64,000 nt of DNA, taken from IMG/VR virus record IMGVR_UViG_3300032046_000001, positions 62,001-126,000 of that record; one strand, written 5' to 3'. A model generated the notes under the pieces. It ran no database searches. It was not told the DNA's origin and was given only the letters and a program-made list of their open reading frames with translations. This document shows, piece by piece, positions 1 through 64,000 of this stretch. Both the position numbers and the translations under genes were made by a program. Each line of letters begins with the position of its first letter. Position 1 is the first letter of the stretch.

Positions 1-131
1 ATCAAACAAAATTACAAGGAATGTTGAATAGGGCTAAAACTATAGCGGCCAAACAAGGCAAAGAAAATGATTTACCAACAGTAGTTGGGATAATTCAACA
101 ATTCTTTAAAGAAGAAGAACTGGATTATTAG
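1..131 (+). CDS. 3' end of a hypothetical protein (partial)
   Basis: Open frame from nt 3 (QTKLQGMLNRAK...EEELDY) to TAG at 129-131, followed by a terminator. Confidence 0.6.
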   Translation, partial: QTKLQGMLNRAKTIAAKQGKENDLPTVVGIIQQFFKEEELDY

Positions 132-138
132 AATGTTG

Positions 139-171
139 AGGGAACTTGTTAAAACGAGTTCCCTATTTTTT
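139..171 (+). terminator. Rho-independent terminator
   Basis: AGGGAACTTG-ttaaaa-CGAGTTCCCT stem followed by a T-run. Confidence 0.75.
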
Positions 172-193
172 ATGAAAAAGAGAAGGATGTATA

Positions 194-1438
194 ATGAATA
201 ATAATGGATTGAATATGACTGGAATACAACCACCAACAAAACTTGAAATGAGCGAATTTGGAATTTCACAAAACAATGTGAGTATTGTTGAGACAGTGGA
301 AGAAATAAAGAAGAACCCGCCTAATATCGTTGTAGCAGAATGTATGAACGACGTTGCCTTTATTCAAAATCGCTATAAATTACAGAAGATGTATAAAAAA
401 ATACAATATTGTATGAGTCTTGGTGTATATACTCAATTACGATTTGATACTAAAAGAAATATGAAGATTCTACGACCCGGAAAATATAAATTTAAAAATA
501 TTTATAAACCATATAATGGACAAAATTTAAATAATAAAAAATTGTTAATTTGGAGGACAGGTGGAATCGGTGATCTTTTATTTATAAATCCAATTATACG
601 ATATATAAAAGAAATATATCCAACATGTAAGATTTCATTAGCATGTGGACCTCAATATCAACCGATGGTTGAGACATTTGAAGGCATTGATAATTTGTAT
701 GATTTACCGTTCAACGCCTCAATTCTTTTTGATAATAATTATCATGCCATATTTGAAGGTGTTATTGAACGGACAAAAGAGGCTGAAAAAACCAACGCTT
801 ATGTTTTATTTGCCAAGTCTCTTGGATTGAATATTCCAGTTGAAAAACTGGTTCCTCATCAGAAACCTAAAGAAGATAAAGTTGAGGAATGTAAGAAGAT
901 TTTAGACACTTGGAAAATATCAGATAAACCATTTATATTATTACAACCAAGAGCTAGTTCGCCAATCAGAACACCAAGAACTGATTTTTGGAAACAGATA
1001 ATTAATAAATTAATCAGTCTTGATTATAATGTTATTTTGACCGATTCACCACATCAGAAAGAAAAATTAGATAACTTTATAGCAGAACTTGAAAATAAAA
1101 ACAGAGTTTTTAATTTTTGTGGACATTCAAAATCACTTGATTATACAATTGCATTAGCATCACTTGCTAATCTTATAGTAGCGACCGATTCAGCTCTAAT
1201 TCATATTGGAGCTTCATTGGGTAAGAAAGTTTTTGGAGTGTATGGTCCATTTCCTGGTGATATTCGAATGGCAACATATCCTAATTCTCGATGGGTAGAA
1301 CCACACAATTATAAATGCTGTCCTTGTTTTCGCCACGGCCACCTGAGTTGTGAGTACTCACGAAATTCATATCCTACTTGTTATGACCAAATCGACATGA
1401 ATGAGTGTTATGAAAAAATAGAAGAATTGTTAAGTTAA
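194..1438 (+). CDS. GT9-family glycosyltransferase (ADP-heptose:LPS heptosyltransferase-like)
   Basis: RTGGIGDLL N-terminal motif; ATDSALIHIGASLG and VYGP motifs; C-terminal CxPC. Confidence 0.85.
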   Translation: MNNNGLNMTGIQPPTKLEMSEFGISQNNVSIVETVEEIKKNPPNIVVAECMNDVAFIQNRYKLQKMYKKIQYCMSLGVYTQLRFDTKRNMKILRPGKYKFKNIYKPYNGQNLNNKKLLIWRTGGIGDLLFINPIIRYIKEIYPTCKISLACGPQYQPMVETFEGIDNLYDLPFNASILFDNNYHAIFEGVIERTKEAEKTNAYVLFAKSLGLNIPVEKLVPHQKPKEDKVEECKKILDTWKISDKPFILLQPRASSPIRTPRTDFWKQIINKLISLDYNVILTDSPHQKEKLDNFIAELENKNRVFNFCGHSKSLDYTIALASLANLIVATDSALIHIGASLGKKVFGVYGPFPGDIRMATYPNSRWVEPHNYKCCPCFRHGHLSCEYSRNSYPTCYDQIDMNECYEKIEELLS

Positions 1439-1448
1439 GGAATTATGA

Positions 1449-2282
1449 ATGATTAAAATATTTATTTCAGTTCGTAATCGTTTAGAAATAACAAAAAAAT
1501 GTATAGAAGCTCTTGAACGTCACTCAGTGATACCTCATGATATTTATATTTATGATAATTCTACAAATTATCGTTTACGTGAACATTGGGAGTATTTTTA
1601 TAATTTATACAAGAATGGATTGATTGTTCAGTGTATTTTTAACACAGATATATCGACATTTAATGCTTTTTCAAAAGCTGTTTCTTGTAATCAGTTTGGT
1701 CAAACTCACATGTTAGATCCAAAATGGAATCAGTGTGATTTTCTAACTATACTGGATAATGATATAATCGTTATGCCTGGATGGGATGAAATTATTAAAA
1801 AAACTTGGAAAGAAGTTAGAAATGATAATAATTTAAAAAATAAAATAAAAATTATTGGTCAAAGTCCTGGAGGAATTAAAGGATCTAAATTTGATAAAAA
1901 AATTGCTGGATATGATATTAGAATCGGAAAATATGGAGGTAGTGGATTTTGGACCGTACAATCAGATTTTTTTAAAACAATTGGCTTTCTTGATTTGACT
2001 AAACTGGTTGGTCATAATAAAAGACACGATTCTCAATATTGGGAATTATTAGAAAAAATTAATAAGGGTGAACCTTATATACTTGGTATTGATAAAAAAC
2101 TCTGTATTCATTGTGGAAAAATATCAGGTTCTATTTGTAATACTCTTACAAGAAATAAATTAAATAAAAACAAACTTGATCTTGTCAAATTTGAAGATGC
2201 CGAGAAAAATATAGAATCAATGAATTTTAACGAATTTATGAAATTTATTGAAAATGATAAATCAATGATAAAGGACTGGTAA
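1449..2282 (+). CDS. GT2-like glycosyltransferase (GT-A fold)
   Basis: IFISVRNR, YDNST, and LDND (DxD) motifs. Confidence 0.75.
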   Translation: MIKIFISVRNRLEITKKCIEALERHSVIPHDIYIYDNSTNYRLREHWEYFYNLYKNGLIVQCIFNTDISTFNAFSKAVSCNQFGQTHMLDPKWNQCDFLTILDNDIIVMPGWDEIIKKTWKEVRNDNNLKNKIKIIGQSPGGIKGSKFDKKIAGYDIRIGKYGGSGFWTVQSDFFKTIGFLDLTKLVGHNKRHDSQYWELLEKINKGEPYILGIDKKLCIHCGKISGSICNTLTRNKLNKNKLDLVKFEDAEKNIESMNFNEFMKFIENDKSMIKDW

Positions 2283-2284
2283 TT

Positions 2285-2875
2285 ATGAAAATAGATGAAA
2301 ATACAAAAATTGAAACTTGGAGAATTATAGATGATTTTCCAGACTACCAAATTAGTAATTTTGGTAGAGTGAAATCACTAAAGTTTAGAAAAGAAAAAAT
2401 TAAAAAATTGTTGATAGATCACAAGGGATACTTATATACTAAGTTATGGACTAATGGTAAAAATAAAAATAAAAAAGTTCATATTCTAATTTATGAGTCT
2501 TTTAATAATTATAAATTAAAATCGAATGAGTGTATTCATCATATTGACTTTAATACAGAAAATAATAGTATTGATAATTTTAAATTAATGACATTATATG
2601 ACCATAAGTGTCTTCACCGTACTGGTATAAATAATCCAATTTTTGGAAAAAATCATACATATAAAGCTAAAATAAAAATGAGTCAAAATAGTAGAACTCA
2701 TAAATTAGAAGAATGGAAAGTTAAAGCGATACATCAAATTTCAAATTCTCCAATTATAAAACAATTAAAAATAACTCAAGAAGAAATTGGTAAAGTATTT
2801 GAAATTAATGAAAGAACTGTTTCTGCAATAAAAAATAAAAAAATTTGGAATCACGTTTTAGAGAATTTATCATGA
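2285..2875 (+). CDS. NUMOD4-HNH homing endonuclease with C-terminal HTH
   Basis: WRIIDDFPDYQISNFGRVKS (NUMOD4), IHHIDFNTENN (HNH), TQEEIGKVFEI (HTH). Confidence 0.85.
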   Translation: MKIDENTKIETWRIIDDFPDYQISNFGRVKSLKFRKEKIKKLLIDHKGYLYTKLWTNGKNKNKKVHILIYESFNNYKLKSNECIHHIDFNTENNSIDNFKLMTLYDHKCLHRTGINNPIFGKNHTYKAKIKMSQNSRTHKLEEWKVKAIHQISNSPIIKQLKITQEEIGKVFEINERTVSAIKNKKIWNHVLENLS

Positions 2876-3744
2876 AAGAACGAGCTATATTATTTGGACC
2901 ATTTATTGGTGAATTAGGTTGGGAAATACTTCGATTTTCACCACTGGTTCCATATCATAAAAAACATAACCCTGATGCTAAAATTGTTGTTTTGACAAGA
3001 CCTGATAGATTTGATCTTTATGGTGAATATGCTGATATTCTTGTTTCATTAAATATAGACGGAAAATATAAAGCCGATTGTTATAGAGCAATCGGTTTTC
3101 CTATGGAAGAATATAAACAACTTACAGACCGTTTGTATAATCAGTTCTCAAAAAAATTTAATATTATAACACATATATTTCCCAATATTTCTGGAAAAAA
3201 TTTCGCTAATAAAAATCAATATTCGCAAAAACAATTGAAATACAAGTGGAAACCAAGATTGGCTAATGGTGAAGCCATCAAAAATTATATATTAAATGAT
3301 AAACAATCAATAGTACTTGCTCCAAGATTTAGAGATGGTTTACGTCGTAATTGGCCACATTGGAAAGAATTATATGATCTAATCAGTAATCACGATATCT
3401 ATAAGAAGTATAACTTTATTATTTGTGGTAAACCACCAGATTACATTCCAGATGAAAAAAATAGATTTTATGATATAAATAAAATTAAATTAAATAGTGA
3501 AATATCAACAATAGGTCTTACAATCGAGGCAATCAAAAGATCAATATTGACTGTTGGTTCACAATCAGGCATTCCAAATTTATCAATGATGATGGGGATT
3601 CCTGTATTGGAATGGGGTCATCAACGTCATCTACACGAATCTACTTATAATGTTAAAAAAACAAAAATTTATTTTTTAGATGATATGAAATACAATTTAG
3701 ATCCAAAAATAATTTTCAGTAAAATGATAGAAATTTTAAAATAA
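2872..3744 (+). CDS. GT-B-fold glycosyltransferase (GT9-like)
   Basis: GPFIGELGW and VGSQSGIPNLSMMMGIP motifs; ATG at 2872 overlaps the upstream TGA; paralog of 13430. Confidence 0.6.
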   Translation: MKERAILFGPFIGELGWEILRFSPLVPYHKKHNPDAKIVVLTRPDRFDLYGEYADILVSLNIDGKYKADCYRAIGFPMEEYKQLTDRLYNQFSKKFNIITHIFPNISGKNFANKNQYSQKQLKYKWKPRLANGEAIKNYILNDKQSIVLAPRFRDGLRRNWPHWKELYDLISNHDIYKKYNFIICGKPPDYIPDEKNRFYDINKIKLNSEISTIGLTIEAIKRSILTVGSQSGIPNLSMMMGIPVLEWGHQRHLHESTYNVKKTKIYFLDDMKYNLDPKIIFSKMIEILK

Positions 3745-4583
3745 TGAATAATCATTACTATATTTATATCTATTTAGATCCTCGTAAATCTGGAAAATAT
3801 TGCTATAGTGATATTTGTTTTTTATTTGAACCTTTATATATTGGTAAAGGAAAAGATAAACGATATAAAAGACTTGATAATAGAAATAATTTATTTAAAA
3901 ATAAAATAAATAGAATTAAAAAATGTGGATATGAATTAATTGTTTTTAAATTACACGAAAATTTAAATGAAGAACAATCATTCGAATTAGAGAAAAAATT
4001 AATAAAAGAAATTGGTAGAATTGACTTAAACACTGGTTTACTCGTCAATATGACCGATGGTGGAGAAGGAAGTAGTGGATGTGTTATTTCAGAAGAAACA
4101 AAAAATAATATTAAAAAAAGAATGATTGGTAAAAACAATCCAATGTTTGGAAAATGTGTATACGGTATGTTGGGAAAAAAACATAAAGAGGAATCAAGGA
4201 GATTAATATCTGAAAAAGCAAGCGGTAGAAAATTATCAAGAGAAATTAAGAAAAAATTCTCTAATTCAAAAATTGGTAAGTTCAATCCAATGTACAAAAA
4301 TATTATTTATTTTGATATAAATACTAAATTACCAGTAAAACAGATTGGAGAAAAAAATCCATCATCAAAGTTATCTGAAAAAGATGTTATAAATATATGG
4401 TTTGATATTTTAAATAAAAAATTAACTCAAACTGAAATAGCTAAAAAATTTAATATTGAAAAAACAACAGTGTATAATATAAAAACTGGAAGAAAATGGA
4501 AACATATATACTATAATTTAAAAATAATATTTTTGAATAAATTAATATATATTTTAAAAATAAAACATAGGGAGAGACTTTAA
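3744..4583 (+). CDS. GIY-YIG-like homing endonuclease with NUMOD3 and HTH
   Basis: YIYIYLDPR...YIGKG..R, NMTDGGEG, NPMFGK, TQTEIAKKF. Confidence 0.8.
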   Translation: MNNHYYIYIYLDPRKSGKYCYSDICFLFEPLYIGKGKDKRYKRLDNRNNLFKNKINRIKKCGYELIVFKLHENLNEEQSFELEKKLIKEIGRIDLNTGLLVNMTDGGEGSSGCVISEETKNNIKKRMIGKNNPMFGKCVYGMLGKKHKEESRRLISEKASGRKLSREIKKKFSNSKIGKFNPMYKNIIYFDINTKLPVKQIGEKNPSSKLSEKDVINIWFDILNKKLTQTEIAKKFNIEKTTVYNIKTGRKWKHIYYNLKIIFLNKLIYILKIKHRERL

Positions 4584-4596
4584 AGTCTCTCCCTAT
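4567..4596. terminator. Bidirectional terminator (perfect 30-bp palindrome)
   Basis: ATAGGGAGAGACTTT/AAAGTCTCTCCCTAT between convergent genes. Confidence 0.75.
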
Positions 4597-4625
4597 TAGT
4601 CCATCAAGACTACAAATTTCAATAA

Positions 4626-5876
4626 TTAATTATCAAATTTCCATGAAGAATTTGCCAAAAGTTGTTCTTTTTCAGTTTTAACATACTCTAATGCAGCCTT
4701 ACGAGATTCATCAGATGTTAGACCAGAAAATATAACGGTACGGAATCGATACGATCGAGTATACGAACCCCACAACGGCCATAATTTTTCACCCAAAAGA
4801 GATGGTTTTGTGTCTGAAGATCTATTCTGAAGAATTGCTTGCTTCATACAAGGAATCTGAATTGTTCCTTCACTGGTTGTTGGAATGTGGAGAGAAAGTT
4901 CTGTTATCCACTTATCATGTTGATATAGAGTAGTCATGTGATATGTTCCAATTTGGATATTAGCCTGTGGGTTAACACCATGATAATACTTATTCATATC
5001 AGATCGATAGAGAATGAAATCAAATTGCTCCTTTATATGATTTTCATTATTGAATGTATCGATGATCACTTCAATACATTCTTTTTTTCTGTCTTCGATC
5101 CCCGGACGAGTTGGGGTTGTGAGTTGATGTTTTAAATATCTTTTATCATCAGTTGATAGATAAATTTCAATCACGCCTTCCCACTCAGTACCATTAAAAC
5201 AAGTAGTTGTTATAATACATCCTATATGGATATTACCAAGAATAATCGGTGTATGACACGTTGTCTTTGACATATAGGAATTAATTTCCCGACTGATATT
5301 GTTGACTAATTGAAGACATTCAGCCAACGCAGTTTCACGATTCTCTGACTTTGGAATCCATTTAAAGAAGGTTCTAGTAGGACTTGCTTCAGTGAATCGA
5401 AATCCCCACATATCAGAAAATTCTTCACCGAAAGTAATATTACTATCACTGAGTCCTCTAAGAAGAACGTCCGGTAAAACAAGATATAGTCTCAGGAAAT
5501 CTCTGGGTTGATTATAATCTTCCACAACAAAATACCAACCTTGGTATGATGCCATAGGAAGAGTTCCATGAACAAGAGGATTGCGATCTATAATGGCTTC
5601 TTGAACAGATGGAGGAGTTTGATTATCGGAGATTCTCCAAAGTCGGTCGATTGCCATAGGATCATATAAATTACCACCATCACACCTAAAAACTTTTTGT
5701 AGAATTCTTCCATCTTTTATATAAACAGCATCTATACCCATATTAAATTTGGTGGCATCAAAAGATATAAATTCACCAGAATAACATTGACCGTTGATAA
5801 GGGCAATAAATCTTTTTCCGAGAGGAAGTTCAACATTACGACAATCAAGATCGATTTCTTCAAATTTTGGAAACAT
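4626..5876 (-). CDS. Hypothetical protein
   Basis: Long ORF; SD AAAGGAG upstream of ATG at 5876. Confidence 0.7.
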   Translation of the reverse strand: MFPKFEEIDLDCRNVELPLGKRFIALINGQCYSGEFISFDATKFNMGIDAVYIKDGRILQKVFRCDGGNLYDPMAIDRLWRISDNQTPPSVQEAIIDRNPLVHGTLPMASYQGWYFVVEDYNQPRDFLRLYLVLPDVLLRGLSDSNITFGEEFSDMWGFRFTEASPTRTFFKWIPKSENRETALAECLQLVNNISREINSYMSKTTCHTPIILGNIHIGCIITTTCFNGTEWEGVIEIYLSTDDKRYLKHQLTTPTRPGIEDRKKECIEVIIDTFNNENHIKEQFDFILYRSDMNKYYHGVNPQANIQIGTYHMTTLYQHDKWITELSLHIPTTSEGTIQIPCMKQAILQNRSSDTKPSLLGEKLWPLWGSYTRSYRFRTVIFSGLTSDESRKAALEYVKTEKEQLLANSSWKFDN

Positions 5877-5895
5877 TGTTAGTTCTCCTTTCAAG

Positions 5896-6423
5896 TTAAA
5901 TTCGTTTAAATATTTCCCAGTTTTTCTTAAATTCTTCCTGAACCGATGGAATAATTATTGGAGGTAATTTACCTTCAAGTGACCTTCCATACAAAAGATC
6001 ATCTCTAATTTCAGTTGCTGATACCTTTGGTGTTGTCCCATCAAACCGATTCATAAGTTGTATTTTTCGACCAGATTTTATGAAGAACTCAACATCCTCT
6101 TCACACCCGCCAAAGAAAACGAGATCTCGATGTGGTGCAGTGGATGAATTACCAAATACTGTTAATAAAATATCATCAAGTGCCGATAACCAAAATTCAT
6201 CAGAATTATAATCAGGTATTCCAACAATTGGAAATGGTTCTGGATAAATCATTCTGATAAATTTTTTTCGTTGTTCGTATGAAAAAAAGTGTCTCATTGA
6301 CATTGAATTTGTTGATGAACCTATAACAACAAGACACTTCGCGCACATCTCAAACATCATATTGATGACGGTGGTGTGACCTCTATGTATTGGGTTAAAT
6401 CTACCAATGAAGACTCCTCGCAT
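5896..6423 (-). CDS. NMN adenylyltransferase / cytidylyltransferase-family protein (NadM-like)
   Basis: GRFNPIHRGH (HxGH) and VSATEIR motifs. Confidence 0.8.
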   Translation of the reverse strand: MRGVFIGRFNPIHRGHTTVINMMFEMCAKCLVVIGSSTNSMSMRHFFSYEQRKKFIRMIYPEPFPIVGIPDYNSDEFWLSALDDILLTVFGNSSTAPHRDLVFFGGCEEDVEFFIKSGRKIQLMNRFDGTTPKVSATEIRDDLLYGRSLEGKLPPIIIPSVQEEFKKNWEIFKRI

Positions 6424-6764
6424 GGTTTTTCCTCCTCGTCTTTATAAAATATTTTTTCTTCTTCACTAATTCGATTTAAAACATGATTTAAAGTTACATC
6501 CTGAAAATTATAATTGATGATTCTCTTCTTTTCGATACTGTTAGCACCGGATGTCAATGTTCCCCAATTATCATCCAACTCTGAACCGAAAAATTTACCA
6601 TTTCTTTTATAGTCCACTCTGAGTTCACCAACACGATTAACCGGGAGGAAAATGACCAAACTAATGCTATTAATATTTTCAGTTATCTCATATATTCCCC
6701 TTCCGCTAAAAAAAGTTTCTAATGGAAAACCCTTACCAGTTACAGTCATAATCATTCTTAACAT
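6357..6764 (-). CDS. Hypothetical protein
   Basis: ORF with SD AGGAG; first gene after the 14-nt motif. Confidence 0.55.
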   Translation of the reverse strand: MLRMIMTVTGKGFPLETFFSGRGIYEITENINSISLVIFLPVNRVGELRVDYKRNGKFFGSELDDNWGTLTSGANSIEKKRIINYNFQDVTLNHVLNRISEEEKIFYKDEEEKPCEESSLVDLTQYIEVTPPSSI

Positions 6765-6806
6765 GACATCACTCTCCTATTTAAAAAATAGATTATTAAT
6801 CTCATA

Positions 6807-6820
6807 TATTAATATATATA
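6807..6820 (-). promoter_or_regulatory. Putative promoter motif TATATATATTAATA (copy 1)
   Basis: Exact 14-mer found four times, always heading a minus-strand gene island. Confidence 0.6.
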
Positions 6821-6885
6821 GAAGATTGTTTATTTGTGGGAACAAATTTTAAATTATAATAACAAATAAATGAGGAAATAATTGA

Positions 6886-7395
6886 ATGAGTACTTCGAGT
6901 AGTAAATTAAGAGAGATGATCAATAATGCTGATCAACAAGCAGAGGATATTGATAACAGTGTTACTCAAATCGATACTCAACTCACTGAACTACAATCTC
7001 AACATGATGCAATACGTGAAGGACTATTGGATGTTATTACTGGTGATATGACCAGTTATTTAGAGATTACAAAGATAGTTGAAGTTGGTGGTGATTCTGT
7101 TATATATGAAACGGACTTCGGCCAATCAACAGTCGCAACATTTCATATACTTGATTCGACGGGCGTCCCCATATATTCGTATCAATCTGTAGGATGGGAT
7201 GATGACACTAGTATTCAAACATGGGTAATACAATTCGATTTCGGATGGAATTATATTCACCAACCAATCGGTATTGATGGGACGTTTGGTATTCAATCAA
7301 GAATTGATCAATTAGAAAATGCAAAAGGACTTCTAACAGCAAATAAAAACAAAATAGAAAATTCAAAAACAATATTTGAAGATTATGCTATTTAA
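6886..7395 (+). CDS. Hypothetical protein (acidic, coiled-coil ends; possibly virion)
   Basis: 169-aa ORF with SD GAGG. Confidence 0.6.
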   Translation: MSTSSSKLREMINNADQQAEDIDNSVTQIDTQLTELQSQHDAIREGLLDVITGDMTSYLEITKIVEVGGDSVIYETDFGQSTVATFHILDSTGVPIYSYQSVGWDDDTSIQTWVIQFDFGWNYIHQPIGIDGTFGIQSRIDQLENAKGLLTANKNKIENSKTIFEDYAI

Positions 7396-7406
7396 AAAAT
7401 TTTTAT

Positions 7407-7500
7407 AAGAGAGATAGAGATTGCAACTCGAAAAGAAGTAATCCGAAACTTCCTTCTCTCTTTAATATAATTCGGAAATAACAATCGGAGGTTATAAAAA
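7407..7500 (+). ncRNA. Structured leader RNA, copy 1 (three-way junction plus pseudoknot) upstream of an HNH gene
   Basis: P1 7407-14/7455-62, P2 7417-19/7427-29, P3 7435-39/7448-52; loop TCCGAA complementary to TTCGGA (7471) and to the SD region TCGGAG (7485). Confidence 0.75.
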
Positions 7501-8088
7501 ATGAAAATATTTGAAAATTTAGACTTACGAGATTTAGATAAAGAAGTTTGGAAAACTATAGAAGAATATCCAGATTATCAAATTAGTAACTTGGGTAGAG
7601 TTAAAAGTTTTAAAAATAATTGTGGTATAGATGTTAAAATATTAAAACAAATAAAAGATAAAAATGGATATCTAATTATTGATTTATATAAGAACGGAAA
7701 ATCAAAACTTAAAAAAGTTCATCGTCTTGTTTATGAAACTCATACAGGAAAATTAGAAGAAGATTATGATGCTCATCATGTAAATGAAGATAAAGAAAAT
7801 AATTTTGTTGGGAATTTAGAAACTAAAGAACATGGAAAACACTCAAAAGATCATCATAAAGATAAAATAATTTCAAAAGAAATAAGAATAAAAATGAGTA
7901 ATACAAGAAAGGAAAGATATAAAAAAGAAAATCATCCAAATTATAAAATAACAAATCAAAAAATTATTGATATCGTCGTTGATATAGAAAAAGGAGATTT
8001 AACACAAGTAGAAATAGCTAAAAAACATGGAGTTGGTCAAACAACAGTATCGTGTATAAAAACAGGAAAATTAAAATTTTATAATTAG
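7501..8088 (+). CDS. NUMOD4-HNH homing endonuclease
   Basis: WKTIEEYPDYQISNLGRVKS; VHRLV...AHHVNEDKENN; C-terminal HTH. Confidence 0.85.
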   Translation: MKIFENLDLRDLDKEVWKTIEEYPDYQISNLGRVKSFKNNCGIDVKILKQIKDKNGYLIIDLYKNGKSKLKKVHRLVYETHTGKLEEDYDAHHVNEDKENNFVGNLETKEHGKHSKDHHKDKIISKEIRIKMSNTRKERYKKENHPNYKITNQKIIDIVVDIEKGDLTQVEIAKKHGVGQTTVSCIKTGKLKFYN

Positions 8089-8097
8089 GAGAAAAAA

Positions 8098-8301
8098 ATG
8101 ATTGAGAATGCATGGTTAAAATTAGCAGAGTCAAGAATTGAATATTTAATTCGAAGATGTAAAGAAGAATCCGTCAAAGGAACTTTTGAAGGTTCTATAG
8201 ATCTTAACGAAGTTTCATATTTATTAAATGGAAGTAAAGTTGAAATTCAAAAACTTATGATAAAGAATCATCAACTAAAAGAAGAATTAGAAAAAAAATA
8301 A
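8098..8301 (+). CDS. Hypothetical protein
   Basis: SD AGGAG; 67 aa. Confidence 0.6.
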   Translation: MIENAWLKLAESRIEYLIRRCKEESVKGTFEGSIDLNEVSYLLNGSKVEIQKLMIKNHQLKEELEKK

Positions 8302-8308
8302 GACGATT

Positions 8309-8355
8309 CGAGCATGTTCAGATTTCCTCACTTAAGAAGAATCTGAACATGCTCG
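8309..8355. terminator. Bidirectional terminator
   Basis: 16-bp inverted repeat CGAGCATGTTCAGATT/AATCTGAACATGCTCG between convergent genes. Confidence 0.75.
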
Positions 8356-8361
8356 TTTCAG

Positions 8362-8856
8362 TCAATCAAACAACTGATTATATATTGAATCATATGGAGT
8401 GTGTTGAGGAAAACAATTTTTACCCCACACACCAGCACAGGCATCACCAAGTCCTGGTGAAGTTCTTGAAAGTTGAATAAGTTCGTCCAATGTATTTTTT
8501 ATCACTGGAAACTTTTCTGGTTGAAAGTGTTTATTACGGTATCCAATGATTAAAACTTGTTTGCCAATACCATCCAGATAATCACAAATACGATCGCTCC
8601 ATATATACTCAAAACTATTTGGATGGAGGTTAATTTGTAATCCATCACCAAACTTGAAAATAGATGCGATGTGTATCTCTGATTCTGGACAATATATAAA
8701 ATATCTTTGACGTGATTCATTGGATAAGAAAGTTTTTGGAGTGTATGGTCCATTCGTTGTGAGAATCATAATTCTTAATAATGAACCATAACCATATCGG
8801 CCTTGATGAATGTCGATAATTAATTTTCCATACAATCGTTCAAGAAATTTCGACAT
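8362..8856 (-). CDS. Hypothetical protein
   Basis: SD AGGAG; 164 aa. Confidence 0.65.
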   Translation of the reverse strand: MSKFLERLYGKLIIDIHQGRYGYGSLLRIMILTTNGPYTPKTFLSNESRQRYFIYCPESEIHIASIFKFGDGLQINLHPNSFEYIWSDRICDYLDGIGKQVLIIGYRNKHFQPEKFPVIKNTLDELIQLSRTSPGLGDACAGVWGKNCFPQHTPYDSIYNQLFD

Positions 8857-9036
8857 CGTAATCTCCTATTTATTACACAACATCTTTTGGAGCGTTTATG
8901 TGTTGTTTTGGACTTCCAAGGAGTGCCTCAATTATTAAAGTAGGTATACACGCGAATACCAAAAATAATACAAATATTATTACTAGTAAAGTTATCATTG
9001 TTTATCCCTTTCAATAAGGTCGAAATGACAGTATTG

Positions 9037-9252
9037 TCACATTTTCGAAAGTAAAGAATCAATACAAGTTGCAAATAACAAAACAAAAATATCTATCATT
9101 AAAATTATATCAACTACATTATTAAAAATGAATGATTTGTCATTGGGCTTAATGATTTTCATTTCGTACATTGCCGAGGTTCCAAGAATCATCATAGCAA
9201 ATATAATAATAATCATCACTGATACTATTTTTATAATCATCAAAATCATCAT
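9037..9252 (-). CDS. Small membrane protein (2 TM)
   Basis: Hydrophobic segments; SD GGAGG upstream of ATG at 9252. Confidence 0.55.
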   Translation of the reverse strand: MMILMIIKIVSVMIIIIFAMMILGTSAMYEMKIIKPNDKSFIFNNVVDIILMIDIFVLLFATCIDSLLSKM

Positions 9253-9279
9253 TTTTTTTTCCTCCAAGAAAGGTAACAT

Positions 9280-9582
9280 ATGCCACTTCCAGTTTGTAGA
9301 TTAAATGATATAGCTATAGGATCTTGTCCATGTCATTTAGGAATCCCAGTTGTTGTGACAATTATTATGGCATCACCAACATGCCTATCAAATGGTTTGG
9401 GCGTTGCTAAGATGAATGATATTGGAATGTCATCATGTGGTCATGTTGCAACCATAATGATGGGTAATCCAACAGTATTAACGAATGGTCTACCTACAGC
9501 CCGCGTAACCGATATGATGCTTGGTCCTGCCGGATGTCCAACGGCTACACTGGTAATCGGATCTCCCAATGTTATCGCTTAA
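9280..9582 (+). CDS. PAAR-repeat spike-tip protein (T4 gp5.4-like)
   Basis: Three repeats PVCRLND / GVAKMND / PTARVTD with Cys/His ligands and GSPNV. Confidence 0.85.
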   Translation: MPLPVCRLNDIAIGSCPCHLGIPVVVTIIMASPTCLSNGLGVAKMNDIGMSSCGHVATIMMGNPTVLTNGLPTARVTDMMLGPAGCPTATLVIGSPNVIA

Positions 9583-9957
9583 CAACCATTCACTAGCAAA
9601 ACATTCACCATTTAGTTCTTCAATAAGTTTGTTATCAACGAATATTTTTAAAGATGTTTTAAAATCAAATAAACCTTCAACTGAAATTCTAAACGGCGCA
9701 TCAACATTAGACTCGACTGTGTAGCTGTATTGAGTTTGATCAATAATACGAACAAAGTTTTTAATACCAGTATATCGTCCGATCCAATTAATGTTTGCCC
9801 ATTCAAATCGCCCACTCAATCCATCTTTTGAATATAATATATATTGGATTGTATGGGTTGGTTTTTTCACAGGTGGTTCATACAACACAGCGACAATAAT
9901 GAAAATAGCAGCACAGAAACCAGCAATAATGACAATAATTACTTCTTTGGCTGACAT
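9490..9957 (-). CDS. Membrane-anchored hypothetical protein
   Basis: N-terminal TM; 3' end overlaps the PAAR gene antisense. Confidence 0.55.
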   Translation of the reverse strand: MSAKEVIIVIIAGFCAAIFIIVAVLYEPPVKKPTHTIQYILYSKDGLSGRFEWANINWIGRYTGIKNFVRIIDQTQYSYTVESNVDAPFRISVEGLFDFKTSLKIFVDNKLIEELNGECFASEWLLSDNIGRSDYQCSRWTSGRTKHHIGYAGCR

Positions 9958-10322
9958 AGTTTTAACCTCATATAATTATAATAATCAATTGGTCCCATTA
10001 CAATACCAACAACTCCGCGATAACAAGGATACAGAAACATATAAATAACATTACAGTGAGGTGGAAGTTCATCAAGAGCATCACAGAAATATCTCGGAAC
10101 TCCATACAAAATACCAGGAATAACAGAAATAAACATGATGAAAACATCTCGAAGAAACCATTTGGTGAAATAATAGAATACTATAGATAAACCAATCACA
10201 GTACCAATTGCTATCGGTACTGATACTGAAATCGACAATATCGCCAAACCAAGGAAAATTAACGGAATACCAAGCATCATAAAGAATACAGTAGCGATTA
10301 TATCAGAAATTTTTATAAACAT
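9939..10322 (-). CDS. Membrane protein
   Basis: Several hydrophobic helices; SD AAGGA. Confidence 0.55.
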   Translation of the reverse strand: MFIKISDIIATVFFMMLGIPLIFLGLAILSISVSVPIAIGTVIGLSIVFYYFTKWFLRDVFIMFISVIPGILYGVPRYFCDALDELPPHCNVIYMFLYPCYRGVVGIVMGPIDYYNYMRLKLCQPKK

Positions 10323-10461
10323 GGCTTATCCTTTCATAAATATTTTTGAAAATTTTAATCATGAAATTTATAATCGTACAAATAATTCCAATTATTACAC
10401 CAACTACAGTAACAAGTAATATTGTAAATATAAATATTAACATTATAGTACCGATCATTTA

Positions 10462-10884
10462 CTATCTCCCGACTTTGAAGTTCTTTCTCAGATACTCCAA
10501 AGACTCTTGACGGTATTTATCATCAAGCGACTGAGTATGTCCAAGTGTCTTCTGGGTTGTTTCTCTTGCCCTCCTTTTACAATCATCTTTAAACTTTTGA
10601 ACAAACATTCCTGTCTTTGGATCAACTATACCAACCGCGATTAATCTTTCATGATTACGTTGCCGACCTATATCATAATACCATTGTGAGTTACACACAG
10701 GACACTTAAAGAAAGCCATAATTTGATCTTTTCCATATCCCCATTTTTGTATTCCCGTGACAACTACATGTCGATTGTTTTTCTTACAGTGCCTACACAC
10801 ACATGTTTCCTCATCACGTCTTGGATCAATTATAACACCCGTATCAAGATCGGTTAAATATCCATTTTTCATTACAGCGTTCAT
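10462..10884 (-). CDS. Zn-ribbon protein
   Basis: CRHC...CPVC; SD GGAGG before ATG at 10884. Confidence 0.6.
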   Translation of the reverse strand: MNAVMKNGYLTDLDTGVIIDPRRDEETCVCRHCKKNNRHVVVTGIQKWGYGKDQIMAFFKCPVCNSQWYYDIGRQRNHERLIAVGIVDPKTGMFVQKFKDDCKRRARETTQKTLGHTQSLDDKYRQESLEYLRKNFKVGR

Positions 10885-10888
10885 GATG

Positions 10889-11092
10889 TCACCCTCCAAA
10901 TAGATGTATACCATAATACACAATAAATACAGCAATACCGAAAAGAATGATATATTTACCAATAGTAAATATGCCATCAAGAATGATAAATCCACCACCA
11001 ACAAAAATGGACACTATTATTGATAATGTCCATGAAATCGCAAAGTAAAACTTCATGAATATGGTGAATCCACACAGAAGTATGAATAACAT
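10889..11092 (-). CDS. Small membrane protein
   Basis: Hydrophobic ORF with SD AAGGAG. Confidence 0.5.
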   Translation of the reverse strand: MLFILLCGFTIFMKFYFAISWTLSIIVSIFVGGGFIILDGIFTIGKYIILFGIAVFIVYYGIHLFGG

Positions 11093-11094
11093 GA

Positions 11095-11508
11095 TTATTC
11101 TCCTTCTTGTGGATAACGACCAAATCCAATTACTTGTGATGTTATAGTTGTGATACCAAGTTCTGGAATATCCTCATCAAAATAAATACATCCGTCATCT
11201 TCAGCCAATTCATTAAATTCATTAACCTTTTCGGTAATATAATTGGCCAAGCTAGATCCAGTAATAGGAAGTGGTGCATACACAGCATAAGCTATACGAA
11301 TCTCGATAATTAGAATTTCGAGTTGTTTTTGCTTCTCAATATCGGTTTTTATTTCCTCTCGAAGTTTCTGATCAACTATTTCTGACTGTAATTTAAATGC
11401 CATCTCCTGTTCAGGTTCTGCATACACCGAATATTGATTTGCGTCAGGAATTGCTACCGCACAAAGAATACTGAAAACAACAATGATAATATTTTCGATG
11501 ATATTCAT
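11095..11508 (-). CDS. Secreted or membrane-anchored hypothetical protein
   Basis: Signal-like N-terminus from ATG at 11508; SD AAGGA. Confidence 0.55.
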   Translation of the reverse strand: MNIIENIIIVVFSILCAVAIPDANQYSVYAEPEQEMAFKLQSEIVDQKLREEIKTDIEKQKQLEILIIEIRIAYAVYAPLPITGSSLANYITEKVNEFNELAEDDGCIYFDEDIPELGITTITSQVIGFGRYPQEGE

Positions 11509-11510
11509 GA

Positions 11511-11771
11511 TTATTTTCCTTTTTTGGGAGAAAGAGATTGAAGAGCTACAAGAAGAAGAAAAGGAAGACCCCATATACCTATCAATAATAAACAGAACAT
11601 TTTGAATTGAACAATATGTGGATAGTATTCAGCAATATCAGTCGTCACAAAATAGAACATCATCAATAAACAATACATAGAGACTGCAAAGGTAGCAACA
11701 AAAGCAATGAATTTATACAGAATCGTTAGATTTTTCATCATCGTCATTTTCCTTATTGTGATATAATACAT
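11511..11771 (-). CDS. Small membrane protein
   Basis: Two TM segments; exact start uncertain. Confidence 0.5.
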   Translation of the reverse strand: MYYITIRKMTMMKNLTILYKFIAFVATFAVSMYCLLMMFYFVTTDIAEYYPHIVQFKMFCLLLIGIWGLPFLLLVALQSLSPKKGK

Positions 11772-12024
11772 ACATGATAACTGCTAAAACAACAATAAAA
11801 CTACTAAGTTGACAAAGAACTGAAATAAATATCCAATTATCACAACTCTGATCGAGATCCTCAATTTGATTCATAGTCATTTCTGGTGATGTGTCGTAAC
11901 GATAATGACAGAAAATTTTACTTTCTCGATTACTAATTTTTATAACTGATACTGTGGTGATACCCGATAATAGAATAAATATTATACACACGATAATAAT
12001 ATTTTCTTTGATTTCATCGTTCAT
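11713..12024 (-). CDS. Small membrane protein (2 TM)
   Basis: SD AGGAG; two hydrophobic helices. Confidence 0.55.
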   Translation of the reverse strand: MNDEIKENIIIVCIIFILLSGITTVSVIKISNRESKIFCHYRYDTSPEMTMNQIEDLDQSCDNWIFISVLCQLSSFIVVLAVIMYVLYHNKENDDDEKSNDSV

Positions 12025-12036
12025 TTTTAATGACTC

Positions 12037-12219
12037 CTATATATGAATTTTTTCTGGTAGTATACGTCTCACTGGTTGTAATTCATTAAGAAGTTTCTGG
12101 AATTCAATGCGTTGAATAAGACGATCGGTTTTCCTGTCCATATGATTTTTGACAACCAAGAATAATATACATGAAATCAAAAGAATAATGATTATATTTT
12201 TTATCATAACAATCTCCAT
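12037..12219 (-). CDS. Small membrane-anchored protein
   Basis: N-terminal TM. Confidence 0.5.
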   Translation of the reverse strand: MEIVMIKNIIIILLISCILFLVVKNHMDRKTDRLIQRIEFQKLLNELQPVRRILPEKIHI

Positions 12220-12294
12220 AAAAACAAAATTTAAAATTATATTAAACGAGTGTTGAAAATAGAACTAAATTCTATCATCAACACTCGTTTAGTA

Positions 12295-12528
12295 TTATTG
12301 ATAAATACTATCCCAAAATCTGGTTTTGATATCATGAAGATCTTCCCTCAAATTCAGAATTATCTCTTCGCGTTTTTTGATCTCTTTTTCAAGAGTCTGA
12401 CAATACTCGCTATTGTAAATAAGATAATTAAAAAACTTCCTACATCGTTCCCAACAAAATCTAAATCCCCAAAGTGACATGATGATAAAAATTATTATAG
12501 CTCCTAAAGCTATCCAGATATTTTCCAT
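12295..12528 (-). CDS. Membrane-anchored coiled-coil protein
   Basis: SD AGGAG before ATG at 12528; N-terminal TM. Confidence 0.55.
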   Translation of the reverse strand: MENIWIALGAIIIFIIMSLWGFRFCWERCRKFFNYLIYNSEYCQTLEKEIKKREEIILNLREDLHDIKTRFWDSIYQ

Positions 12529-12586
12529 AATTTTATCTCCTGTGAATAGATAGAAATTAGACAAAGAAACCTATTTAAATATCATA

Positions 12587-12600
12587 TATTAATATATATA
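12587..12600 (-). promoter_or_regulatory. Putative promoter motif TATATATATTAATA (copy 2)
   Basis: Exact 14-mer heading the 8362-12528 minus-strand island. Confidence 0.6.
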
Positions 12601-12638
12601 ATTCGGAAACATTATAACCATTATTTGGGAACAAAATT

Positions 12639-12734
12639 AAGAGAGATAGAGACTTAAGCTCGAAAAGGATAACCAGTAATCCCTGCTCTCTATAATTTTA
12701 TTTACTGGTAAATTCAAAACTGGAGAATTTTAAA
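12639..12734 (+). ncRNA. Structured leader RNA, copy 2, upstream of a GIY-YIG-like gene
   Basis: Same core GAGAGATAGAG-N7-CTCGAAAAG; P3 GGAT/ATCC; loop ACCAGTA complementary to TACTGGT (12703) and ACTGGAG (12719). Confidence 0.75.
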
Positions 12735-13433
12735 ATGAATAGATATTATATTTATATTTATCTTGATCCAAGAAAACATGGAAAATATTGTTATAAAAAT
12801 ATGTGTTTTACTTTTGAACCTTTTTATGTTGGTAAAGGAAGTAATGGAAGATATAAAAATATTAGTAGAAGAAGTGATTATTTTATAAGAAAAATAAATA
12901 AAATTAAAAAATCTGGATTAGAACCAATTGTTATAAAATTATTTGAAAATTTATTTGAAAAACAATCATTAGATAAAGAAATTGAATTAATAGAAGAAAT
13001 TAGAAAAATAAATCCAGGATTTCTTGTTAATGAGACAGATGGTGGCGATGGTACAAGCGGATATATTCATACTGAAGAATCGAAAAATAAAATGAGTGAA
13101 AATCATAAGGGAAAAATAGTTTCTGAAGAAACAAGAAAGAAAATGAGTGAAAACAACAAAGGAGAAAATCATCCAAATTTTGGAAAACATCCATCAGAAG
13201 AAACAAGAAAGAAAATGAGCGAATCACAAAATGGTAAAAAACTTTCTGAAGAAACAAGGATGAAAATGAGTGAAAATCATTATAATAAAATACCGGATCA
13301 AAAAATTATCGATATTCAATCAGATATAGAAAAAGGAGATTTTACTCAAACTGAAATATCTAAAAAACATGGAGTTTGTAGAATGACGATTTGGAAAATA
13401 AAAACTGAAAAAATTATAGTGGTGAATAAATGA
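12735..13433 (+). CDS. GIY-YIG-like homing endonuclease with tandem NUMOD3 repeats and HTH
   Basis: YIYIYLDPRK, FYVGKG, NETDGGDG; four (S/T)EE(T/S)xxKMSE repeats. Confidence 0.8.
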   Translation: MNRYYIYIYLDPRKHGKYCYKNMCFTFEPFYVGKGSNGRYKNISRRSDYFIRKINKIKKSGLEPIVIKLFENLFEKQSLDKEIELIEEIRKINPGFLVNETDGGDGTSGYIHTEESKNKMSENHKGKIVSEETRKKMSENNKGENHPNFGKHPSEETRKKMSESQNGKKLSEETRMKMSENHYNKIPDQKIIDIQSDIEKGDFTQTEISKKHGVCRMTIWKIKTEKIIVVNK

Positions 13434-14272
13434 AGGAATTATTACTGGCAGGACCATTTATTGGATCATTAAAATACGAGTACTGTTATTTTGTGCCTTA
13501 TATACTTTTTTTGAAAAAAAATCGACCAGATTTAGAATTGGCGGTATTTACTCGTCCAGAAAGATTTGATCTTTATGGACAGTATGCCAACTATCTAGTA
13601 CCACTAAGATTAGAAAATGACATAGAAAAAGATCAAATTTTTTATAAAAGTAAAAATTTTGATAATATTGATTATGAATTACTAGTAAAAAAAATATATT
13701 ATATGTATTCCCAAAGATTTGATAAAATAGCTCATATTTATCCAAATATAAAAGATTTTTATTATCAAGTGAAGTGCCAGTTTCCAAGAAATAGAATGCT
13801 ATATGATTTTCAACCAAGAGAAGAAAATAGGTTAGAAATAAATAATTTATTAAAAAATAAATCTCCGATCCTAATAATCCTTTCTAAAAATAGTTCAGAA
13901 TTATTTTTTAAGTTAGATGAAGTAATCAAAAAAAATAATGAACTAAAAAATAATTATTTATTTATAACTGATAGTGATCAGACTGAAAATTTTTATAATA
14001 TAAATAATTTAAATATAATTCAAAATTCGACATCGATTGGATATATAACCGAAATAATAAAGAAATCACAATTGGTAGTTTCTAAAAAAAATGATATTAC
14101 AAATTTAGCAATCTTAATGGGAATTCCGACAGTTATAATCGGAAAAAAATCAAGAATTTTTAATCCGTCTAATACAGAAGTCACTTTTTGTAGTGAAGAT
14201 AATATTATAAATTTACTTTCAACAGAACTATCTTTAACAAAGAAGAGAAATAATAATTTTGATTGTATATAG
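13430..14272 (+). CDS. GT-B-like glycosyltransferase, paralog of 2872-3744
   Basis: Shared GPFIG, TRP(D/E)RFDLYG, S(T/S)IG and MGIP blocks. Confidence 0.55.
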   Translation: MKELLLAGPFIGSLKYEYCYFVPYILFLKKNRPDLELAVFTRPERFDLYGQYANYLVPLRLENDIEKDQIFYKSKNFDNIDYELLVKKIYYMYSQRFDKIAHIYPNIKDFYYQVKCQFPRNRMLYDFQPREENRLEINNLLKNKSPILIILSKNSSELFFKLDEVIKKNNELKNNYLFITDSDQTENFYNINNLNIIQNSTSIGYITEIIKKSQLVVSKKNDITNLAILMGIPTVIIGKKSRIFNPSNTEVTFCSEDNIINLLSTELSLTKKRNNNFDCI

Positions 14273-14280
14273 GTGAATAT

Positions 14281-15276
14281 ATGAAAATATTGTTTGATTT
14301 AAGAAATACTGGTTTAGGAAATGGTGGTGGATCAATGACATTGATCAAATCAGCAAATACATTATCTGACTTGGGATATCGTGTTATTATGATTGATTCT
14401 GGAAAAAATCAACACACATGGACTCAATTAAAAGTAGATCATAGAATTGTTAAAAATAAATGTGATATTCCAAATGCAGATATTATTATATCGACTGGAT
14501 TTAAATCAGTATTATCAACATTAGAATTATATGATAGATGTGGTAAAAAATTAATCTGGATGAGAGGTTGGGAATTATGGGTATTTAATGAAAATAAGAT
14601 TGTTGAATCAATAATAAAACAACCTATTACAAAAGTTGTAAATTCAATTGGACTCCAAAATAAATTAAAAGAATATGATGTTTACTCTCAGATCATTCAT
14701 CCTGGAAATGACTTGGATGACTTTACTGTGTTGAATATTAGAAGAAATGATAAAATTGTAATTGGTGGTTTATATCATGACAAACATCGAAAAACTAAAA
14801 GGGTAGATTTGATTCTTGAAACTTATAGAAAATTAAAAGAAAAATATAGTAATTTAGAATTATGGATGATGGGTAGTTGTAGTCCATCATTATATGATTC
14901 TAAATTAATTACACAGTATTTTAAACAACCAACGATTGAAGAAAAAAATGAATTTTATAATAATATTCATATTTGGTTGGCGACATCGGAACTAGAAGGT
15001 CTCCATATTCCTCCTCAAGAGTCTTTAATGACTGAATGTGTTGTTGTTGGCACAAAAGCACCACTATCTGGAACTCAAGATTATTTGATAAATAAAGAGA
15101 CTGGGATGGTTTCGGAAAATAATTTAAAAGATTTTATAAAATGTGTGGAAAAATTGATAACTGATAAAAAATTAAGAGAAACTTTAGGAAAAGCTGGTAG
15201 AGAAAAGATTATTTCGTTGGGAGATAGAAAACAAAATATGAAAAAATTTATCGAATTAATGGAAAAACTGAAATGA
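14281..15276 (+). CDS. GT4-family glycosyltransferase
   Basis: GGGS N-terminal loop; SELEGLHIPPQE (Ex7E) motif. Confidence 0.8.
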   Translation: MKILFDLRNTGLGNGGGSMTLIKSANTLSDLGYRVIMIDSGKNQHTWTQLKVDHRIVKNKCDIPNADIIISTGFKSVLSTLELYDRCGKKLIWMRGWELWVFNENKIVESIIKQPITKVVNSIGLQNKLKEYDVYSQIIHPGNDLDDFTVLNIRRNDKIVIGGLYHDKHRKTKRVDLILETYRKLKEKYSNLELWMMGSCSPSLYDSKLITQYFKQPTIEEKNEFYNNIHIWLATSELEGLHIPPQESLMTECVVVGTKAPLSGTQDYLINKETGMVSENNLKDFIKCVEKLITDKKLRETLGKAGREKIISLGDRKQNMKKFIELMEKLK

Positions 15277-16106
15277 ATTCTGACAAAATAAGAATACATA
15301 CTGTTAAAGAAATTCTAACCGAACTTAAAGACTGTATTGATCATAAAAAACCATTCAGTCTTATACGTTTTGGAGATGGTGGAATTAAAGTTTTAGAATC
15401 AATACTTTATAATAATAACAAAGCAAGATTTTTAGAAATATTAGAAAAAGAAGGTATTCCATATAATAAAGTTTATCCAATTTTTTATTTATGGGGAAAA
15501 TTTGCCAGCGAAGCTAACTTTATAGACTCACCAGAAATATATTTTACTGACAAGTTTTGGTCTAGATTCACAGAACAAAAAAGAAATAGAGTTTTACCAG
15601 TTATTAAAAATTGGAGAAAAATTTATTATAATGCCGAATTTAATAATGAAAGATATTGTAATCCAGAAGTAAATTTTCTCATGTTGATACAACGCCAAGA
15701 CTGTCCAAATTTAATAAACATTATTAAAAATAAAAAAATACGATCAATAACAGATCATAAAGAAGTAAATAATTATTTATCACAAGTTTGTAATTCGAGT
15801 ATTCTTGAAATATCAGGATGGTATCAAAATCAATTTATTAACAATTATAGAAATATCACAAAAGAAATTAAAAAAGATGCTAAAAAGTATGATTTATGGT
15901 TAGTTGGTGCTGGCGAATTAGGTAGAGTTTATACAGGTTTAATAAAAAAACATGGTGGACGAGCAATAGATATTGGATCGGTATTTGATACTTGGATTAC
16001 TAATAAAATTCCAGTACGTTTACAAGGATATATTTCAAGATTGTCACCAACAAGTTTAAAATTTCAATTTACGAATATAAGTAAACAATATGTGAAATAT
16101 ATATGA
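15273..16106 (+). CDS. GT-D-fold (DUF1792-like) glycosyltransferase
   Basis: FSLIRFGDG and AIDIGS motifs. Confidence 0.65.
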   Translation: MNSDKIRIHTVKEILTELKDCIDHKKPFSLIRFGDGGIKVLESILYNNNKARFLEILEKEGIPYNKVYPIFYLWGKFASEANFIDSPEIYFTDKFWSRFTEQKRNRVLPVIKNWRKIYYNAEFNNERYCNPEVNFLMLIQRQDCPNLINIIKNKKIRSITDHKEVNNYLSQVCNSSILEISGWYQNQFINNYRNITKEIKKDAKKYDLWLVGAGELGRVYTGLIKKHGGRAIDIGSVFDTWITNKIPVRLQGYISRLSPTSLKFQFTNISKQYVKYI

Positions 16107-16112
16107 AAGGAG

Positions 16113-16811
16113 ATGAGCATGAATAATGAATTAATCGATATAACCACGACGGCAACTCTACGACCTAAAATATTAGATTATACACTAAATTCATTTTGTA
16201 AAAATATGTTGATTGATAGAGACAGATATCGTTTAATTATTAATATAGATCCTATTGGTGATAAAGTACTTCCAAAAGAAGTTTTAAAAGTTGCTAAAAA
16301 ATATTTTGATAATATATTATATAATTATGCTGATACTCCAGGATTTGCAAAAGCTGTTATTTGGTGTTGGTCACAAGTTCAAGCTGATTATGTCGTACAT
16401 CTTGAAGATGATTGGGAACTACTAATACCAATTAATATAGACAACATGATATCTATATTAGATAGTTATCCAACTATGGCTAGTTTAAGACTCAATAAAT
16501 TTAAAACCAGAAAAAATAAATGTAGTATTAAACGTGGATATTATCCGTTTCCACAATTATCGTTGAATCCAACATTATTTAGTGGAAAATTTATTAAAGG
16601 CGTATTTCCACTGATGAGAACTTCTAGTAATCCAGAAAAACAACTAAGACCAGTTGACAATAGTGAACTGAGTATATATCTCAGAAAGTGGAACCATGCT
16701 ATTTACACTAAAAGTTCTCATGGAAAAATAATAAAAGATATCGGAAGGATATGGATGAATAGTACACCATTTAAAAAGAAAACTGGATTTTTAAATTGGG
16801 AGAAAAAATAA
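16113..16811 (+). CDS. GT2-like glycosyltransferase
   Basis: INIDP, HLEDDW and SLNP; paralog of 30568. Confidence 0.7.
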   Translation: MSMNNELIDITTTATLRPKILDYTLNSFCKNMLIDRDRYRLIINIDPIGDKVLPKEVLKVAKKYFDNILYNYADTPGFAKAVIWCWSQVQADYVVHLEDDWELLIPINIDNMISILDSYPTMASLRLNKFKTRKNKCSIKRGYYPFPQLSLNPTLFSGKFIKGVFPLMRTSSNPEKQLRPVDNSELSIYLRKWNHAIYTKSSHGKIIKDIGRIWMNSTPFKKKTGFLNWEKK

Positions 16812-17735
16812 TTGAAAATATTATTACTCAGTAGAAATCAATTATATAAAAGAAATTGGGGAAGAGAACTATTTAAACGAGATGTGTCTAAATATCATGA
16901 TGTCAGATATTATGGAAGATCTTATCCAAATTCTCCATCTAAAAATATACAACAAATTTTAAATGAAGTTTCAAAACCAGATATTATTTTTACGCATGTA
17001 ATGTTTTATGCATCTTATTTTAATGGATATGAATCAACAAATATTCCTAAAGTTCATTTGGAAGTAGACTATGTCTTACCAAAAGATACGTATCCAGGAA
17101 CCATCTATGCCCAAAATCCATTTTATAAAAAAAGTAAATATAATTTAATATTTGGCGTCACAAAAAGAATGGTTATGGATATGAAAAATCAAAATATCGC
17201 ACCAAAAATTTTTTGGTTGCCATTTTCAGTTTCTACCGATAAATACAAAAATTTAAATTTAGAAAAAACAATTGATGTTATGTCTGTTTTTTTAGTAAAA
17301 GATTATCTATATCCAAACAGAAGATATTTACAAGAAGTAGTTCATTCACTAAAAAATAATTTAAAAATAAATGTTTTTACAAATTATGTTGTTCATGAAG
17401 AATATATTAAAAAAATAAATCAGTCAAAAATATTTATAACAAGTAATAACCTTTATAATTCATTAAATATGAAATATACAGAAGTACTAGCGTGTGGAAC
17501 ATTATTATTCGCAAATGAACCAGAAGACTTAACAGATATTAAACTTAAAGATGGAGAACATTTAATTATTTATAAAAATTGGAAAGATTTGAAATCTAAG
17601 GTTCGATATTATTTATCTCATGATAAAGAACGTGAAGAAATCGCGCAAAATGGAATGAATTTTGTGAGAGAACATCATAGTAATGAAATCAGAATAAAAG
17701 AAATGACAGAAATAATTCAAAAAGAGGTTTTATGA
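16812..17735 (+). CDS. CgeB-like GT-B glycosyltransferase (Glyco_trans_1_2)
   Basis: KYTEVLACG...DGEH...YYLSHDKEREEIAQNG; TTG start. Confidence 0.75.
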   Translation: MKILLLSRNQLYKRNWGRELFKRDVSKYHDVRYYGRSYPNSPSKNIQQILNEVSKPDIIFTHVMFYASYFNGYESTNIPKVHLEVDYVLPKDTYPGTIYAQNPFYKKSKYNLIFGVTKRMVMDMKNQNIAPKIFWLPFSVSTDKYKNLNLEKTIDVMSVFLVKDYLYPNRRYLQEVVHSLKNNLKINVFTNYVVHEEYIKKINQSKIFITSNNLYNSLNMKYTEVLACGTLLFANEPEDLTDIKLKDGEHLIIYKNWKDLKSKVRYYLSHDKEREEIAQNGMNFVREHHSNEIRIKEMTEIIQKEVL

Positions 17736-18328
17736 AAATATATGAAAATTTAGATATCAATGATTTAGAAAATGAGATTTGGAAGACTATAGATGGTTAT
17801 CCAGATTATTCGGTAAGTAATCTTGGTAGAGTTAAATCATTAAAATTTGGAAAAGAAAAAATACTAAAACAAATTAAAGATGGTGAATATTTTATAATTA
17901 ATTTATCAGTTAAAAATAAGAAATATAAAAGAACAATTCATCGTTTAGTTTTTGAAACTTTTAATGATTATAAATTAGAATCATATGAATGTGTACATCA
18001 CAAAAATGAAAGTAAGAAAAATAATTATTATAAAAATTTAGAAAAAATGACAATAAAAAATCATAATTCAATTAATAATCTAGGAAAAGTAGCATCGATA
18101 GAAACAAAAATTAAAATGAGTAAAAATCAACCTGTTAAAAAAGGAGAAAAAAATTCAAACCATAAATTAAAAAATGGAGAAGTTTGGTTAATTAAAAAAA
18201 TATTAAATTCGGATTATTATAAATCTGGAAAAATAAATCAAACTTTTATTGGAAAGATGTTTAAAGTTAATAGACAAACAATTTCAGATATAAAGTGTGG
18301 AAAAACTTGGTCTCATATAAAAATATAA
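17732..18328 (+). CDS. NUMOD4-HNH homing endonuclease
   Basis: NUMOD4, CVHHKN and HTH; sits between two paralogous GT genes. Confidence 0.85.
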   Translation: MKIYENLDINDLENEIWKTIDGYPDYSVSNLGRVKSLKFGKEKILKQIKDGEYFIINLSVKNKKYKRTIHRLVFETFNDYKLESYECVHHKNESKKNNYYKNLEKMTIKNHNSINNLGKVASIETKIKMSKNQPVKKGEKNSNHKLKNGEVWLIKKILNSDYYKSGKINQTFIGKMFKVNRQTISDIKCGKTWSHIKI

Positions 18329-18337
18329 AGGAAAAAC

Positions 18338-19261
18338 ATGCGAATACTTTTACTAAGTCCAAATCAAATTTCTCGATATAACAGAACGCACCAGATTTTT
18401 CGCAATGAGATTGGAAGACAAAATCAAGTAACATATTACGGTTCAGGATATCCAAATTATATTCCTAATAAACCAATTCCTCAAGTTGTTAAAGAACTTG
18501 GTGACTTTGATATCATTATGACTTACGGATTACGGTATACTGAACCCTTTATTGGAATTGGAGAAATAAAAGTACCTCGCGTCCACATTGCTGTAGACTA
18601 TTTCCCAGTAGGTGGTGGTAGTGGAACATATGAAAGAAATCACAGATTATTCAGAAGAGACAAATATAATTTATACTTCGGAGTTGTTGGAGATATCGTA
18701 AAAAATTTAGTAAAAAATGGAGTATGTAAAAAAGCATTCTTATTACCATTTTCAATAGATACAAATATTTATAATAATTTAAATTTGAAAAAAGATATAG
18801 ATGTATTTGCTGTATTTAGTACAGGAAATAATATATATCCAAATAGAGAAAGAATTCAAAGGTTTATAAAATCAATGAACGGAGTTTCAACTTTTACTAA
18901 AAAAGTAGTTCATAGAAGATATATAAATATGATAAATAGATCTAAACTTTGTATAACTAGTAATAATAAATTTAGATCATTGAGTATAAAATATTATGAA
19001 ATTATGGCGTGTGGAAGTTTATTATTAGCTGACGAACCGGAAGATTTGAATACATTGGGATTTGTTAATGGGGAACACTTGATATTATATACAAATAATT
19101 TAAAAGATCTAAAAAATAAAATTAAATATTGTTTATCTCATGATAAAGAACGAGAAGAAATAGCAAATAATGGAATGAAATTTATCAGAGAAAAACACAG
19201 CAATGAAATACGAGTAAAACAAATGACAGAAATCATACGAGAAGAATTAGGTATAAAATAA
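18338..19261 (+). CDS. CgeB-like GT-B glycosyltransferase, paralog of 16812
   Basis: KYYEIMACG, LSHDKEREEIA, HSNEIR. Confidence 0.75.
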   Translation: MRILLLSPNQISRYNRTHQIFRNEIGRQNQVTYYGSGYPNYIPNKPIPQVVKELGDFDIIMTYGLRYTEPFIGIGEIKVPRVHIAVDYFPVGGGSGTYERNHRLFRRDKYNLYFGVVGDIVKNLVKNGVCKKAFLLPFSIDTNIYNNLNLKKDIDVFAVFSTGNNIYPNRERIQRFIKSMNGVSTFTKKVVHRRYINMINRSKLCITSNNKFRSLSIKYYEIMACGSLLLADEPEDLNTLGFVNGEHLILYTNNLKDLKNKIKYCLSHDKEREEIANNGMKFIREKHSNEIRVKQMTEIIREELGIK

Positions 19262-19262
19262 A

Positions 19263-20012
19263 ATGAAAATAAGACAATGCTGGATATCTCCAAACGTAAT
19301 ATCTTTTAAAAATAGATGGTTTTCATTATTTAATTTCGTTGAGTATACCAACCCTAATGAACCAGTAGTATTTTTTTATAATAAATTTAAAGACTTAAAT
19401 ATAATTTTAAATCATAAAACTAAATGTGTAGTTGTTATAACATCATCACATACTGTTAGACTAGAAGAAGCAGCCAAATTATTAAATAAAGAAAATATTA
19501 AAATATTAGCAACAGCAAAAATTTCAGAATTTTTAACTAATATTGGAGTAGTTCATACTTGGCCAAAAAACGGAATATTCGTTGAAAAAGTTGAACCAGT
19601 AAAATTAGGAAATATGATTTATACTTATATTCCAAAACAAATGGATTCTTATGGTTGGAGTACAATAAAAAAAATAAAAACTAAATATAAAATATTAATT
19701 GGTGATGGAAAGATTCCTATGAATAAATGGTATGATGGAAAATGTGAAAATTATTATAATAAAGTTTTTGTAGGGATGAATTTGTCTGATTATTCAGGAG
19801 GACAAACTTCAATAGTAGATTTGGGTTTAAGAGGTATTCCATGTATTACAAATGTGATTAAAATGCCACACACAATTTCATGGAAAACAATTCAAGACAT
19901 AGAACAAACTATTGAAAGTGAATCAAAAAATATAGGAAAAATAAATTATGAACTTTCTAAAGAAGTATATGAATCAATGGATTTTGAGCAAAAGTGGTTG
20001 GAGATCGATTAA
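19263..20012 (+). CDS. Hypothetical protein, possibly GT-B-like
   Basis: GGQTSIVDLGLRGIP resembles a GT-B C-terminal motif; cluster context. Confidence 0.45.
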   Translation: MKIRQCWISPNVISFKNRWFSLFNFVEYTNPNEPVVFFYNKFKDLNIILNHKTKCVVVITSSHTVRLEEAAKLLNKENIKILATAKISEFLTNIGVVHTWPKNGIFVEKVEPVKLGNMIYTYIPKQMDSYGWSTIKKIKTKYKILIGDGKIPMNKWYDGKCENYYNKVFVGMNLSDYSGGQTSIVDLGLRGIPCITNVIKMPHTISWKTIQDIEQTIESESKNIGKINYELSKEVYESMDFEQKWLEID

Positions 20013-20626
20013 TGAAAAAAATTCCTTTTAGAAGAAAAGTTATAATTGAAATTATTAATTATTTTAAATTTAATTCATATTTAGAAATTGGTTTAAGAAA
20101 TGGAGATAGCGTATTTAATCATGTTCCTTGTAAAATAAAATATTCAGTTGATATTAATCCAGACTCAAAACCATCGTATTGTGGAACAAGTGATTCATTT
20201 TTTTCACAATCTAAAATAACCGATATAAAATGGGATTGTATTTTCATTGACGGATGGCACGTAATAGATTTTGTATATAGAGATCTAATTAATTCTGTCA
20301 GACACTTAACAGAAAACGGAGTTATATTTTTACATGATATATTACCAACAAAATATGAATACACGTTAGAAAGTGGTGATATCAACTGTCAAACAGCATG
20401 GAAAATTATTCCTTATATATTAAAACATCATCCAGAATTAAGAGTATGTTCTATAGCCGATGGAAATGCTGGTATTGGTGTTGTTGTAAAAGGAAATAGA
20501 ATTAAAACATTAGATGTAAATTTTAATCAATTCTATGATTATAATTTGATGGACAAAAATAGAAAATTATCTCAAAACGTTATAGATTACAATGATTTAA
20601 TAGGATGGATAAACAATGGGAATTAA
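20012..20626 (+). CDS. Class I SAM methyltransferase (Methyltransf_24-like)
   Basis: YLEIG, IFIDGWH, GVIFLHD. Confidence 0.8.
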   Translation: MKKIPFRRKVIIEIINYFKFNSYLEIGLRNGDSVFNHVPCKIKYSVDINPDSKPSYCGTSDSFFSQSKITDIKWDCIFIDGWHVIDFVYRDLINSVRHLTENGVIFLHDILPTKYEYTLESGDINCQTAWKIIPYILKHHPELRVCSIADGNAGIGVVVKGNRIKTLDVNFNQFYDYNLMDKNRKLSQNVIDYNDLIGWINNGN

Positions 20627-21227
20627 CAATGATTTTTTAAAATATGAAGAAGACAATCTAAATTTATTGAATATTGACTATGATGGTCTTAATTGGTGCG
20701 AACTTGGAGATCAAGATTATAACGGAGAACCAGCAAAAAAGATGTATGAATTAAAAGGAGTAAATCACACATCTATAGATATAAGTGGTAATGGTGAATC
20801 AATAGCCATAGACTTAGATTTACCAGTTCCTAATAATTTAAAAAATAAATTTGATGTTGTCACTAATTATGGAACAAGTGAACATGTTAATAATCAATAT
20901 GAACTTTTTAAAAATATTCATATAATGTGTAAACGAAATGGAATAATAATTCATGGTGTTCCTTTAATTGGAAATTGGCCAAAACATTGTAGATACTATT
21001 ATTCAAAATTATTTTTTGAAGAATTATCAAAATTGTGTGATTATAAAATTTCTGATTTGATAATTTTGAATTCTGGTTTGTATGGATATCCAAGAAATTT
21101 AGTAGCATGTGTTCTAATTAAAAAGACAGGAAAATTTTTTATAAGTAAAGATAAATTTGATAATATAAATGATTTAATAGATTCTAAAAATATGACTAAG
21201 ACTGGTAATTATACAAAGAAGAATTAA
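20616..21227 (+). CDS. SAM methyltransferase-like protein
   Basis: CELG, IDLD, FDVVTNYGTSEHV. Confidence 0.7.
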   Translation: MGINNDFLKYEEDNLNLLNIDYDGLNWCELGDQDYNGEPAKKMYELKGVNHTSIDISGNGESIAIDLDLPVPNNLKNKFDVVTNYGTSEHVNNQYELFKNIHIMCKRNGIIIHGVPLIGNWPKHCRYYYSKLFFEELSKLCDYKISDLIILNSGLYGYPRNLVACVLIKKTGKFFISKDKFDNINDLIDSKNMTKTGNYTKKN

Positions 21228-21229
21228 TA

Positions 21230-22003
21230 ATGAAAAATTATATAAAAGATTTTTGGGATAACAATGCTGAAAAATTTAAATGTGATAGTAAAGTATCATG
21301 GGGAGATAATTTTTTATTAAATCTTGAATATGATATTATTTCTAAATATTTAAAAGATGATATGAAAATTTTAGATGTTGGTTGTGCAAATGGTTTTGCA
21401 ACTATAAAACATGCACAAGATAATAAAAATTCTGATTTTATTGGAATTGATTTTTCTACAAATATGATTCATTACGCCGATATTAATAAACTTAATATCG
21501 GCGTAAACAATATAGAATTCAAAGTTGGTGATATTACAGATATACAATATGAAGATAATAGTTTTGATGTTGTATATACAACAAGGGTTCTTATTAACCT
21601 TCCAACGTGGGAAGAACAGATGAAAGGACTATCAGAGTGTCTTAGAGTTGTTAAAAAAAATAAAGGACTATTGGTCATATTAGAGGGGTTTTATGAACCA
21701 TTTATTAAATTGAATTCTCTAAGACAAGTAGTCGGATTACCAGCATTGGAAGAACATGATTTTAATAGATATATAAAAAAATATAAACTTGAAAAATTTA
21801 TCAATAATCGCAATTATAAATTTGAAAATATAGATTTTTCATCTGTATACTATATTGGTAGTAGATTCTTGAGAGAGTTAATAACAGATTATAATTCTTT
21901 TAATGGTTTCACAAATCCTATTTTAGAAGATTTTTATAATTTAGAATTAAAATATTCTGGCGGTGGATTTGGAATACAACAGGCATATATTATTAAGGGA
22001 TAG
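21230..22003 (+). CDS. Class I SAM methyltransferase
   Basis: ILDVGCANG, GIDFS, FDVV. Confidence 0.85.
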   Translation: MKNYIKDFWDNNAEKFKCDSKVSWGDNFLLNLEYDIISKYLKDDMKILDVGCANGFATIKHAQDNKNSDFIGIDFSTNMIHYADINKLNIGVNNIEFKVGDITDIQYEDNSFDVVYTTRVLINLPTWEEQMKGLSECLRVVKKNKGLLVILEGFYEPFIKLNSLRQVVGLPALEEHDFNRYIKKYKLEKFINNRNYKFENIDFSSVYYIGSRFLRELITDYNSFNGFTNPILEDFYNLELKYSGGGFGIQQAYIIKG

Positions 22004-22006
22004 AGG

Positions 22007-23083
22007 ATGATAGAAAAAATTAAAAATGAAGGTAGAAAATTTTATAATAAATTAACAGGAAAAGAATCTTTTATTATAGATAATCTTATTGAAGATAAGA
22101 TAACTATAAACAAAAATTTTATTTCAACATTCAAGAATGAAAATACAACAGCATTTGAAGAGATTTTACCAATTCCACCATCAAAAATATATGATTTTAA
22201 AAGACTAAAGGAATCATTTAAACCAAGGGATAATTCTAAAAAATTAAATTTTGAAGAACTGATAAATTCTTTATATAATATTATTTATGAAAATTGGAAT
22301 ATAGAAAAAACAAATTTAATTTTTCATTCTTCTGGAACGGACACTAGATTGATATCTACTTTAATAAGAAAAGTTTATCTAGAAAAAGGAGGAAAAGTAA
22401 AATTTATTTGTTTAGCTCCAGAAATAAAATATTGTCCAGATATTTTTAAATATATTGGTTGGGATTTAGATGAAAATCAAATCATAAATTTTGATATTTT
22501 AACTGATAAAAATATTTTTAATTTTTATACTTTATGGAAATCTGTGAATGGTGTTTCCGGGTTTCCTTATAATTTTATTGATTACATTATAAAAAATTTT
22601 GTTGATGATATAAATAATACTACAATATGGGGTGGTGTATTTTTTAATGAAGCTTTTGAATGTAATGGAACAATTCAAGATTTTTTAACAAGGATGTATT
22701 ATCAAAGACATTTTACATATCTTTCATCGATTCAGAATAAACCTGAAATAATAATGCCAATATTTAATATTGATTCTTTAAAATTAATTTTTGAATCTAA
22801 ATTTTCTGACGATAATAGAATGAATTTATTAAAATTTATTGATCCTAATTTATGTAATATTCCAATAATTCCAATTACAGAATTACATTCGTATTATAAA
22901 ATACCAAAAAATTATTTTAATTCAATTATTAATGAGTTTAAAAAATCATTTTATTATAAAAATATCAGTAGTAATATAACTTTTGAATCAACTTTTAGAA
23001 AAAATGAAACTATGTGGACTAAAATAACACTAGCTTCATTTATAGAACATCTAATAGAAAAAAATACTTCTATAAATTATTAG
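22007..23083 (+). CDS. Asparagine-synthetase-like (PP-loop) protein, putative glycan amidation enzyme
   Basis: FHSSGTDTRLI resembles the SGGLDS PP-loop; cluster context. Confidence 0.45.
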   Translation: MIEKIKNEGRKFYNKLTGKESFIIDNLIEDKITINKNFISTFKNENTTAFEEILPIPPSKIYDFKRLKESFKPRDNSKKLNFEELINSLYNIIYENWNIEKTNLIFHSSGTDTRLISTLIRKVYLEKGGKVKFICLAPEIKYCPDIFKYIGWDLDENQIINFDILTDKNIFNFYTLWKSVNGVSGFPYNFIDYIIKNFVDDINNTTIWGGVFFNEAFECNGTIQDFLTRMYYQRHFTYLSSIQNKPEIIMPIFNIDSLKLIFESKFSDDNRMNLLKFIDPNLCNIPIIPITELHSYYKIPKNYFNSIINEFKKSFYYKNISSNITFESTFRKNETMWTKITLASFIEHLIEKNTSINY

Positions 23084-23092
23084 GAAAAATAT

Positions 23093-23701
23093 ATGAGACA
23101 CAACCCTTACAAAATTGTACAGATGTTTGAAGAAGAAATAGCCGAATACGCCGGAGCACCATATGCTGTATCACTAGATTCCTGTACTAATGCCATATTT
23201 TTATGTCTTAAATATTTAAATATAGCAGAAGGTATGAAAATTGAAATTCCAAAAAAAACATATCTCTCAGTTCCAATGTCGGTTATTCATGCAGGAGGTA
23301 TTCCACGTTTTATTGATGTAGAATGGTCTGGAATATATCAATTAAAACCACTTCCAGTATACGATTCAGCAAAAAGATTGACAAGTGATATGTATATCAA
23401 AGATAGTTATATGTGTTTATCATTCCATATTAAAAAATTATTGAGTATTGGAAAGGGAGGAATGATATTAACTGATAATAAAGATGCTGTGGATTGGTTT
23501 AAAAAGGCGAGATATGAAGGAAGAAGTGAAAAGTTTTATAAAGACGATGATATTAATATAATAGGTTGGAATATGTATATGACACCTCAACAAGCGGCGC
23601 ATGGTTTGGCATTAATGCAGAACTATCCGAAACATGTACCTGATATGGGAGAAGCTGGTGGTTATAAAGATTTAACTACAATGACAGTTTTTAAACAATA
23701 A
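23093..23701 (+). CDS. DegT/DnrJ/EryC1 sugar aminotransferase (short form)
   Basis: FEEEIAEY...SCTNAI; SFHIKK...GKGG PLP-lysine motif. Confidence 0.8.
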   Translation: MRHNPYKIVQMFEEEIAEYAGAPYAVSLDSCTNAIFLCLKYLNIAEGMKIEIPKKTYLSVPMSVIHAGGIPRFIDVEWSGIYQLKPLPVYDSAKRLTSDMYIKDSYMCLSFHIKKLLSIGKGGMILTDNKDAVDWFKKARYEGRSEKFYKDDDINIIGWNMYMTPQQAAHGLALMQNYPKHVPDMGEAGGYKDLTTMTVFKQ

Positions 23702-23713
23702 AGGTTTTCAAAT

Positions 23714-24358
23714 ATGAGTAAAAAAAATATTGAAGTTAAATTTTATATTCCAATTTCAGAAGGAAGATATTTTAATATAATATCAAACTTATCTAAAACA
23801 CTTTTAGGAAATGGAAATACTTCTGTAATTCAAGCAAGAACGGACAAACTAGTTTTTAAAGTAAAATATAATGAAAAATTATTTAGATTTGATTTTGGAC
23901 AAAAATATCTAGTTAATATTAATGAGCAAAAGATAGCATCAGAAACCATAAATATTCCTAAAATATTATTTGTTGATAATATTAAAAAATATAAAATAAG
24001 TGAATGGATTGATGGTGTTGATATTAATAAAGTATGGAATCTACCAGAAGTTTTTATTCAATCTGGAGAATTAATGGGAAAATTAAATTTAATTAAAAAT
24101 ACAAATTCTGGAATGTATTTATCTAACTGTGAATTTTCATCATCTAATGCTATTTGGAGTAATGATAAAAAAGTTTATTTAATTGACTTGGGAAAATTAC
24201 GTTGGAGTTCTTGTACTGATATAACTATCGTTCAAGTATTATTAAAAAGAATTAGAAATAAAGAAAAAATAGATCTGTTTTTAGAAGGATACTCAAAATT
24301 TAAATCGACAGAAAAAATTATAAAAATATGTAATCAAAAAAATTGGAGTTGGAAATAA
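23714..24358 (+). CDS. Kinase-like protein (APH / LPS-kinase fold)
   Basis: VFKV, ISEWIDG, N..VYLIDLG. Confidence 0.55.
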   Translation: MSKKNIEVKFYIPISEGRYFNIISNLSKTLLGNGNTSVIQARTDKLVFKVKYNEKLFRFDFGQKYLVNINEQKIASETINIPKILFVDNIKKYKISEWIDGVDINKVWNLPEVFIQSGELMGKLNLIKNTNSGMYLSNCEFSSSNAIWSNDKKVYLIDLGKLRWSSCTDITIVQVLLKRIRNKEKIDLFLEGYSKFKSTEKIIKICNQKNWSWK

Positions 24359-24383
24359 TATAGAATAGTTTTGGAGATATTAA

Positions 24384-25034
24384 ATGATAGATAAATCTAA
24401 AATAACGAAAACAATAAAACGTTTAGGTCCGTGGTATCAAAACGTAAATATATATGGTATTCAGACAGTTGGAAAAAAAGAACCTTATAGTAGTGTTGTT
24501 TCAGTACAAACTGTTTTCAATAATATTAAATCTTTTATTCCAACATCATTAAATGGATTAAGAGTTCTTGATCTTGGTTGTAATGCTGGTTTTCATTCTC
24601 TTAATATGGCATTATTAGGTGCAGAAGTTATTGGTATAGAATCTAATGAAACTTTTTATAATCAAGCTCTATTTTTAAAACAATATTATGATGAATTATA
24701 TAAACAAAATTTAAATGTGACTTATATCAAAAAAAATATATCTGATATTAATTTTAAAGAACTAGGTAAATTTGACTATGTACTAGCCTTAGCTATAATA
24801 TATCACATTGGTAAAACTCAATACGGTAAATGTACTGAGAAAGCTTTTGAAGAACAATTTCGTATATTAAAAATGATTGACTCGAATTATTTTATTGTTG
24901 GAACTAGAAATGCCTCTACAAATAACATCGATCATTATAATACAGTTTTTAACAAACTTAATTTTAGTTATATGAAAGTTATTAACGGTGGAAAAAGAAA
25001 TTGGATTTTATATGGAGGAAATAATATTAAATAA
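24384..25034 (+). CDS. SAM methyltransferase (CmoB/DUF1698-like)
   Basis: PWYQ, VLDLGCNAG, FDYVL..AIIYH. Confidence 0.75.
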   Translation: MIDKSKITKTIKRLGPWYQNVNIYGIQTVGKKEPYSSVVSVQTVFNNIKSFIPTSLNGLRVLDLGCNAGFHSLNMALLGAEVIGIESNETFYNQALFLKQYYDELYKQNLNVTYIKKNISDINFKELGKFDYVLALAIIYHIGKTQYGKCTEKAFEEQFRILKMIDSNYFIVGTRNASTNNIDHYNTVFNKLNFSYMKVINGGKRNWILYGGNNIK

Positions 25035-25059
25035 AAGAAAAACTTTATACTTTAATAGT

Positions 25060-25392
25060 TTATCTTCCAACCCCCCTTCCCCTTAAGAAACCCCATCCCC
25101 TCTTCTATTATAATTTTTAATTACTTTGATTATAATAGATATTTGGGGATGGTATAATAACTGATTTTACTACTTTTCTTATTAATAATCTTTAATGCTC
25201 GTCTGAAGACTCGCTACAATATAATCTGGATATTGAGGGATTTTTCCACTGGCAATTCGACCAGCCAAAATACTCATATTATATAAAGGCACTTCGAATT
25301 GGCATTTAATGCGAATAAAGGTTAGATAGTTTTTATTAGGAAGATGAGGTCATAAACGTTCTCCACCGTTTCTAAAAACTATCTAATTTCTA
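25060..25392 (-). ncRNA. Candidate structured ncRNA (alternatively a replication origin)
   Basis: No ORF; inverted repeats 25322-35/25373-86, 25093-100/25145-52 and 25104-14/25129-39; pseudoknot 25253-60/25294-301; promoter-like motif directly upstream on the minus strand. Confidence 0.5.
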
Positions 25393-25394
25393 TT

Positions 25395-25426
25395 ATTATG
25401 TTATAGATAATAAATTTTTAATTTGA
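25395..25426 (-). promoter_or_regulatory. Bipartite promoter-like motif TCAAATT-N17-AACA
   Basis: Same boxes and spacing as the copies at 25507, 32267, 53084 and 58317. Confidence 0.55.
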
Positions 25427-25506
25427 TATCAAATTAGATTTTTAAATTATCTACTATTATTATGTTATTGTCACTTTTCAAATCATTTATAAAAATGAAT
25501 TTATAG

Positions 25507-25537
25507 TCAAATTCAAAATTATAATTATATAACATAT
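25507..25537 (+). promoter_or_regulatory. Bipartite promoter-like motif TCAAATT-N17-AACA
   Basis: Heads the + strand operon starting at 25559. Confidence 0.6.
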
Positions 25538-25558
25538 TTAAAAAGGAGATTAAATTGG

Positions 25559-26200
25559 ATGAAAATATTAACTATATGTCAAGGTGGTAATAGTCGAAGT
25601 GTGGGAATGGCGTTTCTTCTTAAATATAAATATAATATAGACGCGATTGCTTGTAGTTGGGAAAAGAATAGCTCTGAAACTTTGAAGATGTTATTTGAAT
25701 GGGCTGATAACATTCTCATTATGGAAAGTAATTTTGAAAAATATATTCCAAATGAGTATAAACATAAGATTAGAGTGACCGATGTTGGAGAAGATGTTTG
25801 GTTCTCTATTAGAAAAGACTTGGTTGATTTATGTGATCAATTATTAGAACCTTTTAAAATGGGGGTAAATATGATTAATGAGTCCGAATACAGAAATGAA
25901 ATAAAAAATATAGTATTTGAAATTAAAGAATCTCCTATTAATGGATTGGGAGTTTTTTCATTAAAAAATTTTAAAAAAGATGATTATATTTCTATACACG
26001 GAATTATGTTGGAAAATGATTTTGAAATCACCAAATTTGGTAGATATTTAAATCATTCATACACACCAAATGCTGTGACAAAAGTTAATCTTGGTGTTTA
26101 TAAAACCTATGCTATAAAACCAATTAAATCAGGAGATGAAATAACTCTTGATTATAGAAAAAGAAAAGAACTGGAGCAACCACAAAAAGGATGGAAATAA
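25559..26200 (+). CDS. LMW-PTP-like phosphatase fused to a SET-domain protein
   Basis: CQGGNSRS (Cx5RS); GLGVF, RYLNHS..PN and GDEITLDY SET motifs; internal SD plus ATG at 25871. Confidence 0.75.
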   Translation: MKILTICQGGNSRSVGMAFLLKYKYNIDAIACSWEKNSSETLKMLFEWADNILIMESNFEKYIPNEYKHKIRVTDVGEDVWFSIRKDLVDLCDQLLEPFKMGVNMINESEYRNEIKNIVFEIKESPINGLGVFSLKNFKKDDYISIHGIMLENDFEITKFGRYLNHSYTPNAVTKVNLGVYKTYAIKPIKSGDEITLDYRKRKELEQPQKGWK

Positions 26201-26203
26201 AAT

Positions 26204-26428
26204 ATGATTGGTGAATTGTTTAATAAATTATTTGGTAAAAATCAGATTGAAGAAGAGTTAAAAAAAGAAGCTGCCGCTGATAGAAAAACAATAGAAGGTG
26301 TTAAAAAAACAATCCATATTATAGAAGAATATAAAAAACTTGGTTTTGATATGTCTGGATGTTGGTATACATGTCCAGTAAAATTATATGATAAAGTAAT
26401 GGAGGAAATAAATAGTGAAACTGTTTGA
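26204..26428 (+). CDS. Hypothetical protein
   Basis: N-terminus resembles that of 26415 (ELKKEA). Confidence 0.55.
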   Translation: MIGELFNKLFGKNQIEEELKKEAAADRKTIEGVKKTIHIIEEYKKLGFDMSGCWYTCPVKLYDKVMEEINSETV

Positions 26429-26822
26429 TGATTTATGTGATATATTCACAAATAAGAAAAAAATAGACGAGTTAAAAAAAGAAGCTGAAGAAATTATCAA
26501 ATCAAAAAACGAGTTATTTCAACAAAGTTTTAAAGATGAATATATATCAATGGGAACTTGGAATACCTACTCACATCATGATTCTGATAAATTTAAAAAT
26601 AGAGTTGATGAGAGTGAAAATAATACGAATTTAGAGTGTAAAATGTTTGATGTAAAGGGTGATAAAATAAATACCCTGAAAGAATTATGTGGAATAGTCG
26701 AAGACACTATCGCTTATGCAATGAGTTCTGTTAGCCCTCAAATTAACGCGAATGTAGAAATTGCAAAAAGACAACACAAGATGTTGGCTTTAATAGAAAG
26801 TATAAAGGAACAATTAAAATGA
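26415..26822 (+). CDS. Hypothetical protein
   Basis: SD GGAGG; GTG start. Confidence 0.6.
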   Translation: MKLFDDLCDIFTNKKKIDELKKEAEEIIKSKNELFQQSFKDEYISMGTWNTYSHHDSDKFKNRVDESENNTNLECKMFDVKGDKINTLKELCGIVEDTIAYAMSSVSPQINANVEIAKRQHKMLALIESIKEQLK

Positions 26823-26991
26823 AAAAATTTGAATATATGACACATATAGTAATATGATGTTAAATTATAACTTAACTGAATTAGGTAGAGATGGATGGGA
26901 ATTAGTCAATACAATAGTACCAAAGAATGTAGACTTTACTGATTCGTGTAATCTTATTTATTTTATATTTAAACGAGAAATTGAGGGATAA
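26819..26991 (+). pseudogene. Frameshifted DUF4177-like gene
   Basis: MKKFEY in one frame, LTELGRDGWELV...FKRE in another. Confidence 0.55.
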
Positions 26992-26994
26992 ATA

Positions 26995-27192
26995 ATGGAA
27001 GAATTTAGTAATTCTGTGAAAGAAGTACTTCAATCTTGGAAAAATTTAATTGAGAAAACCAAAGTTGAAGATTATTTAAGAACACAGGGAATTGAACCGA
27101 TCACATTTATACAAATAGAATTATTAGACGGAGAAGAAGTAGATCCATCAAATATAAATATAACCATAAAGTATAATAATAATGACAAATGA
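26995..27192 (+). CDS. Hypothetical protein
   Basis: SD GAGGG. Confidence 0.55.
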   Translation: MEEFSNSVKEVLQSWKNLIEKTKVEDYLRTQGIEPITFIQIELLDGEEVDPSNINITIKYNNNDK

Positions 27193-27310
27193 AATAACAC
27201 CTGCTCCAAAAAATATTAAAAAGTCAACTTCACTACCACCTCCACCTCCACCTAAAAAGAGAGATTTAAATATAAATATAAATGTGAGGGTTTATGAAAA
27301 AAGAATCTAA
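27182..27310 (+). CDS. Proline-rich microprotein (42 aa)
   Basis: MTNEITPAPKNIKKSTSLPPPPPPKKRDLNININVRVYEKRI; absent from the ORF track. Confidence 0.55.
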   Translation: MTNEITPAPKNIKKSTSLPPPPPPKKRDLNININVRVYEKRI

Positions 27311-27413
27311 TCCATTACCACCAAAGAATGTAAAGAAACCAACACCACCTCCAGCACCACCAGTGAAAAAGAATCCTGGTATAAATATAAAGATAACATC
27401 GAGTATAAAATGA
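27294..27413 (+). CDS. Proline-rich microprotein (39 aa), paralog of 27182
   Basis: MKKESNPLPPKNVKKPTPPPAPPVKKNPGINIKITSSIK; SD GAGGG; ATGA overlap with the next gene. Confidence 0.6.
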   Translation: MKKESNPLPPKNVKKPTPPPAPPVKKNPGINIKITSSIK

Positions 27414-27613
27414 AAACCGATAAAGTTATTAGAGTTGAATTAGAGGGCAATGATCTTAAAACTTTTGAAGATGTTTACACTATTGTACATAATTATTTTT
27501 CTAGTTGGACGTCAACCAATACAACACCAGAAAAATTAATTGAACAAAATAGAATCAAAAATAATGAAATTAAAATACTATCTTTATTAAGTGATATCAA
27601 GAGGATGATATAA
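27410..27613 (+). CDS. Hypothetical protein
   Basis: Translationally coupled ORF. Confidence 0.55.
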   Translation: MKTDKVIRVELEGNDLKTFEDVYTIVHNYFSSWTSTNTTPEKLIEQNRIKNNEIKILSLLSDIKRMI

Positions 27614-27822
27614 TGAAAACTGAAACAGTGATCGGATTTAAAAATGACGAAGTAAGAACTTTAAATAAAGTGTGTGATTTTGTAACAGAATCTTTAGGAA
27701 GATGTTTTTGTACTGGTTCTAGTAGTATGGACAAAGATCCAGTTCTTTCACTAGATAAAGAATCTGTAGATGAATTATACAAGTTTGTACAAGCTCTAAA
27801 GAAAGAAGTAAATAAAGAATGA
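27613..27822 (+). CDS. Hypothetical protein
   Basis: SD GAGG; similar to the N-terminus of 27819. Confidence 0.55.
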   Translation: MKTETVIGFKNDEVRTLNKVCDFVTESLGRCFCTGSSSMDKDPVLSLDKESVDELYKFVQALKKEVNKE

Positions 27823-28223
27823 GTACTACATTAAAATTATCAAATAAAGAAATTATAGATTTAAATTTGATGTGTAAAATGATGTCATTTACAATAGGAA
27901 GTTGTTACTCAACATCGAATAACTGTGTGCCATCTCTTTATACATCATTTAATTCAAATGATATAAATAATATAAAAGATTTTAATAATAAATTAATGAA
28001 TAAAATAATAGAAGAAGAATCTGATAATTTAGAAGTTCCAAAAATAGAAAAAACTTTTATAGAAGAATTAAGATATTTGATCAATCAATACAGTAAAGAA
28101 AACGGTTCAGATACTCCAGATTTTATATTATCTGAATATTTAAATGAATGTCTTGAATTATTCAATAAAATAATAAATAAAAGAGAAGATTGGTATGGAC
28201 AGAAATTAAATGAAAATTTATGA
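27819..28223 (+). CDS. Hypothetical protein
   Basis: C-terminal SKENGSDTPDFIL-type phage ORFan domain. Confidence 0.6.
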   Translation: MSTTLKLSNKEIIDLNLMCKMMSFTIGSCYSTSNNCVPSLYTSFNSNDINNIKDFNNKLMNKIIEEESDNLEVPKIEKTFIEELRYLINQYSKENGSDTPDFILSEYLNECLELFNKIINKREDWYGQKLNENL

Positions 28224-28839
28224 AAATTTAGATATTAATGATTTAGATGGAGAAGTTTGGAAAACAATAGAAGGATATCCTGATTACCAAGTTAGTAATC
28301 TTGGTAGAGTTAAAAGAATTATTGTAGATAGATGGAATCATAAATTAAAAATATTAAAACAAAATAAAAATAATAATAAATATTTTAAAGTTAGTTTATC
28401 TAAAAATGGAATATCAAAAACTAAATTGGTTCATCGTCTTGTTTTTGAAACCTTTAAAGAAAGATTAAAAGATGGGCATGATGCTCATCACATAAATGAA
28501 GATAAAGAATATAATTTTATTAATAATTTAGAATCTAAACCACACGGAAAACATATAGAAGACCATAGAAAAGGAAAGAAACTTTCAGAAGAAACTAAAA
28601 ATAGAATTAGTGAAAGTAGTGAAGGAAAAATATTATCTGAAGAAACAAAAAAGAAAATGAGTGAAAGTAAAAAAGGAGAAAATCATCCAAATTTTAAAAT
28701 AACAAATCCAAAAATCATTGGTATTCAAATAGATATAGAAAATAGAAATTTGACACAAAAAGAAATTGGTAGAAAAAACAGAATTTCCCAGTCAATGATA
28801 TCTAAAATAAAAACAGGAAAAATTAGGTATCATATATGA
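28210..28839 (+). CDS. NUMOD4-HNH homing endonuclease with NUMOD3 and HTH
   Basis: NUMOD4, AHHINEDKEYN, SEETKKKMSE. Confidence 0.85.
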   Translation: MKIYENLDINDLDGEVWKTIEGYPDYQVSNLGRVKRIIVDRWNHKLKILKQNKNNNKYFKVSLSKNGISKTKLVHRLVFETFKERLKDGHDAHHINEDKEYNFINNLESKPHGKHIEDHRKGKKLSEETKNRISESSEGKILSEETKKKMSESKKGENHPNFKITNPKIIGIQIDIENRNLTQKEIGRKNRISQSMISKIKTGKIRYHI

Positions 28840-29933
28840 AGATTGCAACAGTAATTGGAAATCGTCCACAAATAATAAAAACTTGTTTATTTTCAAATAA
28901 AGTAAGACAATTAGGAATTAAAGAAATATTGATAAATACAAATCAGCACTATGATTTTAATTTATCAGATATATTTTTCAAAGAATTAAATGTGCCACTT
29001 CCCGATTATAATTTAAATATTGGTGGTACTTCTCCATGTCAGCAAATAGGAAATGGAATAATTAAACTTGAAAAAATACTACTAAAAGAAATGCCAAGTA
29101 TACTAGTTGTATTTGGTGACACAAATTCTACATTAATCGGAGCATTAACAGCCAAAAAATTAAGTATTCCTATTGCACATATCGAGTCTGGTATGCGTTG
29201 CTTCGACAAAAATATGCCAGAAGAAACAAACAGAGTACTGACAGATCACATGTCTGATTACTTATTTTGTCCGTCTCAAGTTTCATATCAAAATTTGGCA
29301 AAAGAACATCTTATTAAACCAGATAAGACAATTATTTCTGGTGATGTTATGATCGATGTTCTCATAGAAGTTATGAAAAAGATTGATGAAGATGAAATAT
29401 TTAATAAAATTAAAAATAAATATAAAGTAGAAAAAGATAGTTATATTTTAACAACTGTTCATAGGGCAGAAAATACTGATAATATAGACAGACTAAAAAA
29501 TATAATTGAAGCTCTAATTGAAATATCAAATGATATTCCTGTTGTATTTCCAATTCACCCCAGAACAGAGAAAATTTTGAAGAATCTAAAATTAGATCTT
29601 CCTAAAAATTTAATTATTATTGATCCAGTTGGTTATAAAGACATGTTAATATTGGAGAAGAATTCCAAGTTAATTATTACAGACTCAGGCGGGATACAGA
29701 GGGAGGTGTATTTCTTTAGGAAGCCTAGTGTAATCACTAGAAATTCTACAGAGTGGGTAGAACTTATACTGTGTGGATATTCAAAATTAGTTGATACGAT
29801 TAACAAAAATGAAATTACAAGTTCTATTAAAGAATTATTAAATGATAATTATTTAAATAATAAAAATTGGGATGCTTTTTATGGAATAGGGAATAGTACA
29901 AATATTATAATAAAATATTTAATTGGAGATTAA
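28836..29933 (+). CDS. wecB: Non-hydrolysing UDP-GlcNAc 2-epimerase (WecB/WbpI family)
   Basis: GNRPQIIK, QHYD, GDTNST, HIESGMR, PEETNR, TDSGGIQRE. Confidence 0.9.
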   Translation: MKIATVIGNRPQIIKTCLFSNKVRQLGIKEILINTNQHYDFNLSDIFFKELNVPLPDYNLNIGGTSPCQQIGNGIIKLEKILLKEMPSILVVFGDTNSTLIGALTAKKLSIPIAHIESGMRCFDKNMPEETNRVLTDHMSDYLFCPSQVSYQNLAKEHLIKPDKTIISGDVMIDVLIEVMKKIDEDEIFNKIKNKYKVEKDSYILTTVHRAENTDNIDRLKNIIEALIEISNDIPVVFPIHPRTEKILKNLKLDLPKNLIIIDPVGYKDMLILEKNSKLIITDSGGIQREVYFFRKPSVITRNSTEWVELILCGYSKLVDTINKNEITSSIKELLNDNYLNNKNWDAFYGIGNSTNIIIKYLIGD

Positions 29934-30565
29934 TATTGTGGAAGTATATAAAAATTTAAATTTAAAAAATCTGGAAAATGAAATCTGGAAAGTTATAATA
30001 GACTTTCCAGATTATCAAGTTAGTAATTTAGGCAGAATTAAAAGTTTTAAACAAAATAAAATAAATGGAAAAATACGAAAACAAAAGAAAAATAAAGATG
30101 GATATTTAGAAATTGATTTATGTAAAAATGGAATATCAAAAACTAAATTAGTTCATCGTTTAGTTTATGAAAACTTCAAAGAAAAGTTAGAAGAAAAGTA
30201 TGATGCTCATCATATAAATGGGGATAGAGAATATAATTTTATTAATAATTTAGAACCTGTATTACACAGTGAACATTCAATTGGTAAAATAGTTTCAGAA
30301 GAAACCAAAAGAAAAATAAGTAAAAATCATGCTGATTTTAAAGGAAGATCTGGTATTAAAAGACCAGGAGAAGACAACCAAAATTCAAAGTTAAAAGATG
30401 GAGAAGTCTGGTTAATTAAAAAAATATTAAATTCGGATTATTATAAATCTGGAAAAATAACTCAGAAATTTATAGGAAATATGTTTGGTGTTGTTCAAAC
30501 TGTAATTTCAAAAATAAAACTTGGAAAATCATGGTCGCATATAAAATATTTAATCGGAGAATAAT
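29910..30565 (+). mobile_element. HNH cassette bounded by 25-bp direct repeats (23/25 identical)
   Basis: ATAAAATATTTAAT(T/C)GGAGA(T/A)TAAT at 29910-29934 and 30541-30565. Confidence 0.6.
29938..30564 (+). CDS. NUMOD4-HNH homing endonuclease
   Basis: NUMOD4, HNH and HTH; GTG at 29938 matches paralog starts and has SD GGAG. Confidence 0.8.
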   Translation: MEVYKNLNLKNLENEIWKVIIDFPDYQVSNLGRIKSFKQNKINGKIRKQKKNKDGYLEIDLCKNGISKTKLVHRLVYENFKEKLEEKYDAHHINGDREYNFINNLEPVLHSEHSIGKIVSEETKRKISKNHADFKGRSGIKRPGEDNQNSKLKDGEVWLIKKILNSDYYKSGKITQKFIGNMFGVVQTVISKIKLGKSWSHIKYLIGE

Positions 30566-30567
30566 GA

Positions 30568-31251
30568 ATGATTGACATTACCATGACATCTACAATTAGA
30601 CCTGAGATTTTAAAAAGAACATTAGAATCATTTTGTCAAAATATGTTCATTGATAAAAATAAATATCGTTTAATTATTAATATAGATCCAATTGGTGAAG
30701 ACATAAAACCAAAATTCATTTTAAAAACAGCACAAGAATATTTTGATAATATAGTTTATAGATATCCATCAGAACCAGGATTCACTAAAGCTATTATCTG
30801 GACATGGAGTCAAGTTAAATCTGATTATGTTTTTAATCTACAAGACGATTTTAAATTATTACGACCAATTAATATTGATTATATGATTGAAGTATTAGAA
30901 AATAATCCAAAATTGGCCAGTCTTCGTTTAAATAAGAATGAAACACCAATTAATAATGGAGATACTGAATTTACAATATGTCCGAGAATATCTCTAAATC
31001 CTATTTTATTCAAATATGAATTTATTAAAGGAGTAACTCCATTAATGACACCAGACGAAAACCCAGAGAAACAATTAAGACATTCTTTAAAAAGTGAAAG
31101 AGGAAGATTCATAAGAAAATGGGAACATGGAATTTATATAAAAGAATCAAGAGATCGAATTGTTGAAGATATTGGAAGAAAATGGATTAATAAAAGTATA
31201 TATCATAAAAAAATAGGATTTACAAAATGGGAAATAAAAGATGAAAACTAA
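30568..31251 (+). CDS. GT2-like glycosyltransferase, paralog of 16113
   Basis: IDIT, YRLIINIDPIG, NLQDDF, NPEKQLR. Confidence 0.7.
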   Translation: MIDITMTSTIRPEILKRTLESFCQNMFIDKNKYRLIINIDPIGEDIKPKFILKTAQEYFDNIVYRYPSEPGFTKAIIWTWSQVKSDYVFNLQDDFKLLRPINIDYMIEVLENNPKLASLRLNKNETPINNGDTEFTICPRISLNPILFKYEFIKGVTPLMTPDENPEKQLRHSLKSERGRFIRKWEHGIYIKESRDRIVEDIGRKWINKSIYHKKIGFTKWEIKDEN

Positions 31252-31654
31252 TGAACAAATAAATTTTTTAAATAATATAGTTGATAAATCATTTTCAGAA
31301 ATAACTGAGCGGTATTCTCCACTAATATTTACATCAGAAATTGATTGTTTATATTTTAAAAAAAATAGAGATTATATGATATGTAAAAAAAATGGTGATT
31401 TTATTATGTGGAATGATGACGCTGAACATGAGAAGATTTTAAATGAACATTCAGATTTAATAGAAAATAAAGATGAAAATATTAATCTAAAAGATGGTCA
31501 AAAATCAAAATGTTGTATAAATGGAAATAAATATATTACATATTTTAAATCATCCACTGGATGGTTAAAGAATGGATGGATGTTTGATATAAATGGATTA
31601 TGTGTTGATATCAACTACTGTCCCTTTTGCGGAAAAAAATTATATAACAAATAA
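31241..31654 (+). CDS. Hypothetical protein with C-terminal YCPFCG Zn-finger
   Basis: INYCPFCGKKL. Confidence 0.6.
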   Translation: MKTNEQINFLNNIVDKSFSEITERYSPLIFTSEIDCLYFKKNRDYMICKKNGDFIMWNDDAEHEKILNEHSDLIENKDENINLKDGQKSKCCINGNKYITYFKSSTGWLKNGWMFDINGLCVDINYCPFCGKKLYNK

Positions 31655-31662
31655 GGAGAAAA

Positions 31663-31956
31663 ATGTTTACAGAAGAAGAATCTGAAAGTGACTTGTATAA
31701 GTATAAGTATAAGCGCACAGAACCAGACAGTATTATAAAGTGGTATAAGAATAATATTTTAGTAGAGGTTCATCCAATTTCAACACTACAAAGCGATTTG
31801 GGACACAAAGCTCAAATTATTCATGATGGTGATAACTATGTCATTCTTCTAGAAGTAATAAATGAAAGCTACTATCTTGAATGTGCTGTTATTTTTCCAG
31901 ATGTATTTGATGTATTGATTATGTTACCAAATCCAAAAGAGGTTAGAATTGAATGA
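31663..31956 (+). CDS. Hypothetical protein, paralog of 31981
   Basis: Shared GHK.QI.H...Y.ILLE...IFP.VFD.L..LPNP. Confidence 0.65.
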   Translation: MFTEEESESDLYKYKYKRTEPDSIIKWYKNNILVEVHPISTLQSDLGHKAQIIHDGDNYVILLEVINESYYLECAVIFPDVFDVLIMLPNPKEVRIE

Positions 31957-31980
31957 TTACTCCACACCAATGGAGGAACT

Positions 31981-32238
31981 ATGTATAAAATAATTGAGAC
32001 AGACAAAGAAGCTAAATGGGGAAGTGGTCATCTTACTACAACTGTAGTTCCAGTAGCCACTATGGAAAATCAATATGGGCATAAAGTACAGATAGTCCAT
32101 CACGATAACGCATACTTGATTTTGTTAGAACAGAAAGATGGAACATATAAACATACAGCGTGGATATTCCCAGAAGTATTTGATATTTTAAAAACATTAC
32201 CTAACCCTTTAACACACAAGCCAGAGATGATGATTTAG
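31981..32238 (+). CDS. Hypothetical protein, paralog of 31663
   Basis: SD GGAGG; shared blocks as above. Confidence 0.65.
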   Translation: MYKIIETDKEAKWGSGHLTTTVVPVATMENQYGHKVQIVHHDNAYLILLEQKDGTYKHTAWIFPEVFDILKTLPNPLTHKPEMMI

Positions 32239-32252
32239 TCATCTCTGGTTTA
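32221..32252 (+). terminator. Rho-independent terminator
   Basis: CCAGAGATGA/TCATCTCTGG stem followed by TTT. Confidence 0.65.
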
Positions 32253-32266
32253 TTCTCATTTTAAGG

Positions 32267-32297
32267 TCAAATTAAAAATATTATGATATTAACATAT
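32267..32297 (+). promoter_or_regulatory. Bipartite promoter-like motif TCAAATT-N17-AACA
   Basis: Immediately after a terminator, heading the next operon. Confidence 0.6.
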
Positions 32298-32334
32298 AAA
32301 TGAATTTTTAAATTAAATTTTTTTGGAGGATATA

Positions 32335-32454
32335 ATGAAACCAGAAATATATGGAAAAGGTGAATGGGCAAGTATATCATACTGTCCACCAGTAACGACA
32401 ATTTATTTATTTAAAACAGAAGAAGCTAAAAAACTTGATCAGAGTGATAAATAG
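32335..32454 (+). CDS. 39-aa ORF, truncated paralog of 34268
   Basis: MKPEIYGKGEWASISYCPPVTTIYLFKT vs MKTQINGMGRWACIDACPSYTMIYLFNT; SD GGAGG. Confidence 0.5.
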   Translation: MKPEIYGKGEWASISYCPPVTTIYLFKTEEAKKLDQSDK

Positions 32455-32470
32455 GAGAAATAAAAGGTAA

Positions 32471-32881
32471 ATGAAAATATACACTCTATATAGTGGAGTT
32501 TGTGAAGACAGACGAGTTGTTGGATTATTTACTTCTATAAAAAAATTAAATGAATTTAAAAATAGATATCACTCTCAGGAAAGTTATGATGAAGATCCTG
32601 AAGTCTTTGAAGTTGATTATTTTCCTGATGTAACTGAAGACAAAAAAATATATTTTGTAAATAGAAAATTAATATTTTCTGAAGAAGAATATACAACTTT
32701 CACATCCGACATCGCAGAAATGGGAAATGTAAATAAGATGTTTGATGATGTTTTTGGAAATTATGTCACAACTTATGTATGGGCATCATCTGAAGGTGAA
32801 GCTATCAATATAGCTAAGAAGTTATTTGAAGAAGCGGATAAAAATAAGAAAAGAAAAAAGGAAACATCACTCTTTCTATAG
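32471..32881 (+). CDS. Hypothetical protein
   Basis: 136-aa ORF in operon. Confidence 0.6.
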   Translation: MKIYTLYSGVCEDRRVVGLFTSIKKLNEFKNRYHSQESYDEDPEVFEVDYFPDVTEDKKIYFVNRKLIFSEEEYTTFTSDIAEMGNVNKMFDDVFGNYVTTYVWASSEGEAINIAKKLFEEADKNKKRKKETSLFL

Positions 32882-32890
32882 GAGAAAATA

Positions 32891-33391
32891 ATGAATGAAT
32901 ATATGCCAATCATAAAGTTCTATATAATTGCCTATCCAATAGGAAGATGGAAGAACTATCAAGAATGTTATGACTATTATTATGATCAACATAGAAGATT
33001 CTACGAAGAACATAAAGAACTACTATCGGAGAATATAATTGAAATGAATGCTAAAAGAGATGCTGATAAAGAGTGGAATAATAATATAATCGGTGAAATA
33101 AAGATGGTTCAAATTGATATAACTCGTATCGATGATCATATTAAAGAAATAGAAAATATCCCTTATTTTTATAAATGGATCAATGCCTGGGAAATTCCAG
33201 TTAAAAAGAAGATTGAAGTTAAAAAAGAAGAAAAAGAAGAATATAACACAGATGATAAAGACAATGAATCTTTACATTCACATCACAGTAATCACTTACA
33301 CCCACATAGTTCTATGAATACAACCCACCTATTACAAACACAAACAATCTGTTCGTTAGCCACATCTATGTCGAGTTTATTTCATGGATGA
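32891..33391 (+). CDS. Hypothetical protein with His-rich C-terminus
   Basis: SD AGGAG; HSHHSNHLHPH. Confidence 0.6.
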   Translation: MNEYMPIIKFYIIAYPIGRWKNYQECYDYYYDQHRRFYEEHKELLSENIIEMNAKRDADKEWNNNIIGEIKMVQIDITRIDDHIKEIENIPYFYKWINAWEIPVKKKIEVKKEEKEEYNTDDKDNESLHSHHSNHLHPHSSMNTTHLLQTQTICSLATSMSSLFHG

Positions 33392-33409
33392 AATTTAAGG
33401 AGAATAATA

Positions 33410-33748
33410 ATGAGTAAATTTGAAGACGCAGAGTATGCATTAAATGGTGGACCATATCAGTCAGGAATGAAAAAAGAAAGATGTATTGAAATTAATCCAG
33501 TTGATTTTGTATATGGCATCAGTCAACGAATTCAAGAACAGAAACCAAAACCATCACACAAGTTTACTTTATCTAAAGGAACAGTAATCAAGGGAATTGA
33601 TTCTAATTATCCAGACATTGTTGTTTCGAATGATGTTGATATAGAATTCAATGTTAGTATTGAATTATATATGGATAATAGTAAAAATCATGTTGATTGT
33701 TATTTGATAGATAAATATATACCAGTTTATATGGATGGAGTATTTTAA
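33410..33748 (+). CDS. Hypothetical protein
   Basis: SD AAGGAG. Confidence 0.6.
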   Translation: MSKFEDAEYALNGGPYQSGMKKERCIEINPVDFVYGISQRIQEQKPKPSHKFTLSKGTVIKGIDSNYPDIVVSNDVDIEFNVSIELYMDNSKNHVDCYLIDKYIPVYMDGVF

Positions 33749-33906
33749 TGATTTCTAAATTAAATAAAACAGATTTTCCAAAAAAAGAATTTAATAATGG
33801 TAGATTAAATATTACTTTAGCTGATATGAGTAATGTTGAAGTTCTTATGAAAAAAATAAATGAGATGATTGAACAAATAAATATAAAGGAAGAAGAAAAT
33901 ATATGA
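33748..33906 (+). CDS. 52-aa hypothetical protein
   Basis: Coupled ORF; KINEM motif shared with 38016. Confidence 0.45.
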   Translation: MISKLNKTDFPKKEFNNGRLNITLADMSNVEVLMKKINEMIEQINIKEEENI

Positions 33907-34268
33907 AAATAAAAATTGATTTCGTGACAAATAGTAGTTCGGCGAGTTTTATTATATATTTTAATTATGATAATAAAAACTGGACATTTGATTTATTTAA
34001 AAGAGAATTTTTAGAATATATTCAAAAAGGTTATATTGGAGGAGAGTTCGGTGCTGGTAATCAATCTAATTATCCACCAGACAATATTGAATTATTATCT
34101 GATGGCAGAGTAAAAGTAGAATCATGGACATCTATGTATAATGGTTATGAAAATGTTCCGAAATATATTATAGATTTGGTTATTAGATCACATCAAACAA
34201 AAGATTCAAATGATGATGAACCATATTTTGGTATAAAAGATGTAGAATTTGAGGTTAAGTGTGATTAA
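33903..34268 (+). CDS. Hypothetical protein of the MKI..DFVTNSSS phage family
   Basis: MKIKIDFVTNSSSASFII N-terminus. Confidence 0.65.
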   Translation: MKIKIDFVTNSSSASFIIYFNYDNKNWTFDLFKREFLEYIQKGYIGGEFGAGNQSNYPPDNIELLSDGRVKVESWTSMYNGYENVPKYIIDLVIRSHQTKDSNDDEPYFGIKDVEFEVKCD

Positions 34269-34534
34269 TGAAAACACAAATTAATGGAATGGGAAGATGG
34301 GCATGTATTGATGCGTGTCCATCTTATACCATGATATATTTATTTAATACTAAAGATGAAGCCGAACATGTTATGAAAAGATGGAATCATAGAATGCCAT
34401 GTTATGAAGATAAATCATTTTGTTTATGGTGTTCACATCAGACAAAATTAAAAGAAATAGATTCCATTGATGATATCAAAGTCAATATCACCATTCCAAA
34501 TGATGGAATGAAACCTATAGTTGAAATATTATGA
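34268..34534 (+). CDS. Hypothetical Cys-rich protein
   Basis: Coupled ORF. Confidence 0.55.
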   Translation: MKTQINGMGRWACIDACPSYTMIYLFNTKDEAEHVMKRWNHRMPCYEDKSFCLWCSHQTKLKEIDSIDDIKVNITIPNDGMKPIVEIL

Positions 34535-34773
34535 ATGATAAAATACACCAAAGAAGATTGGTTCAGTATATAGCTGATATTATAGAAAAGAAAGATTTTG
34601 GTAATGATCTTGGAGAAGCTGAAATTAAGGTCATTAATATAATATCACAAATTTATGATAATGATGGTCTTGATTATATTCCAGATATTATAACCGATAC
34701 TGAATTTGAAACTTTTATATTGAAACGATTAGAAAAAGAAAATAAAATCTGTTGGATTAAGATGGGATATTAA
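34531..34773 (+). CDS. Hypothetical protein, paralog of 46869
   Basis: Shared RR...YI...I....F...L.EAE.K.IN.IS. Confidence 0.55.
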   Translation: MNDKIHQRRLVQYIADIIEKKDFGNDLGEAEIKVINIISQIYDNDGLDYIPDIITDTEFETFILKRLEKENKICWIKMGY

Positions 34774-34775
34774 AT

Positions 34776-35120
34776 ATGATTGATGCTGAATTTCTAAATG
34801 AAGCCAAAGAGAAATATTTAAATAATAAGACAATTAATCAAATTTTAGATAGAGCAATTGAATTATGGGGTGATAAATCTCAATCAATGATGTTGATTGA
34901 AGAGATGGCTGAATTAATAAAAGCTCTATGTAAAGCTCTTAATAGAAATAAAAAAGATATTGAGAATCTTCATGAAGAACTCGTTGATGTTGAGATTTGT
35001 TTATATCAAGCAAAAAGAATATTTAAATTAAGTGAAGAAAAACAGAATAAAATAATGATTGAAAAATTAAATAGATTAGAAAATAAGATCAAGAAATATG
35101 AAGAGGAAGAGTATATATGA
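34776..35120 (+). CDS. MazG-like nucleotide pyrophosphatase
   Basis: IEEMAEL...EELVDV. Confidence 0.7.
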   Translation: MIDAEFLNEAKEKYLNNKTINQILDRAIELWGDKSQSMMLIEEMAELIKALCKALNRNKKDIENLHEELVDVEICLYQAKRIFKLSEEKQNKIMIEKLNRLENKIKKYEEEEYI

Positions 35121-35440
35121 CAAACAAGAAAATTACAGAAGTGCTAAATAAGTATGAAGAATTTATAAATGATTATATGAAAACTCACATGCTGACAATT
35201 AAATTTAGTGAATCATGTAATCACATCTTGGAAATGATACCCAAAATGAGAATTTTTTTACAACAAAATAAACAAGAAAAAATTAACAGATGGTTAGGAT
35301 TCATTCAAGGTTTTATGTGGTCAAGTGGATTCTTCACAATCGATGAAATGAGAAGTCATAACAAAGAAGAAGAATTAGAACCAATCACTGTCAATGAAAA
35401 AACCTTATATGATACTGACATAAGGGATATTATATATTAA
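35117..35440 (+). CDS. Hypothetical protein
   Basis: RWLGFIQG motif typical of phage ORFans. Confidence 0.6.
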   Translation: MTNKKITEVLNKYEEFINDYMKTHMLTIKFSESCNHILEMIPKMRIFLQQNKQEKINRWLGFIQGFMWSSGFFTIDEMRSHNKEEELEPITVNEKTLYDTDIRDIIY

Positions 35441-35805
35441 TGAGTAAAATAAATAGAATAATTAAAGAACCACCAATTCCAGGATCATTTAAAAAAGAAG
35501 ATTATGAAAAGGCTGTGAAAGCAGCAATCGATTCAGAAAACTGGTACAGTGAAAATATAGAAGACCAATTAAAAGATATTATCAAATATTTAAGAAACAA
35601 TGGAGTTAATACTGAGTGTTCTTGTGGACACGAATTATATATTCAATGTCAATATATTCCAGAAGGTTGGATACAGATGGTTCATAATCTATTATATAAT
35701 TATTTATATAAACATGATAAAAAAATAAATTTTGAAATTCATGTTCATCATAAGGTTGATGATGGACATCCTTATAGTACAATGGAGATAAAATTAAATG
35801 AATGA
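35440..35805 (+). CDS. Hypothetical protein
   Basis: NGVNTECSCGH. Confidence 0.55.
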   Translation: MSKINRIIKEPPIPGSFKKEDYEKAVKAAIDSENWYSENIEDQLKDIIKYLRNNGVNTECSCGHELYIQCQYIPEGWIQMVHNLLYNYLYKHDKKINFEIHVHHKVDDGHPYSTMEIKLNE

Positions 35806-35924
35806 TTTTATTAAACAGAGGTTTAATCGTTGTATTTGGGCTGGAAAAATACTAAGAGAATACAGAAAAAAATTAATAGAGAATCGAGAAAGAAATTTAA
35901 AATTCATTAGGGAGATAAAACTAA

Positions 35925-36860
35925 ATGAATAGAGACTTTATAAGTACATTTGGAAAAGTATTTATGACATCTGGTGTAAAAGGCTTAGATGGTAGCGGAT
36001 ATTGGTACGACAAGTTCCTTAATTTTATACCAGGACACTCATCAGAAGGTGCAACTTTAATTTTAAAGACTGTAACTCTAAATAAACGCGATGGTAATAT
36101 TCCTCTTAATGATAAATTACAACCAATAAAATATTTCCCATCTTGTGTTAGATTATATCCATTTAGTGGTGCTATAATAAATTCAGTTGGCGTATCTAAT
36201 CCTGGTATAGAATCAATGTTGGTTAGTGGAATATGGCAGAAATTAGATCTACCAATATTAATATCAATCATTCCTGTTGAAAAAGACCGGAAAGCAAGAA
36301 TAGAGGAGATACAGAAAATAAAAAATATTATTTATAAATACAAATATTCATTTGATTGTCCACGAAAAGTTGGCATCCAGTTAAATGTTAGTTGTCCTAA
36401 TGTCAACATTTCTATTAATAATTATATTCAAGATCTTCTTTGTTATCTTGCAGTACTCAGTGAATTAAAAATGTCAATTGATGTTAAGATAAATGTTTTA
36501 GTACCACCAGAGAAATTAGAAAATTGTGCGTTTATGTGTGATATTATCACATGTTCTAATACAATTCCATATGGTTCATTTCCAGATAAGATCAATTGGA
36601 AGAAATACAGATTACCTGAATATCCCAATCAAGGTGGTTTATCCGGTAATCCTATTAAACCATTCGTACTTGATTGGATTAAGCGTTTTAAAGATTGTTA
36701 TCCAGATTATCCAATCAAGGGTTGTGGTGGAATAATGTCTAAAAATGATGTTGATTTATATAAAGAGGCTGGAGCATCAGCAATCGAGATTGGTTCAGTA
36801 AAAGCTCTCAGACCTTGGAGAGTAAAAAGTATTGTAGAAAGGGCAAATAAAATATTATGA
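35925..36860 (+). CDS. pyrD: Dihydroorotate dehydrogenase (divergent)
   Basis: KTVT, NSVGVSNPG, LNVSCPN, SNT, GGLSG, GCGGI. Confidence 0.85.
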   Translation: MNRDFISTFGKVFMTSGVKGLDGSGYWYDKFLNFIPGHSSEGATLILKTVTLNKRDGNIPLNDKLQPIKYFPSCVRLYPFSGAIINSVGVSNPGIESMLVSGIWQKLDLPILISIIPVEKDRKARIEEIQKIKNIIYKYKYSFDCPRKVGIQLNVSCPNVNISINNYIQDLLCYLAVLSELKMSIDVKINVLVPPEKLENCAFMCDIITCSNTIPYGSFPDKINWKKYRLPEYPNQGGLSGNPIKPFVLDWIKRFKDCYPDYPIKGCGGIMSKNDVDLYKEAGASAIEIGSVKALRPWRVKSIVERANKIL

Positions 36861-37236
36861 AAATAACTTTTGATGTCGAACCCAATAATGAGGAAAAATC
36901 GAAAAAAACAATTCAAGATTTAAAAGAACGATTTAAAAAAAGAAATATATTCAAAGAGTTAACTGAAGAGATTGAAAAAAATTTCAAATTTAAAGAAGAA
37001 TTAAATAATGAAATGAAAGGAAGTTTAAATGAATTGGAAATTAAAGGAGAATGTGAGATTGAATAAAGTTTGTTCTACTTGTATTCATGGATCTCATCTA
37101 ATGTCCAATGAATCTGTTGAACTATGTCTAAAAGATATGGACACTGATAATGATGATACAATGATGCCAGCACTATCTCCAAGAATTAAAACTTGTTTAA
37201 ATTATGAATCAGAAGAAAGTGATTAAAATTTAATTT

Positions 37237-37551
37237 ATGATCAAATTAAAAATTGAAGAATATAACAAATTAGTAGATTTGATTGCTGAACATTTATATG
37301 TTATATCTCAAACATTCATGTGTGGTATTGATTCTCGTGTCTCTAAAGAAGAAATATTAAATGCATTTAAAACCAAAGAATTTGAAAAAGAATGGAAAGA
37401 TATAAAACAAGAACTTGAAACAAATGAACTCTGGAAAGATGGAAAACACTTTGGAGACTGTACAGAATTTCCAAGTCCATGTCTGAGGTGTGAGTATGAA
37501 AGTTATATTGAAGAATCGAGGGAAAAATTAAAAAATATTGGTATTGTTTAA
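37237..37551 (+). CDS. Hypothetical protein
   Basis: HFGDC....PCLRC metal-binding motif. Confidence 0.55.
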   Translation: MIKLKIEEYNKLVDLIAEHLYVISQTFMCGIDSRVSKEEILNAFKTKEFEKEWKDIKQELETNELWKDGKHFGDCTEFPSPCLRCEYESYIEESREKLKNIGIV

Positions 37552-37576
37552 CTTAATAAATAACAGGAGATTCCCT

Positions 37577-38023
37577 ATGATTAAAGATGTTGATAAACCA
37601 TTAACACTTGGAGAAAAAATCTCAGATAAAATAGCTGAGTTTGGTGGTAGTTGGTATTTTATTATTTCTTTTTTTATTTTTTTGATGATATGGATCATTT
37701 TAAATTTGATTTTTTTTATACACCCATTTGATCCATTTCCATTCATTCTTCTTAATTTATGTCTATCTTGTTTAGCATCAGTTCAAGCTCCAATCATACT
37801 TATGACAGCAAATAGACAAGAATCCAGAGATCGAATCAGAGATGAAAAAGAATATATAATAAATCAGAAAGCTGAAATGGAAATAATGCAACTACACAGA
37901 AAGATAGACGATATTTATTTTAAAATAGATAGAGTAAATGAAAATTTAGGAAAAATGGAGAAGGAGATGTTTTCTTTATTGAAGGGGCAAATTGTAAAGG
38001 AGAGGAATAAAGTAAATGATTGA
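37577..38023 (+). CDS. DUF1003-family membrane protein
   Basis: FGGSW.FI, FDPFPFILLNL.LS.LA..QAPIILM..NRQ; SD AGGAG before ATG at 37577. Confidence 0.85.
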   Translation: MIKDVDKPLTLGEKISDKIAEFGGSWYFIISFFIFLMIWIILNLIFFIHPFDPFPFILLNLCLSCLASVQAPIILMTANRQESRDRIRDEKEYIINQKAEMEIMQLHRKIDDIYFKIDRVNENLGKMEKEMFSLLKGQIVKERNKVND

Positions 38024-38192
38024 TAAAATAAAAATGAATGAACTATCAATAGATTATTATTCAAATAGTCAACAAGTTGTAATTAATAAAATAAATGAGA
38101 TGGTTGAAGCTATGAATCAAATGAGAAATGATATAGACGAACTTATGTCAGTATGGAAAGTAACGAATGATGAATATTTTAGTAATTGGTAA
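38016..38192 (+). CDS. 58-aa hypothetical protein
   Basis: SD GGAGAGG; KINEM motif. Confidence 0.45.
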   Translation: MIDKIKMNELSIDYYSNSQQVVINKINEMVEAMNQMRNDIDELMSVWKVTNDEYFSNW

Positions 38193-39444
38193 TGCTGGTA
38201 GAGAACACGCCATTTGTAAAAAATTATATGATGATAAGAAAGTTTCTCAGATATATTGTATTCCAGGCAATGCTGGTATACGAGATATAGCCACATGTAT
38301 TGATATTGATATATTGGATTTTGATAGTTTAATCAAATTCGCAAAAGAACATACTATTGATTATACCATTGTAGGTCCAGAACTTCCGTTATCACTTGGT
38401 ATAGTCGATAAGTTTCAAGAAAATAATCTCAAAATATTCGGTCCTACCCAAAAAGCCTCTCAAATGGAATCCAGCAAAGTTTTTGCTAAAAATTTAATGA
38501 AAGAAAATAATATCCCAACGGCAGATTATAATGTCTTTGACAATCCTATGGATGCCAAAGAGTACATTATGAGGTCAGGAAAGCCACTTGTAATCAAAGC
38601 AGACGGCTTATCTTCAGGTAAGGGTGTGTTTGTATGTAATGATAAAATCGACGCTACAATGGCCATTCAGACGATTATGGAAGATAAGAAATTTGGAGAA
38701 TCTGGTAATAAGATTATCATAGAAGAAAAATTAGAAGGTTATGAATTATCTCTATTACTATTCGTTAATGGAATGTCTTTTGAATCAATGATTCTTGCTA
38801 AAGATCACAAACGAATATTTGATGGAGACAAAGGTGAAAATACTGGTGGAATGGGTTGTATAGCACCAATGAAAATTAGTTATACTTTAGAACAAAAGAT
38901 CTTGTATAAGATTATATATTCAACTCTTAATGGAATGTATAATGCAGGATTGAATTACTGTGGTGTTTTATTTATTGGTCTTATGATTGTAAGTTCAAAA
39001 GAAGGAACCAAGTCTTTTAATGATCCATTTGTTCTTGAATATAATGTTAGATTTGGTGATCCAGAGACACAAGTGATTCTTCCACTAATGAGAAATAATT
39101 TGATTGATATTATAAAAAATACTATTGATAATAAATTAGAAAGAAGTTGGTTAACTTGGTATAATAAATTCGCAACTTGTGTTATTTTGTCATCTGGTGG
39201 TTATCCTGATAAATATGAAGTTGGAAAAGAAATCACTGGTTTCGAGAATATTAAAGATTCTTATGTTTTTCATTCTGGTACAATATTAAAAGATGATAAA
39301 TATTATACCAATGGTGGAAGAGTATTGGGTATTACTTCTCTTGGAAAAGATAGAGAAGAGAGTATAAAGAATGTTTATAATGAAGTTAAAAAAATAAACT
39401 TTGAAGGAATGTATTATAGGAGAGATATAGGAAAATGTGTTTAG
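38167..39444 (+). CDS. purD: Phosphoribosylamine-glycine ligase
   Basis: GREHA, PGNAG, VGPE, KADGL..GKGV, NTGGMG, EYNVRFGDPE, YRRDIG. Confidence 0.95.
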   Translation: MMNILVIGNAGREHAICKKLYDDKKVSQIYCIPGNAGIRDIATCIDIDILDFDSLIKFAKEHTIDYTIVGPELPLSLGIVDKFQENNLKIFGPTQKASQMESSKVFAKNLMKENNIPTADYNVFDNPMDAKEYIMRSGKPLVIKADGLSSGKGVFVCNDKIDATMAIQTIMEDKKFGESGNKIIIEEKLEGYELSLLLFVNGMSFESMILAKDHKRIFDGDKGENTGGMGCIAPMKISYTLEQKILYKIIYSTLNGMYNAGLNYCGVLFIGLMIVSSKEGTKSFNDPFVLEYNVRFGDPETQVILPLMRNNLIDIIKNTIDNKLERSWLTWYNKFATCVILSSGGYPDKYEVGKEITGFENIKDSYVFHSGTILKDDKYYTNGGRVLGITSLGKDREESIKNVYNEVKKINFEGMYYRRDIGKCV

Positions 39445-39956
39445 AACAGGAATTTTTATTTAAAAAAGAAATAACTAACTATCAAAGTTTCATGGAAGTG
39501 ATGACATCATTTTATATGGCTGAATTACCATATGAATTCAGAATAAAAACCTATATAAATTATTTACTATTATTTTCACATAATATTGATATTGGTTATA
39601 TTGTTAGAGATTTAGATGAGGCAAAATATATTATAAATAAGTTATATGAACTTTTTGATAATTTACCAAAAATACTACGACCTCAATTTTATAAGAAAAA
39701 TGAATTTAGTTGTATCACAATGAATAGTAGAAATTCGTTTCAAATGATTTATAAAAAATCCGACATTCTTGGAAGACGTTATGATTATATAATTGTTGAT
39801 GATTATGAAACTTACAAATGTTTTGCTAATGAATTAGTTCCAAGTTTAGTACCAGATGGAAAAATTATCACAAGAATGAATTTTGATGATGTTATCAGCG
39901 ATAGAGAACCAATATGTAATAATAGTTGTGACTGTCCATATAAGAAGGTTTGGTGA
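39435..39956 (+). CDS. Hypothetical protein (Walker-B-like YIIVDD)
   Basis: GRRYDYIIVDD weakly recalls terminase ATPase fragments. Confidence 0.4.
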   Translation: MCLEQEFLFKKEITNYQSFMEVMTSFYMAELPYEFRIKTYINYLLLFSHNIDIGYIVRDLDEAKYIINKLYELFDNLPKILRPQFYKKNEFSCITMNSRNSFQMIYKKSDILGRRYDYIIVDDYETYKCFANELVPSLVPDGKIITRMNFDDVISDREPICNNSCDCPYKKVW

Positions 39957-39957
39957 A

Positions 39958-40413
39958 ATGATTAAACTAATTGAAGAAGAAGAAAAATTATTACCATGTA
40001 ATCCAATTATGGCTATTAAGTCAATTCGTGATAGAGCTGATTGTTCTTTAAGAGAAGCTAAAGAAGCAGTAGATTCACATCCAAAATATAAAACAAGAAT
40101 AGAACTCTATGATAGATTATGTCCAGTTTGTGAAGAACCAGTTTGTATTCAATGTAATGGTTGTCGATGTATATGTGGTAACTTAATTATTGAAGCTTAT
40201 CCGAAATCAGTTCAAGAAAAATTAGAACAACTCATAGCAGAAGTTGATGACACTTGTATTGATAATGAACGAATAGCAAGGAAAAGTAATATCAACGAAG
40301 TAGAAAAATATAAAGATTATCAATGGGATGGTTGTTGTGGATTTGTTGATGAAGAATTTACAGCACCAGAAGATGGTAAGATGTACTTAATCGGATTTAA
40401 TTATGGACATTGA
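39958..40413 (+). CDS. Ribosomal L7/L12 C-terminal-like domain plus Cys-rich region
   Basis: IMAIKSIR....[10 protein letters not shown] matches the bL12 CTD helix motif. Confidence 0.55.
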
Positions 40414-40618
40414 AAATAAAAAAGTGATATTTTATCATAAAAGACCTGATGGTTATAATGATGAAATGGATTTTTTTGAAAGTACTATAGCTGATCTTAT
40501 TGAAAGAGATTGGATATATAAAAAAGATGGTGCTTATTGGATGAGAACCACCCTTGTTGGTGATGATAAAGATCGTATTATTATAAGGTCGTATAAAGGA
40601 GATAAAAATGAAATATGA
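40403..40618 (+). CDS. Hypothetical protein
   Basis: Coupled ORF. Confidence 0.5.
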
Positions 40619-40913
40619 ATGTTCTGAATGTGGTTGGATAGGGACAGAAGAAAAAATGAAAATTGATTATTATAATGATAATAAAAATAATTGTAAAATT
40701 GTAATTTATAGATGTCCTAAATGTGATTGTTCATTACTTGAAGGTATACAAAAAATGAAATATAAATGTTCTGAATGTGGTTGGATTGGATATCGTGATG
40801 CTATGGATTGTGATGAGTGGTATAGTGATGATTATTCTGATTCTGATTATTGTCTGACAGAATGTCATAAATGGCAAGATTTAGAAGATTATGAAAAAGT
40901 AGAAAGGAACTAA
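40608..40913 (+). CDS. Tandem-duplicated Zn-finger protein
   Basis: MKY(E/K)CSECGWIG at 40608 and 40755. Confidence 0.6.
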
Positions 40914-40914
40914 A

Positions 40915-41232
40915 ATGAAAAATCCATTAACCAAAGAAGAACATGTCGAGTTATCAAAAAAATTATCAATCATTGCTCATAATTTAAATGAAATTACTCA
41001 AACATTGTATTCTCATTATAATACAACAAGTAAATTATATAAAACAATAAATAAATTAGATCCCAGAAATCCAAATGGATTATTTGGTGATTTGAGATGT
41101 TATCTGGATGATGAATGGTGTAAAATAATAAGTAATGGTGAAAATGATAAATATGGTTTTATTTATTATGCACTCGACAAAATATATGAGGAGTTAAATA
41201 AAGATGACACTACAAGAACGAATCAAGAATGA
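40915..41232 (+). CDS. Hypothetical protein
   Basis: SD AAGGA. Confidence 0.55.
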   Translation: MKNPLTKEEHVELSKKLSIIAHNLNEITQTLYSHYNTTSKLYKTINKLDPRNPNGLFGDLRCYLDDEWCKIISNGENDKYGFIYYALDKIYEELNKDDTTRTNQE

Positions 41233-41611
41233 TTTAAATGAATCTATTAAAGCGAGAAATAAAGAAAAAACAAATATTTTAAAAGTTATATATGGCGAAC
41301 TTCAAAGACATGAAAAAAATTTAAATGATGAACAAGTTGAGGATGTTTTAAGAAAACTTATAAACGATGAAAAAGAGAATGTTGAAAGATTGAAAAAATC
41401 TGATATATATCATCAATATTTTTCACCATATTTACTCATATTAGAAAACTATGTACCACAACAAATATCTGAAGATGAAGTACGAAAGTGGATAATCGAT
41501 AATATCGATTTTTCTCAATATAAAAATAAAAATGAATCAATTAAAGTTGTCAAAACTAAATTTAAAAATTATGATGGAAAGATAATCAAGAAGATTATAG
41601 AACAATTATGA
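41204..41611 (+). CDS. GatB/YqeY-domain protein
   Basis: L.ERI..DL..SIKAR...ILE.Y.PQQ.SE.EV. Confidence 0.75.
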   Translation: MTLQERIKNDLNESIKARNKEKTNILKVIYGELQRHEKNLNDEQVEDVLRKLINDEKENVERLKKSDIYHQYFSPYLLILENYVPQQISEDEVRKWIIDNIDFSQYKNKNESIKVVKTKFKNYDGKIIKKIIEQL

Positions 41612-42243
41612 TTGAACTATCTAGAGAAGAAATTCTTTCTAAATATGTAGATCATTATAACTTAACACTTGAAATGAGAGAAGATTCAGATAAAATATAT
41701 GAAAATATTATCGATTTTGAATATAAAGATGATTATAAGTGGTGGAAAAAAATTATATTTCCTCTTAATACGATAGAGGATTTAGAATTCTGGCAGTACT
41801 GTAATATATTTGGAAAACCAACTCAAAATAGATTAACATATCATCCACAAATGTTTAAAATCAACTTTATACCGAAATATGAATATTTTATTATACCAAA
41901 AGTAAGATTTTGTACTTGGCCAACAAGCGATACACCACATGATTGTATGCCTCTTTATGAAAAAATTAGATTGGAATCACTAACTGCTATATTTAGAGAA
42001 ACCAATAATATAACTTTTATGAGAATACAACCAAAAACAATTATAAAAAAAATTGGTAATGTTTCTATTAAAAGAACTGAGCATGAACATATTATAGATT
42101 GTAATAAATTATTTGAAATTATGAATTATGAATTTAGATTTTTTAAATTTGAATTAACTGTTGATGGATTTGAGAAATTATACTCAGATAAAAGAATTGA
42201 TTTATCAAATAAAGAGTATATAATCAGAATGGAGAATGTATGA
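41608..42243 (+). CDS. Hypothetical protein
   Basis: 211-aa coupled ORF. Confidence 0.6.
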   Translation: MIELSREEILSKYVDHYNLTLEMREDSDKIYENIIDFEYKDDYKWWKKIIFPLNTIEDLEFWQYCNIFGKPTQNRLTYHPQMFKINFIPKYEYFIIPKVRFCTWPTSDTPHDCMPLYEKIRLESLTAIFRETNNITFMRIQPKTIIKKIGNVSIKRTEHEHIIDCNKLFEIMNYEFRFFKFELTVDGFEKLYSDKRIDLSNKEYIIRMENV

Positions 42244-42728
42244 AACTCGTATTAAATGAATCTGATCAAGAATTGGCTAAGAAATTAGGTGAAGCTCGTA
42301 GATTAGAAAATAGAAAAAATGGAATTAAAGATCAAAAACGAACAACTAAATTAACATCAGAAGAAATAGATTTATATGGTATTGCCACTGAAATAGCTGT
42401 TGGTAGATACTTGGGATTACAACCCGATTTATCAATTCACTCAAGACATGGTGGACATGATTTAATTTCTGAGAATGGTGTTAAGATAGATGTTAAATAT
42501 ACATCAAGTCCAAAAGGTGATTTATTATTAATGCCAAGTAAGACACTGAAGGATGCTGATATTTATATTGTCTGTACTGGAAAGTTTCCAGTGTTTGAAG
42601 TTGCTGGATGGGCGAATGCAAAAGATGTAATTAAAAAAGAAAATATAACTGATCTTGGACATGGACCTGCCTATAAATATCCGAGATATAAACTATCTAA
42701 ATTGGAAACTTTAAGGAGTGAATTATAA
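42240..42728 (+). CDS. Putative PD-(D/E)XK nuclease
   Basis: E...GGHDL......IDVK. Confidence 0.5.
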   Translation: MKLVLNESDQELAKKLGEARRLENRKNGIKDQKRTTKLTSEEIDLYGIATEIAVGRYLGLQPDLSIHSRHGGHDLISENGVKIDVKYTSSPKGDLLLMPSKTLKDADIYIVCTGKFPVFEVAGWANAKDVIKKENITDLGHGPAYKYPRYKLSKLETLRSEL

Positions 42729-43024
42729 TGTTTGATTGGTTTAGAGAACGCAGAGAAAAAAACAATATTAAAACAAAATTCTTGAAAGAACATGATCTTC
42801 CAAAATACTCTCCTGAAAGTGGAATACCATTAAGATGGAATATTGAAGTTATTCAAAATGGTCCATATGACACAAAAACAGGAGAACCACTTGGAGATTT
42901 TGAAGTGATTGTTAATCAAGTTTCACCAAGATTTAGTGAAATAATTATAGATAGAAGAGTATATGTTTATAATATAAAATCAAAGAAATTAGAAGTTGAT
43001 GATTCATATATTTGGACAGTATAA
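42728..43024 (+). CDS. Hypothetical protein, paralog of 43024
   Basis: LP.YSP..GI.LRWNI...Q.GPYD..TG.P.G. Confidence 0.65.
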   Translation: MFDWFRERREKNNIKTKFLKEHDLPKYSPESGIPLRWNIEVIQNGPYDTKTGEPLGDFEVIVNQVSPRFSEIIIDRRVYVYNIKSKKLEVDDSYIWTV

Positions 43025-43413
43025 TGTTTAAAAAAATTTTAGATTTCTTCAGAGATAAAAGAGAAGAAGAAGACATAAAAAAGAATTTTTTAAAAAATAA
43101 AGATACTCGTTTACCAAGATACTCCCCAATAACTGGTATAGAACTTAGATGGAATATTATATCTGATCAAAAAGGTCCATATGATATATATACTGGTAGA
43201 CCTATTGGAGAAATTACAGTTTGGGTACTACAAGAACCTCCAACACATGGAGAATTATTAAGAGATAATAGACACTATAAATATTCAGTATTAACAGGCA
43301 ATCTAACAACTGATGAAATATTCGAATGGAAATTTATTTTGAATGAAACATGGGATGAACTATGTTCAGAAGAAGGAAAAATACAACTTAGATATAAAGA
43401 GGATAATAAATGA
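43024..43413 (+). CDS. Hypothetical protein, paralog of 42728
   Basis: Shared blocks as above. Confidence 0.65.
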   Translation: MFKKILDFFRDKREEEDIKKNFLKNKDTRLPRYSPITGIELRWNIISDQKGPYDIYTGRPIGEITVWVLQEPPTHGELLRDNRHYKYSVLTGNLTTDEIFEWKFILNETWDELCSEEGKIQLRYKEDNK

Positions 43414-44246
43414 ATACTGATCCATTAAATAAACGAATTATTTTAGCTCTTGATGTTAGTACCATTGATGAAGCTAAAAATATTGTAAATAAACTAAAAG
43501 ACAAAATTAAATTTTATAAAGTTGGACTTCAATTATTTTTAGTTGGTGGTACTGACTTTTTAAAGTGGTTAAAAGATAAAGATATAGATATTATGTTAGA
43601 TCTAAAATTCTTTGATATTCCCAGAACTATAGATTCTGCTATCAATCAAGTTCAAGAATACGCAAGATATTTAACTGTCCATTCTCAATGTAATATTTTA
43701 GACAAGATTGATGAAAAATACAGAAAGAAAATTTTAGGTGTTAGTGTATTAACATGTTTTAATGATATTGATATACAAGATGATTGTGGAATACACGACT
43801 ATCATTATAATATATCAGTAGATACGTTTGTTCGAAGAAGAGTTGTACAGGCATATAAAACAGGATGTGCAGGTGCTGTACTATCAGGATTGGAATTGGA
43901 AACTATCAGAGAGACATTGACATTTCAACGAAGAGTTTGGGACATACATAATCCTGATTTTGTTTTAATCACCCCAGGAATTCAATTAACCGAACAAAGA
44001 AATGATGATCAAAAAAGAGTTGTAACCATTGAAGAGGCTTTTAATAGTGGTGCTGATTATGTTGTTATTGGAAGACCGATATTAAAATCAGATGATATGA
44101 TTAAGACTATAGAATTGGCACAGGAACAAATATCAAAATGTGGTATTAAATTTGGTGTTGCTCAAGTTCCTGCTGTTGTTCATCATTTAGATGGAACAAT
44201 AATATTGGTTGATGATAACTATAATAAAGGTGAAAAAGTAAAATGA
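43410..44246 (+). CDS. pyrF: Orotidine-5'-phosphate decarboxylase
   Basis: LALD, KVG, DLKFFDIPRT, TPGI, DDQKRV, VIGRPI. Confidence 0.92.
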   Translation: MNTDPLNKRIILALDVSTIDEAKNIVNKLKDKIKFYKVGLQLFLVGGTDFLKWLKDKDIDIMLDLKFFDIPRTIDSAINQVQEYARYLTVHSQCNILDKIDEKYRKKILGVSVLTCFNDIDIQDDCGIHDYHYNISVDTFVRRRVVQAYKTGCAGAVLSGLELETIRETLTFQRRVWDIHNPDFVLITPGIQLTEQRNDDQKRVVTIEEAFNSGADYVVIGRPILKSDDMIKTIELAQEQISKCGIKFGVAQVPAVVHHLDGTIILVDDNYNKGEKVK

Positions 44247-44509
44247 CAGATGAATTAAAAGAGTGTTTTGAAAATATTAAAGAATTTTTAGCTGAACAAG
44301 TTGGTGAAGTTGTTGATGACAAAACTTTCAATCATATGAAAGAATCAATGAAAAATATATTAACAGAACATGGAAAGTTAAATGAGAGTGTTGTGAATAT
44401 TGACTTAGATTATGATACTAAAGATAGATCTTTAAAGATACATATTCAGATACCAGATTTTGAAGCAACATATACTCTTAGAAATTTCACATTAGAGGAT
44501 GAAAATTGA
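44243..44509 (+). CDS. Hypothetical protein
   Basis: Coupled ORF. Confidence 0.55.
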   Translation: MTDELKECFENIKEFLAEQVGEVVDDKTFNHMKESMKNILTEHGKLNESVVNIDLDYDTKDRSLKIHIQIPDFEATYTLRNFTLEDEN

Positions 44510-45492
44510 AAAATATAGCAGTATGTGGAGCGGGTTGGTGGGGAAAAAATCTAATTCGTAATTTTTATGAGTTGGGTTCTTTAGGTTTAATATGCGACTC
44601 AGATCCATTACGAAAAGAATATTATAAAAATTTATATCCAGATATTCCATTCACAAATGATTATAATTCAGTTCTAAATAATAAAAATATAAAAGCTGTT
44701 GTTATAGCAACTCCTGCTGAGACACATTATAATCTGGCAAAAGCAGCCCTAACAAATGATAAAGATGTTTTTGTAGAAAAACCTATATGTCTCGATACAA
44801 CAGAGGCTGAGAAATTAGTTGAACAAGCAGAGTGTATGAAGAAAATTTTAATGGTTGGACATGTACTTCAGTATCACCCTGCAATAACAAAATTAAAAGA
44901 GTTGATTGATACTAATTATTTAGGGAAAATAAATTATATTTATTCTAATAGATTGAATATTGGAAAAATAAGAACGAGTGAAAATGTGACACTATCATTT
45001 GCTCCTCATGATATATCGGTAATATTAATGTTATTAAATGATTATCCAATAAGTATTTATTCAACTGGCGGGACATATTTACAGAATAATATTGCTGATG
45101 TAACAATGACAACAATGAAATTTAGTTCAAATATTAATGCTCATATATTCGTTAGCTGGTTAAATCCGTTTAAAGAGCAAAAATTAGTTGTTATTGGTAG
45201 TGAAAGAATGATTGTATTTGATGACACAATAGAGAATAAATTAATTTCATACAATCACGAAATAAAATGGGAGAATCAAGTACCTATTATTAATAAAGCA
45301 AAAGGTGAAGTTATTGAAATTGAGAAATCAGAACCATTAAAGGAAGAGTGTAGACATTTTATAGAGTGTATTGAAAATAGACAACAACCTAAAACAAATA
45401 GTATGGAGGGATTACGTGTATTAAATATACTTCTATTATGTGATCACTCATTAAAAACTGGTTGTCAATTAAACGACTTAATGAAAATTTAA
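44506..45492 (+). CDS. Gfo/Idh/MocA oxidoreductase (WbpB/WlbA-like nucleotide-sugar dehydrogenase)
   Basis: GAGWWG, IATP..TH, VEKP, MVGH, APHD. Confidence 0.85.
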   Translation: MKNIAVCGAGWWGKNLIRNFYELGSLGLICDSDPLRKEYYKNLYPDIPFTNDYNSVLNNKNIKAVVIATPAETHYNLAKAALTNDKDVFVEKPICLDTTEAEKLVEQAECMKKILMVGHVLQYHPAITKLKELIDTNYLGKINYIYSNRLNIGKIRTSENVTLSFAPHDISVILMLLNDYPISIYSTGGTYLQNNIADVTMTTMKFSSNINAHIFVSWLNPFKEQKLVVIGSERMIVFDDTIENKLISYNHEIKWENQVPIINKAKGEVIEIEKSEPLKEECRHFIECIENRQQPKTNSMEGLRVLNILLLCDHSLKTGCQLNDLMKI

Positions 45493-45502
45493 GGAAAACT
45501 TT

Positions 45503-46810
45503 ATGCCAAATCCAAAAAAATATTATGTTCTAGACACTAATATTCTATTACAAGATCCAAATTCAATTTTTTCGTTTCAGGATAATTATATCATACTTCC
45601 ATTTGCGGTTATTGAAGAACTTGACCACATTAAAAAAGAACAAAGTGAAGTTGGTAGAAATGCTAGATGTGTCTCGAAGAAATTAGATGAGTTAAGAAAA
45701 ACAGGTAATTTAGCTGAAGGGGTTAAATTATCTACTGGTGGTATATTAAAGATTGAAACAAATAATACTTATATGCCTCCAATCGCAGTTCTTGATCCTG
45801 ATAAATTTGATAATAAAATATTAGCTGTCGCATATAATTTAAATAAAAATATTAAAAGTGTTGTTTTAGTCACTAATGATTTAAATTTAAGAATAAAAGC
45901 TGATACTCTGAAAGTAGAAGCTCAAGCATATGAAAAAGATGTTGTTGATCATACTCAGTTGTATGAAGAAAGTAGAACGCTACTTTTAGAGAGTTCCGAA
46001 ATCGATAAATTTTATAAGAATAAAAGATTGGAAACTTCAATTCAATCTTATCCAAATGAATTTTTTGTTTTGAAAAGTATTGATGAAACCAATCATTCTG
46101 GTTTAGCCAGATATATTAATGGAGCGTTGTATCCATTGAAATATGAAAATGAAAATGTATTTGATCTTAAAGCTAAAAATAAAGAGCAAAAATTTGCATT
46201 TGAATTACTATTAAATCCTGATATTAAAATAATCACATTAATTGGTTGTGCTGGAACAGGAAAAACGCTTGTTAGTCTTGCCACAGGACTTGAATTAGTT
46301 GTTAATCAAAATTTATATTCTAAATTATTGGTAACTAGACCCGTGGTTCCAATGGGCAACGATTTAGGATATCTCAAAGGAAGTAAAGAAGAGAAATTAA
46401 GACCTTGGATGCAACCTATTTATGATAATATGGAATTTTTATTTTCTAAAAATAATTCGAAAAAAAGAGCAAGTCAATTAGTAGATGAATTAATTGATTT
46501 TGGTCAGATAGAGTTAGAATGTCTAACTTATATACGAGGGCGTAGTATTCCACAACAATTTATAATTTGTGATGAAGCTCAAAATATTTCACTTCATATG
46601 ATTAAGACTCTTCTAACACGAATAGGAGAAGGAACCAAGATAGTTCTAACTGGTGATCCATCCCAGATTGATAATCCATATTTAGATTCTACAAATAATG
46701 GTTTATCTGTAGTTGTTAATAAACTTAGAAATGTAGATTTTGCTGGTCATGTAACACTGTTGAAATCTGAGAGAAGTAAAGTTGCTGAGATGTGTGCGAA
46801 GATGTTATAA
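45503..46810 (+). CDS. phoH: PIN-PhoH (PhoH2/YlaK-like) ATPase
   Basis: VLDTN PIN domain; GCAGTGKT; RGRS; DEAQN; GDPSQID. Confidence 0.92.
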   Translation: MPNPKKYYVLDTNILLQDPNSIFSFQDNYIILPFAVIEELDHIKKEQSEVGRNARCVSKKLDELRKTGNLAEGVKLSTGGILKIETNNTYMPPIAVLDPDKFDNKILAVAYNLNKNIKSVVLVTNDLNLRIKADTLKVEAQAYEKDVVDHTQLYEESRTLLLESSEIDKFYKNKRLETSIQSYPNEFFVLKSIDETNHSGLARYINGALYPLKYENENVFDLKAKNKEQKFAFELLLNPDIKIITLIGCAGTGKTLVSLATGLELVVNQNLYSKLLVTRPVVPMGNDLGYLKGSKEEKLRPWMQPIYDNMEFLFSKNNSKKRASQLVDELIDFGQIELECLTYIRGRSIPQQFIICDEAQNISLHMIKTLLTRIGEGTKIVLTGDPSQIDNPYLDSTNNGLSVVVNKLRNVDFAGHVTLLKSERSKVAEMCAKML

Positions 46811-46868
46811 TATTAGATGAAGAAGATATAAATAAGAAAGAAAAATATTAAAGGAGTATTATATATAT

Positions 46869-47150
46869 ATGACTATTGAATTTAAAGAAAATAAAAATAC
46901 ATTAAAACTCTTAAATGAGAGACGAATGATTGAGTATATTTCAACTGTTATATCTAATAATGTTTTTAACTGTACTTTACCAGAAGCTGAATTAAAAATT
47001 ATTAATTTTATTTCAAACGTAATGAATAGGATGTATAGAAATAAAAATTTAATACCACTGGTTGAAACAGAGATTGATTATAATAGTGGTAAAATTTCAA
47101 TATGTTTTGATTTCTCAGATTATACGATGAGTTTTGATAAATATATATGA
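46869..47150 (+). CDS. Hypothetical protein, paralog of 34531
   Basis: SD AAGGAG. Confidence 0.6.
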   Translation: MTIEFKENKNTLKLLNERRMIEYISTVISNNVFNCTLPEAELKIINFISNVMNRMYRNKNLIPLVETEIDYNSGKISICFDFSDYTMSFDKYI

Positions 47151-47797
47151 AAATATTTAAAAATTTAGACTTACAAGATTTAGATGGTGAGATCTGGAAA
47201 GTTATAAAAGACTTTCCAGACTATTCTGTGAGTAATTTAGGTAGAGTTAAAAGTTTTAAATATGATAAAATAAATGGAAAAATAAGAAAACAACAAAAAA
47301 GTGATAAACATTTATTTCTTAGATTATGTAAAAATGGAAAACAAAAAAATAAAAAAATTCATATTTTAGAATTTGAATTTTTTAATAATTATAAATTAAA
47401 AGAAGATGAATGTGTTCATCATATTGATTTTAATCCAGAAAATAATATTTTAAATAATTTAATAATAATGCCAAAATCAGAGCATATTAAATTACATATG
47501 ACTGGAAAAGTATTTTCGGAAAAACATAAAAATAAAATGAGTGAAAATCATATTGGAATGAAAGGAAAATATCATTCTAAAGAAACAAAAAAATTAATGA
47601 GTATTAGTAGAATAATTAGTGGAAAACAAAAAGGTGAAAATAATCCAAGTCACAAATTAACAGAAGAACAAGTAATTCAAATTAAATTATTATTAAAAGA
47701 AGGTATATTAACTCAACAAGAAATAGCTGATATATTTGGAGTTGACAGAAAAACTATTTCGAATATAAAAACTGGAAGAACTTGGTATTATATATGA
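47147..47797 (+). CDS. NUMOD4-HNH homing endonuclease
   Basis: NUMOD4, CVHHIDFNPENN, NUMOD3, HTH; 12-bp flanking direct repeat. Confidence 0.85.
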   Translation: MKIFKNLDLQDLDGEIWKVIKDFPDYSVSNLGRVKSFKYDKINGKIRKQQKSDKHLFLRLCKNGKQKNKKIHILEFEFFNNYKLKEDECVHHIDFNPENNILNNLIIMPKSEHIKLHMTGKVFSEKHKNKMSENHIGMKGKYHSKETKKLMSISRIISGKQKGENNPSHKLTEEQVIQIKLLLKEGILTQQEIADIFGVDRKTISNIKTGRTWYYI

Positions 47798-48807
47798 AAA
47801 CATTCTGGTTATTTAGAACAGACTTAAAAATATTAGAAGATTACCATCAATATAATAATTTAGAGGATTTTGAAAATCACTGTTGGGATTTTTATTTAAC
47901 ACAGTGTTTGTGGTTATTAAGAAATACAGAGATTGAAAAAGTTATTATTTGGAGATTAATAAAATATCAAAAAGATGATATAATATTTGAACTTCCAAAT
48001 AAAAAATTATTTATTCAAAAATTTGTTTCAAATTTTGATAAATGTTTTAAATACAAATCTCCAGTGATCTCTTTTTGGCGTGGTGGATTTCCAGAATATG
48101 ATAATACCATTCAAAAGAAACCAAATCATTTTGGAACTAAATTATATCTTGGAGCATCAAAACGAAAATATCCAAGTTCAAAAGGACTCTATAACAAAAT
48201 ATTAGTTGAAGCTGATGAAGATTTAAAAAAGAACTGTATTACATTTTATAAGATTGGACCGCCTAAAATATTTTTCCCAATAGAAAATTCAGAAAAAAAA
48301 CACGATATTTGTTGGCCTAATAACTTTACACAGTTAAAATTTAAAGGACAAGAATATTTTATTTCTCAGATATCAAAATCAAAGTTCTTGAAAACTCTAA
48401 AGATTGTTCATGTGGGTAATGAACAAGATGTTGGAAAAAGATTGTGTCGAAAATATAAAGTGGATAATATCGAATTTATCGGTAGAAAAAATAGACACGA
48501 ATTAAATGAATATTTAAATCATTCTAAATTCGGATTAGTTACATCTAACCTGAACGATGGCTGTCCAAGAATCAGCACTGAAATATTAGCGACTGGATGT
48601 CCGTTGTTAATAAGAGATAAGACCAGATTATTAAATTATTATAAATTAAAGAGTGTCCGAATTTTTGATGATAGTAATTTAGAAACAGTGTTTATGAAAT
48701 CATTTCAAAAGTATGATGATTTAAGACAAAAAAATTTAGAATATTTAAAAAATGAATTTAGTTTTGATGTGATCTGTCAAAAAAATTTAAATTTATGGTC
48801 AATATAA
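47794..48807 (+). CDS. GT4-like glycosyltransferase
   Basis: KGQ, S..DGCPRISTE.LATG.P. Confidence 0.7.
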   Translation: MKTFWLFRTDLKILEDYHQYNNLEDFENHCWDFYLTQCLWLLRNTEIEKVIIWRLIKYQKDDIIFELPNKKLFIQKFVSNFDKCFKYKSPVISFWRGGFPEYDNTIQKKPNHFGTKLYLGASKRKYPSSKGLYNKILVEADEDLKKNCITFYKIGPPKIFFPIENSEKKHDICWPNNFTQLKFKGQEYFISQISKSKFLKTLKIVHVGNEQDVGKRLCRKYKVDNIEFIGRKNRHELNEYLNHSKFGLVTSNLNDGCPRISTEILATGCPLLIRDKTRLLNYYKLKSVRIFDDSNLETVFMKSFQKYDDLRQKNLEYLKNEFSFDVICQKNLNLWSI

Positions 48808-48819
48808 AGAAAGGGTTTT

Positions 48820-48969
48820 ATGAAAAAAAATAAGAAAATTATCATCAAAAAAATTAATCAAATGGATTTGAGTGATATTGAAAAACGTCTTGGGAAGCTA
48901 TCAGGGAGTGAAGAATCACTATACTATCAACATCTTCAAGATAGAAAATTTGAATTAGAAAAAAGTTAA
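48820..48969 (+). CDS. 49-aa hypothetical protein
   Basis: SD AAGGG; ends before the terminator. Confidence 0.45.
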   Translation: MKKNKKIIIKKINQMDLSDIEKRLGKLSGSEESLYYQHLQDRKFELEKS

Positions 48970-49003
48970 AAAAATATAATAGCTGGATGTGGGACTACAA
49001 CAT

Positions 49004-49048
49004 ATTTCACAGGAACTGATAAATTTTAAATATCAGTTCCTGTGAAAT
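49004..49048. terminator. Bidirectional terminator
   Basis: 18-bp inverted repeat ATTTCACAGGAACTGATA/TATCAGTTCCTGTGAAAT. Confidence 0.75.
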
Positions 49049-49062
49049 CCCAGAAATTAATA

Positions 49063-49395
49063 TTATTCTGGGTCGTTATCGTTGATGGGTTTGAAAGTAA
49101 TATAATTATAAAGATCCAGACCTAATGGTATAATGATAATATCGTCACTATCACAGGTTCTTGTTTTTGATGGTACTGGAATGGATTCAAAAGATAGTGT
49201 TTGATGTTTCTTTAATATATCAAGTTCGTCTACTGTTAGAGCGGTCGTGTTCCACATCCACATGATATTATCACAATGGTTGGTAATACTAATATATTTA
49301 ATATAACCAACTTCGTGTTTTAGTACAACGTTTATCGCATGATCTTTTGGTGGGATAAAGGAACTATTTTGATTTAATATATAAATCATTTTCAA
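49063..49395 (-). CDS. Hypothetical protein
   Basis: SD AGGAG. Confidence 0.55.
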   Translation of the reverse strand: MKMIYILNQNSSFIPPKDHAINVVLKHEVGYIKYISITNHCDNIMWMWNTTALTVDELDILKKHQTLSFESIPVPSKTRTCDSDDIIIIPLGLDLYNYITFKPINDNDPE

Positions 49396-49973
49396 TCTCC
49401 TGTTAATTTAATATATGTAACAATCAAACCGACGAACCATATCAATAGTGCCAACATCTCAAAATATTTCAATGATTAATTACTCCTACTGTTTTTTTAT
49501 TGGACGAAATGTACAGTAACTAAGAATAAGAATCACAATTAACCAACCAATAATTCGTATCACACCTTATCCTTTCTGTGGATGAATAAACATGAAGATC
49601 ATACATCCTACCAAAATTATAAATACAATATATTTTAATATAGAGATGTTTATTTTACAATGAATATATTTCGAAGAGAGTGTGGATACTTATCTGCGGA
49701 ATCATCAATAAAGTAACTACCGATGTTGAAAATTAATATACAGACGAAAAATATGAATACTGGAGAGATCCCACCAGTAGTCATATATAGATATATTAAT
49801 AGTGTAACCATTCCATTCATGAGCATAATTTCAACAAATCCTTCACGAATGTCTGTATTCCAACCACTAAAATAATCATGACGAGTTGATACAAAAGAAC
49901 AGCAAAAGGTAGAAAGCCGAGAAGTATAGACATGATTATTCCTCCAAGTTGAAAGTTATATTAGAATATCTGA

Positions 49974-50264
49974 TTAATTATGAAACGTAAATGTGTTTCG
50001 ATTTCTCCAGATACTTAATAATGAATCAGGATGATTATCAAAAGCGACGGCTATTAACATTACAGTTGTATATACGGAAATAACAACACACAGCTCTTTC
50101 ATAGTTCCTAAAGCAAATATGGAGATTATCCATACAAGAGAAATATTAAAAAGTCTGATGGTCGTCCACGATTCCATGTTATCAATATTACTCGTAAAAG
50201 AATGAAGTAAGATAAGTTGCCACATAATAATTACTGAAATGTATCCAATTAATGATGCGTTCAT
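49974..50264 (-). CDS. Small membrane protein
   Basis: Three hydrophobic segments; SD GAGGAG. Confidence 0.55.
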   Translation of the reverse strand: MNASLIGYISVIIMWQLILLHSFTSNIDNMESWTTIRLFNISLVWIISIFALGTMKELCVVISVYTTVMLIAVAFDNHPDSLLSIWRNRNTFTFHN

Positions 50265-50350
50265 GATAATCTCCTCATATAGTTATAGTGATTTTGTGTT
50301 TTGATTTAGTTTCTTTTTCAGACTCTTCTATTTCATTTGTACTTCAACCA

Positions 50351-50629
50351 TTAATCGCTCTGTTTGTGTGATATATGACGTCTCCTTTTCTTTTCGACAG
50401 GACGGGGTTTCATAAAACTAAAAACATAACGAAACCATTGAATTGTAATAAATGGAATAGCGACAGGAGTGATGACCAGGATTAAGAGTTCGATCCAGAA
50501 TCCCCAATAAGTCCATTGGATGAATCTGACAGTAATTATTGCTGTCAGAACAAATGAGACTATAATGACAAAATGTTTCAAGGTGTCAGTGACTGGATAA
50601 TAGATTGAATTATAAATTTTTAAAAACAT
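50351..50629 (-). CDS. Small membrane protein
   Basis: Two TM segments and a basic tail. Confidence 0.55.
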   Translation of the reverse strand: MFLKIYNSIYYPVTDTLKHFVIIVSFVLTAIITVRFIQWTYWGFWIELLILVITPVAIPFITIQWFRYVFSFMKPRPVEKKRRRHISHKQSD

Positions 50630-50650
50630 TGATTTCCTTTTTGGGAGTAG

Positions 50651-50684
50651 GGAAGAGACAAATTTTAATTAATTTGTCTCTTCC
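50651..50684 (-). terminator. Hairpin / terminator inside the minus-strand island
   Basis: 14-bp inverted repeat GGAAGAGACAAATT/AATTTGTCTCTTCC. Confidence 0.6.
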
Positions 50685-50701
50685 TATAGTCCTGTTAGGG
50701 T

Positions 50702-51079
50702 TTACTGCAATCGAATTGCCTCTGGTGTATAAATCTTTAACCAAGATCTAACGACATGGTAGTGACTTGGACGGAACATCATCTCAGCGATTGTTAGTTC
50801 ACGAAGGATGTCCACTGATTGTCTACCAAGACCACTCATACCAAGTTCATGACAGAGAATCAGTAGGTCATCCCACTCCATTGCATTGATTCGATTGAAT
50901 ACCATTGATCGAACATGATCTTCAGCTCGTTTACGTTTTGTGTATGTAGCAACAATGATGTCGGTATTAGAAGTCCAACATCGCCGCCGTACAACATAAA
51001 CATATCGAGGCCATTCACACCATGCGAGAAGAACAAGCCAAAAGAGAAATATTACAGCACAAATTAAAGCTATTGTCAT
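50702..51079 (-). CDS. Membrane-anchored hypothetical protein
   Basis: SD AAGGAG; N-terminal TM. Confidence 0.6.
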   Translation of the reverse strand: MTIALICAVIFLFWLVLLAWCEWPRYVYVVRRRCWTSNTDIIVATYTKRKRAEDHVRSMVFNRINAMEWDDLLILCHELGMSGLGRQSVDILRELTIAEMMFRPSHYHVVRSWLKIYTPEAIRLQ

Positions 51080-51090
51080 GATCAGTCTCC

Positions 51091-52080
51091 TTATAGTTTC
51101 TCAGAAACGGTTATAAGTGAATTTTTAACATACTCACGAATAGTCTCGACCGTTTTCTTTTCATTGACGGCTATAAGTTTCGGTTCATTACTCGAACCAG
51201 GACAGACTAAGACTGTAAAATCAACTTCTCCGTTTGTGATCATTGCTTGAAAGTTATCTGCCTGAAATACTGTTCTGAACTTGTTGGTATTCCAAATATC
51301 ACATCCCCATACGCGATATTTGTATATCGGCATGGTTCTGGTTATGAACTGTCCTTGGATTGACTTGGTAACAGGTTCGGGAAGCACTCTGGTTTGATCA
51401 AGACCCATGATGAAAGCCAATGTGTTGTGGCAATCATGTTTCTTGACCATTTCCAACAAGTACTCAAGATCGGTATCATAGTCCCGATTGATGCCATCTG
51501 TCCATAAAGAGGCACCACCAGCGGTAACATATGATCTACCGAAAATAATCGAATCATATTTTTCTTTGATAGCCCAGTCCACAATCTTCGACATAACAAA
51601 CTCATTATAGTCAGCATCACCGCCGAAGCCTAACCGACTTGAATCCACCGGAGAAATAACTGTAAAGACTTTGTTTGATTCTTTGATAGGAACAGTCTTC
51701 ACAGCGATTCCTTCCAGTTTTGGATTTCTGACCCGATTCATCTGGGTAATGATGGTGTTGGCCACATTCTTTTCCATTTCCTGGAGTTGCCTACTTAGGT
51801 CGTTGAGTTGATTCTTCGGTGCAGCCATCCGTTCAATAATCGCATTGGCCATACTACGAAAAGTTGGCGTTGCGATAATAAACAGGCCAACAGTAAGAAG
51901 AAGAATCATTACAGAGCAACCAAAGGTCTTTGTCATGTACCGGATTGGATGATCCTGAATCTCAGAGGTTTTCTTTGATGCCCGATTCAAATACCAGACA
52001 GAGATCTTATTAACAACACCATTTACTTTTTCCATGATTCTGTCTTTGATACTTGTATTGGTAATAGGTGTATCGGCCAT
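51091..52080 (-). CDS. Membrane-anchored hypothetical protein (visibly more GC-rich)
   Basis: 329 aa; one TM plus coiled coil; SD GAGGAG. Confidence 0.7.
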   Translation of the reverse strand: MADTPITNTSIKDRIMEKVNGVVNKISVWYLNRASKKTSEIQDHPIRYMTKTFGCSVMILLLTVGLFIIATPTFRSMANAIIERMAAPKNQLNDLSRQLQEMEKNVANTIITQMNRVRNPKLEGIAVKTVPIKESNKVFTVISPVDSSRLGFGGDADYNEFVMSKIVDWAIKEKYDSIIFGRSYVTAGGASLWTDGINRDYDTDLEYLLEMVKKHDCHNTLAFIMGLDQTRVLPEPVTKSIQGQFITRTMPIYKYRVWGCDIWNTNKFRTVFQADNFQAMITNGEVDFTVLVCPGSSNEPKLIAVNEKKTVETIREYVKNSLITVSEKL

Positions 52081-52306
52081 GATAATACTCCTCTCTGAAA
52101 AGTTAAAAATTAAATTGAAAGTTAAAGGTTATCAAAGGTCTCTCCAGAACCATTATCATTACCGGATATGAACGGTGTGATTTTTTGTACCGCCCAATAT
52201 CCCATATATACTGATCCTCCTATGAATCCACCCACCGCCCCTAATATTATAGAGATGATGAGAACAATAACAAATAATATTATTTTCAATATGAGTGTTA
52301 CTACAT

Positions 52307-52681
52307 TTAGGATATACTACACCTCCTTTGTTGTAAATAAATTTCAATTAATTCAATATCAAACTTATCTTTTTTTCTATTTAATAATCTTTTGTACTCT
52401 ATCAGATTCTCTAATGTGATAAAGTTAATACCACCAGATACAATACCTTCTTTTGTCATATAATTAAATTCAGGTGGACCAATACAATCTAAAAATTCTA
52501 TACTCCAAGGATTAGGAAAAGCTCGACCAAGACGAACAGCTTTTCCATACAAGACATCAATCACTTTGTATGTTCTAGCGAACTCTTCCCATATCTTAGA
52601 TTTTAATAATACAATATCAACATCATCAATATCTCCAGTGAGTATGCCAAGTTCATACAGAACCGCACTCCCAATAACCAC
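52307..52681 (-). CDS. Nucleotidyltransferase-like protein
   Basis: IGS...DIDDVD motif; frame stays open upstream to about 52744 (possible non-ATG start). Confidence 0.55.
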   Translation of the reverse strand: MVIGSAVLYELGILTGDIDDVDIVLLKSKIWEEFARTYKVIDVLYGKAVRLGRAFPNPWSIEFLDCIGPPEFNYMTKEGIVSGGINFITLENLIEYKRLLNRKKDKFDIELIEIYLQQRRCSIS

Positions 52682-52765
52682 ACAATCAAATGGTCTAATA
52701 CCAAACGTTTTTAAAATTTTGCTGATTGTGTTAGATATTTTTATTTATATCACCCCCCCCTCAAA

Positions 52766-53056
52766 TTAAATATTTAAATACACAAAGCTATCACTTGTTT
52801 TGAGTATCAACAGATCACCATGTTTTAATTTCGGAAGACTTCCAGTTATTTCAACATCAACTACAGTTGTAAATACATCAGTATTGATTAATTCTTTAGA
52901 AACAGGTTGATCTTTTACTATAACTATTATTTCCTGTTCTTTCCTGGCCTGTACAAGAGGATTGATGTTATATGTACTCATACCACGTATATCTTTTATA
53001 TTTCCATGATTTATCATGTGATCATAAATCTCTCCATTATCTGTCAAATATATCAT
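52766..53056 (-). CDS. Hypothetical protein, weak paralog of 53117
   Basis: PKLKHGDLLIL vs PKFEKHDQIIIL. Confidence 0.55.
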   Translation of the reverse strand: MIYLTDNGEIYDHMINHGNIKDIRGMSTYNINPLVQARKEQEIIVIVKDQPVSKELINTDVFTTVVDVEITGSLPKLKHGDLLILKTSDSFVYLNI

Positions 53057-53083
53057 TATTGCACCTCTATTTTGAATTTGACA

Positions 53084-53115
53084 TCAAATTAAAATTTATT
53101 TATCTCTAACATAAT
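53084..53115 (+). promoter_or_regulatory. Bipartite promoter-like motif TCAAATT-N17-AACA within a minus-strand operon
   Basis: Nearly identical over 32 nt to the 25426 (-) copy; part of palindrome AATTTGACATCAAATT. Confidence 0.5.
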
Positions 53116-53116
53116 A

Positions 53117-53446
53117 TTAGAAATTTTCGATGAGTGTTATAAGTATGTGAGCAATGTTACCTAATATAATAATTTGATCATGCTTCTCAAATTTTGGAAA
53201 TCCCAATCTTCCAATATCACACACTTCGAATGTTGTTTGGTAATGCTCAACAGTATCGGTCTCGGTACACGCGTGTGATATGAATACAACGGGAAATTCA
53301 CCAGACTCAAGATTGACTGTTTTTAGTACTTCCTGAATTTCTTTTTCAGAGATTTCTTGAACATGGAAAATTTCAAAATGTGATAATATGGCGAATATAA
53401 TCGTTGTTACATCCCAACTCATTTGTGGTGGACAAAAATATACCAT
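53117..53446 (-). CDS. Hypothetical protein
   Basis: SD AAGGAG. Confidence 0.6.
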   Translation of the reverse strand: MVYFCPPQMSWDVTTIIFAILSHFEIFHVQEISEKEIQEVLKTVNLESGEFPVVFISHACTETDTVEHYQTTFEVCDIGRLGFPKFEKHDQIIILGNIAHILITLIENF

Positions 53447-53507
53447 GATTTATTCTCCTATATTATTTATCAAATTTTTAAACGAAAAACCTTTTCTAAA
53501 TATCACA

Positions 53508-53521
53508 TATTAATATATATA
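53508..53521 (-). promoter_or_regulatory. Putative promoter motif TATATATATTAATA (copy 3)
   Basis: Exact 14-mer; flanks similar to copy 2. Confidence 0.6.
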
Positions 53522-53558
53522 ATTCAATATACTGATACCACATAAAATAGGAGAAAAG

Positions 53559-54365
53559 ATGAAAGAAATCATCGATATAATTAATTGTCCATTTTGTAAA
53601 CAACAACAAGCTATACATCTTGATTTAGATCTTAAAGTTCAAAAAGTAATATGTGAAAATCCCGAATGTCAAAAAGAATTTAAAATACCCATAAAGTTTA
53701 AAAGAGTATACCTATCAAGAACTTTTGCTGTATCAGATTGTAAATATAAATTTCCATTATATGTGAGAAAAAATTTTGATGGTGTTATTGAAACAGTAGA
53801 CCCTTGGGAATTATATAAAGAATTTAGACCATCTGATGAAGATGTTCCTTTTATTAATAAACAGTGGTTAGACAGTTGTGATATTTATGTTGGTTATATT
53901 TATAATCCTTCATTTGGAACGTTAGGTGAATTAAATTATGCCATGTCTAAACCAGTACCAAGATATATTATTAATCCAAATCGTGTTTGGACAAATGATA
54001 TATGGTTAAAGTATCAGGCAACAAAAATATTCGAAGACACTGATGATTGTTTTCGATATATAATCAATGATATAATTCATGATTATAATATAATGATTCA
54101 AGGAGAAATGAAAATTGAAAACGATAGTCAATACAGGAAAGTACTGAAAAGATTAAGATCAATTACAGAATCTTTAAAATCAACAGAGTCTTATATATCG
54201 GACAAATTATATCCTCTTACTGGAAGTATTCAAGGAACAAATATTACTAGTGAAGTACCACAAGAAGTTTTTGTTCCATTGGTTAGTGAACTAAATGATA
54301 TATATAAAGACTTAGTAGATATAAACGATAATATTAATTTCATATTAAATCGTGTCGAATTATGA
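53559..54365 (+). CDS. Zn-ribbon plus nucleoside-deoxyribosyltransferase-like domain plus coiled coil
   Basis: CPFC..C...C; RVYLS...CD......PSFGTLGEL.YA; internal SD AGGAG plus ATG at 54108. Confidence 0.55.
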   Translation: MKEIIDIINCPFCKQQQAIHLDLDLKVQKVICENPECQKEFKIPIKFKRVYLSRTFAVSDCKYKFPLYVRKNFDGVIETVDPWELYKEFRPSDEDVPFINKQWLDSCDIYVGYIYNPSFGTLGELNYAMSKPVPRYIINPNRVWTNDIWLKYQATKIFEDTDDCFRYIINDIIHDYNIMIQGEMKIENDSQYRKVLKRLRSITESLKSTESYISDKLYPLTGSIQGTNITSEVPQEVFVPLVSELNDIYKDLVDINDNINFILNRVEL

Positions 54366-54862
54366 AAAAAATAAATACAAGAGAAGTGAACAAATTAGTA
54401 GATGATCTTTTATTATCAGCGAACATTGAAGGTATATTTAAAGAATGTATAATAAATGAAGAAGAGGAAGATGAAATGAAAAAGAACGAAACAAATACAA
54501 GATTATTAAATAAACACTTCAGTCCAGCGATTATTAGAAAATATAACACATTAGGATTCCCGTTGTATATTCATATTATCTGCGATCAAGACTTGAGTGA
54601 TTTAGATCAATTGGTAAATGAATTTATTGATCAGGTTAAGCTCGATGATAGTAATATACAAGATTTTAGAGATTTTGCTGGTTCGTTGTCACAGAGTATT
54701 ATTCAACATTATAATGAAAAGAAAGCTGGTTGTGTTGAATCTGTCGGTGTAATATTTTATGCCGATAAGATGATGGTTAGTTCTTTGTTTGGTGACGTAA
54801 TGAATCATGCTCAATGTCGAAGTGAATTATATCAATCTCTAATGATAATGACTCAAATTTAA
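54362..54862 (+). CDS. Hypothetical protein
   Basis: Coupled ORF. Confidence 0.6.
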   Translation: MKKINTREVNKLVDDLLLSANIEGIFKECIINEEEEDEMKKNETNTRLLNKHFSPAIIRKYNTLGFPLYIHIICDQDLSDLDQLVNEFIDQVKLDDSNIQDFRDFAGSLSQSIIQHYNEKKAGCVESVGVIFYADKMMVSSLFGDVMNHAQCRSELYQSLMIMTQI

Positions 54863-54872
54863 AGGTGAATAA

Positions 54873-55355
54873 ATGTCAGAAAATAAAGTTGTAATTTGTG
54901 TCTGTCATCCAGACGATGAAATAATCGGGTGTTACCATCATATAATAAATGAAGAAAATCCACCAATAATTTTATATATGGGAAATATATCGGAAGAAAG
55001 AAGACAAGACGCTCTGAAGTTAAAAGAGTTTACAAAAGTTTCAATGCAAATGTTTTGTAATTCAATTCCTCCAGTATTTCTTAATTTATCAACAAAATTT
55101 TATTTCCCTGATCCAATATATGAAATTCATCCAGATCATAGACGATTAGGAGCTGTGGGTGAGGCATATTTAAGAAATAAATTTGATGTGACTTTTTATT
55201 CAATAAACATGAATACCCCATATATATATGAAATAAAAAATTCACAAAAAAAAGAAGAACTTTTAAATAAAGTTTATTCATCACAGAAGTCTCTGTGGGA
55301 ATATGAAAAAAAATATATTCTTTTCGAAGGATACAATAAGTGGATAATAGAGTAA
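54873..55355 (+). CDS. PIG-L / LmbE-family deacetylase
   Basis: HPDDE and HPDH motifs. Confidence 0.8.
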   Translation: MSENKVVICVCHPDDEIIGCYHHIINEENPPIILYMGNISEERRQDALKLKEFTKVSMQMFCNSIPPVFLNLSTKFYFPDPIYEIHPDHRRLGAVGEAYLRNKFDVTFYSINMNTPYIYEIKNSQKKEELLNKVYSSQKSLWEYEKKYILFEGYNKWIIE

Positions 55356-55374
55356 TCTACTATCCACTTGAATA

Positions 55375-55638
55375 TTACATATCAATAATAACTTCTTTTT
55401 GGAGAACCAATTGGAACAATCCATCTTTATATAATTTATTCAAATGATCTCTTGATCTATCTGTTGTGGTATTACTACTAATTTCATTCATCATATTATG
55501 TAATTCGGTAATTTCTACAGATAAGTATACAAGTTGATCTAAAACAAAACAAATTTCCCAATTGTCAATAATATAATTTATTACTCTTTTTGCAAACTTT
55601 TTAGTGATTATGTTTTTGAGCACATTACTCCTCCACAC
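55375..55638 (-). CDS. Paralog-family ORFan
   Basis: KKFAKRVI...LYKDGL. Confidence 0.5.
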   Translation of the reverse strand: MWRSNVLKNIITKKFAKRVINYIIDNWEICFVLDQLVYLSVEITELHNMMNEISSNTTTDRSRDHLNKLYKDGLFQLVLQKEVIIDM

Positions 55639-55876
55639 TATCGATTACTAAACCACTCTTATATAAAATAATAATGAGTCGTCTAATTTGTTCTTGTTTA
55701 ATAATGAACAAAGATGAGTTTCGAAAATCGATAATAACCTCATCGGCTACATTATCATAATCATCTTCACTAAGTTCGAGATCAGATAACAAGTTCTCAA
55801 ATTCATCCCAATAATGTATTTCTTCCATTTCGAGAATTGATTCTAAGGTTCTTCTGGCATATTTTATGGTGTACAT
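55625..55876 (-). CDS. Paralog-family ORFan
   Basis: IKYARRTL...LYKSGL. Confidence 0.55.
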   Translation of the reverse strand: MYTIKYARRTLESILEMEEIHYWDEFENLLSDLELSEDDYDNVADEVIIDFRNSSLFIIKQEQIRRLIIILYKSGLVIDSVEE

Positions 55877-56136
55877 GTTTTTCCATCCATAATTTTTCCT
55901 CGTTTGTTAAGAGCTTGAATATATCTTTCTTCAAAACACTCCTCAAAAAGAAATATATTTATTTTGTTGTTTCGCATATATATACGAGTTTCACGTCTAA
56001 TATCATACCATTCACTTGATGATAAACCATTATCTATAATAAATTGTTCAAGTACTGCCAATGATCTTAGTTCATAATAATAATAATACTTTGCCTTATT
56101 AAGTATATACTTAATTTTTTTAATGGTGTATATCAT
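55864..56136 (-). CDS. Paralog-family ORFan
   Basis: MIYTIKKIK...LNKRGKI. Confidence 0.55.
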   Translation of the reverse strand: MIYTIKKIKYILNKAKYYYYYELRSLAVLEQFIIDNGLSSSEWYDIRRETRIYMRNNKINIFLFEECFEERYIQALNKRGKIMDGKTCTP

Positions 56137-56199
56137 TATTCACCCAATATAATTTTTAAGTTAATTATTTATAAACAATAATAAAGGAGAAATAGTGAA

Positions 56200-57135
56200 A
56201 TGAAAAGATTGATATTTGTACCTCAATTACCGATAAAATTACGTTATCAAAGTTGGTGGTATACAGATTTCAAAAAAGAATTCGAAAAATATTTTGAAGT
56301 TATTGTACTCGGAGAAAAATATATTAATTCATCTAATTTAATTTATAATTCGAAAAATTTCTCAATTTTTGATAAGGCAATTGAATTTGAACAATATCAA
56401 ATTAGTGAATTTTTGAATATGAAGATATACAATGATGATATTTTATTCTTAGCTGATTTAAGCTTTCCTGGATTTTTTACGAATGTTTTATATCACAAAC
56501 CCATAAAGAATTGTTATGTCTTTTGTCATGGTACTTCAAAAAATAATTATGACTATTTTCAGAAAAATCGACAATCAAAATGGTTAATTGAAAAAGGACA
56601 CTCTAAATTATTTAAAAAAGTATTTGTCGCAACTAATTATCACAAAAACAAATTAGGCTGGAATAACATTGATGTTATTGGTGTACCAAAACCAAGTTTT
56701 AAAATTCAAGTTGATTATAATAAAATAAATAATATTATTTCGGTATCAAGAGATGATATTCAAAAACGAAATAAAACGATCGAATATCAAATTAATAAAT
56801 TTGAAACTATTAAAAGATCTTCAGAATATGATAATTGGGGAGACTATTATCAGTTCATTGCCAATTCTAAAATTCTATTAATAACTTCAAAAGAAGACAC
56901 ATTTGGTTATTCAGTAATGGATGCGATTGAAAATAAATGTATTCCAATCGCACCCAACAAACTTTCTTTTCCTGAATTATTACCACAAAAATATTTATAT
57001 AATAACATTGATGAATTATCAAATATCATTCATAAATATTTAAATTTTAATATGAGTGATGTTCCGGTTCTTTTAAACCAGAACTTAATTTATAATTTCT
57101 ATGATAATCTAATCCATAGAATGATAAGTGGGTAA
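56200..57135 (+). CDS. GT-B glycosyltransferase, possibly DNA-modifying
   Basis: SKEDTFGYSVMDA; PNKLSFPELL; lies with replication genes, away from the glycan cluster. Confidence 0.7.
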   Translation: MKRLIFVPQLPIKLRYQSWWYTDFKKEFEKYFEVIVLGEKYINSSNLIYNSKNFSIFDKAIEFEQYQISEFLNMKIYNDDILFLADLSFPGFFTNVLYHKPIKNCYVFCHGTSKNNYDYFQKNRQSKWLIEKGHSKLFKKVFVATNYHKNKLGWNNIDVIGVPKPSFKIQVDYNKINNIISVSRDDIQKRNKTIEYQINKFETIKRSSEYDNWGDYYQFIANSKILLITSKEDTFGYSVMDAIENKCIPIAPNKLSFPELLPQKYLYNNIDELSNIIHKYLNFNMSDVPVLLNQNLIYNFYDNLIHRMISG

Positions 57136-57396
57136 TGATCCGGTTTTAAGAGAATTTTTAAGATATTTTAAAAGTACAGTATCTACTACATCACATAGTG
57201 GAGATGTGAGACGAACTCCTGTACGATCATATCGTTCTCTTTCGATTGTTGTAATGTTACGCCACAACATGTAAATTCCTGCCTCATCGATAAGTGTAAT
57301 CAGACTTGGATGTTCATCGCTACCAGACAACTCAATAATATTAATGAGTCTTTTAATAACTCTTGGTGTTATGAGAATATCATTATATTGTATCAT
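57109..57396 (-). CDS. Paralog-family ORFan
   Basis: IKRLI...LKNSLKTG. Confidence 0.55.
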   Translation of the reverse strand: MIQYNDILITPRVIKRLINIIELSGSDEHPSLITLIDEAGIYMLWRNITTIERERYDRTGVRLTSPLCDVVDTVLLKYLKNSLKTGSLPTYHSMD

Positions 57397-57683
57397 CTTT
57401 CATACCTTATCAGACTTGAATGTATTGAATTTTTGAGTAACTCAAATATAATTTTTTCGACGATGTTGTTTAACATATCGAATTGTCCAAAATTATACCA
57501 TTGGGGATAATCAATTTTGGCATTATTAATTAGTTGATTGAAAAGATTATTCAAACCCCACTCGTCAAATAAAACACGAATGTAATCATTAATACCATCT
57601 AATTCAATAGTTTGTATGACTCTCTGTATATTTTTTTTACTAACTATTGATAGTAATATTTGGTTTTCATATATTAGAATCAT
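57393..57683 (-). CDS. Paralog-family ORFan
   Basis: KKNIQRVI...LLKNSI. Confidence 0.55.
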   Translation of the reverse strand: MILIYENQILLSIVSKKNIQRVIQTIELDGINDYIRVLFDEWGLNNLFNQLINNAKIDYPQWYNFGQFDMLNNIVEKIIFELLKNSIHSSLIRYER

Positions 57684-57991
57684 ATAATTTCTACCCTATT
57701 ATTGATTGATGTGTATTTAATATCAACATCGGAATTAATAATACCAGTTATTAATGATCGTTTTAATATCTCAGTGAAAACTTTGACTGTTAAATTAGAA
57801 ACGATTATTGATTTTGCAGCAATCACATCAGATTGAGGAATATATACACTAAGTTTGGATTTTAAATAATTATAAATCACTGAAAATCCAAAATCTACAA
57901 AATCTTCATACAATGAACTTGATAAATTACCAGTAGTTTCAAATGAGTAAATAATTCTATTTATTACTTTTTTTACTGATAAGATATTCAT
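57680..57991 (-). CDS. Paralog-family ORFan
   Basis: KKVINRII...LKRSLITG. Confidence 0.55.
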   Translation of the reverse strand: MNILSVKKVINRIIYSFETTGNLSSSLYEDFVDFGFSVIYNYLKSKLSVYIPQSDVIAAKSIIVSNLTVKVFTEILKRSLITGIINSDVDIKYTSINNRVEII

Positions 57992-58000
57992 TATAATATA

Positions 58001-58309
58001 TCATTTTGGTTTTCCCCATATTAATTGACCAGTTCTTAAACTATCTTTAAGCAATTCAGTGACCATCGCATTAACAAATCGATCAAGTTTGTTACGTTCA
58101 GTAGCATCATGCTCACAATTAGGGAATAAATACATTTGACTTTCATAATAATAAATATAAAAATTATCAAGTCTAAGTCTACCGATGGCTTGATAAATAC
58201 TAATTTCCCCATCAAATAGAGGTCGTAACATCCTTGTCAAATATTTTTTTGAAAAATATTGAAATGTATATCCATCACATAAAAGAATCATAAATTTCTC
58301 CAAAATCAA
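58001..58309 (-). CDS. Paralog-family ORFan
   Basis: KKYLTRML...LKDSLRTG. Confidence 0.55.
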   Translation of the reverse strand: MILEKFMILLCDGYTFQYFSKKYLTRMLRPLFDGEISIYQAIGRLRLDNFYIYYYESQMYLFPNCEHDATERNKLDRFVNAMVTELLKDSLRTGQLIWGKPK

Positions 58310-58316
58310 TATTAAG

Positions 58317-58347
58317 TCAAATTAAAAATAGTCTCAAATCAACAAAT
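58317..58347 (+). promoter_or_regulatory. Bipartite promoter-like motif TCAAATT-N17-AACA
   Basis: Upstream of 58366; same spacing as the other copies. Confidence 0.6.
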
Positions 58348-58365
58348 TACAAAAAGGAGATATGT

Positions 58366-58872
58366 GTGCCATTTAAAACATTTTCTAATTGGTTATTTGA
58401 TAATAATATAAATTCACCAATACCAACAGAACCAGATATATTGAAATATGATTCACCAATCACGGCGACATATATGATTTCAATTTTCATGAAGTGTCCC
58501 AAGTTAAATTATCAGTTAAATACATATCTGAATAATATTAATTTGAGATATATAGATAAAAGAGAATTACTTCTCTTTATTAAAATGTGTGTTCAAAAGT
58601 ATGATATAAAGCGATATCAACTTTGTTATAGATCATTTTCAGACAGAAAAACAAAATTGTTTAATATTTTTCAAAATAAATTTCCAAACTTAAAAAAATA
58701 TGAAATTCAGTATTTGTGCGATAAGATTGATAATTCAAAAGAGAAAGATGATATATATCAGTCTCTTGGATTAGAAAAACCCAAAAGAACAAAAATTAAA
58801 ATGGTTAAAAATAAAATTTCGTTGAGTGATTTTTTAAATAACTTTACGATTGTGGAAGTGGAGAGATGTTAG
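58366..58872 (+). CDS. Hypothetical protein
   Basis: SD AAGGAG; GTG start. Confidence 0.6.
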   Translation: MPFKTFSNWLFDNNINSPIPTEPDILKYDSPITATYMISIFMKCPKLNYQLNTYLNNINLRYIDKRELLLFIKMCVQKYDIKRYQLCYRSFSDRKTKLFNIFQNKFPNLKKYEIQYLCDKIDNSKEKDDIYQSLGLEKPKRTKIKMVKNKISLSDFLNNFTIVEVERC

Positions 58873-58887
58873 TCTCTCCACTTCCAC
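58852..58887. terminator. Bidirectional terminator
   Basis: 15-bp inverted repeat GTGGAAGTGGAGAGA/TCTCTCCACTTCCAC. Confidence 0.75.
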
Positions 58888-58907
58888 TCGTACTAACCAA
58901 TCAAACC

Positions 58908-59591
58908 TTAAAGCTTGGCGGCTACTTCAGATGAAATAACAGGATTACTTAGAATCCGTCCATCGCCACGACAATCCGAACAAATGACATGTGTTTTGAT
59001 TTTCCCTGTGGGGGATAATCGTTTCTTCACACAAGTACATGGAACAGTTCGTTTTTCATTTTGATACGAGAACCGTCCTGTACCACCACATGCCTTACAT
59101 GGTTTTTTGGGAATATATGAATACTTCTTCCCGTCAACCTCATCAGCTTCGAGAAGTCGGAAAGTTTCATTGCCATGTTGGGCAATGAAAGCATCGGATG
59201 GAACTACTTCCAGTTTATCTCTGTTTTGCTCGATAACTTCTCTAAGTGTCAGTCCATGACATCGTTCACACACTTTTGTGAGAATGTGTGTACCATTGCA
59301 GGGTAAAATACCCTTTTCGGGATCTCCATGACATTTATCGAGGTAATATACTTCCTGAACAAGTTCAGGAATGATCTTAAAACCTCTACCAGCACACGAA
59401 GGACACCTATCCTGAACGAAGCCAACGTTCAAGATTCGTTGTGATTTAATCATGTCTTGTGCGATAACGGCTATAAGGACATCATTCTTCTCTTCAACCG
59501 TGATCGACTTATTGGCATACGCATTCAACACTTCTTTAACCAAAACCATATTTTGTTTTACACTTTCCGTAACTCTATCTACACGACTCAT
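58908..59591 (-). CDS. DnaJ-type zinc-finger (CxxCxGxG) protein without J domain
   Basis: CPSCAGRG, CERCHG, CKACGGTG, CSDCRGDG. Confidence 0.7.
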   Translation of the reverse strand: MSRVDRVTESVKQNMVLVKEVLNAYANKSITVEEKNDVLIAVIAQDMIKSQRILNVGFVQDRCPSCAGRGFKIIPELVQEVYYLDKCHGDPEKGILPCNGTHILTKVCERCHGLTLREVIEQNRDKLEVVPSDAFIAQHGNETFRLLEADEVDGKKYSYIPKKPCKACGGTGRFSYQNEKRTVPCTCVKKRLSPTGKIKTHVICSDCRGDGRILSNPVISSEVAAKL

Positions 59592-59742
59592 ACTTTTACT
59601 TTCCTCTTTTGTGTACTCTTTACTTTACTTTTGACAAATTCGTGGATTGAGAAATAAAAATTTTGTTTTTCCATTTTACATAAAATTCTCCTTTACGGAC
59701 TAAAGTTGATTGTTAATAAAAATTAAGATCTATCATCTCGAC

Positions 59743-59756
59743 TATTAATATATATA
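59743..59756 (-). promoter_or_regulatory. Putative promoter motif TATATATATTAATA (copy 4)
   Basis: Exact 14-mer upstream of 58908-59591. Confidence 0.6.
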
Positions 59757-59841
59757 GTCTTAATGGGGTTAAATTAAATTTGAATAAAATTATTTTTTTT
59801 GTCGAATTTAACAAATTATAAAAAGATATAAGGAGTCGATA

Positions 59842-62800
59842 TTGTTCAGTATTAAAAATTCAAAATTCAGTGATTGTTTTTCTTGTAAATTATTAGGTGC
59901 GCCTTCTTGTATTCTTGAGACGAACTGTAAAGATGATTTATCAAAAATTGACATAATCATAGTTGCTGAAAATCCAGGAAAAAATGAAGTTGAAGCTGGT
60001 ATACCATTAATTGGAAGATCTGGTAAAACTTTCAGAAAATATTTTGACAAGTATTTGAGAAATCTAAATTATTTAATTACGAATGTTGTGTTGTGTCAAA
60101 CTATTGATGCTGAAGGAAATACGAGTAATCCCGATGATGAGACAATTGAAAGATGTAAAAATAATCTTGTAGCACTAATAGATATCTGTAAACCTAAATT
60201 AATTTTTTGTATGGGGGCATCACCAGCAGCAGCATTCGATATTAAGAAAGTGAAAATGACTGATGTACGTGGTGAAATTATAAAATGGAATGGTTATGAT
60301 GTATTATTAACAATACATCCTTCATATGTGAATAGAAATAAAAAAACCAATCCAGAATTTGAAATGAATTTTGAAAGTGATTTTGTGAAAGCCGCGAATT
60401 TATTAGGTATTAGTGTCAAACAGAACAATGTTGAAGAAAGTTTTGTGTCAACATCAAAGGGCATACAATCATATATGATTCCTGAAAAATATTATACTGA
60501 TGAATACAGATTAATTGATATTCATTATTCATCTTTAAAAAATCAAGTGATTTATATTTTCAGAGATAAGAATGAAGTGAAATCATACTATATTGTTGAT
60601 GATCAATATTATTGTTATCAAACACCAACAAAAATTGATAATAGACCAGTTGTTGAATATGATAATTTAAATCGATTATCAATAAAATATGCCGACAGAA
60701 AAAGATTAGATTCTAAAATCACATATGAGGGTGATATTAAAATTTATGATAAACACATCATTGATTATTTTATTCACAATAAGGGTGAAGCGATTGACAC
60801 AAATTTAAATATTTACTATGTTGATATCGAAGTCGATCCTGGTGAATCAAAAGGTGTATCAAATGCCGATGAAGCTGAGTTTCCAATTAATTTAATTACT
60901 GTCAGATATAACGGACAAACTATAACGTATGTTTTGGATAATGGAACAAAAATTAACAAAATAAAAGATGTTGAACTTAAAATATTCAAAACTGAGAAAT
61001 CACTAATGATAACATTCTTGGATGATTTAGATAAATTCAATCCCGATATAATCACTGGATGGAATGTTATTAGTTTTGATATGTGTTATATTTTCAATAG
61101 ATTGCCAAAACTAAATATTAATAAAATGAGAATATCACCTTTCAAAGATGCGTATATCGATAAAGAAAGAGGATATGCGAATGTTCCTGGTTATGTTCTG
61201 ATAGATATGTGTTCATTGTACAAAGAGTTCCAATTGAAAGCCAGAGAAAATTATAAACTTGGTACAATCGCACAGGTCGAAGTTGGTGAAACAAAAATTC
61301 AACTCGAAGGTTCATTTTCAGATATGTATCGAAATAATATTAATAAATTTATCGAATATAATATTCGAGATACAATGCTCCTAGAGAAACTTGAAAATAA
61401 ATTAAAGTTCATTAAGTTATTGAATGAATTAAGAAGAATTTGTTCTGGATCTTTCAAAACATGTGAAAATACATCAGGACGTTTGGACTGTTTAGTAACA
61501 AGACATTTGAAATGTAAAAATTTCGCTTCCAGAAATTCACAAGGTCTTTCTAAAGAAAAATTTCCAGGAGCGTATGTCCAAGAACCAATGATGGGAATTC
61601 ATAATTATGTAGTTGATTTTGATTATAAATCTCTATATCCGAGTTTAGTATTGACCTACAATATTGGTATTAATACATTCTTGATGAAGTTTGAGAATTT
61701 AAGATTCGGTTATGACTTGGCGTATGACATTGATAATTTACCCGAAAAGTTCATTATTGTTAAAGATCCATTATTTAAGAATGAACGAATTGAATATACA
61801 AAAGAACAACTTTTAAATGAAATAAAAGATCAAAATCTTATTTGTACAATTAATGGTTGTTTTTATAAAAATCATAAGACCGAGCTATCATATTATAGTG
61901 AAATTCTTGAACATCTTCTGAGTTCACGAGATGTCTCCAAGAGAAAGATGTTAGAACTAAAAGAGGCGAAAGAATTTGATATGGTTGAGTTATATGATAT
62001 TCGACAGAAAACATATAAAGTTTTAGCCAATGCTCTTTATGGTATTTTAGGAACTAATATTTATAGATTCTTTAATCTTGATATGGCATCTTCGATTACA
62101 CTATCAGGACAAGAAGTTATTAAAAATTCAATTTTACATGTTGATAAGTATATGGATAATTTAAAGAGAGGAATTAAAGAAGATGTTGATATCACAATAT
62201 CAAAAGAAAATGTCTACACTGATTGGATGGATGTGAAATTGAAATATATCATTACAAGCGATACCGATTCGATATTAGCGACATTATCAAAATTTATAAA
62301 AAGTAAAGATTATGAAACATCAATTCAAGAAATGACAGATATCTGTTCGAGTATTCAAAATTTTATAAACAATCAAGTTGTTTCAAGAATAATAAATAGA
62401 CATAATGTTCCAATTGATAAAAATCGATTAAAAATTAAAAATGAATTGATGTGTTCGAGAGGTTTATTTGTTAGCAAGAAACACTACGCACTCTATGTAA
62501 TATTTCAAGAGAATAAACGTGTTGATGAAATGACAATTACTGGATTAGAAATAAAACGTCGTGATTTTTCATCATATACAAAAGATTGTATGAAAGAACT
62601 TCTTGATATTATTTTAAAATCTGAAAAAATATCATTTAATCAAATTATGTCATATGTCAAGGAGAAAGAATATGAATTCATTAAAAGAATTCGATGTGGT
62701 GATAAAACTGTTGCAAGACCAAGTGGTTGGAAGAAAAAATTAGATGAATATAAAGTTATTCCTCAAGGAATTTACGCAATGATGAACTGGAACGATTTAT

Positions 62801-63075
62801 TATATAATTCATTCGAATGTGGTGTTCGTGGATATTTATTTAAAATTAATGGCATAGATATTTCAAAGACACCAAAGAATGTTATTGAGAATTATAATAA
62901 AATATTTGTATCTGGTGGTAAAACTTTAGAAACCATATGTGTACCGGATGAAGAATCCAGACTTCCTGAATATTTTATCCCAGATATGAAAGAGATGTTA
63001 AAGTTTCACTGGATTGATCGTTACAGTCAGTTATTAGCACCAATTATTAAACCAGTTGAATTAGTAAAAATTTAA
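59842..63075 (+). CDS. Family-4 uracil-DNA glycosylase fused to a family-B DNA polymerase
   Basis: UDG4: CxxC, AENPG..E, G.SG, TNVVLC, HPS. PolB: DIE, GWN..FD, YNIRD, DYKSLYPS, K...NALYG, SDTDS, KKHY. Confidence 0.9.
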   Translation: MFSIKNSKFSDCFSCKLLGAPSCILETNCKDDLSKIDIIIVAENPGKNEVEAGIPLIGRSGKTFRKYFDKYLRNLNYLITNVVLCQTIDAEGNTSNPDDETIERCKNNLVALIDICKPKLIFCMGASPAAAFDIKKVKMTDVRGEIIKWNGYDVLLTIHPSYVNRNKKTNPEFEMNFESDFVKAANLLGISVKQNNVEESFVSTSKGIQSYMIPEKYYTDEYRLIDIHYSSLKNQVIYIFRDKNEVKSYYIVDDQYYCYQTPTKIDNRPVVEYDNLNRLSIKYADRKRLDSKITYEGDIKIYDKHIIDYFIHNKGEAIDTNLNIYYVDIEVDPGESKGVSNADEAEFPINLITVRYNGQTITYVLDNGTKINKIKDVELKIFKTEKSLMITFLDDLDKFNPDIITGWNVISFDMCYIFNRLPKLNINKMRISPFKDAYIDKERGYANVPGYVLIDMCSLYKEFQLKARENYKLGTIAQVEVGETKIQLEGSFSDMYRNNINKFIEYNIRDTMLLEKLENKLKFIKLLNELRRICSGSFKTCENTSGRLDCLVTRHLKCKNFASRNSQGLSKEKFPGAYVQEPMMGIHNYVVDFDYKSLYPSLVLTYNIGINTFLMKFENLRFGYDLAYDIDNLPEKFIIVKDPLFKNERIEYTKEQLLNEIKDQNLICTINGCFYKNHKTELSYYSEILEHLLSSRDVSKRKMLELKEAKEFDMVELYDIRQKTYKVLANALYGILGTNIYRFFNLDMASSITLSGQEVIKNSILHVDKYMDNLKRGIKEDVDITISKENVYTDWMDVKLKYIITSDTDSILATLSKFIKSKDYETSIQEMTDICSSIQNFINNQVVSRIINRHNVPIDKNRLKIKNELMCSRGLFVSKKHYALYVIFQENKRVDEMTITGLEIKRRDFSSYTKDCMKELLDIILKSEKISFNQIMSYVKEKEYEFIKRIRCGDKTVARPSGWKKKLDEYKVIPQGIYAMMNWNDLLYNSFECGVRGYLFKINGIDISKTPKNVIENYNKIFVSGGKTLETICVPDEESRLPEYFIPDMKEMLKFHWIDRYSQLLAPIIKPVELVKI

Positions 63076-63117
63076 TTTGATATGGAATTATTTTATCATG
63101 GATGATAACAAAATATA

Positions 63118-63210
63118 AAAGAGAGATAGAGACTTAAGCTCGAAAAGAAGTATTCCGAAACTTCCTTCTCTCTTTATTATTCATTCGGAATGATTATCGG
63201 AGATTATAAA
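63118..63210 (+). ncRNA. Structured leader RNA, copy 3, upstream of an HNH gene
   Basis: P1 63118-26/63167-75; loop ATTCCGAA complementary to TTCGGAAT (63184) and to TCGGAG (63197). Confidence 0.75.
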
Positions 63211-63816
63211 ATGAAAATTTATGAAAATTTAGATTTACAAGATTTAGATGTAGAAGTTTGGAGAACTATAAAAGAATACCCAGATTATTCTATTAGTAAT
63301 TTAGGAAGGGTTAAATCATTAAAATTTGGAAAAGAAAGAGTATTAAAACAAGGTAAAAATAGTAGAAAATATTTTTGTGTTGTTTTATCTAAAAATAAAA
63401 ATAAAAAAACAAAATTAGTTCATATACTTGTTTTTGAAATTTATAATAATTACAAATTAAAATCAAATGAGTGTATTCATCACAAAGATGGGAATAAAGA
63501 AAATAATTATTATAAAAATTTAGAAAGAATGACTAAATTAGATCACTTAAGTTTACACAACAAAGGAGAAAACAATCCTATGTTTGGAAAATATTTATCT
63601 ACAAAAACAAAAATGATGATAAGTAAAAATCATTTCGATAATAAAGGTGAAAATAATCCACATCATAAACTAACAGAAGAACAAGTTATCCAGATAAAAT
63701 TATTATTAAAAGAGGGAATATTAACTCAAGAAGAAATAGCTGATATATTTGGAGTTGGTAAAATGACAATTTCAAAAATAAAGAGAGGAAAATTATGGAA
63801 ACATGTGAAAATATGA
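63211..63816 (+). CDS. NUMOD4-HNH homing endonuclease
   Basis: MKIYENLDLQDL start as in paralogs; CIHHKDGNKENN; HTH. Confidence 0.85.
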   Translation: MKIYENLDLQDLDVEVWRTIKEYPDYSISNLGRVKSLKFGKERVLKQGKNSRKYFCVVLSKNKNKKTKLVHILVFEIYNNYKLKSNECIHHKDGNKENNYYKNLERMTKLDHLSLHNKGENNPMFGKYLSTKTKMMISKNHFDNKGENNPHHKLTEEQVIQIKLLLKEGILTQEEIADIFGVGKMTISKIKRGKLWKHVKI

Positions 63817-64000
63817 AAAGTGATATGTCAATAAAAGCAATTGAGTGTTTTTCAACCTATCAAGGAGAAGGGTTATTTTCAGGAAAAAGAGTTGTATTAA
63901 TAAGATTCAAAGAATGTAATCGTGATTGTTGGTATTGTGATACAAAAAATAAAATGAAATATTATGAGGAAGGTGAATATAAATTAGAAGATATTCAAAA
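63813..64000 (+). CDS. queE: QueE-like radical SAM enzyme (7-carboxy-7-deazaguanine synthase), 5' part
   Basis: E.F.TYQGEG...G...V.IRF..CNRDCWYCDT (CxxxCxxC). Confidence 0.8.
   Translation, partial: MKSDMSIKAIECFSTYQGEGLFSGKRVVLIRFKECNRDCWYCDTKNKMKYYEEGEYKLEDIQ

What the first reader, a model, noticed from the sequence alone, without database searches (positions are those of the whole stretch)
25060..25430. ORF-free, heavily structured ~330-nt region with its own promoter-like motif: candidate novel ncRNA or origin
Seen: a ~520-nt intergenic gap with a 14-bp stem (25322-35/25373-86), a long interrupted stem (CCATCCCC/GGGGATGG plus TCTATTATAAT/ATTATAATAGA), a hairpin CTGG-CAATTCGA-CCAG whose loop is complementary to TCGAATTG (25294-301, a pseudoknot), small hairpins (GTCTGAAGAC, GCATTTAATGC) and C-runs unusual for this AT-rich DNA. 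A TCAAATT-N17-AACA motif on the minus strand (25426-25395) points into it and would start transcription right at the first stem. I see no tRNA, tmRNA or RNase P signature. Inference: a phage ncRNA, or a primer RNA at a replication origin.
Basis: partly seen in the sequence, partly recalled or inferred. Interest (0 to 1): 0.7.

Follow-up and report, generated by a model that had tools for sequence, protein, structure and literature searches.

The report
Conserved structured non-coding spacer in jumbo phage
A 524-base gene-free spacer in a 312-kb phage genome holds a folded, evolutionarily conserved core next to the phage's own promoter signals, so it is probably a small regulatory RNA gene of a kind not yet catalogued, though which strand is read, and whether it is read at all, remains unproven.

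Summary
The gap 25035-25558 has no credible ORF under any code, no tRNA and no Rfam match. It folds better than shuffles (z about -4 on both strands). It also holds the most C-rich stretch and the only G-quadruplex motif of the 312-kb genome.

Two other phage lineages (L012/L013/L021 and L062) carry a homologous spacer at the same place; at least four related lineages lack it entirely. What is conserved is a roughly 170-nt core, 25220-25390. It has two invariant boxes and two helices, H1 and H2, whose stem sequences differ between lineages while pairing and loop lengths are kept. The left third (C-tract, long stem) is specific to this lineage, and the small hairpins are not conserved.

It is the best non-training match in the genome and points into the core. 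The same class (P2, plus strand) drives the downstream gene.

The strand stays unresolved: G-U asymmetry is contradictory, and H2 also looks like a plus-strand terminator. The only trace in an RNA library is a single, probably duplicated fragment. There is no support for an origin.

Verdict: a candidate new phage ncRNA inside a terminator/promoter cassette. Moderately interesting and not proven.

The parts
25035..25558 (.). The whole 524-nt gene-free spacer. It lies between a SAM-methyltransferase gene and a fused gene encoding a low-molecular-weight phosphatase-like domain and a SET domain.
   Evidence: ORF list and six-frame translation; Pfam for the flanking genes. No decayed copy of the neighbouring 212-230-aa gene was found by tblastn.
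25063..25105 (+). C-rich tract. On the minus strand, 25071-25100 reads GGGG-AT-GGGG-N8-GGGG-AA-GGGGGG, a G-quadruplex motif. It is specific to this lineage. It may be a rut-like site, a scar of lost terminator arms, or a G4.
   Evidence: Most C-rich 30-mer in 312 kb and the only G4 motif in the genome. Absent from L012 and L062.
25093..25152 (.). Long interrupted hairpin: 8 bp rich in G-C, an 11-bp A-T stem and a 14-nt loop. On the minus strand it is followed by GGTTTCTT (25092-25085), which makes it a possible minus-strand terminator. Specific to this lineage.
   Evidence: The relatives instead carry a classic GGGGC-TTC-GCCCC-TTT terminator here. In the near-identical variant from run X7 the stem arms are unchanged and the substitutions fall in the loop.
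25220..25238 (.). Conserved box A, TATAATCT-(0-3 nt)-ATATTGAGG. It marks the left edge of the conserved core. It contains a TATAAT that could be a plus-strand -10 element, and its UGAG can pair with CUCA in box C.
   Evidence: Invariant in window, L012 type and L062. The spacer between the two sub-boxes varies in length.
25251..25303 (.). Helix H1, GGCAATTCGA 25251-60 with TCGAATTGGC 25294-303, enclosing a 33-nt loop that holds box C.
   Evidence: The same position, and a loop of 32-33 nt, in all three lineages, with different stem sequences: GGCAAAAAATT/AATCTTTTGCC in L012 and GGAATTGG/CCAACTCC in L062. Duplex-versus-shuffle p is about 0.005-0.33 per lineage, combined by hand to about 0.007.
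25271..25279 (.). Conserved box C, TACTCATAT, in the loop of H1.
   Evidence: Invariant in all three lineages. Read in three different frames on the minus strand, so it is not a conserved peptide (reading).
25319..25389 (.). Helix H2. The core is 14 bp (25322-35/25373-86), extended to 17 bp by two G-U pairs on the plus strand, with a structured 37-nt loop. It could be the 5' hairpin of a minus-strand RNA, the terminator of a plus-strand RNA, or both.
   Evidence: Two compensatory pairs against the L012 type, and 98.5% of cells paired compared with 43-51% when partners are slid. L062 has a wholly different 14-bp stem with a 38-nt loop. Found by model R1 in L062.
25395..25426 (-). Promoter-like motif of the phage's own class: TCAAATT 25426-25420, then 17 nt, then (T)AACAT 25403-25398. 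The predicted start is near 25391, pointing into H2.
   Evidence: The motif occurs 8 times against 1.2 expected, and 4 copies lie directly upstream of genes. A PWM trained only on gene-proximal sites ranks this site first among all non-training positions, at 24.8 bits against 16 or less for background. It is conserved in the L012 type and degenerate in L062.
25420..25435 (.). Perfect 16-bp palindrome AATTTGATATCAAATT. It carries the TCAAATT box on both strands. It belongs to a roughly 70-nt module that recurs at window 53052-53124 (minus strand).
   Evidence: nhmmer finds only these two strong copies in the genome.
25390..25468 (+). Two direct repeats, CTATTATTATGTTAT at 25390-25404 and 25454-25468, 64 bp apart and flanking the palindrome. 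Each is the reverse complement of an ATAACATAAT -10-like element.
   Evidence: Both copies have changed in parallel in L012 and L062.
25507..25536 (+). Promoter-like motif P2 of the same class (TCAAATT-N17-AACATA). It is followed by the Shine-Dalgarno sequence AGGAGA at 25544-49 and the ATG at 25559.
   Evidence: top score, 45.7 bits. Conserved in the L012 type and L062.

Best explanation
The spacer is a lineage-restricted regulatory cassette in a distantly T4-like jumbo phage. It was inserted between two plus-strand genes that are adjacent in several relatives.

Its right 170 nt hold two divergent promoters of one phage-specific class (TCAAATT-N17-AACA). P2 drives the downstream phosphatase-like/SET gene. 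The other promoter fires on the minus strand from about 25391 into a gene-free stretch.

The product would be a structured non-coding RNA with a conserved 5' core, 25390 down to 25220. In order, the core holds hairpin H2 at the very 5' end, helix H1 with the invariant box C in its loop, and the invariant box A, which can pair with box C.

The 3' part differs between lineages. In this phage it is the long hairpin followed by GGUUUCUU, inside the G-rich tract.

Shown: the region is non-coding; the core and both helices are conserved; the promoter motif belongs to its class and points into the core. Inferred: that the promoter fires, where the RNA ends, and what it does.

My best guess at function is a regulatory RNA that runs convergently towards the 3' end of the upstream sugar-modification operon and helps separate the two transcription units. 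H2 may double as a stop for plus-strand read-through.
For: The region is non-coding and matches no known RNA family.

Homologous spacers exist in the L012/L013/L021 lineage and in L062. The 3' half is about 80% identical, while the flanking methyltransferase is only 78% identical at the protein level.

Boxes A and C are invariant. H1 and H2 keep their pairing and their loop lengths (33/32/32 nt and 37/36/38 nt) although the stem sequences differ. Model R1, trained without L062, finds L062 at 40 bits with E about 7e-6.

The promoter class is enriched (8 sites against 1.2 expected) and sits upstream of genes. The minus-strand site is the best non-training match in the genome and is conserved in the L012 type.

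In H1, the L012 and L062 lineages have G-U pairs on the minus strand where the plus strand would have A-C mismatches.

An RNA-Seq library holds only 25013-25166 and 25210-25362 of the 2-kb stretch laid.
Against: The strand is not settled.
- H2 has G-U pairs on the plus strand in the window and in L062; these would be A-C mismatches on the minus strand.
- Folding energies are about equal on the two strands.
- H2 followed by TTTCTATT looks like a plus-strand terminator, and a similar long A-U hairpin ends a gene at 12243-12292.
- The conserved core begins exactly at a TATAAT on the plus strand.
- The L012 and L062 spacers show no good minus-strand terminator.
- The -35-like box is degenerate in L062.

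The comparative base is thin: only three diverged lineages, so the covariation statistics are weak (33 of 500 shuffles reach the observed score; H1 p about 0.007 when combined).

The RNA-library signal is two 151-nt contigs of equal depth. That is probably one duplicated fragment, possibly DNA carry-over, and it reaches 25013, beyond the proposed 3' end.
Confidence: 0.4

Rival explanations
1. The RNA is made from the plus strand. It would be either a small RNA of about 165 nt starting just after the conserved TATAAT of box A (25220-25225) and ending at H2 with its U-rich tail (25387-25400), or the structured 3' UTR of the upstream operon ending at H2. Box A (AUAUUGAGG), the C-rich tract and the CUCC in the H2 loop would be the exposed parts.
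For: Conservation starts sharply at TATAAT/GATAAT/TATAAT in all three lineages, and the sequence upstream cannot be aligned. H2 is followed by a U-rich run in all three lineages. H2 carries plus-strand G-U pairs in the window and in L062. The two stem substitutions in the X7 variant (25129 A>G, 25326 A>G) keep G-U pairing on the plus strand only. L012 and L062 have a canonical terminator before the core, so a plus-strand RNA through the core would need its own start. A comparable long A-U hairpin acts as a gene-end terminator at 12243-12292.
Against: No conserved -35 element, and no match to the phage's own promoter class, lies upstream of box A (reading). H1 has an A-C or G-G mismatch on the plus strand in every lineage. 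This model leaves the strongly conserved minus-strand promoter motif unexplained. H2 has only 2 G-C pairs and a 37-nt loop, so the terminator scan did not call it.
Confidence: 0.25
2. There is no functional RNA. The spacer would be an oversized terminator/promoter boundary, analogous to the PeSL cassettes of T4-type phages. It would hold one or two stem-loops that stop the upstream operon, promoter and operator sequences for the downstream one, and rearrangement scars such as the C-tract, which resembles orphaned pyrimidine arms of this phage's terminators.
For: The spacer is an insertion/deletion difference between close relatives: it is present in three lineages and absent in the L014 group, L061, L063 and the V4trovi0 contig. 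PeSLs are associated with exactly such differences (PMC2839356, PMC4122927). A compact stem-loop plus a promoter of the same class exists at window 32218-32300. This phage's terminators have purine-rich 5' arms and CCCTC-like 3' arms that resemble the C-tract. The left third is not conserved, and gene order differs there.
Against: It does not explain the invariant boxes A and C. It does not explain H1, which keeps its geometry while its sequence changes and lies between the first terminator and H2. It does not explain why the spacer is 524 nt when other boundaries in this genome take about 100 nt. The extended module has only two copies in the genome, unlike multi-copy PeSLs.
Confidence: 0.25
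3. The spacer is a replication origin of the R-loop/primer type, as in T4 oriF/oriG or ColE1 RNA II. The minus-strand promoter would make an RNA that stays hybridised at the G-rich tract and primes DNA synthesis. The direct repeats and the palindrome would be binding sites.
For: The promoter has no gene downstream of it. The only G-run/G4 tract of the genome lies about 300 nt downstream on the RNA-like strand. Two direct repeats flank a perfect palindrome. That G-rich transcripts favour persistent hybrids, and that T4 origins consist of a promoter plus an unwinding element, are my own knowledge and were not tested here.
Against: The G-tract is absent from the L012 and L062 spacers. The whole spacer is absent from close relatives. 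GC skew follows gene strand, with no switch here. The transcribed stretch has a higher G+C content than the genome average and is structured, so it is not an unwinding element.
Confidence: 0.07

Closest known systems
PeSL / PmSL cassettes (promoter-early or promoter-middle stem-loop) of T4-type phages (Arbiol et al. 2010, PMC2839356; Comeau et al. 2014, PMC4122927)
   Same: A stem-loop sits next to a phage promoter in an intergenic spacer. The spacer is present in some close relatives and absent in others. The host genome is distantly T4-like by its polB gene.
   Different: PeSLs are short and occur in many copies. Here the spacer is 524 nt, the extended module has two copies, and the promoter class has about six members. 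The promoter consensus is TCAAATT-N17-AACA, not a sigma-70 type. An additional conserved, folded 170-nt core lies between the stem-loops.
Lambda oop-type convergent antisense RNA (from my own knowledge)
   Same: A short non-coding transcript starts in a spacer and runs towards the 3' end of the upstream gene, with a stable hairpin.
   Different: Overlap with the methyltransferase gene is not shown. There is no sequence or Rfam similarity. At about 300 nt, the predicted RNA is much longer.
T4 oriF/oriG and ColE1 RNA II primer transcripts (from my own knowledge)
   Same: A promoter without a downstream gene, a structured transcript, and G-runs downstream.
   Different: No AT-rich unwinding element, no conservation of the G-runs, and no replication signal.
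Rfam RF01814 (rhtB sRNA), the best sub-threshold Rfam match
   Same: A long hairpin of similar size at 25307-25401.
   Different: It scores 30.7 bits against a gathering score of 55, and it also matches the opposite strand at 21.4 bits. This is a generic hairpin resemblance, not membership.

Membership tests
Any Rfam 15 family (including tRNA, tmRNA, RNase P, riboswitches, ribozymes, known phage RNAs) | Covariance-model score at or above the family's gathering threshold | tested here: not met
   No hits at gathering thresholds in the 64-kb window. Only hairpin-level hits at E of 0.002 or more in the spacer. Nothing at E of 1 or less in L012, L021 or L062. ARAGORN found 0 genes.
PeSL cassette | A stem-loop directly adjacent to a phage promoter in an intergenic region | tested here: met
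   H2 (25319-25389) abuts the promoter-like module at 25390-25455, with P2 at 25507.
PeSL cassette | Associated with insertion/deletion differences between close relatives | tested here: met
   The spacer is present in the window, the L012 type and L062. It is absent (8-31 nt gap) in the L014 group, L061, L063 and V4trovi0.
PeSL cassette | A short composite motif repeated many times in the genome | tested here: not met
   Only two strong copies of the module in 312 kb. The spacer is 524 nt, and its structured core is unique in the genome.
Intrinsic (Rho-independent) terminator, for H2 on the plus strand | A G+C-rich stem, a short loop and an immediately following U-tract | tested here: inconclusive
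   The U-rich tail is present (TTTCTATT, 6 of 8). However, the stem has 2 G-C pairs in 14 and the loop is 37 nt, so the scan did not call it. A similar long A-U hairpin does end a gene at 12243-12292.
Phage promoter class TCAAATT-N17-AACA (defined here) | A match to a PWM built from copies that lie 20-70 nt upstream of start codons | tested here: met
   The minus-strand site at 25426 scores 24.8 bits, the highest of all non-training positions on both strands. Activity as a promoter was not tested.
Structured ncRNA (general) | Base pairs kept through compensatory changes in independent lineages | tested here: met
   H2 has 2 compensatory pairs against the L012 type and a fully different 14-bp stem in L062. 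H1 has three different stem sequences, all complementary. There are only three lineages, so the statistics are weak.
Structured ncRNA (general) | A discrete transcript | tested here: inconclusive
   One RNA-Seq library holds two 151-nt contigs over 25013-25166 and 25210-25362 and nothing on the flanking 1.65 kb. This is probably one duplicated fragment, and DNA carry-over is not excluded. The control call failed.
R-loop origin (T4 oriF/oriG type) | A promoter followed by an AT-rich DNA unwinding element, with origin activity | tested here: not met
   The stretch downstream of the promoter is structured and about 32% G+C, above the local average of about 25%. GC skew shows no switch. Origin activity cannot be tested here.
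G-quadruplex motif | Four runs of at least 3 G separated by short loops | tested here: met
   GGGGATGGGGTTTCTTAAGGGGAAGGGGGG on the minus strand at 25100-25071, unique in the genome. Actual folding cannot be tested with these tools.

The most novel reading that the evidence does not exclude
The minus-strand promoter makes a structured RNA that runs into the genome's only G-quadruplex/G-run tract about 300 nt downstream. There it forms a persistent RNA-DNA hybrid or G4 that ends transcription and primes or licenses DNA replication. That would be an R-loop origin analogous to T4 oriF/oriG, ColE1 RNA II or the mitochondrial CSBII element, here in an uncultured jumbo phage.
Probability: 0.07. Interest if true: 0.8.

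Novelty: new member of a known kind. Interest (0 to 1): 0.5.

Why it matters
Very few non-coding RNAs of jumbo phages are known, and none is catalogued for this uncultured, distantly T4-like group.

If the core is transcribed, it would be a new, small RNA family that travels with its own promoter pair as a cassette. The cassette splits one operon into two transcription units in some lineages and not in others. That offers a natural experiment on how phages rewire gene timing.

The work also defines a rare promoter-like class (TCAAATT-N17-AACA) for this phage group, which helps annotate relatives.

If the core is not transcribed, the case is still useful. It shows that an oversized terminator/promoter boundary can mimic an RNA gene.

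Tried and rejected
Ideas tested and rejected:
- **Decayed gene.** tblastn with the 212-230-aa gene that follows the methyltransferase in relatives finds its homologue at 23714-24358, not in the spacer.
- **Alternative genetic code.** All three stop codons occur in every frame.
- **Small minus-strand peptide starting at ATATGAGT.** It has no Shine-Dalgarno sequence, and box A is read in three different frames in the three lineages.
- **TATATGAG as a promoter motif.** Its enrichment upstream of genes comes from Shine-Dalgarno sequences and start codons.
- **Box-complementary targets.** A search for them in the genome gave nothing convincing.
- **Target-site duplications.** None at the cassette borders.
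- **Second copy of the core.** Model R1 hits window 12233-12366 on the minus strand at 26 bits, but this is the 3' end of a small gene plus its terminator hairpin, not a second copy.

Searches that found nothing useful:
- Phage GenBank collection by blastn: no match.
- IMG/VR by protein: only distant, high-GC relatives without the spacer.
- IMG/VR pattern scans: only chance hits.
- Metagenome scan with the phosphatase-like protein: only the contigs already known.
- Composite box A-gap-box C pattern in 596 Gb of prokaryote genomes: only chance hits, most of them a 72-nt tandem repeat in an Ekhidna MAG.

Limits of the analysis:
- Strand choice by folding energy or G-U asymmetry gave contradictory answers.
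- H1 could not be entered in the pair-count tool, because MAFFT puts its 3' arms 4 columns out of register. It was tabulated by script instead.

Full report
**Setting.** The window is bases 62001-126000 of a 312,420-bp virus record with direct terminal repeats, rated complete. It comes from a sediment metagenome. G+C is 25-30%. Its family-B DNA polymerase is only about 28% identical to those of T4-like phages, so this is an uncultured, distantly T4-like jumbo phage. Genes from 12735 to 48807 all lie on the plus strand. Those before the spacer are methyltransferases, a DegT-type aminotransferase and similar sugar-modification enzymes. The gene after it (25559-26200) fuses a low-molecular-weight phosphatase-like domain (CX5RS motif) to a SET domain.

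**The observation.** The gap is 524 nt. It folds more stably than dinucleotide shuffles on both strands (z = -4.1). The tract 25063-25105 is the most C-rich 30-mer window in the whole genome. Its complement, GGGGATGGGGTTTCTTAAGGGGAAGGGGGG, is the only G-quadruplex motif in 312 kb.

There is no credible ORF. Every frame carries TAA, TAG and TGA. The 36-aa minus-strand ORF lacks the strong AAAGGAGA-type ribosome-binding site that this phage's genes have. Rfam gives nothing at gathering thresholds and only generic hairpin hits below them. ARAGORN finds nothing.

**Relatives.** IMG/VR and the phage GenBank collection hold no close relative. The large protein collection does: methyltransferase homologues at 56-78% identity and phosphatase-like homologues at 78-90%. 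Their contigs show a clear presence/absence pattern.
- A homologous spacer of 460-505 nt lies directly upstream of the phosphatase-like gene in L012/L013/L021 (one lineage) and in L062 (a second lineage).
- In the L014-L019 group, L061, L063 and the V4trovi0 contig, the same two genes are 8-31 nt apart.
- L060 has an unrelated 145-nt gap.
- An identical copy occurs in a second sediment sample (L011).
- A variant with about 4% differences occurs in a wastewater library.

So the spacer behaves as a cassette that is either there or not. No target-site duplication marks its ends. It is not a decayed copy of the 212-230-aa gene found beside the methyltransferase in relatives. That gene's homologue sits at 23714-24358, so gene order differs on the left side.

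**What is conserved.** The right half (25322-25540) is about 80% identical to L012, although the flanking methyltransferase is only 78% identical as protein. Alignments A3 and A6 show the following, from right to left.
- The promoter-like P2 lies in front of the downstream gene.
- A module contains a 16-bp palindrome and two direct repeats.
- Hairpin H2.
- A linker.
- Helix H1, enclosing the invariant box C (TACTCATAT).
- The invariant box A (TATAATCT, 0-3 nt, ATATTGAGG).

To the left of box A the three lineages cannot be aligned. L012 and L062 have a classic terminator there (for example GGGGC-TTC-GCCCC-TTT) right after the upstream gene. The window has the C-tract and the long interrupted hairpin instead.

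The stems of H1 and H2 differ in sequence between lineages but stay complementary, and the enclosed loops keep their lengths: 33/32/32 nt for H1 and 37/36/38 nt for H2.
- On the window-plus-L012-type alignment, 98.5% of cells pair, against 43-51% when partners are slid. H2 has two compensatory pairs.
- L062's H2 stem shares little sequence with the window's, yet it forms 14 pairs.
- A covariance model trained without L062 finds L062 at 40 bits, E about 7e-6.
- For H1, the duplex between the two flanking segments beats shuffles at p about 0.005-0.02 (window), 0.05-0.1 (L012) and 0.13-0.33 (L062). I combined these by hand to about 0.007.

The 'pseudoknot' partner pairing CAATTCGA:TCGAATTG is in fact the conserved helix H1. 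A possible real pseudoknot is box A (AUA-U-UGAG) pairing with box C (CUCA-UAU) inside the H1 loop. Both boxes are invariant, so this cannot be tested by covariation.

**The promoter motif.** TCAAATT-N17-AACA occurs 8 times in the genome against 1.2 expected. Six copies are intergenic, and four of those lie 20-70 nt upstream of a start codon in the right orientation. A weight matrix trained only on gene-proximal copies (four from this genome, plus P2 of L012 and of L062) scores the minus-strand site at 25426 at 24.8 bits. That is the best non-training position on either strand. A paralogous site at window 53084 (plus strand) scores 22.3 bits, and everything else scores 16 or less. The minus-strand motif is kept in the L012 type. 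In L062 its AACAAAT part is kept but the TCAAATT box has degenerated. It would start transcription near 25391, five bases before H2, with no minus-strand gene for 12.8 kb. The plus-strand half of the palindrome lacks the AACA element, so P2 is the only plus-strand promoter of this class in the spacer.

**Which strand?** The evidence pulls both ways.

For the minus strand:
- the promoter;
- G-U pairs in H1 of L012 and L062, which would be A-C mismatches on the plus strand;
- in the window only, a hairpin-plus-GGUUUCUU terminator-like end at 25152-25085.

For the plus strand:
- G-U pairs in H2 of the window and of L062;
- two stem transitions in the wastewater variant that keep G-U pairing only on the plus strand;
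- a U-rich run after H2 in all lineages;
- conservation that begins exactly at a TATAAT;
- a similar long A-U hairpin that terminates a small gene at 12243-12292.

Folding energies are equal within 1-4 kcal/mol. I give the minus strand a slight edge because its promoter belongs to a class validated by position, whereas the plus-strand TATAAT has no conserved -35 element.

**Transcript evidence.** No RNA run was found with the 3-kb query. With the spacer as query, one wastewater RNA-Seq library appeared. Laid on 24300-26300, it holds two 151-nt contigs of identical depth at 25013-25166 and 25210-25362, and nothing on the 1.65 kb of flanking genes. This looks like one paired fragment amplified about 11-fold. 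Such a fragment had to overlap the query to be found at all. By my estimate, it would fall entirely inside the spacer by chance about one time in six, so the support is weak. It also extends past both proposed RNA ends on the left.

**Origin hypothesis.** Cumulative GC skew simply follows gene orientation and does not turn at the spacer. The spacer is dispensable in relatives. The G-tract is specific to this lineage. The stretch downstream of the promoter is structured and above average in G+C rather than an unwinding element. Nothing positively supports an origin. T4-type origins are redundant, however, so it is not excluded.

**The C-tract.** This phage's roughly 25 canonical terminators have a purine-rich 5' arm and a pyrimidine-rich 3' arm such as TCCCCTCT or TCCCTCCCATCT. 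The C-tract resembles two or three such 3' arms without partners, at the exact place where gene order was rearranged. It may be a scar. It may be a C-rich, G-poor Rho-loading site that replaces the missing hairpin terminator. Or, on the other strand, it may be a G4. I could not discriminate between these.

**Comparison with known systems.** The nearest described thing is the PeSL/PmSL cassette of T4-type phages, a stem-loop plus promoter associated with insertions and deletions between close relatives (PMC2839356, PMC4122927). This spacer shares the adjacency and the indel behaviour. It is five times longer, is not multi-copy, uses a different promoter consensus, and carries an extra conserved folded core. 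It is not a member of any Rfam family.

**Verdict.** The ncRNA reading is partly supported, and the origin reading is unsupported. Most likely this is a candidate new phage non-coding RNA embedded in a mobile terminator/promoter cassette. Strand and function remain open.

Noticed in passing
window 25559-26200: The gene after the spacer fuses a low-molecular-weight phosphatase-like domain (CQGGNSRS motif) to a SET domain in one 213-aa protein. In all relatives fetched these are two separate genes (98-109 aa and 127 aa).
   Followed up: partly
window 53052-53124 (minus strand): The only paralogue of the roughly 70-nt palindrome module of the spacer, 88% identical over 51 nt. It fills the 60-nt gap between two minus-strand genes. 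Its promoter-like motif points the other way (plus strand, 53084), antisense to the 109-aa gene 53117-53446.
   Followed up: partly
window 23714-24358 versus L012 4926-5594: The unknown 214-aa gene lies upstream of the methyltransferase in this phage but downstream of it in L012, L014, L020 and L061. This local rearrangement is next to the non-conserved left part of the spacer.
   Followed up: partly
window 12243-12292 and about 12294-12527 (minus strand): A small hydrophobic ORF (about 78 aa, good Shine-Dalgarno sequence), not in the list of ORFs of 90 aa or more, is followed by a 15-bp A-U-rich hairpin with a structured loop and a T-run. It shows that long A-U hairpins can act as terminators in this phage.
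   Followed up: partly
window 28210-28839: An HNH/NUMOD homing-endonuclease gene sits just before the UDP-GlcNAc 2-epimerase-like gene. In L012 the epimerase gene has no such neighbour, and in L014 and L061 similar endonuclease genes sit elsewhere in the cluster. These look like mobile insertions.
   Followed up: no
window 59842-63075: The family-B DNA polymerase carries an N-terminal uracil-DNA-glycosylase-superfamily domain in the same 1077-aa ORF.
   Followed up: no
window 32218-32300: A compact PeSL-like unit: a bidirectional stem-loop (AAGCCAGAGATGAT...GTCATCTCTGGTTT) followed within 15 nt by a TCAAATT-N17-AACATA promoter-like motif.
   Followed up: partly
L064-L066, L069, L070 (Ekhidna sp. 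MAG contig CBDHDT010000016.1): Long arrays of a roughly 72-nt tandem repeat with the junction ACTCATATATTGAG. The box A/box C pattern picked them up by chance, and they are unrelated to the spacer.
   Followed up: no
L060 (GCA_043814945.1, JBDRJL010000082.1): A related gene cluster lies on a 21.6-kb contig binned as a Patescibacteria MAG, next to TrwB/T4SS-like genes. This is either a hint to the host or a binning artefact.
   Followed up: no
window 24979-24995 versus 25359-25375: The end of the methyltransferase ORF (AACGGTGGAAAA) is complementary to the conserved H2 loop (TTCTCCACCGTT). It is not conserved in L012, where the upstream gene differs, so it is probably chance.
   Followed up: no

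What the first reader, a model, noticed from the sequence alone, without database searches (positions are those of the whole stretch)
29910..30565. HNH cassette flanked by a 25-bp target-site-like duplication that copies the host gene's stop codon and the next gene's RBS
Seen: ATAAAATATTTAATTGGAGATTAAT (29910-34) and ATAAAATATTTAATCGGAGAATAAT (30541-65), 23/25 identical. As a result the epimerase ends IKYLIGD* and the HNH protein ends IKYLIGE*, whereas its closest C-terminal paralog (17732) ends WSHIKI*. Removing one repeat plus the cassette restores an epimerase-GT junction. Established: classical homing is gene conversion and leaves no duplication. Inference: these cassettes reach new sites by a microhomology- or duplication-generating route that preserves operon translation.
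Basis: partly seen in the sequence, partly recalled or inferred. Interest (0 to 1): 0.68.

Follow-up and report, generated by a model that had tools for sequence, protein, structure and literature searches.

The report
Recombination scar beside a phage homing-endonuclease gene
A selfish nuclease gene sits between two sugar-pathway genes of a 312-kb phage, and the 25-base repeat on either side of it is real, but it is a one-off scar of sloppy recombination at a short shared sequence, not the regular way these genes move.

Summary
The repeat is real: 29910-29934 and 30541-30565 match at 23 of 25 bases. They bracket exactly one ORF, an I-HmuI-like NUMOD4/HNH homing endonuclease gene (GTG start at 29938, ends 30564). 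It lies between a UDP-GlcNAc 2-epimerase gene and a glycosyltransferase gene of a 312,420-bp metagenomic jumbo phage.

Four related phage lineages have the empty site, with a single copy of the motif running straight into the glycosyltransferase start.

The general inference does not hold. None of about 29 other copies in this genome has such a boundary repeat, nor do four complete copies in relatives. The closest version of this same gene in the same slot (L019) lacks the second copy, and so does a different HNH in that slot (L018).

The first 6-10 bases of the right copy are the HNH family's own conserved last codons (His-Ile-Lys, often Tyr). Only about 16 bases are copied epimerase tail.

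Best reading: a microhomology-mediated, illegitimate right-hand junction made during homing or recombination, in a region that is visibly mosaic. The product was probably kept because it preserves both the epimerase end and the ribosome-binding site of the next gene. This type of event is known from T4. The order of events is unresolved, and read-level evidence could not be obtained.

The parts
28836..29933 (+). UDP-GlcNAc 2-epimerase gene, short form (365 aa). It is the upstream gene whose last 7 codons plus stop form the left repeat copy. It is mosaic: nt 1-340 resemble L022/L105, nt 361-765 resemble L011/L018, and nt 766-1098 resemble the short-form L105/L109.
   Evidence: Pfam Epimerase_2, E=3e-94; sliding-window identities
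29910..29934 (+). Left repeat copy. It covers epimerase codons I-K-Y-L-I-G-D, the stop and one more base, and contains GGAG (29925-29928) 9 nt before the HNH start.
29938..30564 (+). Free-standing HNH homing endonuclease gene (208 aa, GTG start). It has NUMOD4 and HNH_3 domains and a C-terminal helix-turn-helix-like module. It is itself mosaic: the first ~25 nt are identical to L105, and the rest is closest to L109/L019.
   Evidence: Pfam NUMOD4 54.8 bits and HNH_3 28.8 bits; I-HmuI 1U3E, E=3.9e-9; JGI gene call; DNA alignment
30541..30549 (+). Microhomology part of the right copy (ATAAAATAT, codons I-K-Y). It coincides with the HNH family's conserved terminal His-Ile-Lys(-Tyr) codons and with the epimerase Ile-Lys-Tyr codons. 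This is the inferred crossover point.
   Evidence: family C-termini; codons of paralogs
30550..30565 (+). Copied epimerase tail (16 nt: codons L-I-G-E, the stop and one more base). It gives the HNH its foreign YLIGE end and carries GGAG (30556-30559) 8 nt before the glycosyltransferase ATG. The whole right 25-mer (30541-30565) is identical at 25/25 to the epimerase end of relative L018.
30568..31251 (+). Glycosyltransferase-like gene (227 aa). It is the downstream gene, and its start and spacer are the same as at the empty sites of relatives.
   Evidence: weak Pfam Glycos_transf_2 match; homologs and their contexts
28210..28839 (+). Second HNH paralog just upstream of the epimerase. It is absent at this position in L011, L017, L020, L022, L105 and L109. 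It was inserted seamlessly at ATGAAAAT/ATGA with no boundary repeat.

Best explanation
The 631 bases between and including one repeat copy are a free-standing, I-HmuI-like HNH homing endonuclease gene. It occupies a recurrent 'slot' between the epimerase stop and the glycosyltransferase start.

In this phage the right-hand boundary was not made by ordinary homologous repair. The HNH gene's conserved last codons (CAT ATA AAA, probably TAT) were joined to the identical bases in the last codons of an epimerase gene (ATA AAA TAT TTA ...), a 6-10 base microhomology. The HNH therefore reads on through 16 bases of epimerase tail, giving the YLIGE end. The original ribosome-binding site, spacer and start of the glycosyltransferase remain intact downstream.

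The left side is a normal junction directly after the epimerase stop, shared with relative L105.

The event is most likely an imprecise ('one-sided') homing or unequal recombination between an occupied and an empty allele. The alternative is that it is the original illegitimate invasion. The product was probably retained because, in this tightly packed operon, the next gene's ribosome-binding site lies inside the previous gene's last codons. Only a duplication keeps both.

Shown: the repeat, the empty sites, absence of the duplication elsewhere, the family's native end, and the mosaicism.
Inferred: the break-repair mechanism, the direction of change, and the selective benefit.
For: - Empty sites with a single copy of the motif occur in 4 lineages: L011 set, L017, L020/21 and L022.
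- The same slot is filled by differing, mosaic HNH genes in the window, L105-108, L109/L019 and L018. All begin 1-7 nt after the epimerase stop.
- L019's HNH fragment is 80% identical in protein to residues 89-206 of the window's. It ends CLK* in an ATGA overlap and lacks 22 nt that the window has.
- Only the window's protein, of 64 homologs, ends in LIG[ED]. The family core ends W-x-H-I/V-K, and about 10 of 64 continue with Y.
- Paralogs carry CAT ATA/ATT AAA, and the closest in-genome paralog continues with TAT.
- The right copy is 25/25 identical to L018's epimerase end. The left copy carries ATT, as the short-form epimerases do, plus a private GAT.
- Identity to relatives switches around the HNH, consistent with co-conversion tracts.
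- GGAG is the commonest ribosome-binding motif in this genome: 55% of ORFs have such a motif, against 12% at random positions.
- In phage T4, one-sided homing with junctions at microhomology is on record. The review PMC2988022 cites Parker et al. 1999 for it.
Against: - Direction is unresolved. L019 could equally have lost 22 nt from a window-like ancestor; the deletion would be flanked by AAT/AAT.
- The glycosyltransferase 5' region next to the right copy is only 76-91% identical to any sampled relative. The parental allele of the right copy is therefore not identified.
- L019 and L109 are short contigs from different runs, linked only by an 18-nt overlap in a conserved motif.
- With 25 bases, arguments from 2 differences are weak.
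- No cleavage site, endonuclease activity or read-level heterogeneity was tested.
Confidence: 0.65

Rival explanations
1. True target-site duplication: the cassette inserts by a transposition-like or staggered-cut mechanism that regularly duplicates about 25 bp of target.
For: Direct repeats sit exactly at the cassette boundaries. Removing the cassette plus one copy restores the empty site seen in relatives.
Against: - No comparable boundary repeat occurs in 29 other copies in the genome or in 4 complete copies in relatives.
- The closest relative of this HNH in the same slot lacks it.
- The cassette holds only the HNH ORF, and no terminal inverted repeats were found.
- The first 6-10 nt of the right copy are native HNH codons.
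- Two other polymorphic HNH sites are seamless or carry a small replacement of target sequence.
Confidence: 0.07
2. The duplicated state is the original product of the first, ectopic invasion of this slot, made by illegitimate repair at microhomologies on both sides. Relatives such as L019 later trimmed it by a 22-nt deletion. This shares the mechanism of the best explanation but reverses the order of events.
For: - The microhomology is the same.
- The L019 difference is a clean 22-nt gap flanked by AAT.
- L019's HNH end (CLK*) is one residue shorter than the family end.
Against: - ATGA-overlap junctions occur in two different HNH sublineages in this slot (L018, L019) and at other sites in the genome. 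Parsimony therefore mildly favours them as ancestral.
- The right copy carries ATC/GAA while the left carries the short-form ATT. This fits two parental alleles better than one duplicated target.
Confidence: 0.22
3. Chance or convergent similarity, for example AT-rich sequence plus selection for a ribosome-binding site, or an assembly artefact.
For: The genome is 28.6% G+C, and GGAG-type motifs precede many genes.
Against: - The match is 23/25 including synonymous positions, and 25/25 to L018's epimerase end.
- A genome-wide scan finds no other such pair bracketing an HNH gene.
- Three assemblies give the same gene spacing at both junctions.
- A 25-nt repeat is shorter than typical assembly words.
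Confidence: 0.04

Closest known systems
I-HmuI (Bacillus phage SPO1), an HNH homing endonuclease; PDB 1U3E
   Same: The sequences are related over the N-terminal DNA-binding and HNH parts (E=3.9e-9, query residues 17-109). The H-H...N...H motif region (DAHHING...NLE...EH) is present. Cultured-phage relatives of about 33-36% identity are annotated as HNH homing endonucleases.
   Different: I-HmuI is encoded inside a group I intron and is a nicking enzyme (from my own knowledge). This gene stands free between genes. Its cleavage chemistry and target are untested.
Free-standing homing endonuclease genes of T4-like phages (seg and mob genes) and 'intronless homing'
   Same: The gene is intergenic and sits between conserved genes. 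It is present or absent among related phages, and the flanking genes are mosaic, consistent with co-conversion (review PMC2988022).
   Different: The copy number here is very high: about 24 full-length paralogs plus about 6 partial ones in 312 kb, against 12 free-standing endonuclease genes in T4 according to the review. Homing leaves no duplication, whereas this copy has a 25-nt boundary repeat.
[quoted passage not shown]
   Same: One junction is made at a site of microhomology while the other side is homologous. That paper proposed this as the way such elements reach ectopic sites.
   Different: That was a laboratory assay with an intron-encoded GIY-YIG enzyme. Here it is a natural junction of a free-standing HNH gene. 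It is in frame, gives the endonuclease a foreign C-terminal tail, and duplicates a gene end that contains the next gene's ribosome-binding site. The original paper could not be read here.

Membership tests
HNH homing endonuclease (I-HmuI-like, NUMOD4 + HNH_3) | HNH catalytic motif and NUMOD-type DNA-binding modules | tested here: met
   NUMOD4 scores 54.8 bits (cut-off 23.4) and HNH_3 scores 28.8 bits (cut-off 24.8). I-HmuI 1U3E matches at E=3.9e-9.
HNH homing endonuclease (I-HmuI-like, NUMOD4 + HNH_3) | Present/absent polymorphism at the same site among related genomes | tested here: met
   The site is empty in the L011 set, L017, L020/21 and L022. It is occupied in the window, L105-108, L109/L019 and L018.
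HNH homing endonuclease (I-HmuI-like, NUMOD4 + HNH_3) | Site-specific cleavage of the empty allele, and copying of the gene into it | not testable with these tools
   This needs enzyme assays or co-infection crosses. The mosaic flanks are only consistent with co-conversion.
Transposon-like element with target-site duplication | Duplication of fixed length flanking each copy | tested here: not met
   Only this copy, of about 34 examined, has a boundary repeat.
Transposon-like element with target-site duplication | Transposase or integrase gene, or terminal inverted repeats, within the element | tested here: not met
   The 603 nt between the two copies lie entirely within the HNH ORF, apart from three bases before its start. 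No inverted repeat lies at the termini.
Illegitimate (microhomology-mediated) break repair junction, as in one-sided homing | Junction lies in a short stretch identical in both parental sequences | tested here: met
   ATAAAA(TAT) is shared by the conserved HNH end and the epimerase end.
Illegitimate (microhomology-mediated) break repair junction, as in one-sided homing | The other junction is homologous or ordinary | tested here: inconclusive
   The left junction is identical to that of L105, and the adjacent epimerase 3' part is of the short-form type. The parental alleles were not sampled.
Illegitimate (microhomology-mediated) break repair junction, as in one-sided homing | The event is triggered by endonuclease cleavage | not testable with these tools
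   No cleavage data are available.

The most novel reading that the evidence does not exclude
This HNH family may colonise new intergenic slots routinely by one-ended breaks, as expected from an I-HmuI-type nickase, followed by template switching at its own conserved end codons (His-Ile-Lys at the 3' end, ATGAAAAT at the 5' end). Duplicated gene ends such as this one would then be short-lived intermediates that are later trimmed to ATGA overlaps. The 25-nt repeat would also permit scarless loss of the gene.
Probability: 0.15. Interest if true: 0.65.

Novelty: new member of a known kind. Interest (0 to 1): 0.4.

Why it matters
How free-standing homing endonuclease genes first enter a new site is poorly documented in nature. 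Laboratory work in T4 pointed to illegitimate repair at microhomologies. Here a natural junction can be read base by base against real empty and differently filled alleles. It shows that kind of scar, and it shows how an insertion can avoid damaging a tightly packed operon in which the ribosome-binding site of one gene lies inside the end of the previous gene. It also shows that the feature is an exception, not a rule, in a genome carrying about 30 such genes.

Tried and rejected
There is therefore no read-level test for empty or excised forms, and run X2 (which holds 53% of the stretch's words) could not be examined.
- One search, a local promoter/terminator consensus scan of window 27500-32500, did span them. 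That was an oversight; nothing from it is used beyond the statement that promoter-like sites do not exceed chance.
- **Viral contigs.** Searches with the epimerase, the HNH, the glycosyltransferase and a junction pattern found no close relative.
- **Metagenome contigs.** The scan with a glycosyltransferase alignment returned, besides the window's own record, only relatives of 59% identity or less, none with an epimerase upstream.
- **Parker et al. 1999** is not held.
- **Replacement of the whole epimerase as a unit** was considered. The gene is mosaic rather than foreign as a whole, so only its 3' third is linked to the HNH.
- **A native origin of the tail** was considered, because paralog g17874 ends LDGE*. 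Its DNA differs from the right copy, whereas the epimerase ends of relatives match the right copy at up to 25/25.

Full report
**Setting.** The window is bases 62001-126000 of a 312,420-bp virus record with direct terminal repeats, from a sediment metagenome. Its G+C content is 28.6%. Genes in the region are tightly packed on the + strand.

**The observation.** The two 25-mers lie at 29910-29934 and 30541-30565 and match at 23/25.
- Both begin on a codon boundary. The epimerase (28836-29933; Pfam Epimerase_2, E=3e-94) ends IKYLIGD*. The next ORF ends IKYLIGE*.
- That ORF is a NUMOD4 + HNH_3 protein related to the homing endonuclease I-HmuI (PDB 1U3E, E=3.9e-9).
- Its real start is most likely GTG at 29938. 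This aligns with the MKIYENL starts of paralogs and is the start JGI called.
- Each repeat copy places GGAG 8-9 nt before a start codon. GGAG is the commonest ribosome-binding motif in this genome: 55% of ORFs of at least 80 aa have such a motif, against 12% at random positions.
- Genome-wide, pairs matching at >=23/25 and lying 300-1500 nt apart form 28 clusters. Most of the others lie in internally repetitive stretches or near the genome end, and none brackets an HNH gene.
- A second long assembly and Logan contigs crossing each junction give the same gene spacing.

**The empty site exists.** Homologs of the glycosyltransferase led to syntenic contigs of related phages. In four lineages the epimerase stop is followed within 2-4 nt by the glycosyltransferase start. 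These lineages are the L011 set, L017, L020/L021 and L022.
- In L017 the epimerase ends IIKYLIGE*. The DNA from the motif through the glycosyltransferase start is almost the same as the window's right copy plus what follows it.
- Removing 29935-30565 from the window reproduces this junction.

**The duplication is an exception.**
- The genome holds about 24 full-length paralogs of this HNH gene and about 6 that share only the C-terminal module.
- I scanned the sequence around each start against the sequence around each stop. The score was 19 for this copy and at most 13 for the others. The best of the others are only the common ATGAAAA start context or AT-rich matches that are not at the boundaries.
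- Four complete HNH genes in other phages' contigs scored at most 11.
- At a second polymorphic site the window (31957-31980), L011 and L020 are empty, while L017, L018, L019 and L022 are occupied. There the insertion replaced about 40 nt of spacer and duplicated nothing.
- The HNH gene just upstream of the epimerase (28210-28839) is missing at that position in six relatives. It was inserted seamlessly. Its ATGAAAAT start sits where the epimerase start was, and its stop is the TGA within the epimerase's ATGA.

**The same slot in other phages.** The epimerase/glycosyltransferase slot is also filled in three other lineages.
- L105-108: the left junction and the GTG GAA GTA start are the same as in the window, but the contigs stop inside the HNH.
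- L109 and L019: L109 carries a short-form epimerase and the 5' half of an HNH. L019 carries the 3' half of an HNH followed by the glycosyltransferase. The two contigs are linked only by an 18-nt overlap.
- L018: the HNH here is only 39% identical to the window's.
- L019's HNH fragment is 80% identical in protein to residues 89-206 of the window's. It ends CLK* with its TGA overlapping the glycosyltransferase ATG. Against it, the window has 22 extra bases, which are the copied epimerase tail.
- L018 ends with the family's native HIKI*, also in an ATGA overlap.
- The left boundary is therefore nearly constant (1-7 nt after the epimerase stop), while the right boundary differs in each lineage.

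**What the repeat is made of.**
- Of the 64 closest homologs, only the window's own protein ends in LIG[ED].
- The family core ends W-x-H-(I/V)-K and is followed by a short variable tail. About ten homologs continue with Y.
- At the DNA level paralogs have CAT ATA/ATT AAA, and the closest in-genome paralog continues with TAT.
- The first 6-10 bases of the right copy (ATAAAATAT) are therefore the HNH gene's own. They happen to equal the epimerase's Ile-Lys-Tyr codons. Only the following 16 bases are foreign to the HNH.
- This is the signature of a junction formed at a microhomology, not of a staggered cut.
- The tails of other copies also often run into the ribosome-binding site or start codon of the next gene.

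**Mosaicism.** Identity to relatives switches along the region.
- Epimerase nt 1-340 are closest to L022/L105 (about 80-89%).
- Epimerase nt 361-765 are closest to L011/L018 (87-98%).
- Epimerase nt 766-1098 are of the short-form L105/L109 type.
- The first ~25 nt of the HNH are identical to L105, and the rest is closest to L109/L019.
- From about nt 630 of the glycosyltransferase onward, identity is 93-100% to L011/L018.
- All three short-form epimerases are followed by an HNH. Only one of five long-form epimerases is.
- This is what co-conversion of flanking markers during homing would produce.
- The right copy is 25/25 identical to L018's epimerase end. The left copy carries the short-form ATT and a private GAT.
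- This mildly favours two parental alleles over duplication of a single target. With 25 bases the argument is weak.

**Mechanism.** I take the structure to be the product of an imprecise homing or unequal recombination event.
- On the left there was homologous exchange within or after the epimerase.
- On the right, the HNH's His-Ile-Lys(-Tyr) codons were joined illegitimately to the same bases at the end of an epimerase gene of an empty allele.
- In T4, one-sided homing with junctions at microhomology is documented and was proposed as the route to ectopic sites (review PMC2988022, citing Parker et al. 1999).
- From my own knowledge, I-HmuI is a nickase. A nick turned into a one-ended break at a replication fork would suit such a one-sided outcome. 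This is speculation.
- The selective logic is inferred. In the empty allele the glycosyltransferase's GGAG lies inside the epimerase's last codons. An insertion after the stop must therefore either strip the downstream gene of its ribosome-binding site, as in L018 and L019 (which rely on an ATGA overlap), or duplicate the gene end, as here.

**What remains open.**
- The order of events is unknown. The window could have gained the 22 nt, or L019 could have lost them.
- The endonuclease's target and chemistry are unknown.
- It is not known whether the repeat mediates loss of the gene.
- Read-level evidence could not be obtained.

**Verdict.** The mechanism is partly supported: microhomology yes, a regular duplication-generating route no. 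The feature is a natural, unusually legible example of a known kind of event in an ordinary I-HmuI-like homing endonuclease gene.

Noticed in passing
L011:3651-4997, L017:497-1831, L020:3652-4998, L022:131-1465, L018:3-1004; corresponds to a gap after about residue 319 of the window's epimerase (near window 29790): The epimerases of most relatives are 444-448 aa. They carry an internal insertion of roughly 75 aa that hits Pfam RF-1 (weakly in the context tables; listed without a mark for P0187, P0188 and P0190), plus a second insertion of about 14 aa. The window, L105 and L109 have the canonical short form. I did not check by alignment whether the insert keeps the GGQ motif. All three short forms are followed by an HNH gene.
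   Followed up: partly
whole genome G000; in the window at 2285, 7501, 17732, 28210, 29938, 47147 and 63190: About 24 full-length and about 6 partial paralogs of one NUMOD4/HNH family occur in 312 kb, roughly one per 10-13 kb. Several lie inside a cluster of glycosyltransferase, methyltransferase and sulfotransferase genes.
   Followed up: partly
window 28833-28839 and 47791-47797; G000 125810-125816; L018:1636-1642; L019:342-348: Many HNH copies end in ATATGA or AAATGA, so that their stop overlaps the ATG of the next gene. Others end in a purine-rich tail that serves as the next gene's ribosome-binding site. The conserved part of the gene stops at His-Ile-Lys.
   Followed up: partly
window 31957-31980 (empty), against L017:3257-3886, L018:3018-3638, L019:1728-2027 and L022:2851-2964: This is a second polymorphic HNH slot, between the 97-aa and 85-aa genes. 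It is empty in the window, L011 and L020 and occupied in four relatives. The upstream gene then reads about 25 nt into the HNH, about 40 nt of spacer is replaced, and nothing is duplicated.
   Followed up: yes
window 28190-28223: Compared with L011, one extra G shifts the frame at the end of the 134-aa gene, so that it reads 14 nt into the upstream HNH gene and ends ...GQKLNENL* instead of ...DRN*.
   Followed up: partly
window 29979-30017: A hairpin with a perfect 12-bp core stem (29982-30013) lies inside the 5' coding part of the HNH gene. The 121-nt fold has -21 kcal/mol and z = -2.6 against shuffles. It does not cover the ribosome-binding site, and by eye it is not evident in the upstream paralog.
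   Followed up: partly
window 16113-16811 and 16812-19261: A paralog of the glycosyltransferase (56% protein identity overall; 78% DNA identity over 140 nt of its 5' end) lies 14 kb upstream. Two paralogous 307-aa Glyco_trans_1_2 genes flank the HNH copy at 17732.
   Followed up: no
G000:C1:193546-197249 and 311906-311994 (outside the window): There are dense internal direct repeats in one or more large genes at 193-197 kb, and short tandem-like repeats near the genome end.
   Followed up: no
They lie inside the upstream HNH paralog. I worked beside them afterwards, apart from the local consensus scan, which spanned them.
   Followed up: no
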